Source of the DNA: Anaerovoracaceae bacterium
GTDB lineage: Bacteria; Bacillota; Clostridia; Peptostreptococcales; Anaerovoracaceae
Direction: 5' to 3'
Assembly (NCBI GenBank): GCA_963678385.1
Contig: OY782829.1
Coordinates: 781,397 to 845,396, forward strand
Length of the DNA: 64,000 nt
This document shows, piece by piece, positions 1 to 64,000 of this stretch (positions within the stretch are counted from its first letter, which is position 1; the number at the start of each line of letters is the position of its first letter). The notes under the pieces were generated by a model. It ran no database searches, was not told the origin of the DNA, and saw nothing but the letters and a program-made list of their open reading frames with translations. The position numbers were made by a program, and so were the translations under genes.

Positions 1-25
1 GTTCGGAACCTCGTTTACCCATTTC

Positions 26-940
26 TTGCTTGCCTTCATGCTTTGCGCCATCGGCTGGAATCTGGAATCCGGGGCAGGTGATGCTCTGGTCTACGACTCA
101 CTGGTGGAAATCAAGGAAGAAAGCAACTATATGAAGGTCAACGGCAGGATCGAAACGACCTACCAGATCGCACAGGCAGCCGGTCTGGCTATCGGCGGAC
201 TGATTGCCGGGATAAGCTATCATTATCTGTATTACGGACAGATCGTTATCATTGCCGCTTCCGTCGCTGTCGCGCTGCTTTTTACCGAAACGAAGGTGGG
301 CAGGGAGAAAGGGCATGAAGACGTTAAGCAAGGCTTGATCGACTGCCTGAAAAAACAATATGTCGACAGCTTCAGGATCATAAAAGGAAACAACCGCCTG
401 ATCTATATGATCGTATTTTTGAACGCCCTCGGCGTGTTCACAACGACGACGTTCTTCTATATGCAGATCTACTGCAAGGACAACGGAATGAAGGAAAGCG
501 CCATCGGGATCGTATTTGCGGCATCCTGTGTCCTCGGGGCCGTCGGCGGACTTTCCGCCCACCGGATCGAGGGGATCGTAAAGGAGCGGAAGCTGCTGCT
601 TTTGTCGCCGGTGATCTTTATGATCCTGCTCTGGGGGCTGGTCTGGTTCAAGACAGCGCTGATCACTTTTACTTTGATCGGTATGATCGACAGTCTGACG
701 TATGTCGTCTACTTTGACTATGTCAACCGGATGATCCCAAGCGCGGAAAGGGCGACGCTGCTGTCCTTCACCAGCATGGTCTTCAGTTTTTTCATGGTTC
801 TCGTATTTCCTATTTTCGGCAAGATCGGTGATGTTTGGGGCTTGAACTATTCCTTTGGGTTTGTCGCTTGCATTGCCACGGTGCTGGTCCTGATCAATTT
901 ATGCATCCTGATACCGAAGAAAAGGAACGCTGAAGAATAA
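26..940 (+). CDS. MFS transporter, 5' end probably outside the window
   Basis: Multiple hydrophobic helices; GAGDALVYDS and PSAERATLLS loop motifs; frame is open to the window edge. Confidence 0.75.
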   Translation: MLAFMLCAIGWNLESGAGDALVYDSLVEIKEESNYMKVNGRIETTYQIAQAAGLAIGGLIAGISYHYLYYGQIVIIAASVAVALLFTETKVGREKGHEDVKQGLIDCLKKQYVDSFRIIKGNNRLIYMIVFLNALGVFTTTTFFYMQIYCKDNGMKESAIGIVFAASCVLGAVGGLSAHRIEGIVKERKLLLLSPVIFMILLWGLVWFKTALITFTLIGMIDSLTYVVYFDYVNRMIPSAERATLLSFTSMVFSFFMVLVFPIFGKIGDVWGLNYSFGFVACIATVLVLINLCILIPKKRNAEE

Positions 941-947
941 CGCAGAA

Positions 948-976
948 GGGAGACAGAGTCTGTCTCTCCAATTTTT
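948..976 (+). terminator. Intrinsic terminator after MFS gene
   Basis: gagacag-agt-ctgtctc stem followed by a T run. Confidence 0.55.
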
Positions 977-1128
977 TATAACATAGGAAATATCATTTTA
1001 AGATATAGATGATATTTCCGTGTGTTTCAAAGAAAGTACCTTGATTTGCTGCAAGTAGTGCAGCATGGGCGAATAGAAATCTTTGATTTCGTAATTCGCT
1101 CTTTTTTTATTAATTAGGATTTTGTGGA

Positions 1129-1157
1129 TTGATGTTTTTATTTTTCGGTGGTATAAT
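1129..1157 (+). promoter_or_regulatory. Sigma-A promoter of the tRNA pair
   Basis: TTGATG-17 bp-TATAAT with TGn extension, 12 bp upstream of tRNA-Val. Confidence 0.7.
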
Positions 1158-1169
1158 TTCAGCATGCGT

Positions 1170-1244
1170 GGGTGATTAACTCAGTGGTAGAGTGCTTCCG
1201 TCACAAGGAAGAAGCCGTTGGTTCAAGTCCAATATCGCCCACCA
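1170..1244 (+). tRNA. tRNA-Val(CAC)
   Basis: Cloverleaf: acceptor GGGTGAT/ATCGCCC, D arm ACTC/GAGT, anticodon arm CTTCC-GTCACAA-GGAAG, TTCAAGT loop, encoded CCA; G at position 32 is atypical. Confidence 0.88.
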
Positions 1245-1267
1245 ATTCAATTAATGCACCATGATTC

Positions 1268-1343
1268 GGGGAATTAGCTCAGCTGGGAGAGCGCGTGGTT
1301 CGCAATCACGAGGTCAGGGGTTCGATCCCCCTATTCTCCACCA
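1268..1343 (+). tRNA. tRNA-Ala(CGC)
   Basis: Acceptor GGGGAAT/ATTCTCC with G3-U70, anticodon arm CGTGG-TTCGCAA-TCACG, TTCGATC loop, encoded CCA. Confidence 0.95.
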
Positions 1344-1380
1344 AAAAAGATTAGAGTCCTTTAGGGCTCTAATCTTTTTT
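1343..1380 (+). terminator. Terminator after tRNA-Ala
   Basis: aaaaaagattagag...ctctaatctttttt inverted repeat. Confidence 0.85.
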
Positions 1381-1390
1381 ATGCACTGTT

Positions 1391-1548
1391 GGGGGGATCG
1401 AACCCGCAAGGGCGCGACCGTCGGGAGAAAGCCCGGTGGACTTTCGAGTAGGGAACGGTCCAAGCCGACTGAATGAGGAGGCGTAGGACGGAAGCTGCGA
1501 GATCATGGATGGCTGGAGCAGATGCGAATCCCCCTATTCTCCACCAAA
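1391..1548. repeat. tRNA-associated element ending in a copy of the tRNA-Ala 3' end
   Basis: 1528-1548 atccccctattctccaccaaa is identical to 1325-1345; 1391-1405 resembles the reverse complement of the tRNA T arm. Confidence 0.75.
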
Positions 1549-1556
1549 CGAAAGTA

Positions 1557-1600
1557 AAACAAAAGGACTTGAACTCTCGTGGTTGAGTCTTTTTGTTTGT
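1557..1600 (+). terminator. Second terminator after the duplicated tRNA 3' end
   Basis: aaacaaaaggact...agtctttttgttt imperfect inverted repeat with T tail. Confidence 0.65.
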
Positions 1601-1617
1601 GCAATACTCAACAATCA

Positions 1618-1680
1618 ATGTAAAACGTTCTTGACATTTTTGAGTTCACATATATAATAAATGTAAAGACTTATTTACAT
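1618..1680 (+). promoter_or_regulatory. Sigma-A promoter with two palindromic operator-like boxes
   Basis: TTGACA 1631, TATAAT 1653; boxes atgtaaa-N6-ttgacat (1618-1637) and atgtaaa-N6-tttacat (1661-1680). Confidence 0.7.
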
Positions 1681-1693
1681 TTGGAGGTATATC

Positions 1694-2053
1694 ATGAAAT
1701 CGTTTTTTTCAAAATTGGGCTTTCGTAAAATGGATGAAATGGAGAAGGACATTGCTCTTAAAGCACAAAGAAATGCTTTGATTTATGCTCTATTGGCTTT
1801 AGCAATATGGTCTCTCTACGAATCTTTTAAAGTGTATACACAACACACATCTCTCAACTCAGTACCCAGCTTTTTATTAGTAACCACCAGTTTGGTACTG
1901 ATTTTATCACAACTCGTTTTACAAAAAAGAGCTGTAAAAGGTGATGATGAATATAAAGATACAACTCCACTTTTAAAAATTATCGTTGTAGGTGCAATTG
2001 TCGTTGCGATTATTATTTCGATTGGCGCTTGGCTAATCTTCTCCGGGATATAA
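1694..2053 (+). CDS. Small membrane protein (about 3 TM), partner of XRE regulator
   Basis: GGAGG RBS, hydrophobic helices, MDEME...AQRNA N-terminal motif seen in XRE-linked membrane proteins. Confidence 0.75.
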   Translation: MKSFFSKLGFRKMDEMEKDIALKAQRNALIYALLALAIWSLYESFKVYTQHTSLNSVPSFLLVTTSLVLILSQLVLQKRAVKGDDEYKDTTPLLKIIVVGAIVVAIIISIGAWLIFSGI

Positions 2054-2056
2054 AAA

Positions 2057-2248
2057 ATGAAGAATAATATCAAGCAATTAAGAAAAAACAGGGGTTTACG
2101 ACAAGAAGATATCGCTGTCTTATTAAATGTCTCAAGGCAAACAATAATTGCAATAGAAAACAACAAATACAATCCAACGTTGGAACTAGCTATGAAAATG
2201 GCGAGATTATTGGATACGACCATAGAGGAATTATTTATTTTAGAGTAA
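2057..2248 (+). CDS. XRE/Cro-C1 family HTH regulator
   Basis: LRQEDIA..LNVSRQTIIAIENNKYNPTLELA is a classic XRE HTH. Confidence 0.92.
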   Translation: MKNNIKQLRKNRGLRQEDIAVLLNVSRQTIIAIENNKYNPTLELAMKMARLLDTTIEELFILE

Positions 2249-2284
2249 CTTCTTTGTTTGAGCATAAAGCGCAGCAAATACAGA

Positions 2285-3334
2285 TTATGCTTTTATAGCC
2301 CAACGCAATTTAGCAGAACGCGCGCGCCCATTGGTATTGCGTTCCTCTGCTGATGCCCGAATCGGTTCGTCTGCAACTTCACGGTAAACCCCATCACGAA
2401 ACAAGCGCTGAAAAGATTTTTTGACGAGACGATCTTCTCCTGAATGAAAGGAAAGAATTGCAACACGCCCACCCGAAGCAAGTGCTGTGGGGAGTTTTTC
2501 TAAAAATACAGAGAGCACCTCAAATTCATTGTTGACGTCAATTCGCAGTGCTTGAAAGCAACGCTGACAGGATTTTTTGATTTCTTCGCTGCTGTTACTG
2601 CAGGGAATCGATTTCAGTGTGTTCTTGATAATTTGCTGGAGCTGCGTTGTGGTAGCGATGTCGGTTCCTTTTCTGATGGCGGAAACAATCGCGTGGGCGA
2701 TTGCTTTGGCATTTGGTTCGTCTGCATTTTCTCTCAATATACCTTCCAATTCATCCTGTGAAATGGTTTTCAAACGAACTGCGGCGGATTTTCCTTTCTT
2801 GGGATTGAGCCTCAGATCCAATGGCCCTTCCGTCTTAAATGAGAATCCTCTTTCCGGATTGTCTATTTGCATGGACGAGACACCCAAATCAGCCAGAATG
2901 AAATCCAATGGCCCTGATTCGGCAATAATTTGATTGATACTGGAAAAGTTCATTTGCCGAATTGTTAGAATTTCCGGGCCATAACCTAAGCTTTCTAACC
3001 GTGCCCGTGTGCGTGGCAATTCAATGGAATCCACATCAATTGCATACAAGTGTCCTTTCGAATCTAAACACTTCAGTATCTCTAACGTGTGCCCACCATA
3101 GCCTAGCGTTGCATCTAATCCAGTTTGTCCGGGAGTAATTTGTAAGAATTCTAATATTTCATCAACGCAAATGGAACGATGCATACCGGCTGGGGTACTT
3201 CCCTTTTGAATAACTTTTACCACAGTCTCAGCATATTTTTCTGGCTGCAGTTCCTTATACTTTTCTTTATAAGTTTTAGGATGAGTGCCTTTATATCGAA
3301 TTCGTCGCTGATGTTTTTGCTCTTGATTGTCCAT
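2285..3334 (-). CDS. rsmH: RsmH/MraW-family SAM-dependent methyltransferase (paralogue outside the dcw cluster)
   Basis: DATLGYGGH, ADLGVSSMQID, GPLDLR, FQALRI.VN.E, SFHSGEDRLVK, N.RARSAKLR motifs; start set at ATG 3334 behind GGAGG. Confidence 0.85.
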   Translation of the reverse strand: MDNQEQKHQRRIRYKGTHPKTYKEKYKELQPEKYAETVVKVIQKGSTPAGMHRSICVDEILEFLQITPGQTGLDATLGYGGHTLEILKCLDSKGHLYAIDVDSIELPRTRARLESLGYGPEILTIRQMNFSSINQIIAESGPLDFILADLGVSSMQIDNPERGFSFKTEGPLDLRLNPKKGKSAAVRLKTISQDELEGILRENADEPNAKAIAHAIVSAIRKGTDIATTTQLQQIIKNTLKSIPCSNSSEEIKKSCQRCFQALRIDVNNEFEVLSVFLEKLPTALASGGRVAILSFHSGEDRLVKKSFQRLFRDGVYREVADEPIRASAEERNTNGRARSAKLRWAIKA

Positions 3335-3417
3335 TACGTCCTCCGGCATTTTTAATATCATTTTGCAGTAATATTGCAAATCATATAATATCAAATGCAA
3401 TTCATAAAAGCAAACTT

Positions 3418-3540
3418 GCAAGGGCGCGACCGTAAGGCAAAACAAGCAGGGAGTGGTCCGCGCCTGAATGAGGACGAAGGAATCAACTGATCAGAGTATA
3501 TCGCAAATTGGCGATTAGCGTTGAAACAAGGCGATATACG
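3418..3540. repeat. Degenerate second copy of the tRNA-associated element
   Basis: gcaagggcgcgaccgt is identical at 1406-1421 and 3418-3433; ggtcc and ctgaatgagga blocks are shared; gtatatcgc/gcgatatac inverted repeat at 3496-3539. Confidence 0.55.
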
Positions 3541-3671
3541 GATTACCGCTTCGTGAGTTGGCGGGCATCGTCAAGAAAAAAATGGAAAATCTGGGCGCAA
3601 ATTCTTTTTGCCTTTGTTTCCATATGATATACTAAATTCAGGTTTTCTGAGCAGATACAGGAGGTGGTAAT

Positions 3672-4424
3672 ATTAAGAGAAGCATTGGTCAACTAATTGT
3701 TGCGATAGTGATAGTGATTTTTATTGGATTCATTTTATATTTCTTTAATTCTTTTACCGGGAACCCTGTTTCCGCTTTTATCGCATCCCATAAAATAAGA
3801 GACTATGTTGCCATTACTTACCTATCGAGTGATATAGAATTATCCGAAGTCAAATACAATTTTAAAAACAGTGCATATGGCTGCCATGCCCAATCAAGGA
3901 TAAGCGAAGATACAAAATTTTATATCTCATATAGCCATGGCAGGGTCAGCGATGACTATCAATACGAAGTGGCAAACCACTTTACAACCTACCGGCGTCT
4001 TAGTAAAGATTTTAATGACATGGTAACAGGCGTCGTTGAAAAAGGATATCCCCATGAAACCACATTGATCATCGGTGATTTGATTGGCGATACTCAGCAG
4101 CTTACTCCGGATGTGCCATTAAACCTGAAGAATATGCCGCTGCAGTTGTCTTTGACCGTGAGCGTCTTAAGTGATGCCCAGAATGATGATCAGATGGCGG
4201 CCTTGCTCCTGGAACTCCATCAGCTTATGTTGAACAAGGATATTAATATAGACCAATACACAATTCGGCTGGAGGAACCTATGCCGGATGAGAGTAAACC
4301 GGGCAGCGGTAACAATCTGTATTTGGAAAGCTTTCCTGCAAGGAATATAACAGATGATCAAGAAAGACTTGCATCTGTTATTGAAAAGCATCAATTGGAT
4401 ATAAATAAAAATGAAAAGCAGTAG
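3672..4424 (+). CDS. Membrane-anchored hypothetical protein (YfjL-like N-terminus)
   Basis: N-terminal TM followed by FTGNP; AGGAGGT RBS sits 6 nt before an in-frame ATT (ORF track starts at 3708). Confidence 0.65.
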   Translation: MKRSIGQLIVAIVIVIFIGFILYFFNSFTGNPVSAFIASHKIRDYVAITYLSSDIELSEVKYNFKNSAYGCHAQSRISEDTKFYISYSHGRVSDDYQYEVANHFTTYRRLSKDFNDMVTGVVEKGYPHETTLIIGDLIGDTQQLTPDVPLNLKNMPLQLSLTVSVLSDAQNDDQMAALLLELHQLMLNKDINIDQYTIRLEEPMPDESKPGSGNNLYLESFPARNITDDQERLASVIEKHQLDINKNEKQ

Positions 4425-4446
4425 TATTAATTGAGGTTGGTGGGTT

Positions 4447-5319
4447 ATGGAAATCAATTGGTTCCCTTTGGTACTTATTTATATTGTAACGAATGCTACT
4501 TCAAAAATACTGCAGAAAATTATCGTCAGCAATGAAAAAGTCGACGAGATAGCCTTTAGCATCATATTCCTGTTCGCTCCGGGATTTTTAACATTGCCGT
4601 TAATTGTAATTCAACCGATCAGGCTGCCAACGCAGCCCGCAGCGTGGATCGCATTGTTTGTCTCCTGCATTGGCTATGCATGCTGCATGCTGCTATATTT
4701 TTATAGTATGAAGCGGATTGAAATCAGCCAGGTTGAGACAATTGGAACCACAAGAGCAATATGGATGATGGTCTCGGGGATCCTCTTTTTTAATGAAGCA
4801 ATAACCTTGAGCAAAATGATAGGAATTTGTCTTATTATGGCCGCGATCGTTACGGTATATGCCCGGAAAGAGTCCCTGATCGGTTTGGGGAAAACCCATT
4901 TTGCTGTGTTGCTGTATGCTATTATCATAAGCAATTGTTATGCCTTGGATAAATATGCCTTGGGCTATTTTTCACTCGTATTCTTTCAAGTGCTGATTTT
5001 TACAGTGCCCGCTTGTATTACAGCGATCTTTTTCCCGGCTGCGGTGAAAAATATTATTCCCATGTTTAAAACAAAACGAAATACCATTTTTCTGCTGACA
5101 TGTTTTTTATTCCAGGCGGTTTCGGTATTGGCCCTTTATCGGGCCTATCAAATGGGCGGACAATTATCAATTGTCGGGCCGATCGCACAAACAACCACTT
5201 TGGTTACTATTACTGCAGGAATAGTGATCTTGCATGAATATTGGAATTTGAAGAGAAAAATAGCGGGTATTTTACTGGCTTTACTGGGCGTAATTTTCTT
5301 ACGGTTTTTATCATTTTAA
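4447..5319 (+). CDS. EamA/DMT family transporter
   Basis: About 10 TM in two repeats, GILFFNEAIT..KMIGI and GIVILHE...KIAGILL motifs. Confidence 0.88.
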   Translation: MEINWFPLVLIYIVTNATSKILQKIIVSNEKVDEIAFSIIFLFAPGFLTLPLIVIQPIRLPTQPAAWIALFVSCIGYACCMLLYFYSMKRIEISQVETIGTTRAIWMMVSGILFFNEAITLSKMIGICLIMAAIVTVYARKESLIGLGKTHFAVLLYAIIISNCYALDKYALGYFSLVFFQVLIFTVPACITAIFFPAAVKNIIPMFKTKRNTIFLLTCFLFQAVSVLALYRAYQMGGQLSIVGPIAQTTTLVTITAGIVILHEYWNLKRKIAGILLALLGVIFLRFLSF

Positions 5320-5337
5320 AGATATGGAGGGACAGCT

Positions 5338-5679
5338 TTGAACATACAGATATTCGGAAAGTCAAAATGCTTTGATACAAAGAAAGCGGAGCGGTACTTT
5401 AAAGAACGCGGGATCAAATATCAGCTCATTGATGTTACGCAAAAAGGAATGAGCAGAGGTGAATTTAACAGTGTGAAGCAGGCAATCGGCGGAGTTGACG
5501 ACCTGATCGATCAGAACTGTAAGGATAAACAATTGCTGGGGCTGGTCAGGTATCTGAGAGAGGAAGATAAAGATGAGAAAATTCTCGAAAACCCCAAGCT
5601 GATCAAGACGCCGGTCGTTCGTAACGGGAATAAAGCAACGGTTGGTTATTGCGCGGATGTATGGAAAAGCTGGGAATAG
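5338..5679 (+). CDS. ArsC/Spx family thioredoxin-fold protein
   Basis: KCFDTKKAERYFKE and ENPKLIKTPVV motifs. Confidence 0.85.
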   Translation: MNIQIFGKSKCFDTKKAERYFKERGIKYQLIDVTQKGMSRGEFNSVKQAIGGVDDLIDQNCKDKQLLGLVRYLREEDKDEKILENPKLIKTPVVRNGNKATVGYCADVWKSWE

Positions 5680-5720
5680 GGAGACGAAATCTCCGGATTG
5701 GAATTAAAGGGGTAAAAATT

Positions 5721-6311
5721 ATGAACAGGGTATTATTTAAAAATCGTTTGGAGTTCAGAGAATGGCTCACGGAAAATACGCTTTCCGATGAGGGAATCTG
5801 GCTCATATTTAACAAAAAAGGCAACCCGGAAACACTAACAGCAAATGATGCGCTTGAAGAAGCGTTATGCTTTGGATGGATCGACGGCCAAATACAGAGC
5901 ATTGATGAAAATTCATATCTCAAATACTTCAAACAGCGCAGCAAAACAAGCAATTGGTCGGAAAAGAACAAAAACCTTGTTGAAAAACTTGAAGCACAGG
6001 GGCTTATGACCGAATTCGGAAAGGCAAAGATTGAAATTGCTAAATCAAAAGGATGCTGGAACGTTCCAAAGCGTGAACCGCTTACAGTTGAACAATTGCA
6101 ACAATTTGAGGATATGCTGAAATCCCATGAAACAGCTTATGCGAACTTTATAAAAATGCCGCGTTCGGCCCGCGGGGCATACGCCACTTCATATTTTTTC
6201 GGCGCAAAGACTGAGGAAGGAAAACAAAAAAGACTAAATAAGATTATCGAGCGTTTAAATTTAAATTTGAATCCAATGGAAAGCATGAAAAAGAAAGCGG
6301 ATGCGCGTTAA
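5721..6311 (+). CDS. YdeI/OmpD-associated family protein
   Basis: EFREWL, EEALCFGWIDGQ, R.K.SNWSEKNK motifs; start moved to ATG 5721. Confidence 0.85.
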   Translation: MNRVLFKNRLEFREWLTENTLSDEGIWLIFNKKGNPETLTANDALEEALCFGWIDGQIQSIDENSYLKYFKQRSKTSNWSEKNKNLVEKLEAQGLMTEFGKAKIEIAKSKGCWNVPKREPLTVEQLQQFEDMLKSHETAYANFIKMPRSARGAYATSYFFGAKTEEGKQKRLNKIIERLNLNLNPMESMKKKADAR

Positions 6312-6362
6312 GACCTCGATATGGTATAATCTAATGAAAATAGCCTACAGACGCACTAATGA

Positions 6363-8852
6363 TTGGAGTATTTCATCTTGCCAAATATGATTCTCAATAC
6401 GAAAGCATTATATTTTAATACCAAAATACAGAATAGTCTCAGCATGCTGCCCGATTACCCCTGTACGCTTATCCAGGCACCGATGGGATACGGCAAAACT
6501 ACAGCAGTTAAAAATCTCATGTCCTCCCTTGAAGCGGATGTGATATGGCAAAGCGTCTATGACCAGGGCGACGCTGAATTCTGGGCCGGGTTCTGCCAGG
6601 CCATATCCAGGATCGACGAAGGCTGCGGTAATCGTTTGAAGAAAATCGGCATACCAAAAGAGAGCCTGATGAAACGCGAAGCCATGTCATTGCTTGAACA
6701 ACTGCATCTGCGGAAAAGGACATTTCTCGTAATTGATGATTATCATTTTGTAAAAACTCCAGAGGTCGATGACTTTCTGGAATTATTTGTCCGCAATATC
6801 CCGGATGAGCTGCATTTGATCATTCTCTCGAGGACGTCCGTTTTCAAGAGCAACAGCGAATTGCAGTTGAAGGGGATCGTCAATCAGATCGGCGTCCAGG
6901 CGCTGCAATTCTCACCTTCTGATATTAAAGAGTACTATTCCCTTTGCGGAATCAAAGTCAACGAAGAAGAACTGTCAGAAATATACAGCCGCACCGAGGG
7001 GTGGATCTCCGCCCTGTATTTGCTCGCGCGGGAATATGAACAACACGGAGCTTTTGTTCTGACGAAAAGTATATCGGAGTTGATTTATCATGCGGTATAC
7101 GAACCGCTGGATGAGGATGTAAAAGCCTTCTTAATGGCCGTATGTCATTTTGATCAGTTCGATCTGAAGCAGGGTGAGTACATGTGGCGCCAGAATGCCG
7201 GGCAATTGCTGGAAAGGCTGATGGAGCGAAATGCATTTATCACCTTTGATCCGGAATGCGGAGGCTATACCTTCCACAACATCTTCTCTTCCTGTCTCAG
7301 GGAGCAGTTTCGTTTGCTCGCAGAAAATAGAAAAAGAGAAATTTGGCATAGAATGGGCGAATTATATCTGAAAAACAAGGAATACCTGCTTTCCATGAGG
7401 AGCTTCGGCAAAGCAGAGGACTATGACGGTTTCCTGACCGCCTTGGAACAAGACAAGGGAGACAGCATTTTTTTCGAACAAAAAGAGCTTTTTATCAAAT
7501 ACTACGATAAGTGTCCGCCCGAAGTGAAAAGAGAGCATCCCGTTGCGATTTTAGTCTATGGAATAATCATGCTGGTCAATTTCAGTGAGTTGGCGTTGTT
7601 TGAAGCAGCTTGTGGAGAGTTCCTGTGGTGCCTTGAAAGCAATCCGGAGCTTGATGCGGAGGAAAAGGACCAGTTGATGGGTGAGTACGAACTAATGCTT
7701 GGTGTTGCAGCCTTCAATGATATGTTTGCAATGGGTGAGCATTTTGCGAAAGCGGAATCACTTCTGAATTCCCCGCCGAAATCCCTCAGCAGCAACAACA
7801 GCTGGACCTTTGGTTCGCCTTCCGTCTTATGTTTGTATCACAGGGAAGCAGGCGCTTTAAAAAATACGATACAATATTATCAAAGCACTCCAAACTATAG
7901 TGCCAGTACCGGCGGACATGGAAACGGCGGAAGCAATCTCATGGCGGCGGAATGGCAATATCATATCGGCGCATTTGAAAACTCCGAGATCCTGACCTAT
8001 AAAGCGATCACTGAGGCGAGAGCAAGTGATCAGAATTTGGATATCGTTCTTTGCGCAAATTTCCTGCTGATGAGGCTGGCTCTGCTGAAAGGCGATTTTC
8101 CTCAGGCCCGGTCATTGCTGCTGCAGATGCGCAAGGAAATAAAAGAAAACCAGGTCTATACGCTGATCTATACCATCGAACTGTGTGACTCGTATCTCCA
8201 TGCCTGCCTTGGCCAGGCTGACAACATCTCGGAATGGCTTATTGAGGAAGAATATTTGAAGAATATGTTTCCCCCGAGTATCGCCTTTGCCAATATTGTT
8301 TTGGGAAAAACGCTGCTGGCACAGAGAAAGGCAGCCAAGCTTCTGGGGCTGTCTGGAGAATTCCTTCAGCAGGCTTCTGTTTTTCCCAACCTGCTGGCGT
8401 CGATCTATACGGAAATCTATGCAGCGGCTGCAAACTGCCAGCTGTCCCGGACGAACGCAGGCGTTAAGGCTCTGAAACGATCGATTGATATGGCTGCGCC
8501 CGATGGTCTCATCATGCCGTTTGTGGAGAATGCGGACGGACTTGAGCGTCTGTTTGATCTTGTGGACCGGGAAGAAATGTACGCGGGGTTTATCAAAGAC
8601 GTCAAGAAAACCGCCAGCCAATACCGTGCGGCTATCGATCAGATCAACCGCGAGCATTTTATGCGAAAGCTCCCCAGACTTACGGCACGGGAAAAGGAAG
8701 TCGCATTGCTTGTCATAGACGGTTTGAACAATAAAGAGATCGGCAGCGCTTTATACATATCGCCGAACACCGTAAAACGCGAATTGAAAAGCATTTTTAT
8801 CAAGCTTGGCATCAACTCCCGGGTACTTCTTAAAAAGGATATGTTCCTTTAA
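6363..8852 (+). CDS. MalT-like large LuxR-family transcriptional regulator
   Basis: Walker A APMGYGKTT, LVIDDYH, TEGWISAL, helical middle region, C-terminal LTAREKEV...NKEIG..LYISPNTVK HTH; exact start uncertain (6378 or 6387 possible). Confidence 0.9.
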   Translation: MEYFILPNMILNTKALYFNTKIQNSLSMLPDYPCTLIQAPMGYGKTTAVKNLMSSLEADVIWQSVYDQGDAEFWAGFCQAISRIDEGCGNRLKKIGIPKESLMKREAMSLLEQLHLRKRTFLVIDDYHFVKTPEVDDFLELFVRNIPDELHLIILSRTSVFKSNSELQLKGIVNQIGVQALQFSPSDIKEYYSLCGIKVNEEELSEIYSRTEGWISALYLLAREYEQHGAFVLTKSISELIYHAVYEPLDEDVKAFLMAVCHFDQFDLKQGEYMWRQNAGQLLERLMERNAFITFDPECGGYTFHNIFSSCLREQFRLLAENRKREIWHRMGELYLKNKEYLLSMRSFGKAEDYDGFLTALEQDKGDSIFFEQKELFIKYYDKCPPEVKREHPVAILVYGIIMLVNFSELALFEAACGEFLWCLESNPELDAEEKDQLMGEYELMLGVAAFNDMFAMGEHFAKAESLLNSPPKSLSSNNSWTFGSPSVLCLYHREAGALKNTIQYYQSTPNYSASTGGHGNGGSNLMAAEWQYHIGAFENSEILTYKAITEARASDQNLDIVLCANFLLMRLALLKGDFPQARSLLLQMRKEIKENQVYTLIYTIELCDSYLHACLGQADNISEWLIEEEYLKNMFPPSIAFANIVLGKTLLAQRKAAKLLGLSGEFLQQASVFPNLLASIYTEIYAAAANCQLSRTNAGVKALKRSIDMAAPDGLIMPFVENADGLERLFDLVDREEMYAGFIKDVKKTASQYRAAIDQINREHFMRKLPRLTAREKEVALLVIDGLNNKEIGSALYISPNTVKRELKSIFIKLGINSRVLLKKDMFL

Positions 8853-8864
8853 CTGATAAAATTA

Positions 8865-8908
8865 TGACCCACTGGGTAATAGCCGGTCATTATGATCCGC
8901 CTTACACT
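8865..8908 (+). promoter_or_regulatory. Operator palindrome + promoter for the DUF2442 gene
   Basis: tgaccca-c-tgggtaa, with TACACT -10 starting 24 bp after the palindrome end. Confidence 0.65.
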
Positions 8909-8930
8909 TAAAGTAAGGCGGATTTTTTAT
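8895..8930 (+). terminator. Terminator of the regulator gene
   Basis: atccgccttac...gtaaggcggat followed by T run. Confidence 0.8.
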
Positions 8931-8949
8931 TGTCGGAAGGAGTTTTCAC

Positions 8950-9186
8950 ATGCCTATCATCACAAGCGTCCAGCCCATGAGTAATTTCAAGATCAAAGTA
9001 AAGTTCAACAACGGAACGGTACTGACGCTTGATATGAAGTATAAATTGAAAACGATCCGGTTTCAGCAGCTGCGGGACAAGGGGATTTTTTGCAGTGCGA
9101 TCACGGATGGCTACAGTATACGGTGGAATGAATTCGTTGAAATATCGGTAACAGAAATATTTGAAATGGCCCAAATGAATATGTAA
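8950..9186 (+). CDS. DUF2442-like small protein
   Basis: ITSVQP..NFKIKVKFNNG...DMK...F..L....F......DGYSIRW pattern. Confidence 0.7.
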   Translation: MPIITSVQPMSNFKIKVKFNNGTVLTLDMKYKLKTIRFQQLRDKGIFCSAITDGYSIRWNEFVEISVTEIFEMAQMNM

Positions 9187-9206
9187 TCGCGAAACGTGTC
9201 GAATTT

Positions 9207-9250
9207 TTACCCAGTGGGTAATTGTAACGGCTTATTAACCACCATACAAT
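9207..9250 (+). promoter_or_regulatory. Operator palindrome + promoter for the SLH protein gene
   Basis: ttaccca-g-tgggtaa abutting TTGTAA-17 bp-TACAAT. Confidence 0.72.
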
Positions 9251-9299
9251 TTTGTAAAATAGATTTTATTTGAATTTAATTAAAGGAGCGGAATTATTT

Positions 9300-12200
9300 A
9301 TGAGTAAAGTGAAAAGAAAAATCCTATCGGTACTCCTGGCGCTTGCAATGATTGCAGGCATGTTGCCGGCAGGAATGATAGAGGCCCATGCCTTTACCGG
9401 AACATGGGCGGATCACGCTGCAAGCGGTTTTGCCGTTGGCGACGGGACCTCAGGGAACCCGTACCAGATCTCTTCGGCGGCAGAGTTGGCTCATCTGGCA
9501 ACATTGGTAAACAGCGGTACCGACACATCGGGAAAGTATTATAAGCTGATGGCTGACATAGACGTCAATGATTATGTATGGGAACCGATCGGGTATCGTT
9601 CAAAGTGGCAAGGCGGGGATTATTCATTTAAAGGGAATTTTGAAGGCAACGGCTACTGTATAAAAAGGGTACATTTCGGCGGAGGAGCCGCTTCGCCCAA
9701 TGAGAATTACTCCTATGGGGGATTGTTTGGACAGACAGACGGAGCTGTGATCAAAAATCTGGGAATCGACACCGGTACCTCAGGGAACGGAATGAGTCTG
9801 GAAGGAATGCATGACGCCTTCCTGGGCGCTCTTGTCGGATGTGCAAACAACACAACGATCACAAACTGCTATTCCACAGGCGATAATGCAATTATCATCG
9901 GGCATAACAGTTCATCAAGCTATTCAACTGATGTTTCAAGCCAAAAACCCGCCGTCGGAGGTCTGGTGGGTGTTGCATCAGGCGGCACCAAAATTGACCG
10001 GTGCCATTCGGACGTTAAGGTCGTTATAGCTTATTTTTCGGATGCGGGAGGTTTGGTTGGACGTATCGCGGAATCTACCGTTAAAAACAGCTACTCTGTT
10101 TCTTCGGCGGGGTCTGCCGCCAGTCGGGCAGTCTCTATCAATTACAACATGAAAACCGATAACGCAATACAACCGTATGTCGGAGGTCTGGTAGGTAATT
10201 GCGGCACATTCGGTAAGATTGAGAACTGTTATACCACCCGTAACATTTATTTGATCGGAAGTGGAGCTACTCCGAGTTTCGCGATTCGTATCGGCGGCTT
10301 TGTCGGGTACAATTCCTATGGCACAATCATGAATTGTTTTGCTGCAGCAGAGACGATGAATATACAAAATTCAAATACAGACGCTAAAATCGGCGGTTTT
10401 GCAGGAGAAATCACATACCTGTCAACGATTTACAATTCATATTACAATAGCAGTATTTATACTTCTCCCTTCGGAACGAACACCGGAGCTTATTCGGCGG
10501 CAGTTCAGCTTACCGATGCTCAAATGAAGGGCGAAGCGAAGTCGATAGAGTACTATACTTCCTATACAAACAGCACAACAAACACGATAGGCGGTACCGC
10601 CTCCTCTGTCATCGATGCGCTTAATCTCGGCCGACCTGCGGGAGACGTCTTATATTCGTGGCAGGCCGACAGCTCGTCGGCAAACAACGGATATCCGTTG
10701 TTTTATACCGGATCGACCTCATCGATTTCACTGAAAAATAAGACTGTTGATTATAACGGCTCGGCCGTGGCATACACCTCGGCCGACATCGCATCGCTAA
10801 GCGGATCCAGCGGAACTTTGAGCTATAAATACTATTCTGACGCTGGCTGCAGTACAGAAATTGCTGCCCCGAGCAATGCCGGGACGTATTATGTAAAAGC
10901 GACGGTTGCAGCGGACAGTATTTATAGCAGTGCTGAATCCTCAGCGGCAACACTGACGATATCGACTGTACCGGTAACTGGCATCACCGGAGTACCAACA
11001 AGTGCAACGGCGGGCACGGACCTGACACTTTCCGGAACCGTAAATCCCGGAACTGCTACGAATAAAACCATAACCTGGACTGTAAAGAACGCCGGAGGAA
11101 CCGGCGCAACGATCAGCGGTGATACACTTTCCGCCAGCGCCGCGGGGACTGTTACAGTCACTGCGACCATCACGAACGGAACAGCAGTCGGCACAAACTA
11201 TACGCAGGATTTTGACATTACAGTAAGCATGCCGTTCGTGCCGGTGACGGGTATCACGGGAGTATCGACCGCGATGACGGCCGGCACCCCGCTGACGCTC
11301 TCCGGTACTGTGGGTCCTTCTGGTGCTACGAATAAAACCATAACCTGGACTGTAAAGAACGCCGGAGGAACCGGCGCAACGATCAGCGGTGATACACTTT
11401 CCGCCAGCGCCGCGGGGACTGTTACAGTCACTGCGACCATCACGAACGGAACAGCAGTCGGCACAAACTATACGCAGGATTTTGACATTACAGTAAGCAT
11501 GCCGTTCGTGCCGGTGACGGGTATCACGGGAGTATCGACCGCGATGACGGCCGGCACCCCGCTGACGCTCTCCGGTACTGTGGGTCCTTCTGGTGCTACG
11601 AATAAAACCATAACCTGGACTGTAAAGAACGCCGGAGGAACCGGCGCAACGATCAGCGGTGATACACTTTCCGCCAGCGCCGCGGGGACTGTTACAGTCA
11701 CTGCGACCATCACGAACGGAACAGCAGTCGGCACAAACTATACGCAGGATTTTGACATTACAGTAAGCATGCCGTTCGTGCCGGTGACGGGTATCACGGG
11801 AGTATCGACCGCGATGACGGCCGGCACCCCGCTGACGCTCTCCGGTACTGTGGGTCCTTCTGGTGCTACGAATAAAACCATAACCTGGACTGTAAAGAAC
11901 GCCGGAGGAACCGGCGCAACGATCAGCGGTGATACACTTTCCGCCAGCGCCGCGGGGACTGTTACAGTCACAGCGACCATTACGAACGGAACGGCAGTCG
12001 GCACAAACTATACCGAGGACTTTAACATTACAGTAAGCATGCCGTTCGTGCCGGTGACGGGTATCACGGGAGTATCGACCGCGATGACGGCCGGCACCCC
12101 GCTGACGCTCTCCGGTACTGTGGGTCCTTCTGGTGCTACGAATAAAACCATAACCTGGACTGTAAAGAACGCCGGAGGAACCGGCGCAACGATCAGCGGA

Positions 12201-13916
12201 AGCACGCTTTCCGCTGTCAGTGCGGGCACCGTTACCGTCACTGCGACCATTACAAACGGAACGGCAGTCGGCACAAACTATACCGAGGACTTTACTATAG
12301 CGGTAAGTACGACACCTCCTGCGGATAAAATCCTGATAAGTATTAACACCCCGACCGCCATAACCGGCCTGAACAACGGTACGGCGAAAACCACCTCTGC
12401 GTTGGGCCTGCCCTCTTCGGTGACACTGAACACTGACAACGGATATGTCAGCGCCAGTGTGACTTGGGATGTAGCCTCCTGTGCTTACAATGCAGCCTCG
12501 ACCAGCGCACAGACATTCACTGTCAGCGGTACGGCCACTCTGCCGGCAGGTGTGGTAAACACAAACAGCATTTCCCTAAACACCAGTATTAGTGTGACAG
12601 TCAACATGGCTTCCGGCGGTAGCGGCGGAGGCGGCGGTTCCAATGGTGGCGGCGGTTCCAATGGTGGCGGTGGAGGCGGAGGCGGCACTCCGACAACGAG
12701 CGGCAGCAGCGCTACCAAAGTCATGGTTGACGGAGGCACAGTCACAGCGGCTCAGACATTTTCAGCGACCACGGGGTCAGACGGTATGGTGGCAGCCAGT
12801 GTAACCAAGGATCAGATTGCAGGGATGGTAAAAGCAGCCGGCGAAAAAGCGCAGGGTCTGAATACTCAAACATCACTGGAAATAACGGTTGATTCCGGCA
12901 ATGCCGCGACCGGCGTATCTGTGACCATCAACCAGGGTGCGGCATCTACGTTGACCAATGGTGTATCCGCCTTGACGATCTCATCGCCCATTGTTAAGGT
13001 AACATTTGATGATAAAGCTTTGGATGCAATCAACAAAAATACCGCCGGAGACATCACTGTTACGGCGCGTAAGCCGGCTGACACCGTACTATCCGACGAG
13101 GATAAAGCAATCATAGGTAACAGACCGGTATATGATCTTAAGGTATCCAATGGCGGCACGGCAATTTCGACATTCGGTGGCGGTACTGCAACAGTAAGCG
13201 TTCCATATAAGCACGCCGCAGGCGAAGACGTCAACAAAATAGTCGTTTACTATATTTCAGGCAGCGGTAAGCTTGTTGTGGTTCCGGACTGCTCCTATGA
13301 CGCTTCCAGCGGAACGGTGACTTTTAAGACGACACATTTTTCCTCCTACGCTGTAGCTTATAACAACGTCAGCTTCACAGATGTATCCGGCTGGTATGCG
13401 GATTATGTGAGCTATCTCGCTGCGCGGGGCATCATAAACGGCGCAGGCGACGAGAAATTCAGCCCGGGCAACAACATAACAAGAGCTGAATTTGTAACGA
13501 TACTTGCAAAGCTTTCCGGCAACGATCTAAGCAGTTATACAACTTCCGCTTTCGGCGATGTAGCGGCGAACGCCTGGTATTCCGCTGCAGTACAGTGGGC
13601 ATATGAAAACGGTATCGCGTCCGGCAACAATGGTAATTTCGGTCCCAATGCGAAGATTACCCGCGAGCAGATGGCGGCTATGCTGTATAACTACGCCAAA
13701 TACATGGGGATTGACGTTTCCGGTGTGGGAATGTCCCAACAGAAATTCTCTGACGCCGCAAGCATTTCAAAATGGGCCGCAAGTCCGGTTCAATGGGCTG
13801 TCAGCAGCGGCATCGTTTCCGGCAACAGCAACGGTACCTTTACTCCAAATGCGAATGCCACGCGGGGCCAGACTGCAAAAATGATTGCAGTTCTCATGCA
13901 GGGCACGATAAAATAA
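9300..13916 (+). CDS. Large secreted SLH-anchored surface protein (GLUG-type repeats, MBG-like domain, five Ig-like repeats, three SLH domains)
   Basis: Signal peptide, GDGTSGNPYQI, repeated VGGLVG, Gly-rich linker, SLH motifs FSPGNNITRAEF / FGPNAKITREQM / FTPNANATRGQ. Confidence 0.9.
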   Translation: MSKVKRKILSVLLALAMIAGMLPAGMIEAHAFTGTWADHAASGFAVGDGTSGNPYQISSAAELAHLATLVNSGTDTSGKYYKLMADIDVNDYVWEPIGYRSKWQGGDYSFKGNFEGNGYCIKRVHFGGGAASPNENYSYGGLFGQTDGAVIKNLGIDTGTSGNGMSLEGMHDAFLGALVGCANNTTITNCYSTGDNAIIIGHNSSSSYSTDVSSQKPAVGGLVGVASGGTKIDRCHSDVKVVIAYFSDAGGLVGRIAESTVKNSYSVSSAGSAASRAVSINYNMKTDNAIQPYVGGLVGNCGTFGKIENCYTTRNIYLIGSGATPSFAIRIGGFVGYNSYGTIMNCFAAAETMNIQNSNTDAKIGGFAGEITYLSTIYNSYYNSSIYTSPFGTNTGAYSAAVQLTDAQMKGEAKSIEYYTSYTNSTTNTIGGTASSVIDALNLGRPAGDVLYSWQADSSSANNGYPLFYTGSTSSISLKNKTVDYNGSAVAYTSADIASLSGSSGTLSYKYYSDAGCSTEIAAPSNAGTYYVKATVAADSIYSSAESSAATLTISTVPVTGITGVPTSATAGTDLTLSGTVNPGTATNKTITWTVKNAGGTGATISGDTLSASAAGTVTVTATITNGTAVGTNYTQDFDITVSMPFVPVTGITGVSTAMTAGTPLTLSGTVGPSGATNKTITWTVKNAGGTGATISGDTLSASAAGTVTVTATITNGTAVGTNYTQDFDITVSMPFVPVTGITGVSTAMTAGTPLTLSGTVGPSGATNKTITWTVKNAGGTGATISGDTLSASAAGTVTVTATITNGTAVGTNYTQDFDITVSMPFVPVTGITGVSTAMTAGTPLTLSGTVGPSGATNKTITWTVKNAGGTGATISGDTLSASAAGTVTVTATITNGTAVGTNYTEDFNITVSMPFVPVTGITGVSTAMTAGTPLTLSGTVGPSGATNKTITWTVKNAGGTGATISGSTLSAVSAGTVTVTATITNGTAVGTNYTEDFTIAVSTTPPADKILISINTPTAITGLNNGTAKTTSALGLPSSVTLNTDNGYVSASVTWDVASCAYNAASTSAQTFTVSGTATLPAGVVNTNSISLNTSISVTVNMASGGSGGGGGSNGGGGSNGGGGGGGGTPTTSGSSATKVMVDGGTVTAAQTFSATTGSDGMVAASVTKDQIAGMVKAAGEKAQGLNTQTSLEITVDSGNAATGVSVTINQGAASTLTNGVSALTISSPIVKVTFDDKALDAINKNTAGDITVTARKPADTVLSDEDKAIIGNRPVYDLKVSNGGTAISTFGGGTATVSVPYKHAAGEDVNKIVVYYISGSGKLVVVPDCSYDASSGTVTFKTTHFSSYAVAYNNVSFTDVSGWYADYVSYLAARGIINGAGDEKFSPGNNITRAEFVTILAKLSGNDLSSYTTSAFGDVAANAWYSAAVQWAYENGIASGNNGNFGPNAKITREQMAAMLYNYAKYMGIDVSGVGMSQQKFSDAASISKWAASPVQWAVSSGIVSGNSNGTFTPNANATRGQTAKMIAVLMQGTIK
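10968..12306 (+). repeat. Five tandem 270-bp (90-aa) Ig-like units
   Basis: taacctggac recurs at 11071, 11341, 11611, 11881, 12151; central units are nucleotide-identical over long stretches. Confidence 0.95.
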
Positions 13917-13945
13917 TAAAAATAGGCGATTGGTGTTGGAATACC

Positions 13946-13985
13946 AAAACATATGAGAGGTCATAATGGCCTCTCATATGTTTTT
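13946..13985 (+). terminator. Terminator after SLH gene
   Basis: aaaacatatgagagg / cctctcatatgtttt. Confidence 0.85.
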
Positions 13986-14252
13986 ATACATTTTCATCAG
14001 GATCGGGATATTCAGAAAATCTTAAAGCTTGACTTTCAGCGGGGGTGTTCAGCTTTTAAAACAGAAAGAGCACCGGGTTCGGTGCTCCTGGTTATAATAT
14101 TGTGAGGTCGCAAGTATATACTATGTATCTACATGAGTCAAGTAATCGATAAATCCACGTTCGACTTCCTTCCAATGTTTTGGTATAATTCAGTCATAGC
14201 ATTTCATTCATCATATTACTATTTGAGGACCGACAATAAGAAGGAGTAAGCC

Positions 14253-14813
14253 ATGTATCTCATCTTCACAGCCAGCCCAAACAAGGCAGGCCTCACAGCC
14301 GCCTGCGGAAAGGCTGCTTATAACGGAATCTCCGCCGCGGGTGGTTCGGCGGAACTGATCGATATCAGTGAATTGAACGTCCAGTCATGCAAAATCTGCG
14401 GCGGCGGATGGGGAACGTGCCGCAGCACAGGAGCATGCGTCATTGACGACAGCCTTGCGGATATTCAAGTAAAAATCAGGGACTGCGAGGGCCTGTTCCT
14501 TGTAACGCCTGTTTACTTCTGGCAGCCCTCAGAGCGTATGAAGTATTTCTGCGATCGCTTTCGCCGCTGCGAAGCGTTCCGCGAAGGAGGCAGCTGGGCT
14601 AAGGGCAAGCAGGTCAACCTCATCGCTGCAGCCGGTGGTACCGGCAACGGCACTGTAACTGCTTTGGCGGAGCTAGAAAACTGGTGCAGGCATATACTCG
14701 CGGTACCCCAGGAGCGAATCGGCGTAACGCGCTTCAACCGCGACGCCGCGCTATCGATGATCGAGGACGCCGGCTCCAGGCTGGTCAAGGGCGAATTTTT
14801 CAAGAGCGTTTAG
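14253..14813 (+). CDS. Flavodoxin-like / iron-sulfur flavoprotein (NADPH-dependent FMN reductase family)
   Basis: ASPNKAGLT, C..C...W..C......C.IDD cysteine cluster, TPVYF motif. Confidence 0.85.
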   Translation: MYLIFTASPNKAGLTAACGKAAYNGISAAGGSAELIDISELNVQSCKICGGGWGTCRSTGACVIDDSLADIQVKIRDCEGLFLVTPVYFWQPSERMKYFCDRFRRCEAFREGGSWAKGKQVNLIAAAGGTGNGTVTALAELENWCRHILAVPQERIGVTRFNRDAALSMIEDAGSRLVKGEFFKSV

Positions 14814-14845
14814 AGAACTTCTCCGAAGCGCTTATCGGGCAAATT

Positions 14846-14892
14846 AAAAGAGGCTATACATTCTTATTGCAAGAAGTATAACCTCTTTTTTA
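14846..14892. terminator. Bidirectional terminator between convergent genes
   Basis: aaaagagg.tatac...gtataacctctttt. Confidence 0.7.
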
Positions 14893-14908
14893 TGTGTATC
14901 AAAATGTA

Positions 14909-16435
14909 TTAAATTCGTTTTGACATTTTCTTAAACACATCTTCCAGTGCAAAATAGCATTCGTCAAACAGCTCTTTTACCGGAGCGTATTTCTTTACTG
15001 CTTCCGGATCCGGTGTATGTACGGAATCAATGTTGATGAACTTGTCGATGGCAGTAAAGTCTTTAAATATCCCGGCGCCGACGCCGCCTGTTACCGCTGC
15101 GCCCATGGAGCCTGCTTCTTCCAGCAGGGATGGAACCGAGATCTTCGCGTTGTAGACGTCCGCCATGATCTGTCTCCAGACAGCGCCCTTTGCGCCTCCT
15201 CCGATAACGAGGATTTCCTCGATATCGACCTGTGTCCTGAGGACGTCCAGGCAGATGGACAGGTTCATCGTGACGCCTTCCAACACGCTTCTTAATAGAT
15301 CGCCGCGCGTATTTTCGGGTTTCATACCGATCCAGGCGCCCTTTGCGTCCGGATTCCAACGTGGCGCGCGCTCTCCGAGCAGATAGGGAAGAAAGATGAC
15401 GCCGTTTGACCCGATGGGGCTTTGGGCGATCTGCTCATTCATATAGGTATAGGGTGAAGTTCCGTTCAGCTTGGCGTCATAGCTCTCCATGGTGCATATC
15501 GTGTTTTTGAGCCAGTTGTAGGAGCCTCCGGCATACTGCATCGTGCCGTTCGGCGCGTATAAGCCGGGTACGATATGAGCCCAGGTCACGATCCTCATTT
15601 TCTCGTCAAAAATCGGCTTTTCCGTTGTGGTTGTGATCCACGCGGAAGTACCCATGCAATTGTATGTTTTTCCGGGAGCGATGGAACCGCAGCCGATATT
15701 GGCTGCAACACCGTCGCCTCCACCGAGAACGACGGGTGTGCCGACCGCAAGCCCAGTTGCTTTTGCTGCTGCTTCGGTGACGCCGCCTGCGACAAAGGTG
15801 GAAGGCTTTAATTCCGGAAGTTTATCGGGATCAATGCCTGCGTATTTTAAAATTTCTTCCGACCACTGCAATGTATTGAGGTCAAAACACCCATTGCTGT
15901 TGCCGTCGGAAGGCTCAGTGTAAAAGTTTCCCGTAAGCCGGAATACGATGAAATCTTTCGCGTTCAATGTTTTATATGTATTTTCGTAGATTTCCGGCTC
16001 GTTGTCCTTGACCCACATCAGCTTCTGGATACCATAGGAGGCGGTGTTCCGATGCCCTACGATATGATAAAAATCCCATTGACTGATATGTTCTTCGATT
16101 TGGGCCGCCTGTCTCTGGGCGCGCTGGTCAGCCCAGATCATGGATGGACGAAGGGGATTTCCCTGTTTGTCAACACACAGGCATCCCATCATTTGTCCGC
16201 TGAAGCTGATCGCCTTGATGTCTTTTGCGTCGATCCCGGTGGACTGGATCAGCTGTCTGCTGGTATGGCATACCGCATTCCACCAGTCTTCGGCATTCTG
16301 TTCCACCCAGGTATCATTGAAATAGTGGGCGTCATACGAATATACTTCGCTTCCTATAAGCTGACCTTCGGCGGAAAAAAGCGTTGCTTTATTGCCGGAG
16401 GTTCCCAGATCATGCGCTAATATATAGGTCGGCAT
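14909..16435 (-). CDS. FGGY-family carbohydrate kinase (xylulokinase-like)
   Basis: AHDLGTSGNKA, SFSGQMMG, GGGDG, FLPYLLGERAP, SVLEGV, GGGAK; start at ATG 16435 behind GGAGG. Confidence 0.9.
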   Translation of the reverse strand: MPTYILAHDLGTSGNKATLFSAEGQLIGSEVYSYDAHYFNDTWVEQNAEDWWNAVCHTSRQLIQSTGIDAKDIKAISFSGQMMGCLCVDKQGNPLRPSMIWADQRAQRQAAQIEEHISQWDFYHIVGHRNTASYGIQKLMWVKDNEPEIYENTYKTLNAKDFIVFRLTGNFYTEPSDGNSNGCFDLNTLQWSEEILKYAGIDPDKLPELKPSTFVAGGVTEAAAKATGLAVGTPVVLGGGDGVAANIGCGSIAPGKTYNCMGTSAWITTTTEKPIFDEKMRIVTWAHIVPGLYAPNGTMQYAGGSYNWLKNTICTMESYDAKLNGTSPYTYMNEQIAQSPIGSNGVIFLPYLLGERAPRWNPDAKGAWIGMKPENTRGDLLRSVLEGVTMNLSICLDVLRTQVDIEEILVIGGGAKGAVWRQIMADVYNAKISVPSLLEEAGSMGAAVTGGVGAGIFKDFTAIDKFINIDSVHTPDPEAVKKYAPVKELFDECYFALEDVFKKMSKRI

Positions 16436-16451
16436 GTTATTCCTCCAAATG

Positions 16452-17207
16452 TTATTTATTCTCGGGGAATACTGTGATTTCGAAACTGCTTCTGTCGCCA
16501 CGGTATCTGGCCAGAGAATACTCAATAGGTTTGCCGAAGGTGTTATACCCTATTGACGTGAAATGCTGAATTGGTTTCCCTTTTTTGATATCCAGCAGAT
16601 TTACGTCTTCCGCTTTCGCTTCCACCGCTTCTACGATACGCTCCACCCGAAAAACAGTCGTCGCGGGTGATTCGCCTAAGATCGCATACAAGCGTTCCTG
16701 CTCTAAATCATGATTCATGACAAATGCGCATACGTCATGCGGAAGATAGGTCTTGATCGTTACAATTGGTTCACCATCGGCCAGGCGTTTTCTATGCATG
16801 TAAATTACGGATTCATTTTCTTTGATTTCCAAATGCCTCGCGACAACATCGGATGCGGGCATAACTTTGAGTTCCAATACTTCCGTGCTCGGCTCCATTC
16901 CGGAGCGAATGATCTGGTCGTTAAAACTCTCCAGCTTTTTAATAAAATCCTGGTTTATTTTCGGCAGGGATACAAAGGTTCCCTTGCTTTTTACTCTGTA
17001 CAACCAGCCCTCCTGTACCAGCTCGGTAACAGCCTGGCGGACAGTGGTGCGGCTTATCTGAAAGGCGTCGCTGATTTCATTCTCAGTAGGGATGACGTCT
17101 CCGCTTTTATAATGCCCATTCTTTATTTCAGAAAGGATAAGCTGCTTTAGCTGAAAATACAAGGGGATCGGTACAGTTTTGTCTATCGATGTAAGCTTTG
17201 TAAGCAT
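16452..17207 (-). CDS. GntR-family (HutC/UTRA) regulator
   Basis: PLYFQLK, IPTENEI...FQISRTTVRQA, KGTFV, C-terminal UTRA YRGDR. Confidence 0.92.
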   Translation of the reverse strand: MLTKLTSIDKTVPIPLYFQLKQLILSEIKNGHYKSGDVIPTENEISDAFQISRTTVRQAVTELVQEGWLYRVKSKGTFVSLPKINQDFIKKLESFNDQIIRSGMEPSTEVLELKVMPASDVVARHLEIKENESVIYMHRKRLADGEPIVTIKTYLPHDVCAFVMNHDLEQERLYAILGESPATTVFRVERIVEAVEAKAEDVNLLDIKKGKPIQHFTSIGYNTFGKPIEYSLARYRGDRSSFEITVFPENK

Positions 17208-17371
17208 AAATATTCCTCCTAAATCTTTAAAAATTTATTTACGATATTGTAACATATCAGATTTATACTTACAATAATGTATTGTTAATAAGTATTATTA
17301 TAGGTACATAGCTAGTTATAGAAGAATACGACATAGTGCTCTATGCGTATTCTACTTAAGGTGTACTCTAC

Positions 17372-18403
17372 TTAAAAGGTGATGATCCCTTTTTTCAGTA
17401 CTTCGCGATTCAGCAGCTTTTCGTATGCCTTTACCGAGTCGTCAAACTTGAAATAATCGGAAATGAAATCCTTAATAACAAGTTTCCCGGAACGCACCCA
17501 ATCAAGCACCTGCGCATGGGCTGCGCCTTCTTCCTCTTTGCGGGGCATCTGCTGGTAAATCACTCTCCAGTTATAAGAAGCCTTGCTGAAATCAATGGTG
17601 ACTTCCTCTTTTTCCGGAACTCCGTAACAAAGTACGGTGCCTCTGTCTGCGATAAGACCCATAGCCTGGTTCACAACCAGGGGCAAGCCGACCGCGTCCA
17701 AAACGAAGTCAACGCCGTCGGGATACAGAGAACGTACTTCCTTTTCAAAGTCTTGCGTTTTACTGTTGATCGTTTTAGTTGCTCCGGATTCTTTGGCGAG
17801 CTTCAGTTTTTCATCGAAAATATCGATTGCAATGATGTCTTTCACGCCAAGCAAGCTTAAAAACTTGATGAAGGTGAGACCTACCGGTCCCGCGCCGAAT
17901 ACGACGATTGAATGCTCCGGCTTGATTCCGAAATAACGGATATTGCTCAACACTTCTCTAAAAGTTACAAACATGACCGCGTCGACCGGATCCAGGTCGT
18001 CTGATAGAACGGTCTGGGCAAAAGCGCAGGAAGGCGCTTCTCCTTCTGCATATGCAAGCGGGTCGTGTACAACGGCATATTCGCTCAATGCGCCCCAGCC
18101 GGAGCCAAGATCTCCGTATAATTCTTTATCAGGATCTACGAAAGGCAGCAATACTTTGTCGCCGATCTTCAAGCCCTTAACATCAGCGCCGACTTCAACT
18201 ACTTCGCCGACTCCCTCATGTCCGAGCATGATGGGATATACGGATTCCGGAATACCCTTGAAGGTTCTATGTATGAGCTTTACATCCGTTCCGCACATAC
18301 CGCAGGCGATGGTCTTTACAAGCGCTTGTTTTGCGTTGATCTTTGGAATGGCGATTTCTTTGATTTCCAGGCTGCCGTCTCGATTTACCGCTAATGTTCT
18401 CAT
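17372..18403 (-). CDS. Zn-dependent MDR dehydrogenase lacking the structural Zn loop
   Basis: CGMCGTD, GHEGVG, GAGPVG; no four-Cys cluster. Confidence 0.85.
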   Translation of the reverse strand: MRTLAVNRDGSLEIKEIAIPKINAKQALVKTIACGMCGTDVKLIHRTFKGIPESVYPIMLGHEGVGEVVEVGADVKGLKIGDKVLLPFVDPDKELYGDLGSGWGALSEYAVVHDPLAYAEGEAPSCAFAQTVLSDDLDPVDAVMFVTFREVLSNIRYFGIKPEHSIVVFGAGPVGLTFIKFLSLLGVKDIIAIDIFDEKLKLAKESGATKTINSKTQDFEKEVRSLYPDGVDFVLDAVGLPLVVNQAMGLIADRGTVLCYGVPEKEEVTIDFSKASYNWRVIYQQMPRKEEEGAAHAQVLDWVRSGKLVIKDFISDYFKFDDSVKAYEKLLNREVLKKGIITF

Positions 18404-18459
18404 TTCCTAATTCCTCCCTAAATAAATGTATTTTTTATAATCATTCGATGTCGATATGA

Positions 18460-18479
18460 TGTTATGTAGTGACATAACA
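18460..18479. promoter_or_regulatory. Palindromic operator candidate between divergent genes
   Basis: tgttatgt-agtg-acataaca perfect 8-bp inverted repeat. Confidence 0.6.
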
Positions 18480-18553
18480 AATTATAACAGAACAAAGTTG
18501 AAATTACCAGCGAATTTTTTGATTCTTTGCTTATTTAAAAGGGGCAAGGAATC

Positions 18554-18582
18554 TTGACAGGGGGGAATAGGGAATGTATAAT
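18554..18582 (+). promoter_or_regulatory. Consensus sigma-A promoter of the glycerol dehydrogenase gene
   Basis: TTGACA-17 bp-TATAAT. Confidence 0.8.
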
Positions 18583-18643
18583 GTAGTAACAAAGTAACGA
18601 TACGAACAAAGAAGTTAATTATATATGTAAGGAGGCATATTTT

Positions 18644-19774
18644 ATGGCAAATAATTTAAAGAGTACGACAATGGCATGGGGTTCTCCGGGACGGTACATT
18701 CAGGGACCGGGAGAGCTTATGAATCTTCCCAAGTATACTTCCAAATACGGTGAAAACGTGTTTGTGGTCATTGACCAGTTCTTTTTTAAAGATCTCACTG
18801 AAAAATTATCGAAATTATATGGAGAACGTTCCGGCAAATTCCTGACTGCCATTTTTGATACAGAAGTATCTGAGGAACAGATCGCGGCGAAAACAGCGGT
18901 GGCAAGTAAAATCTCGCCGAATGTCATCGTCGGGATCGGCGGCGGAAAAACCCTGGACACGGCAAAAGCAGTAGCCGATGACTTGAAGGTCCCTGTTATC
19001 ATTATTCCGACGTCGGCTTCCACCGACGCGCCAACCAGCGCGTTGTCGGTCATTTATAAACCGAATGGGGAACACTCTCATGCACGTCATTATATCAAGA
19101 GCCCTGACATCGTACTGATCGACAGCAAAATCATAGCGGACGCTCCCGTCAGATTCCTCGTCTCCGGTATGGGAGACGCATTGGCGACGGTGTTTGAAGC
19201 AAAAGCAAACGCGGCGTCGGACAGCGCGAATTACATAGCGGGCGAATCCGGAGAATTCAGAAGAACAAAAACCGCAATGGTCATTGCTCAGGCCTGCTAT
19301 GATAACCTCATCGCAAACGGTCTGAAGGCTAAGCTTGCGGCGGAAAATCACTGCGTAACTGAAGCCTTGGAAACCATAATCGAAGTGAATACGCTTATGA
19401 GCGGATTGGGATTTGAAAATACCGGCTGCGCGGCTGCACACTCGGTCTGCGAAGGCATTACCGCCGTACCGGATGCAGGTAAAATGCAGCACGGCGAGCA
19501 GGTTGCCTTTGGTACTGTCTGTCAGCTGGTTGCGGAAAATGCGCCGAAGGAAGTTATTGACGAAGTGGTCGGCTTCTGCATGAGCGTTGGACTTCCCATT
19601 ACGCTGGAAGATGTAAAGGTCAATCCTACGAAAGAAAATGTAAGAATTATCGCGGAATCTTCCGTAAAGAATTCCTACTGGGCGGCACAGCCGGCTCCTG
19701 TCACGGTTGAATCCGTGATGGACATCATATTTACCGCAAATGCGCTGGGCCATTACTATTACAAGCAAGGTTAA
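18644..19774 (+). CDS. gldA: Glycerol dehydrogenase family (metal-dependent polyol dehydrogenase)
   Basis: SPGRYIQG, GIGGGKTLDTAK, PTSASTDAP, GMGDALAT, LMSGLGFEN, HGEQVAFG. Confidence 0.85.
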   Translation: MANNLKSTTMAWGSPGRYIQGPGELMNLPKYTSKYGENVFVVIDQFFFKDLTEKLSKLYGERSGKFLTAIFDTEVSEEQIAAKTAVASKISPNVIVGIGGGKTLDTAKAVADDLKVPVIIIPTSASTDAPTSALSVIYKPNGEHSHARHYIKSPDIVLIDSKIIADAPVRFLVSGMGDALATVFEAKANAASDSANYIAGESGEFRRTKTAMVIAQACYDNLIANGLKAKLAAENHCVTEALETIIEVNTLMSGLGFENTGCAAAHSVCEGITAVPDAGKMQHGEQVAFGTVCQLVAENAPKEVIDEVVGFCMSVGLPITLEDVKVNPTKENVRIIAESSVKNSYWAAQPAPVTVESVMDIIFTANALGHYYYKQG

Positions 19775-19812
19775 ATCAGCTTTTTCATTTTTCTCACTCC
19801 ATTAAATGTTTT

Positions 19813-19859
19813 AAAAAAGAACTGCCATATTTCAATCATGAATATGGCAGTTCTTTTTT
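19813..19859. terminator. Bidirectional terminator
   Basis: aaaaaagaactgccatatt...aatatggcagttctttttt. Confidence 0.85.
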
Positions 19860-19882
19860 ATCCTAAACTATTTGTGGAGGAG

Positions 19883-20836
19883 CTATTTGTTGACAACAAA
19901 CGGACAATCTTTTCCGGATAACACGTCGATTAAATTTTTAACGGACAGATCGGCCATATTTTCCACCGCTTCCCCGGTATGGGCTCCGGTATGCGGGGTA
20001 GCCACTACGTTATTCAAAGTGAATAGCGGGGAATCCGTTGGAGGCTCGATTTCAAAGGCGTCCAGCGCCAGGCCGCCGAGCCTGCCGTTTTTTAACGCGT
20101 CATATGCGGCGTCTTCGTCAATAATGCCGCCTCTTGATGTATTTACAAGGAGTGCTGAGGGTTTCATCTTTGCGAGTGCGGAGGCGCCGATCAAGTGTTG
20201 TGTGGATTCTATGAGCGGGAGGTGTAGGCTTATCACGTCTGCCTGCTCCAATACTTCGTCGAAAGTGCTTGCCTTTATCGCGTTGTTCCTGCAATACTCT
20301 TCATTAATATAGGGATCGTAGGCCATAACGGTCATATCAAATCCCTTGGCGCAGCGGGCGACGACCTTGCCGATGGCGCCGAGACCCATGATGCCGATGG
20401 TCTTTCCCTTTAATTCCATGCCGGTGGAGCGGATCCATCCGCCTTTGCAGACACTGGCATGAAGATAAGGTATCCTTCTCGCCAACGACAGGATAAGCCC
20501 GAATGCCAGCTCGCCTACGGCTTCCGCGTTTACCCCCGGCGTATTGGTGACCGGAATGGATAATGCACTGGCAGCGGCGACGTCTACGCGGTCGTAGCCG
20601 GCGCCGTAGCGGGAGATCACCTTTAAATGCTCGCAGGACCTGAGGACTTTTTCGGTTACAAAGTCCAGGCCGGCGATATAGCCGTCGCAGTCCTTCAGCA
20701 GAGGAAGCAATTCCTCCTCGGTCAGCGGTTTTCCCGTCGTATTGAATACTAAATCATTTGAAAAAGCCTTTAATTCCTCCAGAGCCCTTGAGCTTTTTCC
20801 GGGCTGCATGGAAGTGGGCGTCACCAGTATCTTCAT
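19883..20836 (-). CDS. D-isomer-specific 2-hydroxyacid dehydrogenase (PGDH-like, no ACT domain)
   Basis: ISRYGAGYD, NTPGVNA, GLGAIG, LVNTSRGG, ALDAFEIEP, TPHTGA. Confidence 0.9.
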   Translation of the reverse strand: MKILVTPTSMQPGKSSRALEELKAFSNDLVFNTTGKPLTEEELLPLLKDCDGYIAGLDFVTEKVLRSCEHLKVISRYGAGYDRVDVAAASALSIPVTNTPGVNAEAVGELAFGLILSLARRIPYLHASVCKGGWIRSTGMELKGKTIGIMGLGAIGKVVARCAKGFDMTVMAYDPYINEEYCRNNAIKASTFDEVLEQADVISLHLPLIESTQHLIGASALAKMKPSALLVNTSRGGIIDEDAAYDALKNGRLGGLALDAFEIEPPTDSPLFTLNNVVATPHTGAHTGEAVENMADLSVKNLIDVLSGKDCPFVVNK

Positions 20837-20872
20837 ATATGTATGCTCCTTTTTAACATTCTATCCGGCGCT

Positions 20873-21502
20873 TTAGCGTACCAATTCAACAGCCTCGGCT
20901 GTCAAGCGTGCGATTTCCTTGAAATCGCCGGAGTTGATGAGCTTGTCTGAAGCCATCCAGCTGCCGCCGCAGGCAATGATTTTTTTGGAAGCGAGAAAAT
21001 CTAAAATATTGGATTGATTGATTCCACCTGTGGGCATAAACCGGACGGAGGGGAACGGCGCGGCCAGGGCGTTGATCGTGTCCAGGCCCCCGTATTGCTT
21101 CGCCGGGAAAAATTTCATGACAGGCAGATCATACTCAAGCGCCATCATAAGCTCCGTGGGCGTACAGATCCCCGGAAAAATCATCAGCTTATTTTTTAAA
21201 GCGTACTCGGTAACTTTACTGCTGAAACCGGGAGATACGATAAATTTGGCGCCTGCATCAACTGCTCTCTTTGCCTGCTCTTCATTTACTACAGTACCGG
21301 CGCCCACCAGCATATCGGGAAATTCCTTCGCTATGATGCGGATGGATTCCTCGGCAGCCTCGGTCCGAAACGTTATTTCCGCCACGGGCAGGCCGCCTGT
21401 GCAGAGCGCTTCGGCCAGCGGTTTGGCGTCTGCAGCTTTATCCAGTTTTACTACCGGTACGATTTTTTTTAATTCAACCTCTTTTAAAATATCATCAAAC
21501 AT
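20873..21502 (-). CDS. eda: KDPG/KHG aldolase
   Basis: EITFRT, GAGTV, FIVSPG, KFFPA Schiff-base Lys, FMPTGGI. Confidence 0.92.
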   Translation of the reverse strand: MFDDILKEVELKKIVPVVKLDKAADAKPLAEALCTGGLPVAEITFRTEAAEESIRIIAKEFPDMLVGAGTVVNEEQAKRAVDAGAKFIVSPGFSSKVTEYALKNKLMIFPGICTPTELMMALEYDLPVMKFFPAKQYGGLDTINALAAPFPSVRFMPTGGINQSNILDFLASKKIIACGGSWMASDKLINSGDFKEIARLTAEAVELVR

Positions 21503-21541
21503 AAATTAACCTCCTATCGGATCCGTGCGTTCAACTTCGTA

Positions 21542-22495
21542 TTAAAACGCTAAAGCGCGGACACAGTTTTCATAAAAGAAATTATGGATCTGTTCTCCCT
21601 CAATGCCGGAATTTCGCATCAGCGGAATAAACGTTTTTAATATATAGTCCAGACCGACGGCGTGGTTGGTATAAGCACGAAGACGTTCCCTGGTCGTGTC
21701 GAGGGAGCATAGGATCTGGCCCCCGTATCCAACCGCCAGCAGTTCTTTTATGATCTCAATTTCGCGTTCGTCGGTGTGATACTTGAAGCGTCCGATGGTA
21801 TCCAGTTCCGCAAACACGCCTTTGTCGACGATTCTTTTTATCGTGTCGACGTCGTCGCAGGCTCTGTCCAGATGGCAAAAGATCAATTTGCCCGCGGGGA
21901 CTCCTCTTAAAGTGAGAAATTTAAGCAGCGCCAACGGATCGCTGCCCTGTTCGATATGAACCATCATGGGAGCGCCGGTGCTGATCGCCGCATCGATCGC
22001 TGCAAGAAATAAACGCTGATACCGGTCGGTCAGACCCTCTTTATCAAGGGCGGTCTTTATGATACCGGCTTTCAAAGAACAAAACGCGTGGGGCTCGGAT
22101 GTATCGCTGCCGACAAATATTCCCTTTGTGATCTCGTGGATATAAATCTCAGCAAGTCTATTTTTGGAATAAGTATGTATCCAATGTTGCTCCGGATAAA
22201 AGTACAGCTTATGGAAGCCGGTGGAGCAGATAATGTTGACGCCGGTTTCTTCCGACAGCACCCCCAGAGCGGATTCCATGCGGTTGCAGCCCACAGGCTG
22301 AGCGTCGATCACCGACTGGCCGCCTGCGGCCCGGTAATGGAGCAGCTCCACTTTGCTTTTCGAAATGTCGTCAATACAAAGCGCCGGATTGACGTCATAA
22401 GAGACTCCCTTGCTGATCATCAAATGTTCGTGACATTGACAGAAGCCCAGCTTTTGGGAAGGGATAACTCCGGATATTGTCTTGATATTGGACAT
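21542..22495 (-). CDS. Phosphotriesterase-related amidohydrolase (lactonase-like)
   Basis: CHEHL metal motif, AGIIK, VHIE, FCHLDR, SLD; start at ATG 22495. Confidence 0.85.
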   Translation of the reverse strand: MSNIKTISGVIPSQKLGFCQCHEHLMISKGVSYDVNPALCIDDISKSKVELLHYRAAGGQSVIDAQPVGCNRMESALGVLSEETGVNIICSTGFHKLYFYPEQHWIHTYSKNRLAEIYIHEITKGIFVGSDTSEPHAFCSLKAGIIKTALDKEGLTDRYQRLFLAAIDAAISTGAPMMVHIEQGSDPLALLKFLTLRGVPAGKLIFCHLDRACDDVDTIKRIVDKGVFAELDTIGRFKYHTDEREIEIIKELLAVGYGGQILCSLDTTRERLRAYTNHAVGLDYILKTFIPLMRNSGIEGEQIHNFFYENCVRALAF

Positions 22496-22505
22496 GATCG
22501 CCTCC

Positions 22506-23087
22506 TTACCAGTTCGGGTTATCGGTAATGATCGGCTTCCCATCCTTTTCTAAAACAATTTTATGGAAACCCTTCAACTCGATGGTGCCGTAATCATGGC
22601 CGGCATCGGCAGCAAAGGTGAAAAACAGAACAAGGGGTTCGGTTCCTGTGTTGACGGTCCTGTGGGCATAGCGCCTTGGAACATATAATGCGGCACCCTT
22701 AGATAATGGCTCCACAAGCGATTCGCCTTCCGGGTTTTCCATAACCATATATCCTTCGCCGGAGAGGGTATAATACACCTCGGCGGTTTCTAAAACGGTA
22801 TGGAAATGGCCCTTTGTCATATAGTACTCGGATCCGACCTTCCCGGGATATATAATGGTGGTGCCGAATAAAAGGTCTCCGGCTCTTTCCGGACAGCCCA
22901 ACTCGTGAAATTCATATATGACAGGATCTTTGTCGACTAATATTCTCTTGGCTTCCGACCGATCCGCAAATACGTTTTTCATATTCGATAAATACCGCTT
23001 TGTCGTGACGGCAGCTTTCGATAATCCGTTTTCGAGGTCAAAATCCACAAGAAAGCTTTTATCCCAATTAAAGTTATTCATAATCAT
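22506..23087 (-). CDS. Cupin-type glucose-6-phosphate isomerase family protein
   Basis: GTTIIYPGKVG.EYYMTKGHFH, AEVY..LSGEG, YVP...AHRTVNTG. Confidence 0.88.
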   Translation of the reverse strand: MIMNNFNWDKSFLVDFDLENGLSKAAVTTKRYLSNMKNVFADRSEAKRILVDKDPVIYEFHELGCPERAGDLLFGTTIIYPGKVGSEYYMTKGHFHTVLETAEVYYTLSGEGYMVMENPEGESLVEPLSKGAALYVPRRYAHRTVNTGTEPLVLFFTFAADAGHDYGTIELKGFHKIVLEKDGKPIITDNPNW

Positions 23088-23097
23088 CCCTCTTTCC

Positions 23098-24033
23098 TTA
23101 TAATTTGGCGATCCGGCTCAAATTCTCCAATCGGTCACCTTTGATTTCAATATGGAATACTTCTGCGATAACCTGTGTCCAGCCATGGATGAAGTAGATC
23201 CATCCGTCTTCCACATGGAGGTTTTTCGCTGCAGCCTGTGATTCGGCCTGCCGCTTGAACAATAAGTCGCCGCGGTAATTGATCTCCCAAACCAGACTTT
23301 CCCGCGGAAATTCGCAGCCGTCGGTAAGAGGGGAACCCGGGGCGTCTTTGCCGAGGCCCGTAGCATTGACGATCAGAGAGTGAGGCTTTAATGACGCCAG
23401 CGTCCGGTCATTATCTTCAGGAGTTGGATTATGTACAAATTCAAATTTTATCTGAGGATGGATCCCGTCCAGGATCGCTTTTGCAGATTCCAGGCGGGGC
23501 AGGCTCCGATTGGCGATGATAATGCGTTTCGGAACGTTTGCACCGATCTTTTCCTGCGCGAAGTAAACCGACATCGCAAGAGTGCTTCCGCCGGCGCCCA
23601 GCAGCAGAACGTCGCCGCCGTGATCCTTCCAGTAATTTGCCGGCACAAAATTCGCCAGGGCTAAGCCGCTGGAGATGGGGTCCTTCGCATGCGCGCACAA
23701 TTTTCCGTCTTCTTTGGAGATGGAAGAAACTTCTCCCAGTCTTTCGGCATATGGATCAACGTAATCAAAGAGATCACGGCAGGTTTGAAATAAATCGATT
23801 TTATGTGTGGTGACAAGTGCTCCCAAAGAAAGGGGATCGTTTTTTATAAATTCCACAGCTTCACGGTATTCTTCGGCCGGGGAATGGGGCTTAAAATCGA
23901 TCCCTTTTATCACGGAATCTTTCAGCCCAAGAAAATCAGCCCATTTCGGGAAGACTTTCATAATGGAAGACTGGTCCGTTGTAACCCCAATGAAATAAAT
24001 TGTTGGAGCAGTTGCTTTTTCATAGTTGGCCAT
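23098..24033 (-). CDS. Shikimate dehydrogenase-like oxidoreductase of unknown substrate
   Basis: ALVTTHK, LLGAGG, IANRS, VNATGLG; divergent N-terminus FIGVTTDQSSIMKVFP. Confidence 0.72.
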   Translation of the reverse strand: MANYEKATAPTIYFIGVTTDQSSIMKVFPKWADFLGLKDSVIKGIDFKPHSPAEEYREAVEFIKNDPLSLGALVTTHKIDLFQTCRDLFDYVDPYAERLGEVSSISKEDGKLCAHAKDPISSGLALANFVPANYWKDHGGDVLLLGAGGSTLAMSVYFAQEKIGANVPKRIIIANRSLPRLESAKAILDGIHPQIKFEFVHNPTPEDNDRTLASLKPHSLIVNATGLGKDAPGSPLTDGCEFPRESLVWEINYRGDLLFKRQAESQAAAKNLHVEDGWIYFIHGWTQVIAEVFHIEIKGDRLENLSRIAKL

Positions 24034-24133
24034 TGTTGATTTCCTTTCTTAAGTTATTGTTAACAATGCTAGGTTGTAATGTTACAACGTATATAATGAA
24101 TAATTACTGCTCCTTGGAAGGGAGCAGTAAAAA

Positions 24134-25135
24134 CTATGCTTCGATATTCAGCAGGCTCATGGTAGCCGGAAGCTCATGGGCAGTGTTGACCTTATCGCTG
24201 CCGACTACACAGTCAAAACACGAAACCGCGATTTTGCCGTTCCAGACGCACGGCTCGCCGGGCTGATCCAATTCTCCGTTAAAACCGTCGGTATCGGGGC
24301 TTTGCGCAATACGTTTCACATGCCCGTCCCGGTCTACTCTGGCAACTGCGTTTACTACAAAATCAGCCACATAGATGTTACCGAATTCGTCGATGGTCAT
24401 GCCGTCCGTAGAACGCAAGTTTTGAGGATCCCTTGCAAATGACTTATTCTCCCTGATGCTGCCGTCTTCGTTGAAGGTGATCTTAAAGATCTCGCCGTCG
24501 CCGAAGTTTCCGACATACAGATTTCCCTCGTGGTCAAATACGATGCCGTCCATTCCGTATTGGTCATCCGGATTGTGGGTGAGCCATGTTTCAAATATGT
24601 TCTTATCGTCCAGTGTGTTCGTGATATGTATGTTTTCGTCGTCCAGATGAAAACGGTAGACACAGCTGAGTAATTTGCCGGATTCTGTTTTCACTTTCTC
24701 CATCGTGCTTTGTGTGACGTATATGTAGTCGCCTTTTATGCGGATGCCGTTGGGATGCTCCATTCCTTCGGCGATAACGGTAACCTTTTCGATCGTGTCC
24801 CCGTTCATTCTGACACGGAGGATACGGCCCTGGAACTTAAGACGTTCGTCTCCGGACCAGCCTTGATTATCGACTATGTAAAGATCCCAGTCAGGGCCGA
24901 AGGCAAGGCCCATGGCTCTGGCTTCCTTTGTTTTCTCATGTAATGGTACATCGAACCATTTTCTGACGTTGCCGTTGGTATCGATTTTGGCGATGCAGCT
25001 TGGCATGGACATATCTGCAAAGTTAGGACATGCAAGTATTAAATTTCCTTCCCGGTCGACTTCCATCCCATCCGGGGTGCAAATGAATTCCTTGGGCAGC
25101 AGTGCCAATAGTTTTGGTGTTTGCATACGAACCAT
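24134..25135 (-). CDS. SMP-30/gluconolactonase family beta-propeller
   Basis: TPDGM, PNGI, MDGIVFD..GNLYV, DGMTIDEFGNIYVA repeats. Confidence 0.85.
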   Translation of the reverse strand: MVRMQTPKLLALLPKEFICTPDGMEVDREGNLILACPNFADMSMPSCIAKIDTNGNVRKWFDVPLHEKTKEARAMGLAFGPDWDLYIVDNQGWSGDERLKFQGRILRVRMNGDTIEKVTVIAEGMEHPNGIRIKGDYIYVTQSTMEKVKTESGKLLSCVYRFHLDDENIHITNTLDDKNIFETWLTHNPDDQYGMDGIVFDHEGNLYVGNFGDGEIFKITFNEDGSIRENKSFARDPQNLRSTDGMTIDEFGNIYVADFVVNAVARVDRDGHVKRIAQSPDTDGFNGELDQPGEPCVWNGKIAVSCFDCVVGSDKVNTAHELPATMSLLNIEA

Positions 25136-25293
25136 CCTTTTTATTATGTTATGACATTACTATATTACAATACTACGATAAAAAGAATAACATATTATTT
25201 TATACTTGAAAAGCATAAATTTTAAAAAATTATTTACTTTTAAAATAAAACAGGGTTATCATGTAGGAAATATGTAGTATTTTGGAGGGGTAT

Positions 25294-26415
25294 ATGAACG
25301 CAGGCAGCAATAATATGGAGGTCAGGAAGGCCAATAAGAACAGGGCATTTCGTTACATCTGCCAGAAAGAAAGAGTATCGAAGCCTGAAATCGCAGCGGC
25401 GCTTGGCATTAGTGTACCCACCGTACTTCAGCTGGTAAACAAGCTGGAGGAGGACAATCTTGTATTTGAAGTGGGAGAGTGCGATTCAAAGGGCGGAAGA
25501 AAGGCGAAAGCAGTCGGACCAAACTGGGATGCCGCTTACGCCATCGGACTGGATATCACCAAAAACCATATCAGTCTGATCTATACCGACTTATCAAAGC
25601 AGGCGCTGGAGCACGTTCGAATCAACAAAGCCTTTGAAGACACGGAGGATTATTATAAAGAGGTCACCGATACTCTGAAAGACTTTATCCGGGATTATCA
25701 TATTCCGGAAGATAAAATAGTGGGCGTAGGGATATCGATACCGGGAATCGTCGACGGCGCCAACAATCGCATTGAGAGATCCCACGTCTTAAATCTATAC
25801 GACGTTCCCTGCGAACGGTTTGGAAAATATCTTCCTTATCCGACCATTCTGATCAACGACGCAAATGCCGCGGGAAGGACAGAAATAGACAGCGAAAGAA
25901 TCAAAAATAATATTGTCTATCTGTCGCTGAGCAATAGTGTTGGCGGCACCGTGATCATGGGGGATATATTCAGCGGAAACAACTGGCGGTCCGGCGAATT
26001 TGGACATATGGTCGTAGCCGGAGCCGAAGGGACCTGCTACTGCGGGAAAAAGGGGTGCTTTGACGTATGCTGTTCCGCGCTTCGCCTAGCCGACCTGGCT
26101 GACGGAAAGCTTGAAACATTTTTTGAGGGCCTGGAACAGCAGAACCCGGAATACAAGAAAGCATGGGACAAATATTTGTCATATCTTGCGACCATGGTGG
26201 AAAACCTCCACATGGCATTCGACTGCGATATCATTTTAGGGGGTTATGTCGGGAGCTTTATGGGACCATACATAAGGGAATTCCAGGCCAGGATCGCCAA
26301 AGACAATATCTTTGGAAACACAGGAACGTATGTAAAGTCGTGCAGATACCAATTTGAGGCGGCAGCATTGGGAGCCGCGCTTTTCTTTATTGAGAAATTC
26401 ATGAAGGAAATTTAG
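25294..26415 (+). CDS. ROK-family transcriptional repressor
   Basis: N-terminal HTH, GGRKA, IGLDI, INDANA, SGEFGHM, CYCGKKGC. Confidence 0.92.
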   Translation: MNAGSNNMEVRKANKNRAFRYICQKERVSKPEIAAALGISVPTVLQLVNKLEEDNLVFEVGECDSKGGRKAKAVGPNWDAAYAIGLDITKNHISLIYTDLSKQALEHVRINKAFEDTEDYYKEVTDTLKDFIRDYHIPEDKIVGVGISIPGIVDGANNRIERSHVLNLYDVPCERFGKYLPYPTILINDANAAGRTEIDSERIKNNIVYLSLSNSVGGTVIMGDIFSGNNWRSGEFGHMVVAGAEGTCYCGKKGCFDVCCSALRLADLADGKLETFFEGLEQQNPEYKKAWDKYLSYLATMVENLHMAFDCDIILGGYVGSFMGPYIREFQARIAKDNIFGNTGTYVKSCRYQFEAAALGAALFFIEKFMKEI

Positions 26416-26560
26416 TACAGCTGCCATTATCAAAAAACTGAAAATCGCTTTTTTGCCTCCTGCCGGGAATCGGCGGGAGGCTTCTCTTTTTTCGATCCAG
26501 TTCTGACAAATTTTACAATTAAAAAGTATTGACAAACAGAAAAAGAAGGATTAGCATAAT

Positions 26561-26593
26561 AATGACTTTGTTAAAGATATTAATAAAGTCATT
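26561..26593. promoter_or_regulatory. 33-bp palindromic operator candidate (ROK type)
   Basis: aatgactttgttaa-agata-ttaataaagtcatt just downstream of a TTGACA at 26529. Confidence 0.7.
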
Positions 26594-26619
26594 AACGAAG
26601 AAAGGAGGAAATGCGAATC

Positions 26620-27657
26620 ATGAAAGTAGCTGTTATGACTGGAATAGGGAAAATTGACTATATTGAAGCACCAATACCGGTCCCCAAGGATGATGAAGTT
26701 CTTGTCAAGCTGGAGTATGTGGGGATATGCGGCAGCGATCTGCATTATTATGAAAACGGCCGGATCGGCGATTACATAGTAGAACCGCCTTTTGTCCTGG
26801 GACATGAGCCGGGAGGAATCGTTACGGAAGTCGGCAAAAATGTTACCCATTTAAAGGTCGGGGATAAAGTTGCCCTGGAACCGGGAAAGACCTGCGGAAA
26901 GTGCCGCTTTTGCAGAGAAGGAAAGTATAATTTATGCCCGGACGTCATATTCTTTGCGACGCCGCCCGTAGACGGAGTTTTTCAGGAATATGTGGCCCAT
27001 GAAGCGGCTTTGTGCTTTAAACTGCCGGACAACGTGAGTACGCTGGAAGGCGCGCTGATCGAACCTTTGGCGGTAGGCTTTCACGCTGCAGGCCAGGGGG
27101 ATGCCCATGCCGGGCAGAAAGCGGTCGTATTCGGAGCCGGATGCATCGGACTAGTGACAATGATGGCGCTCAAAGCCAGAGGAGTTACAAATGTAGTCGT
27201 TGTAGATATCATGCAGAAGAGACTGGATAAAGCGCTGGAACTGGGCGCCACAGCGGTGATCAACTCAGCGGAGGAAGACGTGCTTGCGCGTTCAAAGGAA
27301 TTGACGGCGGGTGAAGGCTTCGATCTGGCAATTGAAACGGCAGGAACTGAAATAACGGCGGCTCAATGTATCCAGGTGGTGAGAAAGGGCTCCACGATCG
27401 TATTGGTAGGCTATGGAAAATCGGGAATGATGAATTTGCCTATGAGCCTGGCACTTGACAAAGAAGTAACGTTCAAGACCGTGTTCCGGTATCGTCATAT
27501 TTATCCGATGGCGATTGAAGCAGTCGCTTCGGGAAAGGTAAATTTGAAGGGGATCGTGACCCACCAGTTTGATTTTGAGCATGTTCAGGAAGCCATGGAT
27601 AACTGTGTCAAAGATAAATCGAATATCGTAAAAGCCGTAATCAAGTTCACAAAATGA
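26620..27657 (+). CDS. Sorbitol/xylitol-type polyol dehydrogenase (MDR)
   Basis: GICGSDLHYY, GHEPGG, CGKCRFC...YNLC, GALIEPLAVG, VFRY. Confidence 0.88.
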   Translation: MKVAVMTGIGKIDYIEAPIPVPKDDEVLVKLEYVGICGSDLHYYENGRIGDYIVEPPFVLGHEPGGIVTEVGKNVTHLKVGDKVALEPGKTCGKCRFCREGKYNLCPDVIFFATPPVDGVFQEYVAHEAALCFKLPDNVSTLEGALIEPLAVGFHAAGQGDAHAGQKAVVFGAGCIGLVTMMALKARGVTNVVVVDIMQKRLDKALELGATAVINSAEEDVLARSKELTAGEGFDLAIETAGTEITAAQCIQVVRKGSTIVLVGYGKSGMMNLPMSLALDKEVTFKTVFRYRHIYPMAIEAVASGKVNLKGIVTHQFDFEHVQEAMDNCVKDKSNIVKAVIKFTK

Positions 27658-27675
27658 AAGGGGAGACCATAAATC

Positions 27676-28698
27676 ATGAAAGCGATTGTTTACAATGCGC
27701 CAAGAGACTATGAATTAAAAGACATTCCAAAACCAGCGATCGCACCAAATCAGGTGCTGATCAAGGTCGCGGCCTGCGGAGTGTGCAGGACAGATATGCA
27801 CATCCACGAGGGCGACTTTATCTCTGAATTTCCGTTGACGCCGGGACATGAATTTACAGGCGAAATCGTCGAAATCGGTTCGGAGGTATATGGGTTTTCA
27901 CTGGGAGACCGCGTAGTTGGCGACAATACGGTTCTTTGTGGTGAATGCTACTTTTGCAGAAGAAATCAACCGTTATTTTGTGAAAACTTTTATTCTTTGG
28001 GATGCAACGGGCCTGGAGGATTTGCGGAATATGTAAAGGTAAACTTCGATAAAGTCTTTCATATCAGCGACAACTTATCCTATGATCAGGCGATCTTCGC
28101 AGAACCATTAGCGTGCGCGATCCATGGTATGGACGTGATCGCACCGAAATGCGGCGATGATGTACTGATTTTCGGAGCGGGGCCGACGGGCATTTTGCTG
28201 ACTCAGCTGTTAAAGCACGGCGGAGCGGCGAATGTTGTAGTCTGTGCGTCCTCCCAGGAGAAATTGGATCTGATCCAGAAAAACGGATACGCGGAAACCG
28301 TGTTGATGGACCGCAACGATTATTCGAAACATGCTAAAACATTAAAAGAAAAATATCCTCACGGCTTTGATATCGTGATCGATGCCACAGGAGCACCGAA
28401 GGTATTGGAACAATGCTTCGATTTTCCTAAGAAAACCGGAAAGATCATTATCTACGGCGTATGTGCCAGTGACGCGAAGATTTCCGTTAATCCGTATCAA
28501 ATTTTCAGCAATGAATTAAAGGTACTGGGATCCTTCGCACAGACTCATTGTTTTGACCGAGCTGTGAAATACCTCGAAAACGGAGTCATAAAAGTTGACG
28601 ATCTGGTAGCAAAGCATTTTACTTTGGAGGAATTCGGAGAAGCCATGGATACCATGGTGAACGGCAAGGGCCTTTTAAAGCTGATCGTTACTCCGTAA
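27676..28698 (+). CDS. Zn-dependent polyol/alcohol dehydrogenase (arabitol/mannitol-DH-like)
   Basis: CGVCRTD, GHEFTG, CGECYFC...PLFC, GAGPTG, GSFAQ. Confidence 0.85.
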   Translation: MKAIVYNAPRDYELKDIPKPAIAPNQVLIKVAACGVCRTDMHIHEGDFISEFPLTPGHEFTGEIVEIGSEVYGFSLGDRVVGDNTVLCGECYFCRRNQPLFCENFYSLGCNGPGGFAEYVKVNFDKVFHISDNLSYDQAIFAEPLACAIHGMDVIAPKCGDDVLIFGAGPTGILLTQLLKHGGAANVVVCASSQEKLDLIQKNGYAETVLMDRNDYSKHAKTLKEKYPHGFDIVIDATGAPKVLEQCFDFPKKTGKIIIYGVCASDAKISVNPYQIFSNELKVLGSFAQTHCFDRAVKYLENGVIKVDDLVAKHFTLEEFGEAMDTMVNGKGLLKLIVTP

Positions 28699-28797
28699 CT
28701 CTGAGCATTGTCCGACACGGTTCAACACACCAGAGCAGCGTCTAAATTGGCTGTTATACGTATTGTCACCTTAGCGTAAAAAAAATAGAATTTATTA

Positions 28798-28826
28798 TTG
28801 ACATGGGATAGGGCACGCATTATAAT
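28798..28826 (+). promoter_or_regulatory. Consensus sigma-A promoter of the ABC operon
   Basis: TTGACA-17 bp-TATAAT. Confidence 0.8.
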
Positions 28827-28935
28827 ATGACACATGCAAGATAATAATCTCGTAATGTAGGTACATAAGGACCAAGCGGATCGGCAAAGCATATTACGGA
28901 TTATAAATCGGCCCATCAAAAAAGGAGGAATTTTT

Positions 28936-30087
28936 ATGAAATTGAGGAGACTTACATCATTATTGCTCGCGGGAATGTTAGTAATCAGCACTTTGACTGC
29001 TTGCGGCTCGCAGCAAACGGAATCAACCGATACCGGTTCCGACACAGCTGTTGCATCAAATATTGATTACGCGAACTTCGTAATCGATCCAAGTAAGATT
29101 CCACAGGAAAAGCTCGACACAACTTTATACGTAGCTACATCAGTTCGTGGGCTTGAAAATCCTTACATAGTAACAATTACAGAAGGAATGGATGAATTCT
29201 GTAAGTATTTGGACAGCATTGGGCAGAAATATGAAAAGCAAGTATTGGATTCCGGCGGATCCAATGACGTCGAAATCGACAACATGAAACAGTTCGCCGC
29301 AAAAGCAAACGGTAATGCGATCGCTTACGCTGACCCGAATGAAGCGGCAATCGCTCCTTCCCTTGCTGAAGCAATGGCATCCTCGGGCGGATATATCGGA
29401 ACTGCCTGGAACAAGCCAGACGACGCTATGCCGCAGGACTATAATCCAAACTGGGTTATCCACACTTCGGCTGACAACGTAACAAACGGCAAAGCTACCG
29501 CAAAAGCGCTTTTCGATAAGATGGGCGGAAAAGGCAAGATATTTGTTATTGAAGGTATGCTCGGAAATACAGCTTCCATCGATAGAGTAAAAGGCTTAGA
29601 ACAGGCTTTAAAAGAATATCCGGATATCGTAGTAGCACATCAGGATACAGGCAACTGGGCTACGGATCAGGCGCTTACTTTAGTTGAAACTTGGCTGAAT
29701 GATACTCCTGACGTTGGCGGTATCTGGTGTGCAAACGACAATATGGCAACCGGCGCACTTCAGGCTCTTGATAAACAGGGACTGAAAGGTAAAGTCGGCG
29801 TAACCGGCATTGACGCGAACACCGACATCGTTCAGGAAGTCAAAGCTGGCAACGTAGTTGCAACGGTTTCTTCAAACGGTTACTTACAGTCAGGATATAC
29901 ATTGGCGATCTGCTATGCAGCATGGGCCGGATTGATCGATCCAGAACAGCTGCCGGATGATTACAGAGTGTTCTTAACACCTGCTGTAATGGTTACATCT
30001 GATAATGTTGATGATTATATCGCAAAATATGTTGACGCAACTCCGGAAATGGATTTCTCAAAGATTTTTGACTGCAAAATAAAGTAA
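28936..30087 (+). CDS. Sugar ABC transporter substrate-binding lipoprotein (RbsB-like fold)
   Basis: Lipobox LTAC, ENPY, RVKG, CANDNMATGA, VTGID. Confidence 0.9.
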   Translation: MKLRRLTSLLLAGMLVISTLTACGSQQTESTDTGSDTAVASNIDYANFVIDPSKIPQEKLDTTLYVATSVRGLENPYIVTITEGMDEFCKYLDSIGQKYEKQVLDSGGSNDVEIDNMKQFAAKANGNAIAYADPNEAAIAPSLAEAMASSGGYIGTAWNKPDDAMPQDYNPNWVIHTSADNVTNGKATAKALFDKMGGKGKIFVIEGMLGNTASIDRVKGLEQALKEYPDIVVAHQDTGNWATDQALTLVETWLNDTPDVGGIWCANDNMATGALQALDKQGLKGKVGVTGIDANTDIVQEVKAGNVVATVSSNGYLQSGYTLAICYAAWAGLIDPEQLPDDYRVFLTPAVMVTSDNVDDYIAKYVDATPEMDFSKIFDCKIK

Positions 30088-30108
30088 GATTAATAATCTG
30101 ATGATTCA

Positions 30109-30141
30109 AAGGAGGAGATTGACAAAGTCAGTCTCCTCCTT
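30109..30141 (+). terminator. Stem-loop after the SBP gene (attenuator or mRNA stabiliser)
   Basis: aaggaggagattgac-aaa-gtcagtctcctcctt. Confidence 0.6.
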
Positions 30142-30201
30142 ACATCGAAAACATGTTAAAATAGCAGGAAACGGACTTATTAATTGATTGGAGAAGATAG
30201 A

Positions 30202-31221
30202 ATGGGAAAAGAAAAGCTTGCAACGTTGTCCATTACAGAAGAGTTTGCTTCCAAGATTAAATCGGATAATCAAAAAGAGCGGCTTATGAAATGGGCCCCT
30301 GTCTTTGTTTTGGTTGCATTGTTTCTTGTATTTACTGTCATACTCGGAGGATCCTTTGCGAGCGGAAGCAATCTTGTATCGATACTGAATCAATGGGCGA
30401 TTCCGCTGCTGGTTGCGCTTGGGCTGACATTTGTAATCATGCTGGGCAGTATCGATTTGTCGATTGACGGTACAGTGGGGATGGCCGGATCACTGGCTGC
30501 GGTTTTTGTACTGAACAGCCGCAACGGAAACGATATGGGAGTATGGGGACTTATTCTCGCTGTGTTATGCAGTGTTGTGATTGGATTTATTATTGGAACG
30601 ATTCACGTTAAATTAAAAATACCTTCATTCATGGTCAGCTTTGCTTTCATGAATATTTGTGCAGGGATAGGATTACTTTCTTACGGTGGTAAGCCGCCGA
30701 CAATCAAAGACGAATTCATTGCCTCAATTGCAAAGTCAAGTTTTCTTGGAATTCCAATTATAACATGGGTTGCACTTTTGGTTTTTTTAATATGCCTTTA
30801 CATACAGGAGTACACACCTTTTGGCCGTCACATCTATGCGGTGGGTACGGATGAAATGATTCCAAAGGCTGTCGGCATCAACGTAAACAGCGTAAAGATC
30901 AAGGTATTTACTTTGGCGGGCTTCTGCTTCGGAGTAGCCGGCGTTTTAGGAGCGATCCGGTTAGGCCAGGGGCAGGTTTCCATCGGAGACGGTTTGATGT
31001 TCCCCGCCAACGCGGCGGTTGTTATCGGAGGAACTGCTTTGACGGGCGGCAAAGGCGGAGTAGTGAATACCGTAGTTGGTACTTTGATCATGACAGTGCT
31101 GTTTAACGGATTGACGATGATGGGGGTAAATCCTTACATCAAAACCGGAGTCCAGGGCCTGATCATTTTAATAGCGGTGGCGTTGACGGTAAAACACGAA
31201 GCCACGGTTATCAGCAAATAG
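30202..31221 (+). CDS. Sugar ABC permease
   Basis: GSIDLS, TPFGRHIYAVG, AAVVIGGTALTGGKG. Confidence 0.92.
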   Translation: MGKEKLATLSITEEFASKIKSDNQKERLMKWAPVFVLVALFLVFTVILGGSFASGSNLVSILNQWAIPLLVALGLTFVIMLGSIDLSIDGTVGMAGSLAAVFVLNSRNGNDMGVWGLILAVLCSVVIGFIIGTIHVKLKIPSFMVSFAFMNICAGIGLLSYGGKPPTIKDEFIASIAKSSFLGIPIITWVALLVFLICLYIQEYTPFGRHIYAVGTDEMIPKAVGINVNSVKIKVFTLAGFCFGVAGVLGAIRLGQGQVSIGDGLMFPANAAVVIGGTALTGGKGGVVNTVVGTLIMTVLFNGLTMMGVNPYIKTGVQGLIILIAVALTVKHEATVISK

Positions 31222-31237
31222 TGCCGGAGGGATAGAA

Positions 31238-32773
31238 ATGGAAGAGAAAAAATTACTTTTTAGCGCGAAAAACATTACTAAGTCCTTTCATGGCACCCAG
31301 GCACTTAAAGGTGTCGATTTAGATGTCTACGAGGGAGAGGTAATCGGACTGATCGGCGAGAACGGAGCCGGAAAATCCACCTTGCTGAAAATCATTATCG
31401 GCGTTCAGCCGCCTACATCCGGCGAGATGTTCATGTACGGAAAAAAGTTTGAACCGAAGACGCCACTGGAAGCCAATGCGGCGGGAGTCGGAATGGTTTA
31501 TCAGGAACAATCTCTGATTACAAACCTGTCGGTGGGACAAAATATTTTCTTCGGTCATGAAAAGGATTTCGTAAAGCTCGGCTTTGTCAATTGGAGCAAA
31601 ATGTACGCGGAAGCGCAAAAGGTGCTTGAAGCCGTAAACAGCGGGCATATCAATCCGCGAAAAAAGGTCATCGATCTGAATTTTGCCACAAGGCAGATGA
31701 TCGAAATCGCCAAGGTTGTAAATGTTACAAAATCGGCGAATCCAAGCGGAAAATGCCTGATCCTTTTAGATGAGCCTACTTCCGTATTGAGTGAAGCAGA
31801 AGTAAAAGGATTGTTTACAGAAATAAGAAAATTGAAAGCCCAGGGGCATTCCGTCGTATTTGTTTCCCATAGACTGGATGAAGTCCTGGAAATCTCAGAC
31901 CGAGTGTATGTATACAAAGACGGTTCCAATGCCGGAAATATGCCGATCGAAGAAGCATCGGAAACAAAGATGTATGAAATGATGGTCGGCCATGAAACCA
32001 CTTCGGAGTATTATAAGCTCGACAAGCAGATCACTCCCGGTGAAGAAGTAGTACTGGAAGCAAAGGATTTGGGTCTGTGGGGACGGTTCAAGCACTGCGA
32101 TTTCAAGCTTCATAAAGGCGAGATCCTTGGATTTTGCGGCGTTGTCGGCTCAGGAAAAGAAGAGATATGCTCTGTGCTTTGCGGAGATGAAAAACCTACA
32201 TATGGAGAAGTGATCGTTAAAGGAAAACCCGTTCATTATTCAGAACCGTCAAAGGCATTAAAAGACGGAACCCTTTTGATCCCAAAAGAAAGAATGTATG
32301 AGGGCATCGTAAGGTGCTTACCCGTTGAAGACAATATGGCAATGTCCAATACGAGACAATTGAAAAACAAAAGAGGGCTTGTCTCTAAAAGAGCCATATC
32401 GGATCAAGCGCAGAAATATATCAAGCTTTTGAATATCAAGACCAGAGGAAAAGACGAATTGTTGATTCAATTGTCCGGAGGCAATCAGCAGAAAGTCGTA
32501 TTCGCAAGAGCTCTTGCTTCTCAGGCGGATATCCTGATATTGAATCACCCGACCCGCGGAGTTGACGTAGGCGCAAAAGAAGAAATCTACAGCCTGATCC
32601 GCGATATGGTTGCGGAAGGTAAGTCGGTCATCCTGCTTGGAGATACGTTGGACGAATGCATCAGCATGAGTAACCGTGTCTTGGTTATGAAGGACGGTCT
32701 GATAACCGGAGAATTTAATGCGGCTGCTGATTCGAAACCGAGTCAGGTTCAAATCGTTAGTATGATGGTATAG
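31238..32773 (+). CDS. Sugar ABC ATPase (two NBDs)
   Basis: GENGAGKST, LLDEPTS, LSGGNQQKV, PTRGVDVGAK. Confidence 0.95.
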   Translation: MEEKKLLFSAKNITKSFHGTQALKGVDLDVYEGEVIGLIGENGAGKSTLLKIIIGVQPPTSGEMFMYGKKFEPKTPLEANAAGVGMVYQEQSLITNLSVGQNIFFGHEKDFVKLGFVNWSKMYAEAQKVLEAVNSGHINPRKKVIDLNFATRQMIEIAKVVNVTKSANPSGKCLILLDEPTSVLSEAEVKGLFTEIRKLKAQGHSVVFVSHRLDEVLEISDRVYVYKDGSNAGNMPIEEASETKMYEMMVGHETTSEYYKLDKQITPGEEVVLEAKDLGLWGRFKHCDFKLHKGEILGFCGVVGSGKEEICSVLCGDEKPTYGEVIVKGKPVHYSEPSKALKDGTLLIPKERMYEGIVRCLPVEDNMAMSNTRQLKNKRGLVSKRAISDQAQKYIKLLNIKTRGKDELLIQLSGGNQQKVVFARALASQADILILNHPTRGVDVGAKEEIYSLIRDMVAEGKSVILLGDTLDECISMSNRVLVMKDGLITGEFNAAADSKPSQVQIVSMMV

Positions 32774-32785
32774 GCGGGTGAAAAA

Positions 32786-33763
32786 ATGATAAAAATTAAC
32801 AAAGATAATTTTGCTATATATTTCAGTATCTCGATAATTGTAATACTTACCATTGTCTTTTCAACGATGGAAAGCAGTTTTATCGGTTATGCCAATCTAA
32901 GCAACCTGTTGAGCGATACGGCGCCGCTGATGATCATGGCAGCCGGCATGACGCCGATCCTGCTCCTCGGATCCATTGATTTATCCGTCGGTTCCATGTG
33001 TTCTGTTGCAAACGTAATGGCTTTAAGCATTGTGATGCTATTCAAAGGTACGGCGGTACCCTTTGGCGTTATTATGATTGTGGCGTTTGGCACAACGATC
33101 CTATTTTCAGTGGCTGCAGGCATGATGCTGGGTATTATTCATGTCAAATTAAAAATACCTTCCTTCATAGCTTCACTGGCGTTTCTGTCCATTTGGAGCT
33201 CAGTGGCTTTACTGATATCCAATGCTCCGGTTTCCATACCGAAAGTATTATGGCCGACGATCGACTGGTATAAGCTGTCCCTGGGACCCCTTGGATTACC
33301 GTTGATCATAGCCCTTGCTCTCATATTTGCTTATTACATTATGCTGACCAGAACTTCATTCGGCAAGGGGGTCTATGCAATCGGAGGAAATGAAAGAGCA
33401 GCCCGTGTCGCGGGTATTTCAGTCGACAGAATCAAGATCGCAGTATTTGCAATCAATGGATTCTGTGCGGCGTCAGGCGCTATTTTACTGATGGCGAAAG
33501 CGAAAAGCTCGGCTCCAACAGTCGGAGAATCGTTTACCCTGATGGTTATTTCCGCAGTCGTACTCGGCGGAACCTCGTTGGTTGGCGGCAAGGGCAGTAT
33601 TTTAGGCACTATATTGGGCGTATTCACGGTTGCTATCATCAAAAATGGTATGAATATCGTGGGCGTCGATGTATTCTGGCAGAAGATCGTTTTCGGCGCT
33701 ATCATTCTGATCGCCATCGCGATCAATACGGACCGTTCGTCAAGAAGCTTTGTCGTTAAGTAG
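32786..33763 (+). CDS. Sugar ABC permease
   Basis: GSIDLSVG, FGKGVYAIGGNE.AA, SAVVLGGTSLVGGKG. Confidence 0.92.
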   Translation: MIKINKDNFAIYFSISIIVILTIVFSTMESSFIGYANLSNLLSDTAPLMIMAAGMTPILLLGSIDLSVGSMCSVANVMALSIVMLFKGTAVPFGVIMIVAFGTTILFSVAAGMMLGIIHVKLKIPSFIASLAFLSIWSSVALLISNAPVSIPKVLWPTIDWYKLSLGPLGLPLIIALALIFAYYIMLTRTSFGKGVYAIGGNERAARVAGISVDRIKIAVFAINGFCAASGAILLMAKAKSSAPTVGESFTLMVISAVVLGGTSLVGGKGSILGTILGVFTVAIIKNGMNIVGVDVFWQKIVFGAIILIAIAINTDRSSRSFVVK

Positions 33764-33774
33764 AGGAGAAAACC

Positions 33775-34164
33775 ATGATAAAGAATCGGAAGCATTCTCA
33801 TATTGGTCTTGGAACGAAAGACGTAGAAGCCGCGGCAAAATGGTATATGGATGTTCTGGGATTCGAGCTGATCGGCGATTTTAAGGCGCCCGACGGCAAT
33901 CCGATCAAATTTCTGAAGAACAGGGATGTTGTTTATGAGATGTATCAGGACAGCTCCATTTCTCCGGCGGCTTCCGGAAAAATCGATCATTACTCCTTTG
34001 AATCACAGGATATTGAAACGGATTATGATTATTGTGTGAAGCAGGGATATCAGATCACGACCAAAGGCATCGAGGGGATCCCCACACTGTGGGAGCATGG
34101 CGTCAGGTACTTTAAAATCGCCAGTCCGACGGGAGAAGATCTCGAGTTTTGTCAGATATTATAG
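33775..34164 (+). CDS. VOC/glyoxalase family protein
   Basis: HIGL....VEAAAKWYMDVLGF, IDHYSF, GEDLEF. Confidence 0.85.
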   Translation: MIKNRKHSHIGLGTKDVEAAAKWYMDVLGFELIGDFKAPDGNPIKFLKNRDVVYEMYQDSSISPAASGKIDHYSFESQDIETDYDYCVKQGYQITTKGIEGIPTLWEHGVRYFKIASPTGEDLEFCQIL

Positions 34165-34218
34165 ATGAGTTGCATACGGGGGAATAATCCCCCGTATCAT
34201 ATTATGGGAGGAGAGAAT

Positions 34219-35037
34219 ATGGATTACATAACACTTAATAATGACTTGAAAATGCCGAAGCTGGGATTCGGCGTATTCCAGACCCCCGACGGAAAGCAGA
34301 CGGAAGACGCCGTTAAATGGGCGTTGGAAGCAGGGTACAGACATATTGATACTGCAATGATCTACGGAAATGAAAGCAGCGTCGGAAAAGCCATGGAAGA
34401 AAGCGGAGTGCCGAGAAAAGACGTCTTTTTAACCACCAAGTTATGGAATGAAGATATCCGCAGAGGCAACACGATGCAAGCCTTTGAAGACAGTCTGAAT
34501 AAACTGCGGACGGATTATCTGGACCTGTATCTCATTCACTGGCCGGCGGACGGATTTGAAAAGGCGTGGACCGAAATGGAAAAGATCTACGCTTCCGGAA
34601 GGGCAAAAGCCATTGGCGTATCAAATTTCCAGCCCCGCCATCTGGAAGCGCTGGAGAAAATCTCTTCCCTTCGCCCGGCTGTGAATCAAATTGAATCCAA
34701 CCCTTATTTCAACAATCAGGCTGTGATCGATTACAGCAGGGAAAGAGGGATTTCCGTTACCGTATGGAGCCCCCTGGGAGGAACAGGCGGAAACATTCTT
34801 GAGGACGCGGTCCTGTCGGAACTTTCCGCAAAATATAAGAAATCTGCGGCGCAGATCGTGATCCGGTGGCATTTGCAGCGTGACGTCGTTGTGATTCCAA
34901 AATCCCTGCATCAGAATCGGATCATATCAAATTTCGATGTATTTGATTTTGAACTCAGCAAAGCCGATATGGATCGCATCAGCGGCCTGAACCGGAACAT
35001 AAGATCCGGAGCAGATCCTGATACCTTTGACTTTTAG
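34219..35037 (+). CDS. Aldo/keto reductase (2,5-DKG reductase-like)
   Basis: GYRHIDTA.IY.NE, FLTTKLWN, LYLIHWP, IGVSNF, NQIE, VIPKS. Confidence 0.92.
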   Translation: MDYITLNNDLKMPKLGFGVFQTPDGKQTEDAVKWALEAGYRHIDTAMIYGNESSVGKAMEESGVPRKDVFLTTKLWNEDIRRGNTMQAFEDSLNKLRTDYLDLYLIHWPADGFEKAWTEMEKIYASGRAKAIGVSNFQPRHLEALEKISSLRPAVNQIESNPYFNNQAVIDYSRERGISVTVWSPLGGTGGNILEDAVLSELSAKYKKSAAQIVIRWHLQRDVVVIPKSLHQNRIISNFDVFDFELSKADMDRISGLNRNIRSGADPDTFDF

Positions 35038-35052
35038 AGGCTGGGGTCGGAT

Positions 35053-35916
35053 ATGAAATACGGGATATATTATGCATATTGGGAGCAGGAGTGGGATTCC
35101 GAAGGATTTACAAAATATGTGAACAAGGTTGCAAACCTTGGATTTGACGTGCTGGAAATCAACGGAACGCCGCTTCCGGAGTATACAAAAAGCGATATCA
35201 GGGAACTGAAAGCCTGTGCCGACTCGGCGGGCATCGAGATCACAACCGGATACGGTCCGATTTATGAACACGATATGGGATCAAAAGACCCCGGGACCCG
35301 CAAATCGGCCCTCGAGTGGTATAAGAGGCTGTTTGACGTAATGGAACAGCTGGACAGCCGTTTGCTCGGAGGAGCCATTTATTCCCACTGGCCCATCGAT
35401 TACAGCAAAGGCGTCAATAAAGAGGAAGACTGGAAAAGAAGCGTGGAAGGAATGCGGATCCTGGGTCCCGTGGCAAAAGAGCACGGCATTACTTTGGGAA
35501 TGGAGATCCTGAATCGCTTTGAAAACCACATTCTCAACACGGCGGAAGAAGGCGTCCGTTTTGTGAAGGAAGCCGGGCAGGATAATGTGAAAGTCATGCT
35601 GGATACGTTCCATATGAATATCGAAGAAGACAGCATGAGGGACGCCATCCTGACCGCCGGCCCGTATCTGGGACATTTCCATGTGGGCGAATGCAATAGG
35701 AAGCTGCCCGGAAACGGACGCATTCCATGGAAAGAAATCATGGGAGCGCTCCGGGAAGTAAATTATCAGGGCTGCGTAACCATGGAGCCCTTTGTAAGAA
35801 TGGGCGGCCGCGTTGGTGAGGACATTAAAGTCTGGCGCGATCTCTCCGGCAATGCAACGGAAGCCGAGCTGGATGAAGCCGCCGGAAAATCGCTGAGATA
35901 TCTGAAAAACTTATAA
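35053..35916 (+). CDS. dpe: D-allulose (psicose)/D-tagatose 3-epimerase family
   Basis: MKYGIYYAYWEQEW N-terminus; metal/catalytic motifs EILNRFE, LDTFH, HFHVGECNR, MEPF, IKVWRD. Confidence 0.88.
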   Translation: MKYGIYYAYWEQEWDSEGFTKYVNKVANLGFDVLEINGTPLPEYTKSDIRELKACADSAGIEITTGYGPIYEHDMGSKDPGTRKSALEWYKRLFDVMEQLDSRLLGGAIYSHWPIDYSKGVNKEEDWKRSVEGMRILGPVAKEHGITLGMEILNRFENHILNTAEEGVRFVKEAGQDNVKVMLDTFHMNIEEDSMRDAILTAGPYLGHFHVGECNRKLPGNGRIPWKEIMGALREVNYQGCVTMEPFVRMGGRVGEDIKVWRDLSGNATEAELDEAAGKSLRYLKNL

Positions 35917-35930
35917 CTTTATAACCCTGA

Positions 35931-35959
35931 AAAATGAGAGGCTTTGCCTCTCATTTTTT
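35931..35959 (+). terminator. Terminator of the ABC-epimerase operon
   Basis: aaaatgagagg-cttt-gcctctcatttttt. Confidence 0.85.
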
Positions 35960-36144
35960 ATTTTCGTTCCGATATAGCAATAATCTCATTATTTTCCTGA
36001 ATATGCATTTCTTTTTCCACATCGCTTTGGTAATTAAATGTACTATTGCATCGTTTTTTTTTCAAATCCTCCATGTTAAGATTATGTATAATCAAACCAA
36101 ACCACAACCTAATGCGAAAGAATTTAGTTATAAGGTGACATAAA

Positions 36145-37860
36145 ATGATTGGAATCGGTGTAGTGCCCGGAATGGCAATGGCCGGAGCGTATCTTGTCGA
36201 TGAGGACGCTATCGAGACAGAGAAAAGAATCGTCGACGACCCGGAGAAAGAGTACCAGAGGTTTCTATCCGCCAAAGAAGTCTGTGCCGGTCAGCTTGAG
36301 GAAATCATGAAGGCAATGCCCGCAAGGCTGGGAAAAGACAATCGGGATATCTTTGACTACCAGATTTTAATGCTGGAAGATGCCAGTTTCCTGGGATTAA
36401 TAAAGGACGCCATCGAAAATGAACACGTCAACAGTGAATATGCGGTAAATACCGCTGCCCAAAAATACATAGAGCTTTTTGAAAATATGGATAACGATTA
36501 TTTAAAACAGCGGACCATCGATTTGGTGGATATTGCCAGAAGGCTCACCTTCATCCTGATGGGAAAAGAGCAAAAAACGCTTTCGAACATCCATGAGAAT
36601 TCCATAGTGGCGGCGGTGGACCTGACTCCGTCTCAGACTGTGGGGATCAACAGGGACCGAGTGAAGGGGATCCTCCTTGAACGGGGAGGAAGCTCATCCC
36701 ACAGCGTGATCATAGCGAGATCCATGGGTATCCCCTGCATCGTAGGGATCACAGGGCTACTCCAACAGATCGTCCACGGCGAAACCGTGATCATCAACGG
36801 CGATACGGGGGAGGTCACGACGAAGCCCACCGGGGAGCAGATTGCACAGTACGAAGCCTATCAAGCCAAGGCCATGCTCGAAAAGCAGCAGCTGGACCGC
36901 TATAAAAAATGCAGAAGCATTACGCTGGACGGAATCGAAATGAAGATATACGCCAACATCACTTCCGAGAATGAAGTGGAGTCTTTGAAAGATAACGGCG
37001 GAGAGGGAGTAGGGCTTTTCCGGACGGAATTCCTGTATATGACCGGCGACGATCTGCCGTCGGAGGAACTGCAATACAAAGTGTATTCCAATATCGCCGA
37101 CAGGCTTGAGGGACGCCCGCTTATCATCCGGACGCTGGATGCCGGAGGAGATAAAAATATATCCAGCCTGGGAATCCAAAAAGAAGAGAATCCCTTCCTC
37201 GGATATCGGGCGATCCGGTATTGCCTTGATCATCCGGACATATTTAAAACCCAGATTTCTGCCATATTACGGGCGGGGTCATTGGGGAATGTCTCATTCA
37301 TGCTGCCGATGATCGCTGACATTGGCGAGGTTCGAAGGACAAAGACCATGGTGGAGGAGGTAAGGGAAGAACTTACAGGAAAAGGGATCCTCCCTGCCGA
37401 AAGCATCCGCATGGGGATGATGGTGGAAACGCCCGCCGCCGCATTCATGGCCGAGCGGTTTGCGAAGGAAGTAGATTTTTTCAGCATCGGCACAAACGAT
37501 CTGACTCAGTATCTGTTTGCAGCCGACCGAATGAACCAAAAGGTCGCGAACCTGAATTCCTATTTCCATCCGGCGCTTTTAAGCACAATCAAACATGTCT
37601 GCGAATGCGCTAAAAAGAGCGGCATTGAAGTGGATATCTGTGGGCAGGCCGGTGAAATACCCGCCTTGATCCCCATCTGGGTGGCAATGGGCGTTGACAA
37701 CCTGAGCGTAAGCATCCCATCGATTCCAAAGGTCAGGAAAGTAATCTGCGAAACCAGGAAATCGGATGCAAAGGAAGTCATGGAAAAGGCCCTGCTTCTG
37801 GATACGGCACAGGATGTTGAACGGTTTTTGGAACAGCAATTTAACAATGAAGGGGTATGA
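36145..37860 (+). CDS. ptsI: PTS enzyme I, copy 1
   Basis: GGSSSHSVI phospho-His, GVGLFRTEFL, RTLDAGGDK, NPFLGYRAIR, FFSIGTNDLTQY. Confidence 0.92.
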   Translation: MIGIGVVPGMAMAGAYLVDEDAIETEKRIVDDPEKEYQRFLSAKEVCAGQLEEIMKAMPARLGKDNRDIFDYQILMLEDASFLGLIKDAIENEHVNSEYAVNTAAQKYIELFENMDNDYLKQRTIDLVDIARRLTFILMGKEQKTLSNIHENSIVAAVDLTPSQTVGINRDRVKGILLERGGSSSHSVIIARSMGIPCIVGITGLLQQIVHGETVIINGDTGEVTTKPTGEQIAQYEAYQAKAMLEKQQLDRYKKCRSITLDGIEMKIYANITSENEVESLKDNGGEGVGLFRTEFLYMTGDDLPSEELQYKVYSNIADRLEGRPLIIRTLDAGGDKNISSLGIQKEENPFLGYRAIRYCLDHPDIFKTQISAILRAGSLGNVSFMLPMIADIGEVRRTKTMVEEVREELTGKGILPAESIRMGMMVETPAAAFMAERFAKEVDFFSIGTNDLTQYLFAADRMNQKVANLNSYFHPALLSTIKHVCECAKKSGIEVDICGQAGEIPALIPIWVAMGVDNLSVSIPSIPKVRKVICETRKSDAKEVMEKALLLDTAQDVERFLEQQFNNEGV

Positions 37861-37862
37861 CT

Positions 37863-38129
37863 ATGATAACAAAAGAACTTAAGGTATTGAACGAGCTGGG
37901 AATCCACGCGCGTGTCGCAAGCAGGATCGTGCGCTGTGCGAGCGGTTTTGAGAGTTCGGTTCAGGTAAAAAAGGACGGCGGATCATTCGATCTTAAGACG
38001 GTTCTGGGCGTTATGACACTGAACGCCAAATGCGGAGAATCTTTATCGATCGACATCGAAGGTCCTGATGAGACGGAAGCGGCCAAAACACTCGAAGAGC
38101 TGTTTGCAATCAAATTCGGAGAAAACTGA
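37863..38129 (+). CDS. HPr-family phosphocarrier, copy 1 (His15 present, Thr at position 46)
   Basis: GIHARVAS; DLKTVLGVMTL. Confidence 0.88.
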   Translation: MITKELKVLNELGIHARVASRIVRCASGFESSVQVKKDGGSFDLKTVLGVMTLNAKCGESLSIDIEGPDETEAAKTLEELFAIKFGEN

Positions 38130-38143
38130 GAGAGGAGACAGAA

Positions 38144-38461
38144 GTGGATATTTTTGAGATGGCTATGGGGTTGATAGCCGGAGCAGGAGACTCAAGGAGT
38201 TATTCAATGGAAGCGATCGCGCACGCCAGGACCGGCGATTTCACGGAAGCGCGGGCATGCATCGAAAAGGCGAAAGAAGCGATGGTCAAAACGCATGATG
38301 TGCAGACGGAACTGATCCGGAGCGAAATGCAGGGCGCAAAAACAGAGATCACACTGCTGATGGTTCACGCGCAGGATCATCTGACCGCCGCGATGCTCAT
38401 GCGGGATATGGCGGAAGAATTTATCATGTTATATGAAAAAATGAAAAAAGGAGATAAATGA
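38144..38461 (+). CDS. PTS Lac/cellobiose family EIIA
   Basis: AGDSRS, AHDVQT-like helix, LLMVHAQDHL. Confidence 0.92.
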   Translation: MDIFEMAMGLIAGAGDSRSYSMEAIAHARTGDFTEARACIEKAKEAMVKTHDVQTELIRSEMQGAKTEITLLMVHAQDHLTAAMLMRDMAEEFIMLYEKMKKGDK

Positions 38462-38462
38462 G

Positions 38463-38771
38463 ATGCTTACAATCACGTTGTTATGCAACCTGGGGATGTC
38501 CACGGGAATGTTGATAGACAAAATAAAAGAAGCAGCGGAGGCCAAGGGCATTGAGGTCGACGTGGATGCGGCGCCTTTTGATAAAGCAGTCGACAGGCTC
38601 GATCGGACGGATATCCTGCTGCTGGGTCCCCAGGTAAGGTATCATATGCCGAGATTCCAAAAAGATTACGGCGGGAAAATTCCTGTGATCGACACGATCG
38701 ATTTTACCGACTACGCGCTGGTAAACGGACAGAAGATCCTGAATGAAGCCCTTGCCAAGTTACCAAAGTAA
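38463..38771 (+). CDS. PTS Lac/cellobiose family EIIB
   Basis: LLCNLGMSTGML, ILLLGPQVRY. Confidence 0.92.
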   Translation: MLTITLLCNLGMSTGMLIDKIKEAAEAKGIEVDVDAAPFDKAVDRLDRTDILLLGPQVRYHMPRFQKDYGGKIPVIDTIDFTDYALVNGQKILNEALAKLPK

Positions 38772-38823
38772 TTATCCATAAGTTTTATTAGGAAAGTAAT
38801 AAAAAAAAGGAGGTTATATAAAG

Positions 38824-40119
38824 ATGACTAGTAAAAAGAACTTTATGGAAGAAAAGTTTCTACCCGTAGCTTCCAAAATGGGAGCGCAAAGACATCTTAT
38901 CGCACTGCGTGACGGTATCGTAATGGTTATGCCGCTGCTGATCCTCGGCGCGTTCTCCATGATCGTCGCAGAATTTCCGGTTAAGGGATATCTGAATTTC
39001 ATGGCAAACACTTTCGGTGAAAACTGGAACTCGTTCGAAGGTATCATCATGAACGCTACATACGGCATTGTCGCCATCGTCGCATGCTTCGGCGTATCGA
39101 GCTCATTGGTTGGGAGCTACAAAATCGACGGTACGCCGGCCGGAATTATTTCGCTTGCCGCATTTTTCAGCATTAATATCATCGGTTCCTATGAGAGCGG
39201 CGATGCAACGGTTTCCGCATGGGCAGCTTCTACTTTTGACGCTCACCTGCTGTTCACCGCTCTGATCGTTGCGCTGATATCCGGTGAAATTTACAGGATG
39301 CTTGTCCAAAAGAATTTCACCATCAAGCTCCCGAAATCCGTGCCTCCGACTGTTTCCAGGCAGTTCGTGGCTCTGCTGCCGGGTGCGGTGATCATCCTGT
39401 TCTTCGTGATCATACGCGGGATTTTCTCAATGACGCCATGGGGCAGCTTCCCGGAATTTATAACAGTCGCAATATCCACACCGCTCCGGGGGTTCGGGAC
39501 ATCTTACGTTGGAACTCTGATGGCAGTCTTTGCGGAACATTTCCTGTGGTCCCTCGGGATCCACGGCTCTGCGGTAATCATTTTCCCGTTGTTCGAGCCG
39601 ATGTGGATCGTAAATCTTCAGGAAAATCTCAGCAATGGCGCCCACAATATCGTAACGCAGCCATTCTATGAGAACGGCGTTTGGATGGGCGGCTCCGGAG
39701 CGACACTTCCGGTCGTTGTTTACATGCTGGTTTTCGCAAAGTCCAAATTATTGAAGCAAATCGGCCGTATCGGCATCGGCCCCGGCCTGTTCAACATCAA
39801 TGAGCCGATCACATTCGGACTGCCGATCGTGCTGAATCCATTCCTGATGATCCCGTTTATCGCGGCTCCTGTCGTTGTTATGACGATCCAGTATGTCGGA
39901 ACCGCCATGGGAATATTCCCTCCGTGCAACCTTATGGTGCCATGGACAACGCCGTTCTTTATCAGCGGATTCTTAATGACAAAGAGCTTGATGGGCGTCG
40001 TCGCACAAATGATTTCTTTTGCCGCGGCATTCCTGATCTGGCTCCCATTCATCAGAGTATGGGATAAGAAGAACTTTGAAATGGAAAAGGCTGCTGAAAT
40101 CGGAGAGACAACGGCCTAA
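38824..40119 (+). CDS. PTS Lac/cellobiose family EIIC
   Basis: ALRDG, LWSLGIHG, GGSGATL, FNINEPITFGLPIVLNP. Confidence 0.93.
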   Translation: MTSKKNFMEEKFLPVASKMGAQRHLIALRDGIVMVMPLLILGAFSMIVAEFPVKGYLNFMANTFGENWNSFEGIIMNATYGIVAIVACFGVSSSLVGSYKIDGTPAGIISLAAFFSINIIGSYESGDATVSAWAASTFDAHLLFTALIVALISGEIYRMLVQKNFTIKLPKSVPPTVSRQFVALLPGAVIILFFVIIRGIFSMTPWGSFPEFITVAISTPLRGFGTSYVGTLMAVFAEHFLWSLGIHGSAVIIFPLFEPMWIVNLQENLSNGAHNIVTQPFYENGVWMGGSGATLPVVVYMLVFAKSKLLKQIGRIGIGPGLFNINEPITFGLPIVLNPFLMIPFIAAPVVVMTIQYVGTAMGIFPPCNLMVPWTTPFFISGFLMTKSLMGVVAQMISFAAAFLIWLPFIRVWDKKNFEMEKAAEIGETTA

Positions 40120-40234
40120 AAAGGTTAGATTTAACGGAATCCTAAAAAATGGTTTTACTGAATGCGCCTCCCTGCCTGACGGGCAGGGAGGAGAAAAATA
40201 GTTTAATTGAGAAGAATAAAACAGGGTGATTAAA

Positions 40235-40768
40235 ATGAGTTTTCTTGGCATGGAAATTGGGGAAGCCGCAGCTCCGGGCTACAGGCTGAAACGCTTTTCG
40301 GCTTTTATTATCGATGCGGTGATTGTACTTTGTCTCCTGATGGTGATTTATACCATAACAGGCAGGCCGGATTTTCCCGCCGTAAAAGCTGCCATGGACG
40401 CCTCCCAGACCGGGGTGGCAGGCCAGGACAGCCAGACTATGGGAGATGTGATGCTCAAATTGTTCAATGCGGCGTATCTGCAGTCTCTGCTGATCTGGTT
40501 CCTTTATGAAGTCGTGACGCAGACGTTTTTTTCCGGCGCAACCATTGGCAAACGGATCATGAAACTGAAGATCGTTTCCTGGGATCCCAACCGAAGAAGT
40601 GTTAAGCATCATTTCATGATGGCCGTAAGGAGCGCGGTAAAATTTCTCTCCTTGTATCTGTTCCAGGGGTTTCCCTTTATCATAGCGTCGCTCTCGATAT
40701 TTGCCAATAAAGAATCCAGATCCGGATTTGATCTGATTGCAAGAACAAGTGTTAACTTGGAGAAATAG
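40235..40768 (+). CDS. RDD family membrane protein
   Basis: KRFSAFIID, GATIGKRIMKLKIV, D at C-terminal RSGFD. Confidence 0.8.
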   Translation: MSFLGMEIGEAAAPGYRLKRFSAFIIDAVIVLCLLMVIYTITGRPDFPAVKAAMDASQTGVAGQDSQTMGDVMLKLFNAAYLQSLLIWFLYEVVTQTFFSGATIGKRIMKLKIVSWDPNRRSVKHHFMMAVRSAVKFLSLYLFQGFPFIIASLSIFANKESRSGFDLIARTSVNLEK

Positions 40769-40808
40769 CTCGCGCGAAAAGGGCGCCGGCTTTTAACAGG
40801 AGGCAACA

Positions 40809-41033
40809 ATGCGGTTATTTATCAATTCACCGATGGCAAGCGATATGATCATCGATCTGCTTACCGGCTACAAAGAAAATAATGTGGAATTCAAATTTAT
40901 CCAAAAGACAGGCATCAAAATGGAATTTGAGGCAAGCAACATAGACGCGGCCTCTGCATGCAGCCTGGCAAGGGAGCTCATAAAAAGCACCGATGCAGGA
41001 AAGGTTCTCTATTTCTCAGTAGAGGCTGTCTAA
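40809..41033 (+). CDS. Hypothetical 74-aa protein
   Basis: AGGAGG RBS, in-operon position; no family recognised. Confidence 0.7.
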   Translation: MRLFINSPMASDMIIDLLTGYKENNVEFKFIQKTGIKMEFEASNIDAASACSLARELIKSTDAGKVLYFSVEAV

Positions 41034-41072
41034 ACCGGATATTTTATGCTATATTAATTTATTGAAGGTACT

Positions 41073-42632
41073 GTGTATTGGGATCAACGGAAAGCGGATA
41101 TGAATCATTTTGAAACCAGATTAAAAAAAATACTGGAATTGCTGTTACAGGGCGACAGTTATCTGACGCTGGATTTTTTATCTCATCATGTCGGTATATC
41201 GAAGCGTTCTATACAGAATTACATGCATAAACTGGAGGATTGGCTCTCTGATATGGGCTTTTCCGATATCGAGCTTCACAAAAAACAGGGCCACGGGATC
41301 AAACTGCTGATTTCGGACGGAAGCCGAAAAAAACTTGAAGACATCCTGAACGCCGAAAAGTTCAGTCTTTTTGACGAAGGCGTCCTGAGAAGACTGGAGA
41401 TGTTGAAGGCTCTGATTTTTTCCAATGACGAGCTCACGATCCAGTTTTTCGCGGATCAGTTCTATATCAGCCGGACCGTGATCCTGAAGGATCTTGAGTG
41501 GGTCAGCCAATGGCTTTCCAAATTCGATCTTCAGCTTTTTAAAACACAGCGCCGCGGTATCGGCATCAGTGGCAACGAAGTATCCCGGAGAAATGCAATC
41601 GCAGGGTTTTTTGACATATACAAAACAAAAGAACAGCTCCTGATGAAGGATTTTGATTCGTCAAGCAGGATAACGGATGAAAAACTATTACGGGTAAAGA
41701 ACATCTATCCCAAGATTGACAGCAAACCGGTCTGTGCGATCATTGAAGACGCGGAAAAGAAATTTGATTTCTTCCTGACGGATGAGTTTTTTTTGGCTCT
41801 GGTCACCCATCTGATCATCTGCATCGCAAGACTCAGCTCGGGGAAAAATGTCGACGAATGTTTTCTTCCTCCTGAAGCGGAATACGGCGGACTGGAAAGA
41901 AGCACCGCCGAATACATAGCCTCAAGGATAGAGGGCGAATACAACCTGGCTTTTCCTGAATCAGAACGCATCTATATCTGCATGCACCTGATGAGCTACA
42001 ACACCTTCAGCTATGTCGAGAAGGGAAGCCCCGACGATGTACTGAAAAACATACCGAAAAAAATAGAACTGTTGGCGATCTGCCTGATCGACTATGTTGA
42101 TGCGCAGCTCGGAACATCCTTTGCGTCAGATAAGCTGCTTTTCTTCGGAATTCTTTTTCATCTGAACAATTCCCTGCAAAGACTCGAGGAGAGCATCCCC
42201 ATCAATACAATACAGAGAAATGAGTTCTCGAAAAAAAATATGGAAATTTTCAACGCAGTCTCCAAGTCCAGCAATTTGTATGAGGGCATTTGCGGCGTCA
42301 AGCCCAGCGAAGAAGAACTGATCATACTGACGATGCATTTTACTCTATCGCAAAAGAGAAACATCCGGAAGAAAAAAGCTCTGCTGGTTTGTAATAACGG
42401 GATATCGGCGGGATTATCGCTCTGCAGGTATCTTTCCGAACTGTCTCTGGATCTGGAAATCGTCGATGTATGCTCCGTTTTCCAATATGCCTACAAGCCG
42501 GATAACGAGTATGATTTCATCATATCTACGGTTCCCCTGAAGGACGTCCATAAACCGACGGCCGACCTCTCTCATGTAACAAAAAATAATTACGGCAAAT
42601 TTCTGGAGGATTATATTTTTTCACTTGCTTAG
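41073..42632 (+). CDS. PRD-containing transcriptional regulator (LicR/MtlR-like: HTH, PRD, EIIB-like)
   Basis: Two HTH regions, ALVTHL and YICMHL PRD His motifs, C-terminal LVCNNGISAG; no EIIA domain. Confidence 0.85.
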   Translation: MYWDQRKADMNHFETRLKKILELLLQGDSYLTLDFLSHHVGISKRSIQNYMHKLEDWLSDMGFSDIELHKKQGHGIKLLISDGSRKKLEDILNAEKFSLFDEGVLRRLEMLKALIFSNDELTIQFFADQFYISRTVILKDLEWVSQWLSKFDLQLFKTQRRGIGISGNEVSRRNAIAGFFDIYKTKEQLLMKDFDSSSRITDEKLLRVKNIYPKIDSKPVCAIIEDAEKKFDFFLTDEFFLALVTHLIICIARLSSGKNVDECFLPPEAEYGGLERSTAEYIASRIEGEYNLAFPESERIYICMHLMSYNTFSYVEKGSPDDVLKNIPKKIELLAICLIDYVDAQLGTSFASDKLLFFGILFHLNNSLQRLEESIPINTIQRNEFSKKNMEIFNAVSKSSNLYEGICGVKPSEEELIILTMHFTLSQKRNIRKKKALLVCNNGISAGLSLCRYLSELSLDLEIVDVCSVFQYAYKPDNEYDFIISTVPLKDVHKPTADLSHVTKNNYGKFLEDYIFSLA

Positions 42633-42655
42633 TGCAATTAAGGAGTCATCAAAGT

Positions 42656-43315
42656 ATGTTGAAAGCGGTAGTATTTGATATGGACGGCGTGATCATAGAC
42701 AGCGAGCCGATCCATTATGAGCTGTCGATGCTGTATTACGGCGAACTGGGACTGCAAATCACGGACGAGGAGTATTACACCTTTGTCGGTGTGGGCGACA
42801 TAGAAATCTTTACGAGGCTGAAAGAAAAATATGGCCTGAAGCAGGAGATCAACGAGCTGGTGGAAACATATCAGCAACGATATATCAAACATTTGAAAAC
42901 CTTAAAAGATGAAAAGCCGATCCGCGGCGTTGATACCCTGATCCGGGATATTCACCGGGGAGGATATCGTCTTGCCCTGGGATCGTCCGCTACCAGGAGA
43001 AATATCGAGGCTGTTCTGGAATTTTTCAACCTGCGGGATTACTTCGAAACGATAGTCAGCGGCTGTGAGGTCGAACGGTCGAAGCCGTCTCCGGATATTT
43101 ATATAGAGGCGGCGAAAAGGCTGGGAGTGGAGACTTCGGAGTGTGTTGTCATTGAAGACTCCTCCAACGGGATCCGGGCTGCCAAGCTGGCCGGGATGAA
43201 ATGCATTGCTTACAGGAACCTGAACTCGGGCGAGCAGGATCTTTCACTGGCAGACCGGGTAATCGACAGCTTTGAGGGCTTGGATCCGGAAGAATTGTTG
43301 GCCCCGCATGCCTGA
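42656..43315 (+). CDS. HAD-family phosphatase (beta-PGM-like)
   Basis: FDMDGVIIDSE, LGSS, KPSPD, IEDS.NGI. Confidence 0.92.
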   Translation: MLKAVVFDMDGVIIDSEPIHYELSMLYYGELGLQITDEEYYTFVGVGDIEIFTRLKEKYGLKQEINELVETYQQRYIKHLKTLKDEKPIRGVDTLIRDIHRGGYRLALGSSATRRNIEAVLEFFNLRDYFETIVSGCEVERSKPSPDIYIEAAKRLGVETSECVVIEDSSNGIRAAKLAGMKCIAYRNLNSGEQDLSLADRVIDSFEGLDPEELLAPHA

Positions 43316-43398
43316 GGAATCATAGAAACCAGGAACAGGAAGTTAAAGTCCGTCATACTATGTTATAAAGTAAAACAAGTAGGGGGCTATGACAAACG

Positions 43399-43509
43399 AT
43401 GATCAACATAGCTGACTGGTTAATGGGATTACTGTACATAGCTTTCATAGCAGGAGTGATCGGATACGCCTATTATGAAATCAGAAACAGAATAAAGGGA
43501 AAATATTGA
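43399..43509 (+). CDS. Candidate 36-aa single-pass membrane protein, below the ORF-track cutoff
   Basis: MINIADWLMGLLYIAFIAGVIGYAYYEIRNRIKGKY; AGGGGG upstream; terminator follows. Confidence 0.5.
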   Translation: MINIADWLMGLLYIAFIAGVIGYAYYEIRNRIKGKY

Positions 43510-43541
43510 ATATGGAGGCCTGCGGACCTCCATATTTTTTA
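43510..43541 (+). terminator. Terminator after the small ORF
   Basis: atatggagg...cctccatattttt. Confidence 0.75.
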
Positions 43542-43663
43542 ATTTAACAGGAAAAGTGGCGCAGCCATTTTTTTATGGCAATTATTTACGGAATTATCTG
43601 GTTTGATGCGGCGGATTGGGGCTATAATACTAAGTAAATAATTCGTATCGCAAGGAGGCTGCC

Positions 43664-46615
43664 ATGAACAATTATAAAGAATTCGAACCGAGATTTACAA
43701 GTTTTCATGACCTGATGAAGTTCCGCGTAAGGGAGATACTCCTGGTATCGACTCCATATGACTCCTTCGTTCTGGAGGAGGACGGCAGTCTTTCCGACAA
43801 GATATTCAGCGAATACCTGGATCTGAACTTGCAGTTCGTTCCCAGGATCGCCCATGCGTCGTCTGCTGAAGAAGCTTTTGAGGCCATGAAAACCCGGACC
43901 TATGATCTGGTCATCACCATGCCGCGTATCAGCGACATGGATACGCTGGAATTCAGCAGGAAGGTGAAGGAGCTCTATCCCGAAAAGCCCATCGTCATGC
44001 TGACTTACGAAGCGATGGATGACGATACGCTCGGGGAAATCAGAGAATCCAAATCTATCGACAGGATCTTCGTCTGGTCGGGCAACAGCCAGATACTCCT
44101 TGCGATCATAAAATACGTCGAAGACCGCGGAAACGTCGAAGAGGACTGCAAGCAGGGCGTACAAGTGATATTGGTCGTGGACGATTCACCCGATTACTAT
44201 TCGCAGTTCCTTCCGCTGATCTATACGGAAATCATGAAGCAGACAAGGTACCTGATCTCCCATGCGGTGAACGATCTCCATCGGTTGCTGAGAATGAGGG
44301 CTAGGCCGAAGATCCTGCTGGCCATTTCCTATGAAGAGGCGCTGGAAATCGCCGGAAAATATAAAAACAACCTGCTCGGGATCATATCCGACATCCGCTT
44401 TCTGAAAGAAGGCGCCGTCAGCGCCGAAGCCGGTCTGGATCTTGCGGTAAAGGTCAGGGAGATGATTCCCGATCTTCCGATCCTCTTGCAGTCGGAAGAA
44501 ACAGAAAATGAAAAAAAAGCGGAAAAACTCCAGTTGAGGTATCTCGACAAGAATTCGACGATCCTCCTGAAGGAGCTCCGCTGCTATATCATGGACAATT
44601 ACAGCTTCGGTGAATTTGTGTTCAAAACTCCCCAGGGTGAGACCATTTCCATGGCCTCCGACATATCGGATTTTGAGAGAGCTATTAAGATTTTACCCGA
44701 TGAAAGTCTCGCTTATCATGCCGCCAGATATGACTTTTCCCGATGGTTCCGAGCCAGAACCGAATTTGAGGTGGCGGAGGAGATGAGAAACAGAGAGGTG
44801 GGGGCTTCCGAAAATATCGCGGAATTCCGCGAGTATCTGATCGACTGCATGGATCGATACTTCAGAAGATACCAGCGGGGACTCATCGTCGATTTCGGTT
44901 CCTCAAAGCTGAATTTTGAGAACTCCTTTACCAGACTCGGCAGCGGTTCACTGGGCGGAAAAGCGAGAAGCGTCGCATTTTTCCGGTCTCTGATAGCCAA
45001 TTCGGGACTCCAGACGAAATATGAAGGAGTGCGGTTTAAAATACCGATCTCCTTTGCGATCTGCAGCGGAGTTTTTGAAGATTTCATGCATACCAACGAC
45101 CTTCAGGAAATGGCGATCCGTTCCGACGACGAGCAGGAAATCGCCCGGAAGTTCCTGGAAGCGGAGCTGCCCGAAGCGATAACCGCAGATCTCAGAATGC
45201 TGGTCAACGAGATCGATTATCCGCTGGCCGTCCGTTCTTCCAGTATACTGGAGGATTCACAGGTGCTGCCCTTTGCGGGGATCTATAAAACGTATATCAT
45301 CCCCAATTGTCACCCGGATCCGGAGATGCGCCTGAAGCAGCTTGTCGACGCTGTAAAGCTCATCTATGCTTCATCCTTTTTCCAGTCTCCGAAGGGATAT
45401 GCCAAAAACGCAAATATCCGCATCGAAGAGGGCGCCATGTCTGTGCTGATCCAGCAGCTCATCGGAGAAAGGCACGGTGATATCTTCTATCCGGCGGTAT
45501 CAGGCGTCGCGCAGACATACAATTACTATCCCTACTCGCATATGAAGCCGGAGCAGGGAATTGTCAGCCTTGCCCTCGGATTTGGAAAAGCCATCGTGGA
45601 CGGCGGACGGGTTTACAGCTTTTCGCCGGCATACCCGAAGATGAACCCACCGTACTCATCACCCAGGGAGTTTATGGAGTTTACGCAGTCGACCTTTTTT
45701 ACCCTTGATTTAAGCGATCCGGCGAAGCAGCTTACCATCGACGATGTATGCACCTATCGGAAAATCGATCTGGAACGCGCTGAGCAGGACGGCACTTTGG
45801 AGCTGGTGGGAAGCACCTATTCTGCAGAAAATGATGTGATCATGGATACGCTTTCAGTCAGCGGCCCAAGACTCGTTACTTTTGCCTCGATTCTGAAATA
45901 TAACTCCTTCCCAATGGTTGAAATCATTAAAGACTTGTTTGAACTGGGTAAAAATGCATTCGGTACGGACGTCGAAATGGAATTTGCAGTCAACATCCCA
46001 GTTGACAGGAAATCCGTGCCGGAGTTTTATTTCCTCCAGGTCCGGCCGATGGTCGTCGGACGGGAAGCCCGCGAGGTCATGATCGACGAATACAAGGAAA
46101 AGGACTTGATCTGTACCAGTCGCCACATCATCGGAAATGGCTCCTATAAGGGCATCTCCGATATTATTTTCGTGGATCCCGATCTTTTTGAACTGAACAA
46201 GACAATTGACATCGCGACTGAAATCGGCACGCTGAACAAGATCCTCGCAGATGAAAAACGAAAATGTATTTTGATGGGATTCGGCAGGATCGGGACGTCC
46301 GATCAGTGGCTCGGGATTCCGCTGCTCTGGTGGCAAATGTCCCAGGCCAAGGTGGTCATTGAATCTGATTTGGGCACTCTGGTTGTGGAACCGTCTCTTG
46401 GAAGCCACTTCCATCATAATCTCACCTCGCTGAAAATGGGTTATTTCCATGTGGGAAACAGGCCTGGGGGCGAAGATCGTATCAATTGGGAGACACTGAA
46501 ACAGGGGCGGATCGTCGCGCAGACCGAACATGCGAAGCTTGTCCGCTTCAAAAAACCGCTCATTATCAAAATCGACGGCCAAAGCGGCAGGGGAGTCATC
46601 CTGAAGGATGATTGA
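43664..46615 (+). CDS. Receiver-domain + PEP synthase/PPDK-type nucleotide-binding domain protein
   Basis: Receiver-like segments (ILLVS...DLVIT; ILVVDD...IISD...LQS...K), GSLGGKA, LAVRSSSILED...FAGIY, FQVRP, C-terminal GSHF; no pyruvate-binding barrel. Confidence 0.8.
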   Translation: MNNYKEFEPRFTSFHDLMKFRVREILLVSTPYDSFVLEEDGSLSDKIFSEYLDLNLQFVPRIAHASSAEEAFEAMKTRTYDLVITMPRISDMDTLEFSRKVKELYPEKPIVMLTYEAMDDDTLGEIRESKSIDRIFVWSGNSQILLAIIKYVEDRGNVEEDCKQGVQVILVVDDSPDYYSQFLPLIYTEIMKQTRYLISHAVNDLHRLLRMRARPKILLAISYEEALEIAGKYKNNLLGIISDIRFLKEGAVSAEAGLDLAVKVREMIPDLPILLQSEETENEKKAEKLQLRYLDKNSTILLKELRCYIMDNYSFGEFVFKTPQGETISMASDISDFERAIKILPDESLAYHAARYDFSRWFRARTEFEVAEEMRNREVGASENIAEFREYLIDCMDRYFRRYQRGLIVDFGSSKLNFENSFTRLGSGSLGGKARSVAFFRSLIANSGLQTKYEGVRFKIPISFAICSGVFEDFMHTNDLQEMAIRSDDEQEIARKFLEAELPEAITADLRMLVNEIDYPLAVRSSSILEDSQVLPFAGIYKTYIIPNCHPDPEMRLKQLVDAVKLIYASSFFQSPKGYAKNANIRIEEGAMSVLIQQLIGERHGDIFYPAVSGVAQTYNYYPYSHMKPEQGIVSLALGFGKAIVDGGRVYSFSPAYPKMNPPYSSPREFMEFTQSTFFTLDLSDPAKQLTIDDVCTYRKIDLERAEQDGTLELVGSTYSAENDVIMDTLSVSGPRLVTFASILKYNSFPMVEIIKDLFELGKNAFGTDVEMEFAVNIPVDRKSVPEFYFLQVRPMVVGREAREVMIDEYKEKDLICTSRHIIGNGSYKGISDIIFVDPDLFELNKTIDIATEIGTLNKILADEKRKCILMGFGRIGTSDQWLGIPLLWWQMSQAKVVIESDLGTLVVEPSLGSHFHHNLTSLKMGYFHVGNRPGGEDRINWETLKQGRIVAQTEHAKLVRFKKPLIIKIDGQSGRGVILKDD

Positions 46616-46656
46616 GACCACGGTATTTCGAGAAAATATGCCTGGCAGTCGTAAAA

Positions 46657-46693
46657 AAAGAACTGTCTCACTTTATTGTTGAGACAGTTCTTT
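46657..46693. terminator. Bidirectional terminator
   Basis: aaagaactgtctca / tgagacagttcttt. Confidence 0.85.
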
Positions 46694-46697
46694 ATGT

Positions 46698-47804
46698 TTA
46701 TTCGAAGGGGAATCTATGCTTTAGCCCCAGTGCGTTGCGCACCTCGATGAATTCCTTCTGGACGGCTTCTCCAACGGGAACGCCCTTGTCCTTTCTTTCC
46801 AGCCAGGTGAGATATTCCTTCTCGCCAGCCGTGTAGATCCTGTTTTCTCCCGGAGCCAACGTGGATGCCCGCAGCTCTCTGAGGATATCTCCGGTGGTTT
46901 TCTTGAAACTCTCAGCTCCCAGAAAGGCCTCCGTGTCGATGGCAATAAAGAAGTGTCCTAGATGGTAAGGCACTTTTTCTCCGTGTTCACCCAGGCCCGT
47001 GAGCATTTTCATGTAGCTGCCCGCCTGCAGTGCCGCAGACAGGATCTCAACCACAGCGGCATAACCGTACCCCTTGTATCCGCCAAGCTCTTCGCCGATG
47101 CCGCCCAAAGGCGCCAGCGCCGCTTTTTCCTTTACGAGGTCGTCGAGAATCTGCACGCTGTCGGTCATGGCCTTTCCGTCATGTCCGATGACCATACCTG
47201 CCGGCGTATCCTTGCCTACCCGCGCATAATATTCGATCTTGCCACGCTGGGTGATGCTTGTTGCGCAATCCAGCATGAAGGGGAATTCCTCATCGGTGGG
47301 GATTCCGAAGGTCAGCGGATTGGTGCCCATCATGTTTTCCACTCCAAAGGTGGGCGCGATGGAAGGACGCGCGTTGGTTCCCGTGATCCCGATCATGTTT
47401 TCCTTTACCGCCATGGATGCATAATAGCCGGCAATGCCGTAATGGGTAGAATTTCTGGCGGCCACCATGCCCATGCCGTATTTCTTGGCCTTTTCGATGG
47501 CCATGGTCATGGCCTTGTGGCCGACGATCATTCCCATGCCGTCGTGGCCGTCCACAACAGCCGTTGTCGGCGTTTCTTTCAGGATTTCAAATTCGGTAAC
47601 AGGTTTCTGGATACCTGCGTTGATACGGTCGATATAGATCGGCTTGAAGCGGTTGCAGCCGTGGCTTTCGATTCCGCGTCTGTCGCTTTCCATCAGAACG
47701 TCGGCGCAGATCGCGGCCTCGCCTGCCGGTACGCCGATTTTCTCAAACGCCGCCGTCATAAAATCTCCGATCAGTTCCCATGATACATAAGGTCTGTTCT
47801 CCAT
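46698..47804 (-). CDS. Ldh_2 (type 2 malate/L-lactate dehydrogenase) family oxidoreductase
   Basis: GIESHG, RNSTHYG, GTNPL, LDCATS, GGYKGYG, GHFFIAID. Confidence 0.9.
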   Translation of the reverse strand: MENRPYVSWELIGDFMTAAFEKIGVPAGEAAICADVLMESDRRGIESHGCNRFKPIYIDRINAGIQKPVTEFEILKETPTTAVVDGHDGMGMIVGHKAMTMAIEKAKKYGMGMVAARNSTHYGIAGYYASMAVKENMIGITGTNARPSIAPTFGVENMMGTNPLTFGIPTDEEFPFMLDCATSITQRGKIEYYARVGKDTPAGMVIGHDGKAMTDSVQILDDLVKEKAALAPLGGIGEELGGYKGYGYAAVVEILSAALQAGSYMKMLTGLGEHGEKVPYHLGHFFIAIDTEAFLGAESFKKTTGDILRELRASTLAPGENRIYTAGEKEYLTWLERKDKGVPVGEAVQKEFIEVRNALGLKHRFPFE

Positions 47805-47843
47805 AATGCCTCCTTAGATTTTTATCGCTTAATGTCATGCTGG

Positions 47844-48172
47844 GACGCCGCTTGCATGTTATAGTAAATCCACTATTCTAGGTGATTGCATAAATGCAAT
47901 CTACTGCAGCTTCGCTGAGAGGTAGGATTCATTGAAACATGCTTCGACGCAGCTTGTATGTTATAATAAATCCACTATTCTAGGTGATTGCATAAATGCA
48001 ATCTACTGCAGCTTCGCTGAGAGGTAGGATTCATTGAAACATGCTTCGACGCCGCTTGCATGTTATAATAAATCCACTATTCTAGGTGATTGCATAAATG
48101 CAATCTACTGCAGCTTCGCTGAGAGGTAGGATTCATTGAAACATGCTTCGACGCCGCTTGCATGTTATAATA
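47844..48172. repeat. Tandem array of 3.2 near-identical 102-bp structured units
   Basis: gacgc recurs at 47844, 47946, 48048, 48150; aaatccactattctagg at 47866, 47968, 48070. Confidence 0.95.
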
Positions 48173-48299
48173 CCTATTATTGTCCACTGCTTCCATTATA
48201 CTGGCAGATAATGGGGAAAGTAAATATTTTTTCGAACCTGACATACAGTTGTCAGGTTCGGGGTGTTATAAATCAATCAAAAACAAAAGGAGGGAAATT

Positions 48300-48758
48300 A
48301 TGGGATATCAGTTTGAATTGACCGATGAAAGGGAACAGCCGGTGCTTTCCGTGCGGATAAGGACTGCGGTGGGGAATCTGCCGCAGGAGTTCGGAAGGAT
48401 CTACGGAGCGATCCTGCAGTATCTTGGGGAAATCGGTGAAACAACGGAGGGACCGGCCTTCGGGGCGTACTACAATATGGATATGGAAGACCTTGATGTG
48501 GAAATCGGCTTTATCATGCCAAAGGCGATCCAGGGGAATGGCGATGTTCAGGCGGGCAGCATTCCGGCAGGCAAACAGGCGTCCTGCATGTACAAAGGGG
48601 CTTACGACGACATGGCGCCGGTTTATAACGCCATGATGGAATGGATTGCGGAAAAGGGTCTGGAACCTACCGGCGTCAGCTATGAGTTTTACTACAACTC
48701 CCCTGCGGAAGTTCCGGTAAGTGAGCTGCTGACGAAAATTGTATTTCCGTTGAAGTAA
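48300..48758 (+). CDS. GyrI-like small-molecule-binding domain protein
   Basis: GPAFGAYYNMDMEDLDVEIGF, YKGAYD, YEFYYNSP; start at ATG 48300 behind AGGAGG. Confidence 0.85.
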   Translation: MGYQFELTDEREQPVLSVRIRTAVGNLPQEFGRIYGAILQYLGEIGETTEGPAFGAYYNMDMEDLDVEIGFIMPKAIQGNGDVQAGSIPAGKQASCMYKGAYDDMAPVYNAMMEWIAEKGLEPTGVSYEFYYNSPAEVPVSELLTKIVFPLK

Positions 48759-48793
48759 ATTATAGAACCATCATCTGTGAAAGGAAAAATGCC

Positions 48794-49723
48794 ATGGATG
48801 TTTTGGAATGGCTGCTGGAACCGGACGATCCTTCGGTGCGTTACAGAACTCTTGTTGAGCTGTTGGACAAGGGCGGAAGGTCGGAAGCAGAGGAAGCGAG
48901 AAAAACAATCGCCGATTCTGAGCCGGTAAAAAAACTGATGGAGACGATGCATCCCGACGGTTACTGGCTGCAGAAGGATTATAAGGGCAGAAACTTAGGC
49001 ATGGATGTTGAGTACGGCAGCTTTGCTACAACTCATTTTTGCCTGGCTTACTGTGCGGAGCTGGGTTTGGATCGCAGCTACTCCTTTGTAGACAAGGCGG
49101 CTAAGCGGTATCTCGGACTGCAGAAAGAGGACGGGGACTGGTGGGAGCATCTCTCCTGTCTGTACGGATACAACCTCAGAACTTTCATTCTGCTTGGCTA
49201 TCGGGATGATAAGCGGGTCGGGAAAGCCATTGATTTGATGCTGCAGACAACCAGACCGGACGGCGGATATCTGTGCGGCCTGCATGAAAAAAGAAAAGGG
49301 AAACCGGAGAAAAGCTGCGTCCGGGGGGCAGCTAAAGCTCTCCTCGCTTTTGCCGAGCTGCCGGAATATTGGAACCATGAGAGGTGCCTGCAGTTGGTCG
49401 ATTACTTTATGAACCGGAACGGGATTTTCCGAAACGGTGATCACCAAAGCTTCGTCAACAAAGATATGATTTCGGATTCCTTCCCCATTATCTGGAGAAC
49501 GAATGTCTGGGAGATCCTTTACGGGCTTTCGAAAATGGGTTACGGAAAAGATGAACGGCTTGCCGATGCCTGGAAGGTGATGGAGAGCAGAAAAGACGCC
49601 GACGGCAGATATGTCCTTGACTGGACGCCGGCACAGAGCCCTTGGAAGGCCGGAATGCGGGGAGAGCCGAGCAAATGGATCACCCTGTACTGTATGCTGG
49701 CTGAAAAATATCGCGATAATTAA
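48794..49723 (+). CDS. Hypothetical alpha-alpha barrel (prenyltransferase/squalene-cyclase-like repeats)
   Basis: WLLEPDDPSVRYRTL, Q..DG.W-type repeats (HPDGYW, QKEDGDW, RPDGGY). Confidence 0.6.
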   Translation: MDVLEWLLEPDDPSVRYRTLVELLDKGGRSEAEEARKTIADSEPVKKLMETMHPDGYWLQKDYKGRNLGMDVEYGSFATTHFCLAYCAELGLDRSYSFVDKAAKRYLGLQKEDGDWWEHLSCLYGYNLRTFILLGYRDDKRVGKAIDLMLQTTRPDGGYLCGLHEKRKGKPEKSCVRGAAKALLAFAELPEYWNHERCLQLVDYFMNRNGIFRNGDHQSFVNKDMISDSFPIIWRTNVWEILYGLSKMGYGKDERLADAWKVMESRKDADGRYVLDWTPAQSPWKAGMRGEPSKWITLYCMLAEKYRDN

Positions 49724-49782
49724 GGGCTATACAGAAAGCGCCTGCCTGGGTATTCATTATCCCTGGCAGGCGCGCTTTACTT

Positions 49783-51147
49783 CTATTTCATTAATTTTCG
49801 GATCATCTTGAAATTCTTTTCCGTATACGGGTGATATCGCATCGGCAGGTCGATCCAGGTCGACTTCCGGACGATGCTCCGGTAATGGGTGAAGGTATCG
49901 AAGCTGAGCTTGCCGTGATAGCTGCCCATACCGGAATAGCCGACGCCTCCGAAGCCCATGCGCGGGTTGGCCAGGTGAATGATGGTATCGTTGATGCAGC
50001 CGCCGCCGAAGGAGCAGGAATCCAGGATACGCTTCTCGACTGCCCGGCTTTCCGTAAAGAGATAGAATGCCAGTGGCCTCGGGCGGGATCGGATGAATTT
50101 GATGCACTCGGAGAGATCGGTATAAGTAATCAGCGGCAGAATCGGTCCGAAAATCTCTTCCTGCATAATCGGAGAGTCCGGGGTAATGCCCGTCAGCACG
50201 GTGGGCTCGATAAACCGTCTCGACTCATCGATCCCTCCGCCGATCACGGCCTTCTCGCCCTTCAGCAAACGCGACACGCGCTGGAAATGCTTATCACTGA
50301 TGATAACCGGCATTTCGGACATGTCTCCGCGGGGGAAGAATTCCGTGAGTGCCTTTTTATATTCCTCCAAAAACCGGTCCTTGACGGTTTCATGGATCAG
50401 CAGATAATCGGGCTCCACGCAGGTCTGACCTGCGTTCAGCACCTTACCGAAGGCGATCCTCTTCGCGGCCAGCTTCAGGTTTGCCGTTTCGTCAACGATG
50501 ACGGGGCTTTTTCCGCCGAGTTCCAGAGTGACAGGAGTCAGGTGCTTCGCCGCCGCTTCCATGACAACCTTTCCGACCTCAACGCTGCCGGTGAAGAAGA
50601 TATAGTCGAAGGCCTCCTCCAGGAGCGCGTTGTTCTGCTCCCTGCCGCCCTCTATTACAGTAAGGTATTCGGGCGGAAAGGTATCGCCGATGATTTTGGC
50701 GATGGCGGCGCTTGTGGCAGGGGCGTAGGCCGAGGGCTTTATGACGGCGCAGTTTCCGCCGGAGATCGCGCCGACGACCGGCTCAAGACAGAGCTGGAGC
50801 GGATAGTTCCAGGGCGACATGATCAGAGCCACGCCGAAAGGCTCCGGTACGACGAAGCTCTTTGCATGGAACTGTGTAATGGGCGTGCGAACATTTTTTG
50901 TTCGGATCCAGCGGGGCAGGTGCTTCAGATGAAAGCGGATCTCGTCCAATACCATTCCGGTCTCGGTCATATATGACTCGAAAGGGGATTTGTTCAGATC
51001 GGACTTCATCGCTTTTGCAATGAGATCTTCATTGCTCTGCAGGGATTTTTGGAGCTTACGGAGAGCTTCCGTCCGGAAAGCCAGCGGCCGCGTCGCTCCG
51101 CTTTGAAAATACTCGCGCTGACGCGCGATCAAGGAGTCAAAATTCAT
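49783..51147 (-). CDS. Aldehyde dehydrogenase, class-3/fatty ALDH-like
   Basis: PWNYP, IFFTGS, TLELGGKSP, NAGQTCV.PD, EEIFGP. Confidence 0.92.
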   Translation of the reverse strand: MNFDSLIARQREYFQSGATRPLAFRTEALRKLQKSLQSNEDLIAKAMKSDLNKSPFESYMTETGMVLDEIRFHLKHLPRWIRTKNVRTPITQFHAKSFVVPEPFGVALIMSPWNYPLQLCLEPVVGAISGGNCAVIKPSAYAPATSAAIAKIIGDTFPPEYLTVIEGGREQNNALLEEAFDYIFFTGSVEVGKVVMEAAAKHLTPVTLELGGKSPVIVDETANLKLAAKRIAFGKVLNAGQTCVEPDYLLIHETVKDRFLEEYKKALTEFFPRGDMSEMPVIISDKHFQRVSRLLKGEKAVIGGGIDESRRFIEPTVLTGITPDSPIMQEEIFGPILPLITYTDLSECIKFIRSRPRPLAFYLFTESRAVEKRILDSCSFGGGCINDTIIHLANPRMGFGGVGYSGMGSYHGKLSFDTFTHYRSIVRKSTWIDLPMRYHPYTEKNFKMIRKLMK

Positions 51148-51188
51148 GATATTCCTCCGTTAAGGTTGTTCCTGTCGGCAGCTGATTT

Positions 51189-51980
51189 CTAAGTCAGCAT
51201 GCCCTGAAGAACCGCCATATAGTCGTTGAGATAGCAGGCGTATTCGGGGCTTCCGATCGTTTCCACGTAGCCCTTTTCCACGGCTTCCACAAATTCTACG
51301 TCCTTGAGCAGCACCGCCATGGCGCCCTCGACGCTGAGGAAACGGAAATGGACGAAGGGGCTTCGGCGGGTATATACGCCGTGTCCTGATTTTGATTTTC
51401 CCGCCTTGATGCGGAGGTAGCAGGCGATAAACGCGCTATCATCGCCGTTCTCGACGGTGAACTGATAGATCCGGTCCGGCTGCCGCTGGCAGAACTCCTG
51501 CATGCTTGGGTCTCCCAGCTTGTTGTACTGGGAGAGGGCGCGGGTGATCATGTATAAACTCATTTTAACCTTGAGGCTCTTTCCTGTAAAGTCCTTTGGC
51601 CGCTTGGAGGGCGACATGATCGTCAATCCCATCAGCAGCGCGAGCACTTTTGTGAGGAGGCCGAAGTTTTTCAGCCCCTTGACAGAGGGCATGGCCAAAC
51701 CGCCCTTCAACAGGGCGTTCATTTTTTGGACAGAAGGGAAGGTCAAAGAGATATCCGGATTTGCCACCGGCCCCTGAAAGACGGTAACCGTACCGTGATC
51801 GAAAACGAGGTGGCAGGCAAGGAGTTCGCCGTCGTTCTTCGCGCCAAACTGAACGACGCCGGCGACGTCTTTGAACTTTTCTTTTATTTTCGGATCGTCA
51901 TCCAGAAGAACCTGCATGACGGGAAAGGCCGCGTTGAAAAACAGCTTTGCGGTCATGATATCCTGAGGCGTTGCAGACAT
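51189..51980 (-). CDS. Hypothetical protein with two putative SCP2/sterol-carrier-like domains
   Basis: Two repeats of QF...(A)C.L....G......G....P.....F....M..LL.G/K pattern; fold assignment by eye. Confidence 0.55.
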   Translation of the reverse strand: MSATPQDIMTAKLFFNAAFPVMQVLLDDDPKIKEKFKDVAGVVQFGAKNDGELLACHLVFDHGTVTVFQGPVANPDISLTFPSVQKMNALLKGGLAMPSVKGLKNFGLLTKVLALLMGLTIMSPSKRPKDFTGKSLKVKMSLYMITRALSQYNKLGDPSMQEFCQRQPDRIYQFTVENGDDSAFIACYLRIKAGKSKSGHGVYTRRSPFVHFRFLSVEGAMAVLLKDVEFVEAVEKGYVETIGSPEYACYLNDYMAVLQGMLT

Positions 51981-51995
51981 TATAATCCCCCTCCT

Positions 51996-53009
51996 TTACT
52001 CGTCATCCCAGTTTTCATCTTCTTCAAATTCCAGCCCGACCATGCCGCGGACCTGGTCGATGATGCCGTTGGCGTCAAGCCCGTAGTGGGCGTACAGGTC
52101 TTCCGCGTAGCCGATGGTTGAAAACTCGTCATAGATCCCATGCTTTTTAAAGACGCAGCCCTTACCGCTTTCGGCGATGACACAGCCGACGGCGTCTCCA
52201 AGACCGCCGATAACGTTATGCTCCTCAATGGTGAGAATACGGCGGGTATCGGTCACTGCTTTCAGGATCGCTTCCCGGTCGATGGGCTTGATGGTATGCA
52301 TATTGATGACGCGGACGGAAAGACCGTCCTGTTCCGACAGCGTTTTCGCCGCCTGAACGGCCTGCAGCACCGCAATGCCGCAACAGATGATGGTAAAGTC
52401 GGTGCCTTCCCGCATGGTGATGGCCTTGCCTATTTCAAAATCATAATGATCGTTCTCGTAGCATGGCGGTTCGAAGCCCCGGCCGATACGGATATAGACC
52501 GGACCCGGCGTTTCAACACAGGCCTGAACTGCCTTGGAGGTCTCGATTCCGTCGGCGGGACAAATCACTGTCATGTTGGCGATGGAACGCATGACGGCGA
52601 AGTCTTCCGTACAGTGGTGCGTCGTTCCGGCGTGGCCGAAGGAAATCCCGGCATGCGTCGCAATGATCTTCACCGGCAGGTTCTGATATGCAATGTCGGT
52701 TCGGACCTGTTCGCCGCCTCTCAGGCAGGAGAAAACTGCCATGGTGGAAGCAAAGGGGATCAGCCCGGCCTTTGCAAGCCCGGCTGCAATTCCGAACATG
52801 TTCTGCTCAGCGATGCCTACGTTGAAAAACCGGTCGGGAAACGCATTTGCAAAGTGCACGATGGCAGTGGTCTTCGCTAGGTCTGCGGTGACTCCGACGA
52901 TCTTATCGTTCTGTTTGCCCAGCTCCGCAAGGGTCCGGCCGTAGATCTCCTTGGCGGACATGGTGGCGGCGTCGTAGGCGTTCCAGTTGGTTCCGGTTAC
53001 TACTGTCAT
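51996..53009 (-). CDS. Transketolase-like, C-terminal (pyrimidine-binding + C) subunit
   Basis: ADLAKT, NVGIAEQNM, GTTHHCTED, GPVYIR, TIKPID, EEHNVIGGLG. Confidence 0.92.
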   Translation of the reverse strand: MTVVTGTNWNAYDAATMSAKEIYGRTLAELGKQNDKIVGVTADLAKTTAIVHFANAFPDRFFNVGIAEQNMFGIAAGLAKAGLIPFASTMAVFSCLRGGEQVRTDIAYQNLPVKIIATHAGISFGHAGTTHHCTEDFAVMRSIANMTVICPADGIETSKAVQACVETPGPVYIRIGRGFEPPCYENDHYDFEIGKAITMREGTDFTIICCGIAVLQAVQAAKTLSEQDGLSVRVINMHTIKPIDREAILKAVTDTRRILTIEEHNVIGGLGDAVGCVIAESGKGCVFKKHGIYDEFSTIGYAEDLYAHYGLDANGIIDQVRGMVGLEFEEDENWDDE

Positions 53010-53022
53010 AGTTCACACCCCC

Positions 53023-53853
53023 TTAACCTTTCATGATGGAAGCCTTGGCCTTCTCGCATACAGCCGAGTCGCCGGAGGCATAGTGGTATACAACGTTGTT
53101 TTCCATAAAATCGATGCCCTTGCCCTTTACCGTATTGGCGAGGATCAGAACGGGTTTCTCTTCCGCCGACCAAGCCTTGTCAAAGGCGAAGGCCAGTTGG
53201 TCGAAATCGTGACCGTTGATCTCGATTACTTCAAAGCCAAAGGCGCGCCATTTTTCAGCAAAAGGTTCCAGCTTCATGATATCTTCGGTAAATCCGTCGA
53301 TCATCAGTCCGTTGCGGTCGACGACGGTAATCACGTTGGTGAGCTTAAAGTTGGAAAGGGCCATGGCGGCTTCCCAAACGCTGCCTTCGCAGCATTCGCC
53401 GTCCCCCATTAGGCAGACTGTTTTGTAGGTCTTGCCGAGATAGCGGGAGCCGAGCCCAAGTCCCACAGCCATAGAAAGCCCGTGGCCGAGCGAACCGGTC
53501 GAGGCGTCACAGCCGATCACCTTGTTGCAGTCCGGATGCATGGCGAAGGGACTGCCGAAATGGTTAAAGGATTTCAGCTGCTCTTCCGGGAAAAAGCCTC
53601 TCTTGGCAAGGGCCGGTATGTAACCTGCGGCGCAGTGGCCTTTTGAAAGGATGAAACGATCCCGGTCGTCCCATTTCGGGTTTTCGGGATCCACGTTGAG
53701 ATACTTGAAATAAAGGATCGTGAGGATGTCGGCAATACTCAGGGAACCGCCGATGTGGGCGCCGCCGGACCATGCCATGACGTCTACGATGGTCAACCGC
53801 AGTTCGCGCGCCATTTCAAGCAGCATATTCTTTTCATTTTGGGTGAGTGGCAT
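53023..53853 (-). CDS. Transketolase-like, N-terminal TPP-binding subunit
   Basis: HIGGSLS, RDRFILSKGH, STGSLGHG, GDGE...EGSVWEA...VDRN, TVKGKG. Confidence 0.92.
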   Translation of the reverse strand: MPLTQNEKNMLLEMARELRLTIVDVMAWSGGAHIGGSLSIADILTILYFKYLNVDPENPKWDDRDRFILSKGHCAAGYIPALAKRGFFPEEQLKSFNHFGSPFAMHPDCNKVIGCDASTGSLGHGLSMAVGLGLGSRYLGKTYKTVCLMGDGECCEGSVWEAAMALSNFKLTNVITVVDRNGLMIDGFTEDIMKLEPFAEKWRAFGFEVIEINGHDFDQLAFAFDKAWSAEEKPVLILANTVKGKGIDFMENNVVYHYASGDSAVCEKAKASIMKG

Positions 53854-54086
53854 TATGTACTCCTCCTTATATACGAATTATCAATGTCGGGCGGGTTGAA
53901 AAGCGACGAATTGAGCCGCTTTTACTCTACTATAAATATAGAATTGCGCTATCTTTTAGTCTAGTAAAAAACGGAACTCATGCCGTTCAAATCGGCAGGG
54001 AATATGACAGGCAGCTGTCATGTTTCTGTGATATAATGACGATGTTACATGATATACTATTTCCAATAGGGGAAGGGGAGTTTTGG

Positions 54087-54701
54087 ATGTTCATAAATAC
54101 AAAAGATTATTTATTGAATTTCATGAAGGGGCAGAATCTTCCGGCGGAAGGGGTTCAATTGCCGGAAGCGGTTATCGATCCGGACCTTATTCAGGTAGTT
54201 ATGATCAGCGAGGCGCCGCCTCATGACTCGAACGACTATTTTTACAGCAGGGCCGAGAACGCCGACAGTATGAAAACGACATTGCCGCTGTTTCAGAACG
54301 CCGGGGTTAGTGTAAAAGGAATCGACGATATCCTGCAATTAGGAATCTATATAACAACTGCAGTAAAAACCCCAAAGTCCGGATATGACGTTGATCCGGA
54401 AAAGCTTAGGGAGCATCTGCCGGTATTGGAGCATGAAATAGAGATGCTCCCGAATGTCAAAGTCATAATGCTGATGGGAGACGTTGCGAAGAAAGCATTT
54501 AACATGATAGCGAAAAACAGGACTAGGAAAAATGCGATTCCGTCCGGCTCCACCTACAAAATCCGTAATGACGAGTTTTATTACGGAAAGGTTCGCGTTT
54601 TTCCGTCTTACATTATGACCGGCGGAAATATTTTGATCGAAAAATCAAAATGTGCGATGATCTCGGATGATATCAGACGTATGATGGAGTATCTAAAATA
54701 A
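54087..54701 (+). CDS. Uracil-DNA glycosylase superfamily protein
   Basis: MISEAPP motif, YITTAVK, IMLMGDVA; start at ATG 54087 behind GGGGAG. Confidence 0.7.
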   Translation: MFINTKDYLLNFMKGQNLPAEGVQLPEAVIDPDLIQVVMISEAPPHDSNDYFYSRAENADSMKTTLPLFQNAGVSVKGIDDILQLGIYITTAVKTPKSGYDVDPEKLREHLPVLEHEIEMLPNVKVIMLMGDVAKKAFNMIAKNRTRKNAIPSGSTYKIRNDEFYYGKVRVFPSYIMTGGNILIEKSKCAMISDDIRRMMEYLK

Positions 54702-54720
54702 AGGAAGGGGGCGGCACCAG

Positions 54721-55113
54721 ATGGAGATCAGGAAATACACTGAGTTTGACACGGCGAAGCTGTTTGATATGATGATGGAGGAGGGCGCGGATTGGGAGTG
54801 CTATTGGGGAGAAGCCGGGGCGGAAAGGTATAAAGCGTCGTTGGCAAGTTCTTCGACCTATGTGGCATATGAGGGCGGTTCCTTGTGCGGTTATTTGCGA
54901 TTTAAGGAGGACAATGGTTTCGGCATCTTCGTATACGACCTTCTGGTCACGAAATCCTGCCGCGGACGCGGGATCGGCAAGAAGCTGATCGAGCAGGTTA
55001 GTTCCGATTATCCGGATGAGGATACCTATGTAATGAGCGGCGCAGACGGGTATTATGAAAAACTTGGATACAGCCGGGAAGGCTCGATCTTTAAGGTGAT
55101 ACCCCGTGGGTAA
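54721..55113 (+). CDS. GNAT acetyltransferase
   Basis: LLV...CRGRGIGKKLI, YYEKLGY. Confidence 0.88.
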   Translation: MEIRKYTEFDTAKLFDMMMEEGADWECYWGEAGAERYKASLASSSTYVAYEGGSLCGYLRFKEDNGFGIFVYDLLVTKSCRGRGIGKKLIEQVSSDYPDEDTYVMSGADGYYEKLGYSREGSIFKVIPRG

Positions 55114-55198
55114 CCGGTTCCTGATAGATTCATGGAAACCGGTTCTTTGAAAATCTTACGCTTCTGGTATGATGAATTACCAGAAGGGGTGATTAAAT

Positions 55199-56368
55199 AT
55201 GAACAGTCTCAGCAAGAGTCGGAATCAAATCTTATTTTTTACAGCATTGCTGCTCTCCGCGTTCGGATATGAATTTGTTTATTTTATCATGACGCTGCAT
55301 ATCTATGATTTAAGCAAAAGTGCGCTGAATATCGGCGTTTTCACATCGCTGACCTATATCCCGAAGCTGTTTTCTTCATGGATAGGCGGTTTGTCCGACA
55401 AGGTGGGCAAGGCCAGGTGCTTCGCCTTTTCGGCATTGATGACCGCTCTGCTGCTGCTGCTCATGTCATCTGCTTCCGACATAAGATGGATATATATCAT
55501 CTGGTTTGTCGTATCGATATTCTTTACGGTGATCATCAATACGAGGGGCTCACTGATGGCCGAGATCGTCACGAAGGAGAATTATACTTCCGGAAACGCT
55601 CTGGCGCTGTCTCTGCTGAATACGGCAAAGCTGCTGGGCCCCTTCTTTGGCGGACTGATCGTTATGCTCCTGGATATCAAGCCGTTGCTTATCTTTACGT
55701 TTTTCGTGTACGTCGTTACGGCCGCCGGCTCTTTTTTTATCGGCGCGGAGGCGGATTCTGACAGAAACGCGCAGACAAGCTTTCTGGAAAACGCCAAAAG
55801 CGGTATGCGGTTTATTTCAAAGAGCAGCGAGCTGCGCAAACTCACCTTGATCGCCTTCTTCTGGCGCCTTTTTTTAGGGATGCAGCTCTCTCTTTTCGTT
55901 ATTTATATAAAATCCGAACTGCATGCTACCGATGCTCAATACGGCTTTTTTATAACACTTATGGGGATCGGATGCTTTGCCGGAAGCGTGCTGGGGCCGT
56001 TCGCAGCCAGGCATATAAAGCAGTCCCGGTTGGTCCCGGCCGGACTCAGCCTTCATTACGCATCCTTTGCTGCGTTGGGTATGTGTAAAAATTACTATTT
56101 ATCTCTGGCAATCATCGCCGCGAGCTATATGGTCTTTTACATAACCCTGGTCACGATGCATTCGGTCAGGGATCAAGTAACGGCAGTAGGTATACGAGGC
56201 AGCGTTTACGGAACGGTCACAACGCTGCTTACGCCGCCCGCCATACTGTCTATGCTCGCGGGGAGTTATCTGACAGATCAATTTAGCGTATCGGCTGTGT
56301 TGTTCGCTTCCGGTCTGTGTGCTATGGTCAGCCTGTTTCTTATTCTATTTTTCAGCAGAGGGAAGTGA
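55199..56368 (+). CDS. MFS transporter
   Basis: About 12 TM, GGLSDKVGK loop, AKLLGPFFGG. Confidence 0.88.
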   Translation: MNSLSKSRNQILFFTALLLSAFGYEFVYFIMTLHIYDLSKSALNIGVFTSLTYIPKLFSSWIGGLSDKVGKARCFAFSALMTALLLLLMSSASDIRWIYIIWFVVSIFFTVIINTRGSLMAEIVTKENYTSGNALALSLLNTAKLLGPFFGGLIVMLLDIKPLLIFTFFVYVVTAAGSFFIGAEADSDRNAQTSFLENAKSGMRFISKSSELRKLTLIAFFWRLFLGMQLSLFVIYIKSELHATDAQYGFFITLMGIGCFAGSVLGPFAARHIKQSRLVPAGLSLHYASFAALGMCKNYYLSLAIIAASYMVFYITLVTMHSVRDQVTAVGIRGSVYGTVTTLLTPPAILSMLAGSYLTDQFSVSAVLFASGLCAMVSLFLILFFSRGK

Positions 56369-56395
56369 TTTCACGGTTTTCGGACAGAATAAGCC

Positions 56396-56441
56396 GGAAA
56401 ACGTTATAACGACAGATGCGTTGTAACGTTTTCCGTTTTTT
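56396..56441 (+). terminator. Terminator after MFS gene
   Basis: ggaaaacgttataacg / cgttgtaacgttttcc plus T run. Confidence 0.75.
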
Positions 56442-56579
56442 ATTGTATTCAATGATAAATCTCAGTTCCGGATTGGAAATTTCCCTTCATTGGTTCCAGA
56501 TATTAGCGGGACAATATCAGAAAAAAATATAAAAAGACCCTTGCATAATTCCCGAAGGTAAATTATAATGAGCATAACT

Positions 56580-56600
56580 TAACATATTAACATGTTAATA
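56580..56600. promoter_or_regulatory. Operator candidate at the murQ-operon promoter
   Basis: taacatattaacat(gttaa); exact 14-bp reverse complement at 63955-63968. Confidence 0.55.
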
Positions 56601-56648
56601 TAATATTTCGCATAGAATAAAAGCGAGAGACGAATAGGAGGTGAAGAT

Positions 56649-57587
56649 TTGGAAATCGTTAATTACAGTCAGCGTCATGAAGCGGAAGTCGTCGATTTAT
56701 GGAACAAAACCCTGACTGCAGACCCGATTACAGTATATAAATTTCGAAAACAGGCTCTGTTTGACGACAATTTTGACACGGATCTATGTTATGTCGCATT
56801 GGAAAAAGAGTACGTAACCGGATTTCTGCTTGCGACCAAAAGGAAGTTCCCGTATCTCGAAAGAGGTTTGGAACCGACCCGGGGCTGGATCAACGTGATG
56901 TTCGTTGATGAGGCGCATCAAAAGCGAGGAACCGGCGAGGCCTTGGTAAAAAAGGCCGAGGAAAAGCTGAAGTCCATGGGCGCCGAATCCATTACGCTGG
57001 CAGCCTACAGCCCGAATTATTTCTTCCCCGGAATCGACGCGGAAAATTATTCGGCGGCTAAGGAGTTCTTTGAAAAAATGGGCTATCAGGCGGGAAAGGA
57101 AAGCTACTCAATGTGTAAAGACCTGCATGGTTACCGAATCGGCAGGGATACGCTGGATAAAAAAGCCAAGGCCGAGGAAGCCGGATACCGCTTCATCAAT
57201 TTTGAATACAAATACGCTTTGGAACTGCTGGAGTTTTTAAAGGAAGAATTCGGCGGAGGCTGGAAACGAAATGCACTGATTTCGATGCAGAACAATACAG
57301 CAGAAGACTGCATCCTGCTGGTATTGGACCGCGAAGAGAAAATGGCAGGTTTCTGTATGAGGATGATCGACGGCAATCCCATGCGCTTCGGGCCCATCGG
57401 CGTCAAAGCGGATACGAGAAATTATGGGATCGGAGGCATCCTGTTCGACATCATGCAGCTTGAGATGGAAAAAAGGGGAATTTATCACCTCTACTTTGTC
57501 TCCACGGACGAGCCGGGCAGAAGATTTTACGAGAGACATGGCGTAACGGTCTTCAGGACGTTTACAGATTATCAGAAAGCAATTTAG
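56649..57587 (+). CDS. Tandem-GNAT acetyltransferase
   Basis: Two acetyl-CoA motifs: HQKRGTGEAL and TRNYGIGGIL; FGPIGV. Confidence 0.85.
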   Translation: MEIVNYSQRHEAEVVDLWNKTLTADPITVYKFRKQALFDDNFDTDLCYVALEKEYVTGFLLATKRKFPYLERGLEPTRGWINVMFVDEAHQKRGTGEALVKKAEEKLKSMGAESITLAAYSPNYFFPGIDAENYSAAKEFFEKMGYQAGKESYSMCKDLHGYRIGRDTLDKKAKAEEAGYRFINFEYKYALELLEFLKEEFGGGWKRNALISMQNNTAEDCILLVLDREEKMAGFCMRMIDGNPMRFGPIGVKADTRNYGIGGILFDIMQLEMEKRGIYHLYFVSTDEPGRRFYERHGVTVFRTFTDYQKAI

Positions 57588-57595
57588 GAGAAAAT

Positions 57596-58276
57596 ATGAG
57601 TGAGATAAAACGAGTTGTAAGCATTGGAGCGCATTCGCTGGACGCCGAGATCCTGGGCGGGCCGCTCATGCTGAAATATGCGGAGGCGGGAGCACATTGC
57701 ACCTATATCCACGTGACACAGGGCCGGCTGGAGGATCCCAATGCCACGGAAGAAGAAAAAGAGGTATATTTGAAGGAGCTGCTGAACCAGAACCGCCGGG
57801 CAGCGGAAAAGCTGAACGGAGATACGATCTGGCTCGGGTATGTTTCAAGCAATATGCCGTCCCTGGAGGATTTTGCAGCCAGGCTGGAGAAGTATTTCAC
57901 CGATGAGAAGGTGGATCTTGTCATAACCCATTGGCGCGGCTCCATGCATCCCAGGCATGTCAACACCCACGACGCTGTGGTCACGGCAGTGAAGAGACTT
58001 CGGGAGAAAGGGAGCTCCATAAGACTGGTCTACGGCGAAAATTTCGAGGACCTTGTGGGCTTCGTTCCCCAGGCGTATTTCAAGCTGGAACAGCAGGAGG
58101 TCGATCTGTGGTATTCAGCCCTCAGCGAGTACTCCGTATTCCAGGGAGAAATCAACGACTTCCCTTACCTTCCATATTATTCGACCATGGGAAAGGTGCG
58201 GCAGATCGAATCCAACAGCAGCGGCTACACCGTCGCGTATATGTACGCAAGTTTGATTGAAAATGTTTTGTGGTGA
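57596..58276 (+). CDS. PIG-L/LmbE family de-N-acetylase
   Basis: GAHSLDAE, VITHW, HPRH. Confidence 0.82.
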   Translation: MSEIKRVVSIGAHSLDAEILGGPLMLKYAEAGAHCTYIHVTQGRLEDPNATEEEKEVYLKELLNQNRRAAEKLNGDTIWLGYVSSNMPSLEDFAARLEKYFTDEKVDLVITHWRGSMHPRHVNTHDAVVTAVKRLREKGSSIRLVYGENFEDLVGFVPQAYFKLEQQEVDLWYSALSEYSVFQGEINDFPYLPYYSTMGKVRQIESNSSGYTVAYMYASLIENVLW

Positions 58277-58281
58277 AAGAA

Positions 58282-59178
58282 ATGGATAAGATAAAAATCG
58301 ATCATCTGAATACGGAAAGGCGTAATCCCAGAACCCTTGACATGGACGCCATGTCGCCCATGGAGCTGATCCATGTCATGAACGAGGAGGATCAAAAGGT
58401 CGTCGAAACCGTGAGGGAAGCCCTGCCGCAGATCGGATCGAGCATCCGTCTGGTCATAGAGGCTTTAAGCCGGAATGGCAGGCTCATCTATATGGGCGCC
58501 GGAACCAGCGGAAGACTGGGGATCCTGGACGCCGTGGAATGTGCTCCGACCTTTTCAGCCGAAGATCAAGTGATCGGTATCATGGCGGGAGGCGAAAAGG
58601 CCTTCGTGAAAGCGGTGGAAGGAGCCGAGGATTCCGAGGAACTGGCGGCGGAAGACCTGGATAAGGTCTATATCGGCGAAAACGACGTCGTTGTCGCGAT
58701 AGCAGCCTCAGGACGGACCCCCTACGCCATAGGCGCTCTGAAATATGCCAGAATCAAAGGGGCGAAATGCGTAAGCATTTCATGCAATAAGGATGCTGTT
58801 CTGTCCGCGTATGCCGACGTCGCCATAGAGGTTGACGCGGGGCCTGAAGTGCTGACCGGTTCGACGAGACTAAAAGCGGGCACCTGCCAGAAAATCATTC
58901 TGAACATGATCTCCACCGCCTCCATGGTGGGAATCGGTAAAGTATACGGAAATCTGATGGTCGATATGAAAGCCACCAACGGCAAACTTTTCGAGCGGGC
59001 GAAAGGAATCGTGACGGAAAGCACCGGCTGCGATTCCGAAACCGCGGTAAAAATACTGGAGCAGACGGATTACAACAGTAAAACAGCCATCGTAATGATA
59101 CTCGCCGGGATCACGAAAGAAGAAGCCGAAGCAAGGTTAGAGGAACATCGCGGCTTCGTAAGAGAATGTATCCGGTGA
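58282..59178 (+). CDS. murQ: N-acetylmuramic acid 6-phosphate etherase
   Basis: TERRNP, GAGTSGRLGILDAVEC, GAEDSEE, GPEVLTGSTRLKAGT, KVYGNLMVD. Confidence 0.95.
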   Translation: MDKIKIDHLNTERRNPRTLDMDAMSPMELIHVMNEEDQKVVETVREALPQIGSSIRLVIEALSRNGRLIYMGAGTSGRLGILDAVECAPTFSAEDQVIGIMAGGEKAFVKAVEGAEDSEELAAEDLDKVYIGENDVVVAIAASGRTPYAIGALKYARIKGAKCVSISCNKDAVLSAYADVAIEVDAGPEVLTGSTRLKAGTCQKIILNMISTASMVGIGKVYGNLMVDMKATNGKLFERAKGIVTESTGCDSETAVKILEQTDYNSKTAIVMILAGITKEEAEARLEEHRGFVRECIR

Positions 59179-59203
59179 TCAAAAAGGAGAAAGGAGGGAG
59201 CAA

Positions 59204-59692
59204 ATGGGAAAGACATATGTGAGAGTGGACGACAGATTGATCCACGGACAGACGATCGTGGCTTGGTGTCCGACGCTTTCCATCAAGGAGATCATCGCCA
59301 TCGACGATGATAGTGCAAAGAATCCAACGCTGAAGTCGATCATGAAAATGGGCGTTCCTTCAACTTATACCACACATATCGTAACCACGGAGGAAGCGAG
59401 AGAACTTCTGTCGCAGGAAAGCGGCGTAAACCGTCTTGTCATAGTAAGGCTGCCTGAGAAACTGCCGGAAATCGAGGAAGGCGTCTCGAAGGCGGAATCC
59501 GTTACGCTGGGCAACATCGCGAAACGGGAAGATACGGTTCACAAGGTGAGCGGCGCCACCGGCATTTTCTATCTGAGCGACCGTGACGTAGCCATCATGG
59601 ACAATATAGCGTCCAAGGGTACGGAAGTTTGTTTTCAGCAGCTGCCGAACACATCTAAGACGACCTGGGAAGCATTTAAAAAATCTTTATAA
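59204..59692 (+). CDS. PTS mannose/sorbose family EIIB
   Basis: RVDDRLIHGQ. Confidence 0.92.
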   Translation: MGKTYVRVDDRLIHGQTIVAWCPTLSIKEIIAIDDDSAKNPTLKSIMKMGVPSTYTTHIVTTEEARELLSQESGVNRLVIVRLPEKLPEIEEGVSKAESVTLGNIAKREDTVHKVSGATGIFYLSDRDVAIMDNIASKGTEVCFQQLPNTSKTTWEAFKKSL

Positions 59693-59717
59693 GGGAAAGT
59701 AATAAAAGGAGGAAAAC

Positions 59718-60509
59718 ATGGAGATTTATCAAATTATTCTGATTGCCCTGTTTGTATACCTGGGCGCCATCGGTTCCGTCGTCGGAAACACAATCGGCTG
59801 GTATACGCTGGGAAGACCTCTTGTCGCCGCTCTCGTAGTCGGAGTGATCCTGGGGGACGTCCAGACCGCTATGATCGTCGGTATTCCGCTCCAAATCATG
59901 TATATGGGTAACGTTACGCCTGGCGGAGCAGTTGCCTGGGATTTATCTTACGCTACATACATCGGCGTAACGGGAGCAATTGTATTCGGAAACGGCCTTG
60001 ATACGGCCGGAGTGATCGGTTTGGCAGTCGTGTTTGCCGGAATCGGCGGACTGGTCGGCCAGATAATGTGGAACGTGTCCTATGCGCTGAACCTTCCTTT
60101 GAACCGCGTGGCACAAAGATACGCTGCAGAAGGCGCGACAAAGAAAATGTTTATCCCTAACGTGGTACTCGGACAAACGATCGGATTTTTATGCCGGTTC
60201 GTACCTGCAATCATTGTTTTAACTTCCATGACCGCAGCCTCCGCACAGGCGGATTTCGCAGCGATCATCCCGGGCTGGGTAACCACTGTTTTGGGCGTTT
60301 TCGGCGGCATGATGGCTTCCCTCGGTATGGGAATCATCCTATCGTTCCTGCTTAAGAAAAAGTATCACATCGTAATCTTCCTGGCCGGATTTATCCTTGT
60401 AACATACTTTAACCTTACGACCATGGCTGTCGCAATCGTCGCGATCATAACGGCGATCTTGTATTACGTAGCAAACGCAAGCCTGGAATCCAAGAAAGGA
60501 GTGGCGTAA
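59718..60509 (+). CDS. PTS mannose/sorbose family EIIC
   Basis: RPLVAALVVGVILGD, GNVTPGGA. Confidence 0.9.
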   Translation: MEIYQIILIALFVYLGAIGSVVGNTIGWYTLGRPLVAALVVGVILGDVQTAMIVGIPLQIMYMGNVTPGGAVAWDLSYATYIGVTGAIVFGNGLDTAGVIGLAVVFAGIGGLVGQIMWNVSYALNLPLNRVAQRYAAEGATKKMFIPNVVLGQTIGFLCRFVPAIIVLTSMTAASAQADFAAIIPGWVTTVLGVFGGMMASLGMGIILSFLLKKKYHIVIFLAGFILVTYFNLTTMAVAIVAIITAILYYVANASLESKKGVA

Positions 60510-60511
60510 CA

Positions 60512-61378
60512 ATGGCTAAAAAAATCAGTTTCAAAACACTGAAAAAAGCATGGGTCAATTGGTTCTTCTGGCACGGCTGTTCGCAGCAGGCGGAAAGCAT
60601 GCTCGGTATGTCCTTCGCCCAGTCTATGGCTCCTGTCATCGATGAATTATATGACACAAAGGAAGAAAAGGCGGAAGCCCTGAAAAGACATTTGACATTA
60701 TTCAATACGGAGCAGCAGGTCGGTTCCATTTGTAACGGTATCGTCTGCGGTCTGGAAGAAGCCAACTCCAACAAGGAATGTACCCCTGAACTGATCAGCA
60801 GCGTCAAGGTCGCCCTCATCGGACCGACCTCAGCAATCGGTGACTCCTTATGGGTCGCAACAATCATTCCGATCCTGTTGACCATCTGTCTGTCCATATC
60901 CCAGGCTTCTCCGTCAACATCCTGGCTGGGACCTGTGATCTATATGGTCGTTTACCCAATCGGCACCGCAATCTTAAGCTGGAATCTGTTCAAACTCGGC
61001 TACAAGTCCGGACTGGACGGGATGCACACCTTCATGTCCACAGGGAAGCTCGACTCGCTGACCGAGACCATGACTGTTCTGGGCCTGACTGTAGTCGGAG
61101 CGCTGACGGCGTCCTTCGTTACCGTTTCCGTACCGTTTAAAATCGTAAGGGACGTATTCGATGCAACAACGGGCGAGGTACTGAAAGATCAGGTGATTTT
61201 CGAAGCGGACAAAATGCTGAACGCGATTTTCCCGAAACTGCTTCCATTGCTCCTGACTTTGGGTGTATATTACTTGTATTCAAAGAAAAAGTGGTCCCCT
61301 CTCAAGCTGATGGGGCTGATCCTTGTCATCGCAGGTATCTTCACATTCGTCGGATACGCAACAGGTTTCTATGTATAA
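60512..61378 (+). CDS. PTS mannose/sorbose family EIID
   Basis: LFNTE, KVALIGPTSAIGDS, LGLTVVGAL. Confidence 0.92.
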   Translation: MAKKISFKTLKKAWVNWFFWHGCSQQAESMLGMSFAQSMAPVIDELYDTKEEKAEALKRHLTLFNTEQQVGSICNGIVCGLEEANSNKECTPELISSVKVALIGPTSAIGDSLWVATIIPILLTICLSISQASPSTSWLGPVIYMVVYPIGTAILSWNLFKLGYKSGLDGMHTFMSTGKLDSLTETMTVLGLTVVGALTASFVTVSVPFKIVRDVFDATTGEVLKDQVIFEADKMLNAIFPKLLPLLLTLGVYYLYSKKKWSPLKLMGLILVIAGIFTFVGYATGFYV

Positions 61379-61479
61379 AAAACCAATAAACTGACAGCTA
61401 TTAATAAAGCAGAGACCTTAATGCGGGATCGTGTTAAGGTCTCTGTTGAAAAAAACACTGGCCTGATATGGAGGGAACA

Positions 61480-61887
61480 ATGAAAAGAATTATCGTGATC
61501 GGACACGGCGGATATGCCGAGGGCATCCGGCAGAACCTGGAAATGATCGCGGGACCGCGCGATAACATGTACTTTCTGGATTTGACGAAGGATATCGACC
61601 TGGCCGCGCTGGAGCAAAAAGTCAAAGGTTTGCTGGACAGATTTCCTGAGGACGAAGTATTGTTTGCCTGCGATCTGCTGGGTGCGTCTCCCTTTCAGGT
61701 GGCAGCCATGCGGTGTGCGGAGAACCCCGGAAGGTATTTCGCCGTCGCCGGATTGAACACCATGGCGCTTTTGGAGACCAGCATGAATGCGGAAAGTGAA
61801 ATGACCATCGAAGAGCTTGCAGATTTTGCCGTTGAAACGACAAAAGCGGCAGTAGCCAGATTTCCGGAGAAAGAAAATGGAATATAA
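61480..61887 (+). CDS. PTS mannose/fructose family EIIA
   Basis: IVIGHGGYAEG, CDLLGASPF, AGLN. Confidence 0.9.
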   Translation: MKRIIVIGHGGYAEGIRQNLEMIAGPRDNMYFLDLTKDIDLAALEQKVKGLLDRFPEDEVLFACDLLGASPFQVAAMRCAENPGRYFAVAGLNTMALLETSMNAESEMTIEELADFAVETTKAAVARFPEKENGI

Positions 61888-63616
61888 AGGAATTATCGGT
61901 TCCGGCGGAATCGTGATCGGCAAGGCGCTGATCTATAAAAAAGAAGAAATGACCATCGAACGCGGCGCCATCGGAGAAGACGCTTTAAAAGCGGAACTGG
62001 AAAAGGTGGACGAAGCTCTGCGGACGTCGGGGGATCAGATCCGAGGGATCCTGAAAAAAGCTTCGCAAGAATTCGGAGCGGACGAAGCTTCCATTTTCAG
62101 CGCCCATCTGATGATCCTGGAGGATCCGGAGCTGATTGGCGGAATCAAGGCAAAGATCGCAGACGATATGATCTCTGCCCCGTATGCCGCCAGCCAGGTG
62201 ATCGACAGCTATGTTGAGATCTTTTCCTCAATGGAGGACGAATATCTCCGAGAACGCGCCGCCGACGTCAGGGACGTAGGAAACCGGCTGATCCGAAATC
62301 TGCTGGGAATCAAGGACCGGGATATCGGAAGACTGGATGAGGACGTGATCATAGCGGCCCACGATCTTACGCCTTCCGATACGGCTCTCATGGATAAAAA
62401 GCATGTGAAGGGCTTTATGACAAACATCGGGGGAAGGACTTCCCATACCGCCATCATGGCCAGAAGTCTCGAGATCCCTGCGATTTTAGGACTGCATGAC
62501 ATCACGGAAAAGGTCCGTGATGGAGAAACCGTCATCATCGACGCAATGGCCGGCAAGGTGATCGTATCGCCGGAGGTCGCAGTACTTGAACAATATCGAA
62601 AGAAAATCGATCAATATGATCATTACAAAAATGAATTGAAATCAATCGCAAAGCTGCCATCTGTAACACTCGACGGCCGTCATATCGAAATCGCGGCAAA
62701 CATCGGAGGACCGTCGGAGGTGGATTCCGTTCTGGAATACGGAGGCGACGGCGTTGGATTATATAGAACCGAGTTCCTGTATATGGATCGGGACAGCGTA
62801 CCCAGTGAAGAGGAACAGTACGAAGCCTATCGGACCGTCGCAGAAAAACTGGGCGGAAAGCCTGTGATCATCAGGACCCTTGATATCGGCGGTGATAAAA
62901 AACTGCCCTATCTGCCGCTGCAGGATGAAATGAATCCGTTCCTCGGCTTCCGGGCCATAAGGCTGTGCTTTGAAATGCGCGATCTGTTCAGGACTCAGCT
63001 CAGGGCCATCCTGAGAGCAAGCGCCGGAAATAATATTCTTATAATGTATCCGATGATCTCCGGCGTGGAAGAAGTGATCCAGGCCAACGGGATCCTGGAG
63101 GAGGCGAAAAACGAACTGAGGGCTTCCGGGACTCCCTTTGACGAAAACATCAAGCGCGGAGTCATGATCGAGATCCCATCCGCCGCGTTAACGGCGGACC
63201 TGATCGTCAGTGAGGTCGATTTCTTCAGCATCGGAACCAACGATCTCTGTCAGTATACGCTGGCGGTAGACCGGATGAATGAAAAGGTGAGCTATCTCTA
63301 TCAGCCGTTCCATCCTGGCGTACTGAGGCTGATCAAAAATGTCATCGACGTATCCCACAAGGCCGGGAAATTCACCGGAATGTGCGGCGAGATGGCCGGA
63401 GAACCCGGCGCGGCGCTGCTGCTTGCAGGGTTGGGTATCGATGAGCTGAGCATGAGCGCGTCTTCCATGCTTTTAGTAAAAAAGATCATCAGGGGAGTTG
63501 CTCAAAAAGACGCAGAGAGAATTGCCGACCATGTCATGACCCTTGGGTCCGCGGAAGAAATTCGGGCTTATTGCGAAGGGGCATTGAAAGAATTGAAATT
63601 AATACAGGAGGACTGA
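61877..63616 (+). CDS. ptsI: PTS enzyme I, copy 2
   Basis: GGRTSHTAIMAR, GVGLYRTEFL, RTLDIGGDK, FFSIGTNDL, GMCGEMAG. Confidence 0.95.
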   Translation: MEYKGIIGSGGIVIGKALIYKKEEMTIERGAIGEDALKAELEKVDEALRTSGDQIRGILKKASQEFGADEASIFSAHLMILEDPELIGGIKAKIADDMISAPYAASQVIDSYVEIFSSMEDEYLRERAADVRDVGNRLIRNLLGIKDRDIGRLDEDVIIAAHDLTPSDTALMDKKHVKGFMTNIGGRTSHTAIMARSLEIPAILGLHDITEKVRDGETVIIDAMAGKVIVSPEVAVLEQYRKKIDQYDHYKNELKSIAKLPSVTLDGRHIEIAANIGGPSEVDSVLEYGGDGVGLYRTEFLYMDRDSVPSEEEQYEAYRTVAEKLGGKPVIIRTLDIGGDKKLPYLPLQDEMNPFLGFRAIRLCFEMRDLFRTQLRAILRASAGNNILIMYPMISGVEEVIQANGILEEAKNELRASGTPFDENIKRGVMIEIPSAALTADLIVSEVDFFSIGTNDLCQYTLAVDRMNEKVSYLYQPFHPGVLRLIKNVIDVSHKAGKFTGMCGEMAGEPGAALLLAGLGIDELSMSASSMLLVKKIIRGVAQKDAERIADHVMTLGSAEEIRAYCEGALKELKLIQED

Positions 63617-63617
63617 C

Positions 63618-63884
63618 ATGTATTCAGAAACAATTGTTGTTGAAAATAAAACAGGACTGCACGCGCGACCCGCGGCTGCCTTTGTGCAGGCCGCGATGAA
63701 ATTCAAATCCAATATTACAATTGAGAAGGACTCAAAGCAGGCCAACGCCAAGTCCATGCTTTCGCTGCTTTCTATCGGAGCGTCCATGGGCAGTACGGTG
63801 AAGATCACGGCGGAGGGCGAAGACGAAAATGCGGCCGTAAAAGCCTTGACTGATCTGATTCGCTCGAAATTCGGAGAGGAATAG
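63618..63884 (+). CDS. ptsH: HPr, copy 2 (His15 and Ser46 present)
   Basis: GLHARPA, NAKSML. Confidence 0.92.
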   Translation: MYSETIVVENKTGLHARPAAAFVQAAMKFKSNITIEKDSKQANAKSMLSLLSIGASMGSTVKITAEGEDENAAVKALTDLIRSKFGEE

Positions 63885-63979
63885 CTGCGAACATGGCATT
63901 CCGAAAGGATATAAACATTTACCGCATTCTATGGTAAAATACATTCAAGTAGGTATGTTAATATGTTAGGAGTAGATAC

Positions 63980-64000
63980 ATGGAACATAAAGTTGCAAAA
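63980..64000 (+). CDS. Start of the next gene, truncated by the window edge
   Basis: AGGAG RBS then ATG GAA CAT AAA GTT GCA AAA. Confidence 0.5.

Follow-up and report, generated by a model that had tools for sequence, protein, structure and literature searches.

The window, a stretch of 64,000 nucleotides from the genome of an Anaerovoracaceae bacterium, contains a tandem array of 102-bp units in the spacer between two genes that diverge from it, as the original prediction held. An Ldh_2-family dehydrogenase gene lies on the minus strand, and a gene for a GyrI-like, small-molecule-binding protein lies downstream of the array on the plus strand. The features of the locus are listed below by position in the window, with the evidence for the main ones in parentheses.

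46698-47804, minus strand: Ldh_2-family dehydrogenase gene (ORF list; orthologues 87-93% identical within the genus)
47836-48172, plus strand: whole array of head-to-tail 102-bp units (Tandem Repeats Finder, sequence, family profile and covariance-model matches)
47857-47865, plus strand: extended -10 number 0, degenerate TGTTATAGT (sequence)
47866-47967, plus strand: unit 1, the insertion unit of the family (sequence, folds, family alignment and pair counts)
47866-47871, plus strand: unit 1, arm S1, AAATCC
47884-47901, plus strand: unit 1, locus-specific tip hairpin gattgca-taaa-tgcaatc
47907-47917, plus strand: unit 1, mini-hairpin CAGC-TTC-GCTG
47925-47929, plus strand: unit 1, arm S1', GGATT, followed by ATTGAAA
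47938-47960, plus strand: unit 1, hairpin H3, CATGC-13 nt-GTATG
47959-47967, plus strand: unit 1, terminal TGTTATAAT
47968-48069, plus strand: unit 2, ending in TGTTATAAT at 48061-48069 (sequence, Tandem Repeats Finder)
48070-48171, plus strand: unit 3, with its terminal TGTTATAAT at 48163-48171 aimed at the GyrI-like gene (sequence, Tandem Repeats Finder)
48195-48224, minus strand: predicted resident sigma-70-type promoter of the Ldh_2 gene, -35 TTTACT, 18 nt, -10 TATAAT (promoter scan, 10/12 matches)
48234-48272, plus strand: proximal promoter region of the GyrI-like gene (sequence, orthologous intergenic regions)
48300-48758, plus strand: GyrI-like gene (Pfam PF06445, E = 4e-24)

Tandem Repeats Finder reports the array at 47836-48172 on the plus strand with a period of 102, 3.3 copies, 97% matches, 0 indels and a score of 639, in agreement with the 3.2 copies of 102 bp that had been described at 47844-48172. 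The left end is a partial unit consisting of the second hairpin (H3) and a degenerate -10, and the right end is TGTTATAAT. The extended -10 described at each junction closes units 1-3 as TGTTATAAT, the leftmost copy being the degenerate TGTTATAGT, and the statement that the last of these boxes points at the GyrI-like gene holds for the one at 48163-48171. All of the arms named in the original prediction (gcatgtt/aacatgc, aatcc/ggatt, gattgca-taaa-tgcaatc and cagc-ttc-gctg) are present in the sequence, as are GCGAAGC, found in the reverse complement of cagc-ttc-gctg (47907-47917), and the C-to-T variant at 47957 (gTatgtt), the partner base of which is G. Minimum-energy folds of the unit reproduce the branched hairpin. 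The unit folds moderately better than shuffled sequences, both as RNA (-27.8 to -29.8 kcal/mol, z = -2.4 to -2.6) and as single-stranded DNA (z = -3.05 for the plus strand and -3.40 for the minus strand), and an alternative register with a hairpin centred on the 13-nt linker is about as stable (z = -3.2).

Several familiar kinds of array do not fit these units. The assertion that the array is not a CRISPR was borne out, given that the 102-bp units are contiguous, have no spacers and are 97% identical over their full length. An array of integron attC sites or cassettes is likewise rejected, because the GTTATAA / GATATAA boundary misfits GTTRRRY and the units hold no ORF. A small ORF within the unit (SD-like AAGGTAGG, 11 nt, and the ATG in CATGC) was dismissed by eye on the grounds that both its length and its frame vary between linker variants. 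Comparison of the array with plasmid and phage collections by blastn gave no match in either, and a plasmid or phage origin was set aside. An exact 32-nt pattern taken from the private tip hairpin matched nothing in metagenome contigs.

The ribosome-binding site of the Ldh_2 gene is 31 nt from the array. Because the predicted promoter of this gene lies beyond the array, to its right, the array would be located inside the Ldh_2 5' leader in antisense orientation, lengthening the leader from ~50 nt to ~390 nt. The minus-strand TATAAT of this promoter, CATTATACTGGCAG, is kept in four congeners (G004, G005, G018 and G010, the window's own genome being G000), all of which are without the array. On the other side, a perfect 10-bp inverted repeat at 48234-48259 is a candidate operator of the GyrI-like gene and is followed, ahead of that gene, by TGTTATAAA at 48264-48272; both the candidate operator and TGTTATAAA are also kept in relatives lacking the array. 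The four -10 boxes of the array would be aimed at the GyrI-like gene from upstream of its own operator and promoter, and transcripts starting from them would traverse this region. The closest relative, G004 (93% amino acid identity in Ldh_2), has the same divergent pair separated by a 190-nt spacer with no repeat, and the spacer is also empty in G005, G018 and G007. When the array is collapsed to one junction, its terminal box aligns to TATACT of G004 across diverged AT-rich DNA; at the left end the H3 hairpin comes first, so that the locus does not offer a clean junction of resident -10 followed by S1. As a separate observation, G002 and G014 have another, different array from this family, with a period of ~117, before the Ldh_2 orthologue, in the opposite orientation and aimed at Ldh_2.

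BLASTN had been proposed as a check for dispersed copies, and such copies were found at 38 loci in the window's genome. BLAST and iterated nhmmer searches of this one-contig 3.70-Mb genome gave 65 junction copies in 38 clusters, and the family there comprises about 60 copies at 38 intergenic sites. Both ends of the window unit recur widely in the genome, and its middle is private. The array is clearly not a single-locus duplication devoid of homologues and covariation, and it probably represents the local amplification of one member of a dispersed cassette family. The cassettes are about 80-105 bp long, non-coding and hairpin-forming. In the canonical unit, TGnTATAAT is followed by S1 (6 nt, e.g. 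GATTCC), about 12 nt of ATTGATTATTA, the mini-hairpin CGGC-GTT-GCCG, CAAGGTA and S1' (GGAATC), after which come ATTGAAT, the H3 hairpin CATGC-loop-GCATG and n-TATAAT. "Single" copies, too, carry two -10 boxes, one at each end. Identity between loci reaches 92% over 85 nt (upstream of an SSF transporter gene versus birA), and at least 15 pairs of loci stand at 82% or above. About one-third of the 38 clusters are arrays of 2-6 units with periods of 78-192 bp. Some arrays are composed of mixed unit types, examples being found at 229 kb, 860 kb, 2318 kb and 3034 kb of the genome, a pattern that points to repeated insertion in addition to local duplication.

A covariance model built from 39 units detects the family in 17 of the 19 genomes of the genus, with 57 matches in the window's genome, 27, 14 and 13 in the next three genomes, and lower counts in the rest. 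Only two genomes matched in an order-wide sample of 141, namely that of the window and a genome of another genus in the same taxonomic family. In an exact-pattern scan of one genome per species, the only records to match were of Anaerovoracaceae type, including Emergencia timonensis SN18, Anaerovorax odorimutans DSM 5092, Emergencia MAGs and gut MAGs labelled Eubacterium or Eubacteriaceae. Beyond the genus, the cassettes were found only within the Anaerovoracaceae (E. timonensis and A. odorimutans). This distribution indicates that the window belongs to an Emergencia-like bacterium. Literature searches yielded no published account of the family in Emergencia or Anaerovorax.

The cassettes are placed at the 5' ends of genes. 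When the 38 loci were compared with a crude ORF map, the terminal -10 box pointed to the 5' end of the ORF that follows in 34 of them, and one more locus, with a glnS-like start, was rescued by eye (35/38); at these 34-35 loci the box is followed at 15-60 nt by a ribosome-binding site and start codon. In spacers between tandem genes, 16 cassettes run with the genes and 2 against them (binomial p about 0.001), and both of the wrong-way cassettes have a decayed TATAAG box. The same relation of box to gene recurs where the family occurs in E. timonensis, A. odorimutans and several MAGs. At one of these loci of other species an array of 9 units stands before ruvC, which is preceded by an array in the window's genome as well. 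The genes downstream have no common theme; they encode RF1, L11, BirA, TilS, RuvC, MurB, a cyclophilin, PrsA, GdpP, three OmpR-type regulators and transporters. A two-hexamer promoter scan did not call the units, which have no -35 hexamer at 16-18 nt, and the distance from the 5' arm of H3 to the -10 box ranges from 13 to >90 nt. Hence, the cassette boxes would have to act as -35-independent extended -10 promoters, their promoter activity being inferred from sequence and position. Readings of the junction as a sigma-54 promoter, a sporulation-sigma promoter or a -35 element gave no fit by eye; here, too, the 5' arm and the box are 13 to >90 nt apart.

We fetched the orthologous promoters of ten of the associated genes from congeneric genomes. 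Seven of these loci are clean (prfA, birA, a response regulator gene, tilS, a thrE-like gene, the sdaAB leader ORF and ppiB), three are ambiguous (rplK, an amidohydrolase locus and the window itself) and none is contradictory. At the clean loci, two to eight relatives have TGnTATAAT with the leader after it. In the filled genome, which is G000 in all cases except ppiB, for which it is G004, the base next to the resident hexamer is already the first of the element, and the element ends in GCATGnTATAAT. Three examples are given here, 5' to 3', with a slash at each junction.

prfA, empty (eight species): AAATTCATGATATAAT / TTTTGGGATTAAAT...
prfA, filled (G000): AAATTCATGGTATAAT / GAACGC ... GCATGATATAAT / ACTTGGGATTATTTAAT
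birA, empty (relatives): TTTATGGTATAAT / CTTTGTACAAAC
birA, filled (G000): TTTATGATATAAT / GAACGC...GTATGATATAAT / CTTTTTATAAC
ppiB, empty (G015 and G009): CATGCTATAAT / GCTTGTAATG
ppiB, filled (G004, one unit): CCATGCTATAAT / GATTCC...ACATGATATAAT / GCTTAAATAC

The ppiB promoter is also filled in G000, with two units. The left box has the "n" and the upstream context of the relatives, and the right box has an "n" that pairs inside H3; the right box is therefore the element's own rather than a second copy of the target. At rplK, it is the nusG stop sequence GATATAA-T that precedes the element, perhaps implying that the sequence, beyond promoter function alone, defines the insertion site. The placement rule is not absolute. 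Right junctions vary by 0-8 nt, with 4-8 S1-like bases repeated after the terminal box at the tilS, thrE-like and response regulator loci, and the amidohydrolase locus is complex in that the relatives already have TATAAT, GATTCC and a leader hairpin. Gain in the lineage of G000 is the parsimonious account of the filled sites, although precise loss between two -10 direct repeats would look identical.

All three helices covary in the covariation analysis that had been proposed with the original prediction. Pairs were counted on the 39-unit alignment for inner H1 (ATAAT plus S1 against S1' plus ATT), the mini-hairpin and H3. Paired cells amount to 96.2% and both sides have changed in 14 of 21 pairs, counts that overstate the number of independent events because the copies of the family share ancestry. 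None of 500 shuffles reached the observed pairing, and sliding the partners left 24-54% paired. S1 and S1' occur as GATTCC/GGAATC, GAACGC/GCGTTC, GGTTCC/GGAACC, AAGCGC/GCGCTT, GGACGT/ACGTCC, GAATGT/ACATTC and GATCGC/GCGATC, and changes in the "n" of TGnTATAAT are matched by changes in the base that follows ATTGAA. H3 fits better than the outer extension of H1. Selection on an RNA would be expected to favour G-U pairs on the RNA's own strand. Among the non-Watson-Crick cells there are 8 G-T and 11 A-C, one fixed T-G pair (the third base of TATAAT against the G of ATTGAA) having been set aside. Because there is no G-U excess, we read the helices as DNA palindromes rather than RNA; they look like palindromes kept at the DNA level, as single-stranded-DNA hairpins or cruciforms. 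Palindrome correction is possibly what keeps them perfect.

These observations bear directly on the suggestion that the array is a tandem structured ncRNA or a cis-regulatory leader, in which the unit is transcribed and the hairpin acts as RNA. The strong covariation in three helices, the z-scores of the RNA folds and the promoter-like box in each unit all agree with such a role. It is nevertheless disfavoured because the 5' arm of the long stem H1 consists of the -10 box and the next six bases, which precede any transcript starting from that box. Moreover, the gene-proximal copy usually stops right after TATAAT, leaving an mRNA without the fold, presence and absence differ at orthologous promoters of essential genes, and the promoter scan of the locus found no terminator. 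The Rfam check that had been recommended gave only chance-level matches (E >= 1.4) in a permissive search of 47600-48500 at E <= 10, and only an unrelated T-box at four other family loci. Taken with the lack of a wobble signature, these findings make an RNA function very improbable. The palindromic sequence found beside the -10 at ~35 promoters could also be read as a shared operator, the binding sites of one transcription factor with its own regulon. This idea is largely refuted, given that the arms differ among copies yet stay complementary, which is the opposite of a conserved binding site, that similarity extends over 80-100 nt and reaches 92% between loci, that the downstream genes share no theme, and that the orthologous promoters of sister species are without the element. 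A locally selected amplification of promoters has more to recommend it, even if we consider it rather unlikely as the primary explanation. Here the array would raise or de-repress expression of the GyrI-like gene by dosage, or tune the divergent Ldh_2 gene: four same-sense -10 boxes lie upstream of the GyrI-like operator and read-through from them would bypass a bound repressor, the units are 97-100% identical and therefore recently amplified, and arrays stand before particular genes in several species, as at ruvC in the window's genome and in A. odorimutans. However, the family forms arrays in general, at many genes unrelated to one another, and the cassette also stands as a single copy before many unrelated genes; slippage is already predicted by the direct repeats and hairpins alone; and a conserved promoter belonging to the GyrI-like gene itself lies 100 nt downstream. 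Of the promoter-dosage amplifier put forward in the original prediction, only a secondary possibility is left.

A further alternative, which we regard as unlikely although the layout makes it attractive, is that the cassette is a REP/BIME- or PATE-type substrate of a trans-acting Y1 HUH transposase, either a RAYT or an IS200/IS605 TnpA. It would then be moved as single-stranded DNA that is cut after TATAAT at both ends, with the hairpins serving for recognition by the enzyme. In keeping with this mechanism, insertion occurs 3' of a fixed motif that recurs at the 3' end of the element, with no target duplication or terminal inverted repeats; the helices behave like DNA hairpins; the subterminal hairpins each follow an ATTGA-type motif partly complementary to TATAAT; and GTAG stands just 5' of arm S1' (GGTAGGAATC). 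Y1_Tnp genes, furthermore, are present in 8 of 19 congeners, among them G007, G004 and G015, which lead the congeners in copy number. On the other hand, PF01797 gave 0 matches in the window's 3.7-Mb genome, which has the most copies, in a search to which control genomes did respond, and G011 has a Y1 gene but no element. The proposed search for proximity to RAYT or IS200-like tnpA genes accordingly came to nothing in the window's genome, and in the relatives the IS200 copies have unrelated hairpins and ends that the covariance model does not match; around six congener tnpA loci, this model found nothing significant (best E = 0.62). The orientation of the cassettes appears to track genes (34-35/38) and not replication, 26 of the 38 loci being co-directional with replication as compared to 74% of genes, with origin and terminus placed from GC skew only. 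The variation of 0-8 nt at right junctions is also at odds with such an enzyme. Of the REP/BIME-like HUH substrate that had been listed as a candidate, the dispersed, mosaic, palindromic intergenic repeat is thus upheld at 38 loci, and its partner, a RAYT or IS200 tnpA, is missing from the genome.

We therefore prefer, with a probability of roughly two in three, the interpretation that a lineage-specific family of cassettes sits directly 3' of resident TATAAT boxes and supplies a replacement box, and that one member has been amplified at the window locus. The cassette's TATAAT would take the place of the old box relative to the gene, which would restore the promoter and keep the gene expressed; the family could then spread without silencing genes because each cassette brings its own replacement -10 box. 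Head-to-tail arrays are to be expected because each copy recreates a 9-12-nt direct repeat and a target site, and stacking by further insertion, unequal recombination or slippage would give arrays of 2 to 9 units. Spread may have taken place by hairpin-aided copy-choice or microhomology recombination between -10 regions, or through an unrecognised enzyme, an account that we slightly favour. A more specific version, which we put forward only tentatively, envisages a selfish cassette that homes to housekeeping -10 boxes, inserts between -7 and -6 and spares its host by carrying a replacement extended -10, is moved by an enzyme or host process not yet tied to transposition, and makes its own targets so as to generate tandem promoter arrays. 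Such a cassette may make use of the non-template strand, which is single-stranded in the open complex, or of replication stalled by a hairpin.

Comparison of the cassette family with known small repeats and promoter-targeting elements reveals partial resemblances. REPs are found mostly at the 3' ends of genes or between the genes of operons and carry no promoter, and RAYT is their defining partner. Like REP, BIME and REPIN sequences, the cassettes are dispersed, intergenic imperfect palindromes with mosaic arms and linkers, occurrence in clusters, GTAG by one arm and pairing at the DNA level; the palindromes are of REP/BIME kind in that the 38 loci have alternating arms, two linker types and GGTAGGAATC 5' of S1'. 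In contrast to REP/BIME-RAYT systems, there is no cognate RAYT in the window's genome (PF01797, 0 matches). The ends of IS200/IS605 elements are known for insertion 3' of a fixed short motif, the lack of target duplication and terminal inverted repeats, and subterminal hairpins. The cassettes resemble these elements and PATEs in their insertion 3' of a short target, the absence of target duplication at seven orthologous loci and a 3' motif similar to a cleavage site, and differ in that the genome has no TnpA, no lagging-strand bias is apparent beyond that of genes, right junctions are variable and the IS200 ends are unrelated. TnGBS and ISLre2 are large elements with DDE transposases that insert 15-17 bp upstream of the -35 and replace no promoter box. 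The cassettes share with them the use of sigma-A promoters as insertion sites, but are small and would replace the -10 box. Correia elements have terminal inverted repeats, a TA target duplication and promoters at either or both ends. In Neisseria these elements (CREE/NEMIS) are described as palindromic repeats that are small and non-coding and for which no transposase of their own is known (PMC2649163), and their ends are reported to create promoter boxes that alter the expression of neighbours (Siddique 2011, as cited in PMC3575422). The cassettes likewise bring promoter boxes and are small, palindromic, non-coding and without a known transposase of their own, but they lack terminal inverted repeats, have one polar -10 box at the 3' end, sit after a resident -10 and form head-to-tail arrays. 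Nor do they have the form of Correia- or RUP-type MITEs, their ends being direct TGnTATAAT repeats and the flanking boxes not being identical copies of a target.

A further class is that of putative mobile promoters (Matus-Garcia, Nijveen and van Passel 2012), which a commentary describes as very similar non-coding DNA upstream of unrelated genes within one genome (PMC3575422). These sequences are described there as common to related genera, with no match to a known mobile element or Rfam family and with their mechanism of spread unexplained, and as defined by similarity from -150 to -50 alone, which mostly excludes the -10 box (PMC3575422). The cassettes, which likewise recur in related genera with no Rfam match and no known mobile element attached, qualify by the measure used for this class, a stretch of 50 nt or more that is 80% identical or better ahead of non-paralogous genes in one genome. 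They differ in that the -10 box is at once boundary, payload and apparent target, in their three covarying palindromes and in their arrays.

If the preferred interpretation is correct, landing on a promoter box and rebuilding it would be a "safe-landing" strategy of small bacterial repeats. Promoters are a by-product in Correia elements, ERIC and some REPINs, whereas the promoter box of the cassette appears to be target, boundary and payload together. The promoters of essential genes (prfA, rplK, birA, tilS and ruvC) could in this way be swapped or multiplied between sister species, and the gut Anaerovoracaceae, including Emergencia timonensis, would provide a natural set of extended -10 arrays of 1 to 9 copies. 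The family would also be a testable system for hairpin-driven spread that needs no transposase, or a route to a new mobilising enzyme. For annotation there is a risk that cassette arrays are mistaken for structured RNAs or CRISPR-like loci.

The loop of H3 is usually 13 nt long and in eight copies holds an extra module of ~90 nt. This module is itself a separate repeat family of ~35 copies.

The genome to which the window belongs (G000, a single 3.7-Mb contig, C1) also harbours another structured repeat, the second family, which numbers about 35 copies and has the consensus GCCTTTTTGCC-hairpin-GGCAAAACGGACAGC-hairpin-GGAGG...CGTTG. Eight of these copies are nested within the loops of H3, the second hairpin of the promoter cassette, and the remainder are solitary or located within a third palindromic repeat (...ATATTTTCATAGAAAACCGGAC / GAGCGGATTTTCGAGAAAATAT). 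Three examples are:

G000:C1:2173490-2173558, second-family copy
G000:C1 562243-562307, second-family copy
G000:C1 846232-846298, second-family copy just beyond the window's right end

The -10 box of tilS ends 6-7 nt 5' of the ATG, and no ribosome-binding site is present, in G000 and in the tilS orthologues of five congeners; judged from sequence, tilS appears to be leaderless throughout the genus. Insertion of the cassette in G000 preserves this 6-7-nt spacing. Arrays of the promoter-cassette family are also seen 5' of ruvC in two species, Anaerovorax odorimutans and G000; either the two share an insertion of old date, or this site has been targeted repeatedly.

G000:C1 about 942240-942262, tilS promoter and start region
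NZ_AUFC01000017.1, 3617-4300 (locus L062, Anaerovorax odorimutans), ruvC array of 9 units
G000:C1:2173451-2173810, ruvC array of 2 units plus the nested second-family module

A T-box leader (RF00230, 130 bits; positions 2287-2507 of the extracted locus L006, or G000:C1 about 3034980-3035200) lies beside the 3034-kb array, on its opposite side. The cassette at G000:C1:2794691-2794790 is directed into a convergent spacer. About 45 nt past the cassette's terminal TATAAT stands a strong terminator-like hairpin, GGCTGCTCCG...CGGAGCAGCC, and then TTTTTG; this cassette could drive a short RNA in the spacer.

Another promoter-type motif, GAAAATTTTCTACAGTCGAAAATTTTC followed by ATGCGTTATAAT, recurs 5' of unrelated genes in several species, possibly as a second mobile promoter or as the site of a regulator. 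Its occurrences in G000 and in three congeners include:

G000:C1 about 2097645-2097690
G004, rplK spacer and birA spacer
G007, Ldh_2 spacer
G017, prfA spacer

Within the window, an inverted repeat with perfectly matching 10-bp arms (GAACCTGACA-6 nt-TGTCAGGTTC, 48234-48259) is located directly 5' of the GyrI-like gene's own TGTTATAAA. The repeat is kept in relatives and is probably the operator of a repressor. Elsewhere, Tandem Repeats Finder reports a 270-bp period at 11054-12283 (4.6 copies, 97% identical), which presumably codes for a repeated protein domain in a stretch encoding a putative giant SLH surface protein.

Follow-up and report, generated by a model that had tools for sequence, protein, structure and literature searches.

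A split transketolase, tandem SCP2-fold protein and class-3 aldehyde dehydrogenase form a candidate operon for breakdown of sphingoid-like 1,3-diols

Four genes encode, in order, the N- and C-terminal subunits of a split transketolase (TKN and TKC), a tandem SCP2-fold protein (X) and a class-3 aldehyde dehydrogenase (ALDH). We read this operon as encoding the later steps in the catabolism of a hydrophobic 2-substituted 1,3-diol; in the source genome a long-chain 2-amino-1,3-diol (sphingoid-base type) is the most likely substrate, and our confidence in this reading is about even. What was observed is the order of the genes, the protein folds, the clade structure, the residue changes and which genes co-occur; the substrate, the reaction direction, what becomes of the C2 unit and the carrier role are inferred. 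The features of the operon in the window (the whole 64-kb stretch of DNA that was analysed) are:

53935..53963, minus strand: sigma-70-like promoter candidate upstream of the TKN gene (TAGACT, 17-nt spacer, TATATT)
53023..53853, minus strand: TKN, split transketolase N-terminal (TPP-binding) subunit, 276 aa; Pfam Transketolase_N; Shine-Dalgarno AAGGAGG
51996..53009, minus strand: TKC, split transketolase C-terminal (pyrimidine/substrate-binding) subunit, 337 aa, clade-specific variant; Pfam Transket_pyr and Transketolase_C
51189..51980, minus strand: X, tandem SCP2-fold protein, 263 aa; marginal Pfam SCP2, AlphaFold2 and Foldseek
49783..51147, minus strand: class-3 aldehyde dehydrogenase, 454 aa; Pfam Aldedh
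49731..49773, minus strand: intrinsic-terminator-like hairpin, GCGCCTGCC...GGCAGGCGC then TTTCTGT, read directly from the sequence

An ORF check recovered the minus-strand run (276, 337, 263 and 454 aa) at exactly the coordinates claimed in an earlier sequence-only reading. That reading had described the genes as co-directional, tightly spaced and free of any sugar kinase, epimerase or transporter, and this was borne out: the intergenic gaps are 13, 15 and 41 nt, and ORFs and Pfam matches revealed none of those three functions in the operon. Each gene is preceded by a Shine-Dalgarno sequence. TKN-TKC-X-ALDH is a real four-gene operon. The promoter candidate lies in the gap of ~180 bp ahead of what is probably the true start of a divergent UDG-like gene, and matched the consensus at 9 of 12 positions in a consensus scan, which is weak evidence. 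The GC-rich hairpin, followed by a T-run, sits directly 3′ of the ALDH stop codon; it was not reported by the pattern scan, probably owing to a loop longer than the scan allows.

TKN matched Pfam Transketolase_N (1.8e-43), and TKC matched Transket_pyr (2.2e-40) and Transketolase_C (7.6e-27). Their best solved relatives belong to the split transketolase of Carboxydothermus hydrogenoformans (6YAK, its N chain, for TKN, 5e-79; 6YAJ for TKC, 1.3e-80), with which they share the two-gene split, the domains, and the TPP-binding and catalytic residues. TKN keeps the GDGE motif and the catalytic histidines, and the split enzyme as a whole retains catalytic His residues, GDG...N and the cofactor Glu. 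Since all TPP-binding and catalytic residues are kept, the enzyme should still cleave a 1-hydroxy-2-keto-3-hydroxy unit. In contrast to the C. hydrogenoformans enzyme, with its canonical GEDG, TKC carries GHAG together with conserved N- and C-terminal extensions, and has an obligatory SCP2 partner gene. The motif SFGHAGTTHH is invariant among 63 TKC orthologues, at a place where canonical transketolases have GEDGxxHQ. Throughout the X-linked clade Ala replaces the sugar-binding Asp of GEDG (equivalent to E. coli 469, yeast 477 and human 424), as seen in 63/63 orthologues and two distant members; the clade has also gained its C-terminal extension, an acidic tail (EEDENWDDE). Of the phosphate-binding positions in canonical transketolases, three out of four are retained (Thr/Ser47, His119 and Arg177), so the substrate or the acceptor could still be phosphorylated or otherwise anionic; at the fourth position, 59 of 63 close orthologues have Arg.

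The subunits do not group with housekeeping split transketolases: X-linked transketolases form one branch of their own in the tree, with 100/100 support. Among 300 sampled genomes of the same class, protein X occurred in four, and TKC with at least 58% identity over its full length was present in exactly those four. All remaining TKCs in the sample were at most 53% identical to the operon TKC, and the eight best non-X TKCs, as read, each had canonical GEDG and no acidic tail. A separate canonical split transketolase with GEDG, plus DXS, is encoded elsewhere in the source genome; the operon enzyme is an accessory copy and not the housekeeping enzyme. An ordinary or spare sugar-phosphate transketolase, set among unrelated neighbours by chance, would account for the kept TPP-binding and catalytic residues, the mostly kept phosphate-binding positions and a functional split transketolase as best solved relative. 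We regard it as very improbable, however, given the canonical split enzyme elsewhere in the genome, the discrete clade lacking the conserved Asp, the SCP2 gene that follows in 37/37 related loci with full flanks (the set used for the neighbourhood counts) and the lack of conserved pentose or sugar genes near the related loci.

That the 263-aa protein is SCP2-like and tandem had been proposed from its letters alone, and the structural models uphold this for both halves. Pfam SCP2 scored barely above its cut-off (22.4 versus 21.3 bits), a marginal match that spans residues 25–83 of 263 only. The AlphaFold2 model of X (pLDDT 94.4) contains an identical helix/strand order twice, and every significant Foldseek match of the whole protein in the PDB was an SCP2 fold. 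The C-terminal half, modelled separately (pLDDT 91.5), matched SCP2 proteins only, with target-normalised TM-scores up to 0.72. By these models X is a double SCP2 fold, each half sharing the fold of SCP2, MFE-2 SCP-2L, UbiJ and the alkylsulfatase C-terminal domain (target-normalised TM-scores 0.5–0.72). In alkylsulfatases and UbiJ, the SCP2-like domain serves an enzyme acting on a hydrophobic substrate. X differs from known SCP2 domains as a stand-alone tandem duplication whose halves have no detectable similarity to one another by BLASTP. Its sequence is very strongly conserved (60–97% identity across two phyla), and its gene directly follows TKC in 74–77 of 80 loci overall and in all 37 with full flanks, that is, always where the contig allows. 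X probably brings the greasy ketol to the transketolase or removes the greasy aldehyde, although an SCP2 fold is no proof of lipid binding.

ALDH matched Pfam Aldedh (4e-88) and carries the catalytic motifs ELGGKSP, GQTC and EEIFGP. Among solved structures its best relatives are 6K0Z, ALDH3A1 and the fatty aldehyde dehydrogenase 4QGK (ALDH3A2), in agreement with the proposed class-3, fatty-type assignment. Class-3 relatives act on fatty, lipophilic and aromatic aldehydes. An orthologous ALDH is present in 21 of the 37 full-flank loci and absent in 16, and its identity tracks that of X (r = 0.89 over related loci), in keeping with the conserved linkage that had been anticipated. On these comparisons ALDH is inherited together with the TK-X core, which argues for aldehyde production and hence for breakdown.

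The TK-SCP2 core is invariant across the full-flank loci (TKN and TKC in 37/37), and nearly every core is accompanied by one of two front ends: a Zn-dehydrogenase (30/37; 403 aa, polyol/threonine-dehydrogenase-like) or a FumI-like aminotransferase with an SCP2 paralogue, X' (11/37). A MerR-like regulator was found in 24/37 loci and alanine dehydrogenase in 6/37. Complete eight-gene clusters occur at loci L017 and L019, and in a distant genome, where the identity of X falls to 32%, X'-AT-TKN-TKC-X form one contiguous operon. The front-end enzymes define the substrate class: aminotransferase plus X' in the source genome, Zn-dehydrogenase in most relatives.

In the source genome, X' and the aminotransferase are unlinked to the operon, ~600 kb off (about G000:C1:1427.3–1429.3 kb). 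The aminotransferase shares 73% identity with its cluster-linked counterpart. The genome also encodes an alanine dehydrogenase, but no Zn-dehydrogenase orthologue was found in it. The closest genome with the identical four-gene layout likewise has an unlinked aminotransferase (91% identity). Both the unlinked and the cluster-linked aminotransferases are class-III enzymes with a full-length match (300 bits; next family 163 bits) to FumI (PDB 6HBS), the aminopentol aminotransferase encoded in the fumonisin catabolic cluster of Sphingopyxis sp. MTA144. FumI takes the C2 amino group off a sphinganine-like aminopolyol, a 2-amino-3-ol, with pyruvate as preferred co-substrate (PMC3136697), a preference that fits the linked alanine dehydrogenase. 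FumI comes from an aerobic alphaproteobacterium and converts a 1-deoxy substrate to a methyl ketone, whereas the partners of the enzyme here are a tandem-SCP2 protein and a transketolase whose retained histidines suggest a 1-hydroxy ketol. A FumI-like aminotransferase was absent from 16 of 18 Zn-dehydrogenase-type genomes searched, so the family as a whole is not tied to amines.

If the chemistry were unchanged but the hydrophobic group aromatic, an aryl 2-amino-1,3-diol or arylglycerol (lignin/phenylpropanoid-derived or chloramphenicol-base-like) would yield an aldehyde of the benzaldehyde type, and ALDH would make benzoate. The polyol-type Zn-dehydrogenase of most relatives would suit such a triol, any aldehyde lacking an alpha-hydroxyl would be compatible with the missing Asp, and the cluster occurs commonly in genomes from habitats rich in plant material (termite-gut Treponema, rumen, chicken-gut, digester). 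The best NCBIfam match of ALDH is the benzaldehyde dehydrogenase MdlD, and the benzaldehyde dehydrogenase 5UCD is among its PDB relatives. The MdlD score (438 bits) is, however, under the family cut-off of 550 bits, and aliphatic or lipophilic class-3 enzymes in the PDB score higher than the benzaldehyde type. By far the closest match of the aminotransferase is FumI, whose substrate is a long aliphatic aminopolyol, and no aromatic-ring catabolic genes are conserved near the related loci. We consider an aromatic substrate unlikely.

Somewhat less likely again is a biosynthetic direction, in which the transketolase would join a fatty aldehyde to a C2 ketol donor, and the aminotransferase would turn the resulting 1,3-dihydroxy-2-ketone into a sphingoid-like amino-diol, giving long-chain bases independently of serine palmitoyltransferase. 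Transketolase and aminotransferase reactions are both reversible, which counts in its favour; the amino donor could come from alanine dehydrogenase, and SCP2 carriers would serve either direction. Against this, the class-3 ALDH co-inherited directly downstream of the core is NAD(P)-dependent and essentially irreversible and would destroy the aldehyde substrate, and the conserved neighbours include no acyl-CoA/acyl-ACP reductase, ceramide synthase or head-group gene. Distribution is sporadic (~1% of sampled class genomes), with Spirochaetota and Bacillota intermixed in the tree, and thus looks horizontally transferred, a pattern usual for accessory modules of catabolism or detoxification. That the regulators are of MerR, TetR and AraC types also speaks against biosynthesis.

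A steroid ketol had been offered earlier as an alternative substrate. In that case the transketolase would cut the glucocorticoid 17-hydroxy-20-keto-21-ol side chain like DesAB of Clostridium scindens, and the SCP2 protein would act as sterol carrier. DesAB is a split transketolase-family lyase acting on a hydrophobic HOCH2-CO-C(OH) ketol, and desABCD includes a Zn-dependent dehydrogenase, DesC, that interconverts ketol and triol (PMC12876203, PMC13348027). The TKN-TKC-X-Zn-dehydrogenase layout of most relatives echoes desABCD, and SCP2 folds bind sterols. Corticosteroid cleavage would, however, give a 17-ketone and no aldehyde for the class-3 ALDH, and steroids offer no amine to the FumI-like aminotransferase that accompanies the core in the source genome. 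The presence of these two enzymes implies an aldehyde product and an amine precursor. DesAB operons have no reported SCP2 gene, whereas this core always has X; a Pfam search of the 64-kb window found no desC-, desE- or desD-like gene, and the window holds no HSDH or transporter. The relatives' Zn-dehydrogenase did not retrieve DesC (PDB 4OH1) at E ≤ 1e-15. DesAB operons are also very rare (44 in 2.23 million genomes; PMC12876203 / PMC13348027), against at least 157 species representatives with the present cluster. Steroid cleavage is accordingly disfavoured and seems highly improbable.

Under the preferred sphingoid-type reading, the unlinked FumI-like aminotransferase, paired with X', would transfer the C2 amino group to pyruvate, giving the ketol HOCH2-CO-CHOH-R. 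In most other genomes the Zn-dehydrogenase probably makes the same ketol type from a 2-hydroxyl, as DesC does beside DesAB, although it could act on the aldehyde product instead. From its sequence anatomy, the split transketolase would then cleave the ketol between C2 and C3. Lacking the Asp that reads the next sugar hydroxyl, it would set free an aldehyde with no alpha-hydroxyl (R-CHO), while the C2 unit would stay on TPP before passing to an acceptor or leaving as glycolaldehyde. The class-3 ALDH, judged by family membership, would oxidise the aldehyde to the acid. This resembles eukaryotic sphingoid breakdown by sphingosine-1-phosphate lyase and ALDH3A2, where the long-chain base is cut near its head group and a class-3 ALDH oxidises the fatty aldehyde that results. 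In eukaryotes, though, this takes a kinase and a PLP lyase, with phosphoethanolamine as the other product; the proposed route would rely on transamination followed by cleavage on TPP, and the conserved neighbouring genes include neither a kinase nor a lyase. The C3 hydroxyl of D-erythro-sphinganine has the configuration opposite to canonical transketolase donor preference, which counts against a sphingoid substrate.

TPP-dependent cleavage of a hydrophobic ketol followed by aldehyde oxidation, as the sequence-only reading had proposed, is still the best and a partly supported reading; its steroid option fared poorly, and it had missed the front-end enzymes. We found no paper describing the proposed breakdown route, in which the two-piece transketolase, X and ALDH probably cut a sphingosine-like molecule to a fatty aldehyde and convert this to a fatty acid.

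The four open reading frames (ORFs) that the sequence-only reading had described as co-directional and tightly spaced were confirmed in place by an ORF listing, all on the minus strand.

Genes of the operon
53853..53023, minus strand: TKN, N-subunit of the split transketolase (TK), 276 aa, Pfam Transketolase_N
53009..51996, minus strand: TKC, C-subunit of the split TK, 337 aa, Pfam Transket_pyr and Transketolase_C
51980..51189, minus strand: protein X, 263 aa, marginal Pfam SCP2 match
51147..49783, minus strand: aldehyde dehydrogenase (ALDH), 454 aa, Pfam Aldedh

The genes are separated by 13, 15 and 41 nt, and a good Shine-Dalgarno sequence precedes all four start codons. A GC-rich hairpin with a T-run lies downstream of the final stop codon, and a weak promoter-like site lies upstream of the operon. 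No operon protein scored above any curated NCBIfam cut-off. The listed GTG start of a UDG-superfamily ORF (53847-54701, plus strand) overlaps the TKN start by 7 nt. Because Pfam matches this ORF only from residue 114 onwards, and in-frame Met codons follow ~190-240 nt past the GTG, the real start is probably further downstream; this would leave a normal divergent promoter region before TKN. Convergent with the ALDH gene is a 309-aa ORF (48794-49723, plus strand) with no Pfam match and faint similarity to a squalene/hopene cyclase model (E 5e-4), which was not conserved beside the operon in related loci. The operon is also flanked by genes for an Ldh_2-family dehydrogenase (46698-47804, minus strand), whose best NCBIfam match (L-sulfolactate dehydrogenase) fell below its cut-off, and for a GyrI-like protein (48180-48758, plus strand). 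Only the two closest relatives share the GyrI-like gene; they also share the Ldh_2 gene, which the more distant locus L070 has too. Both genes were left outside the system.

For both TK subunits the best solved relative was the split TK of Carboxydothermus hydrogenoformans (6YAJ/6YAK), the only split TKs returned by the PDB search. The GDGE, SKGH and MHPD motifs and the C-terminal His of TKN align with the human and C. hydrogenoformans enzymes, and TKC retains IAEQN and His119; the TPP motif, the catalytic histidines and the cofactor-activating Glu of the Pyr domain are all present. The canonical GEDGxxHQ is replaced in TKC by GHAGTTHH, which is invariant across 63 orthologues. Ala127 occupies the position of the conserved GEDG Asp (E. 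coli D469, yeast D477, human D424) and is Ala in 63/63 orthologues, with GQAG and GAAG at this site in two distant clade members. In TKs this Asp binds the hydroxyl adjoining the aldehyde carbon of sugar substrates. It is also the position that engineers change so that TKs accept non-hydroxylated aliphatic aldehydes. Among the phosphate-binding positions (human R318, S345, H416 and R474), Thr47, His119 and Arg177 are conserved in the TKC clade; at the fourth (TKC residue 20) the window has Lys, 59/63 orthologues have Arg and distant members have Ala or Gly. An acidic C-terminal tail, EEDxNWDDE, is common to the whole clade. Reasoning from canonical TKs, we take the retained histidines as pointing to a true 1-hydroxy ketol substrate, and the loss of the Asp to an aldehyde product with no alpha-hydroxyl.

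X was present in 4 of 300 sampled genomes of the same class, the window's own included. TKC reached at least 58% identity over its full length in exactly these four, and at most 53% in all others. The eight best TKCs not linked to X were inspected, and each had a canonical GEDG and no acidic tail. In a maximum-likelihood tree all X-linked TKCs fell on one side of a 100/100 branch, apart from other TKs, which covers the housekeeping half of the phylogenetic question raised by the sequence-only reading. The tree was built without two very divergent TK-like paralogues of the window's genome, as including both gave long-branch artefacts. This genome encodes, elsewhere, a canonical split TK with GEDG, a DXS and these two divergent pairs. 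The latter lie side by side outside the window (G000:C1:514150-515912 and 516944-518606); both are without several canonical TK motifs, and the TKN match of the first holds one in-frame TGA. Judged by its sequence, the X-linked TK is a distinct clade with its own signature. The discrete clade structure and the missing Asp contradict an ordinary transketolase. Spirochaetota and Bacillota are intermixed within the X-linked clade, which points to horizontal transfer. The G+C content of the operon (~54% at 50001-54000, versus roughly 47-51% in adjoining 2-kb bins) is consistent with this.

The Pfam SCP2 match of X scored 22.4 bits against a cut-off of 21.3 and covered only residues 25-83, in the N-terminal half. 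An AlphaFold2 model built with 32 homologues (pLDDT 94.4) had a helix/strand order that occurs twice, and all significant Foldseek matches of the whole model in the PDB were SCP2 folds (an alkylsulfatase SCP2 domain, SCP2, the SCP-2L domain of MFE-2 and UbiJ). The C-terminal half modelled alone (pLDDT 91.5) retrieved SCP2 proteins only, with target-normalised TM-scores up to 0.72. BLASTP between the two halves detected no similarity. The earlier description of X as a tandem SCP2-like protein is thus right on structural evidence, from Foldseek with the whole model and with the C-terminal half. A large protein collection held 563 relatives of X (173 clusters at 50% identity), none of them named. 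X turned up in at least 157 species representatives, the majority being Clostridia and Spirochaetes of gut, rumen, digester or termite-gut origin.

ORFs were called and clustered in 80 loci carrying X, and genes were counted in the subset of 37 with at least 4.5 kb of flank on each side.

Genes found in the 37 well-flanked X loci
TKN and TKC: 37 of 37
Zn-dehydrogenase, 403 aa: 30 of 37
MerR-like protein, 386 aa: 24 of 37
ALDH: 21 of 37
X' (a paralogue of X) followed directly by a class-III aminotransferase (AT): 11 of 37
Alanine dehydrogenase: 6 of 37

Two loci (L017 and L019) carried the full cluster X'-AT-TKN-TKC-X-dehydrogenase-MerR-ALDH, and a distant genome whose X is only 32% identical had a contiguous X'-AT-TKN-TKC-X operon. 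Among cultured bacteria, Sinanaerobacter chloroacetimidivorans BAD-6 has the arrangement TKN-TKC-X-Zn-dehydrogenase-ALDH at locus L006. In the 24 loci that contain it, the MerR-like gene sits between the Zn-dehydrogenase and ALDH genes, and its product may be the sensor for the system's substrate. Encoded at L037:4562-5722 and in 37 other related loci, this protein combines a MerR-type DNA-binding head with a C-terminal part of ~300 aa that has no known domain. Neighbour clusters c41, c48, c49, c55, c57, c58, c71, c74, c78, c79 and c82 were uninformative, each occurring in at most four closely related loci. The lack of sugar genes remarked on earlier was borne out: the operon has no sugar isomerase, kinase, glycosidase or transporter gene, and none is conserved in the 80 related loci. 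The absence of a conserved transporter gene across these loci fits a membrane-permeant substrate. Compared by neighbourhood only, the system differs from AptAB (apiose) and the sulfo-TK SqwGH in that their sugar genes are absent near the TK.

The best PDB matches of the ALDH were 6K0Z (491 bits), ALDH3A1 (414 bits) and the fatty aldehyde dehydrogenase FALDH (4QGK, 408 bits). Its catalytic motifs are intact (GQTC, ELGGKSP and EEIFGP), and it can be assigned from these comparisons as a class-3 enzyme of the fatty or aromatic aldehyde type. The best NCBIfam match, the benzaldehyde dehydrogenase MdlD, scored 438 bits, short of the cut-off of 550 at which the ALDH would be classed as a benzaldehyde dehydrogenase equivalog. 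That match, together with the plant-rich habitats of the carriers, makes an aromatic rather than aliphatic R group on the cleaved ketol a serious variant. Linkage of the ALDH to the core, on which the sequence-only reading depended, proved conserved in 21 of the 37 loci. ALDH identity to the window's enzyme (range 62-88%) tracks X identity with r = 0.89, so the ALDH was inherited together with the TK-X core. The presence of a class-3 ALDH immediately downstream of the core and inherited with it also bears on reaction direction; with this co-inheritance and a sporadic, transfer-prone distribution, operation of the system in a biosynthetic direction is less likely.

In the window's genome, X' and the AT lie ~600 kb from the operon (AT gene at about 1427.3-1428.5 kb of G000:C1), beside a divergently placed gene for an AraC-type regulator; alanine dehydrogenase is encoded elsewhere. 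This unlinked AT is 73% identical to a cluster-linked AT. It matched FumI of Sphingopyxis (PDB 6HBS), an aminopentol aminotransferase, over its full length (300.7 bits, residues 10-413), versus 162.7 bits for the next family, whose best member was a glutamate-1-semialdehyde aminomutase, and is probably a FumI-type class-III aminotransferase. The linked alanine dehydrogenase fits the preference of FumI for pyruvate as co-substrate (PMC3136697). A sulfonate reading, combining a sulfo-TK with a taurine-type aminotransferase and alanine dehydrogenase, was rejected: no sulfonate genes were conserved and the AT is FumI-like. The nearest genome with the TKN-TKC-X-ALDH layout likewise has an unlinked AT (91% identity); in a third genome of this layout no AT was found. 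Neither the Zn-dehydrogenase nor the MerR-like protein has an orthologue in the window's genome. In 16 of 18 genomes, all drafts, of the Zn-dehydrogenase type with no adjacent AT, an AT orthologue was found nowhere. Across the 37 loci, 25 had the dehydrogenase only, six the aminotransferase only, five both and one neither; hence almost all TK-X cores come with one of two alternative partners, and the two front ends are largely complementary in use.

The Zn-dehydrogenase is similar to enzymes acting on secondary alcohols, namely threonine, butanediol, sorbitol and xylitol dehydrogenases. For loci of this type, a threonine-dehydrogenase-like oxidation at C3 followed by TPP-dependent cleavage of the alpha-amino ketone was considered and ranked low, as we know of no precedent for such a cleavage. 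DesC, the Zn-dependent dehydrogenase of desABCD, converts the side chain cleaved by the split-TK steroid-17,20-desmolase DesAB back and forth between triol and ketol (PMC13348027). By this analogy we read the Zn-dehydrogenase as a second route to the ketol, from a 2-hydroxyl; alternatively, it may reduce the aldehyde product. In PMC12876203, which gives WP_004606448.1/WP_004606449.1 for DesAB, a desAB operon is defined by a 20-hydroxysteroid dehydrogenase gene (desC or desE), usually with desD, whereas the window operon comprises TKN-TKC-SCP2-ALDH only, with no desC, desE or desD. DesC (4OH1) was not retrieved with the Zn-dehydrogenase of the related loci at E ≤ 1e-15. An aldehyde-specific ALDH and an amine-removing partner are likewise a mismatch for a desmolase. 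On gene content, a DesAB-like steroid desmolase is thus a poor fit.

Taken together, our reading, which we put forward tentatively as possible rather than probable, is that the TK-SCP2 core is a lipid ketol lyase in a hitherto undescribed anaerobe route that degrades or detoxifies free sphingoid bases by C2 transamination or dehydrogenation, TPP-dependent C2-C3 cleavage and fatty aldehyde oxidation. The AT, helped by X', would pass the C2 amine of a hydrophobic 1,3-diol to pyruvate; the TK, helped by X, would split the resulting HOCH2-CO-CHOH-R between C2 and C3; and the class-3 ALDH would oxidise R-CHO. The split of the modules in the window's genome leaves X beside the TK and X' beside the AT, which suggests that each SCP2 carrier is dedicated to its own enzyme. 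Host, diet and Bacteroidota all supply sphingoid bases, which are abundant and are antimicrobial as well as bioactive. The route would allow gut, rumen and termite-gut anaerobes to degrade or detoxify bases from any of these sources, needing neither phosphorylation nor oxygen and having double-SCP2 chaperones dedicated to it. To our knowledge, the eukaryotic kinase/lyase pathway is the sole well-described sphingoid catabolic route, and none has been described by which gut anaerobes dispose of these bases. A literature search, with most subscription journals outside its reach, found no account of the gene combination or of TK-dependent sphingoid breakdown, and Hartinger 2010 has nothing on TPP enzymes in the fum cluster.

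What the window contributes is a class-3 ALDH that immediately follows the core and is inherited with it, two enzyme-carrier pairs that are naturally split, the largely complementary use of AT and Zn-dehydrogenase front ends, and the sequence signature of the TK clade. The change from Asp to Ala at the engineers' position makes this clade of interest for biocatalysis as well. If the sphingoid reading is true, this TK would join DesAB as a second case in nature of a transketolase recruited to cleave a hydrophobic ketol, and stand-alone bacterial double-SCP2 proteins would gain a defined job. It would also provide a concrete, testable gene set for the disposal of sphingoid bases by gut anaerobes.
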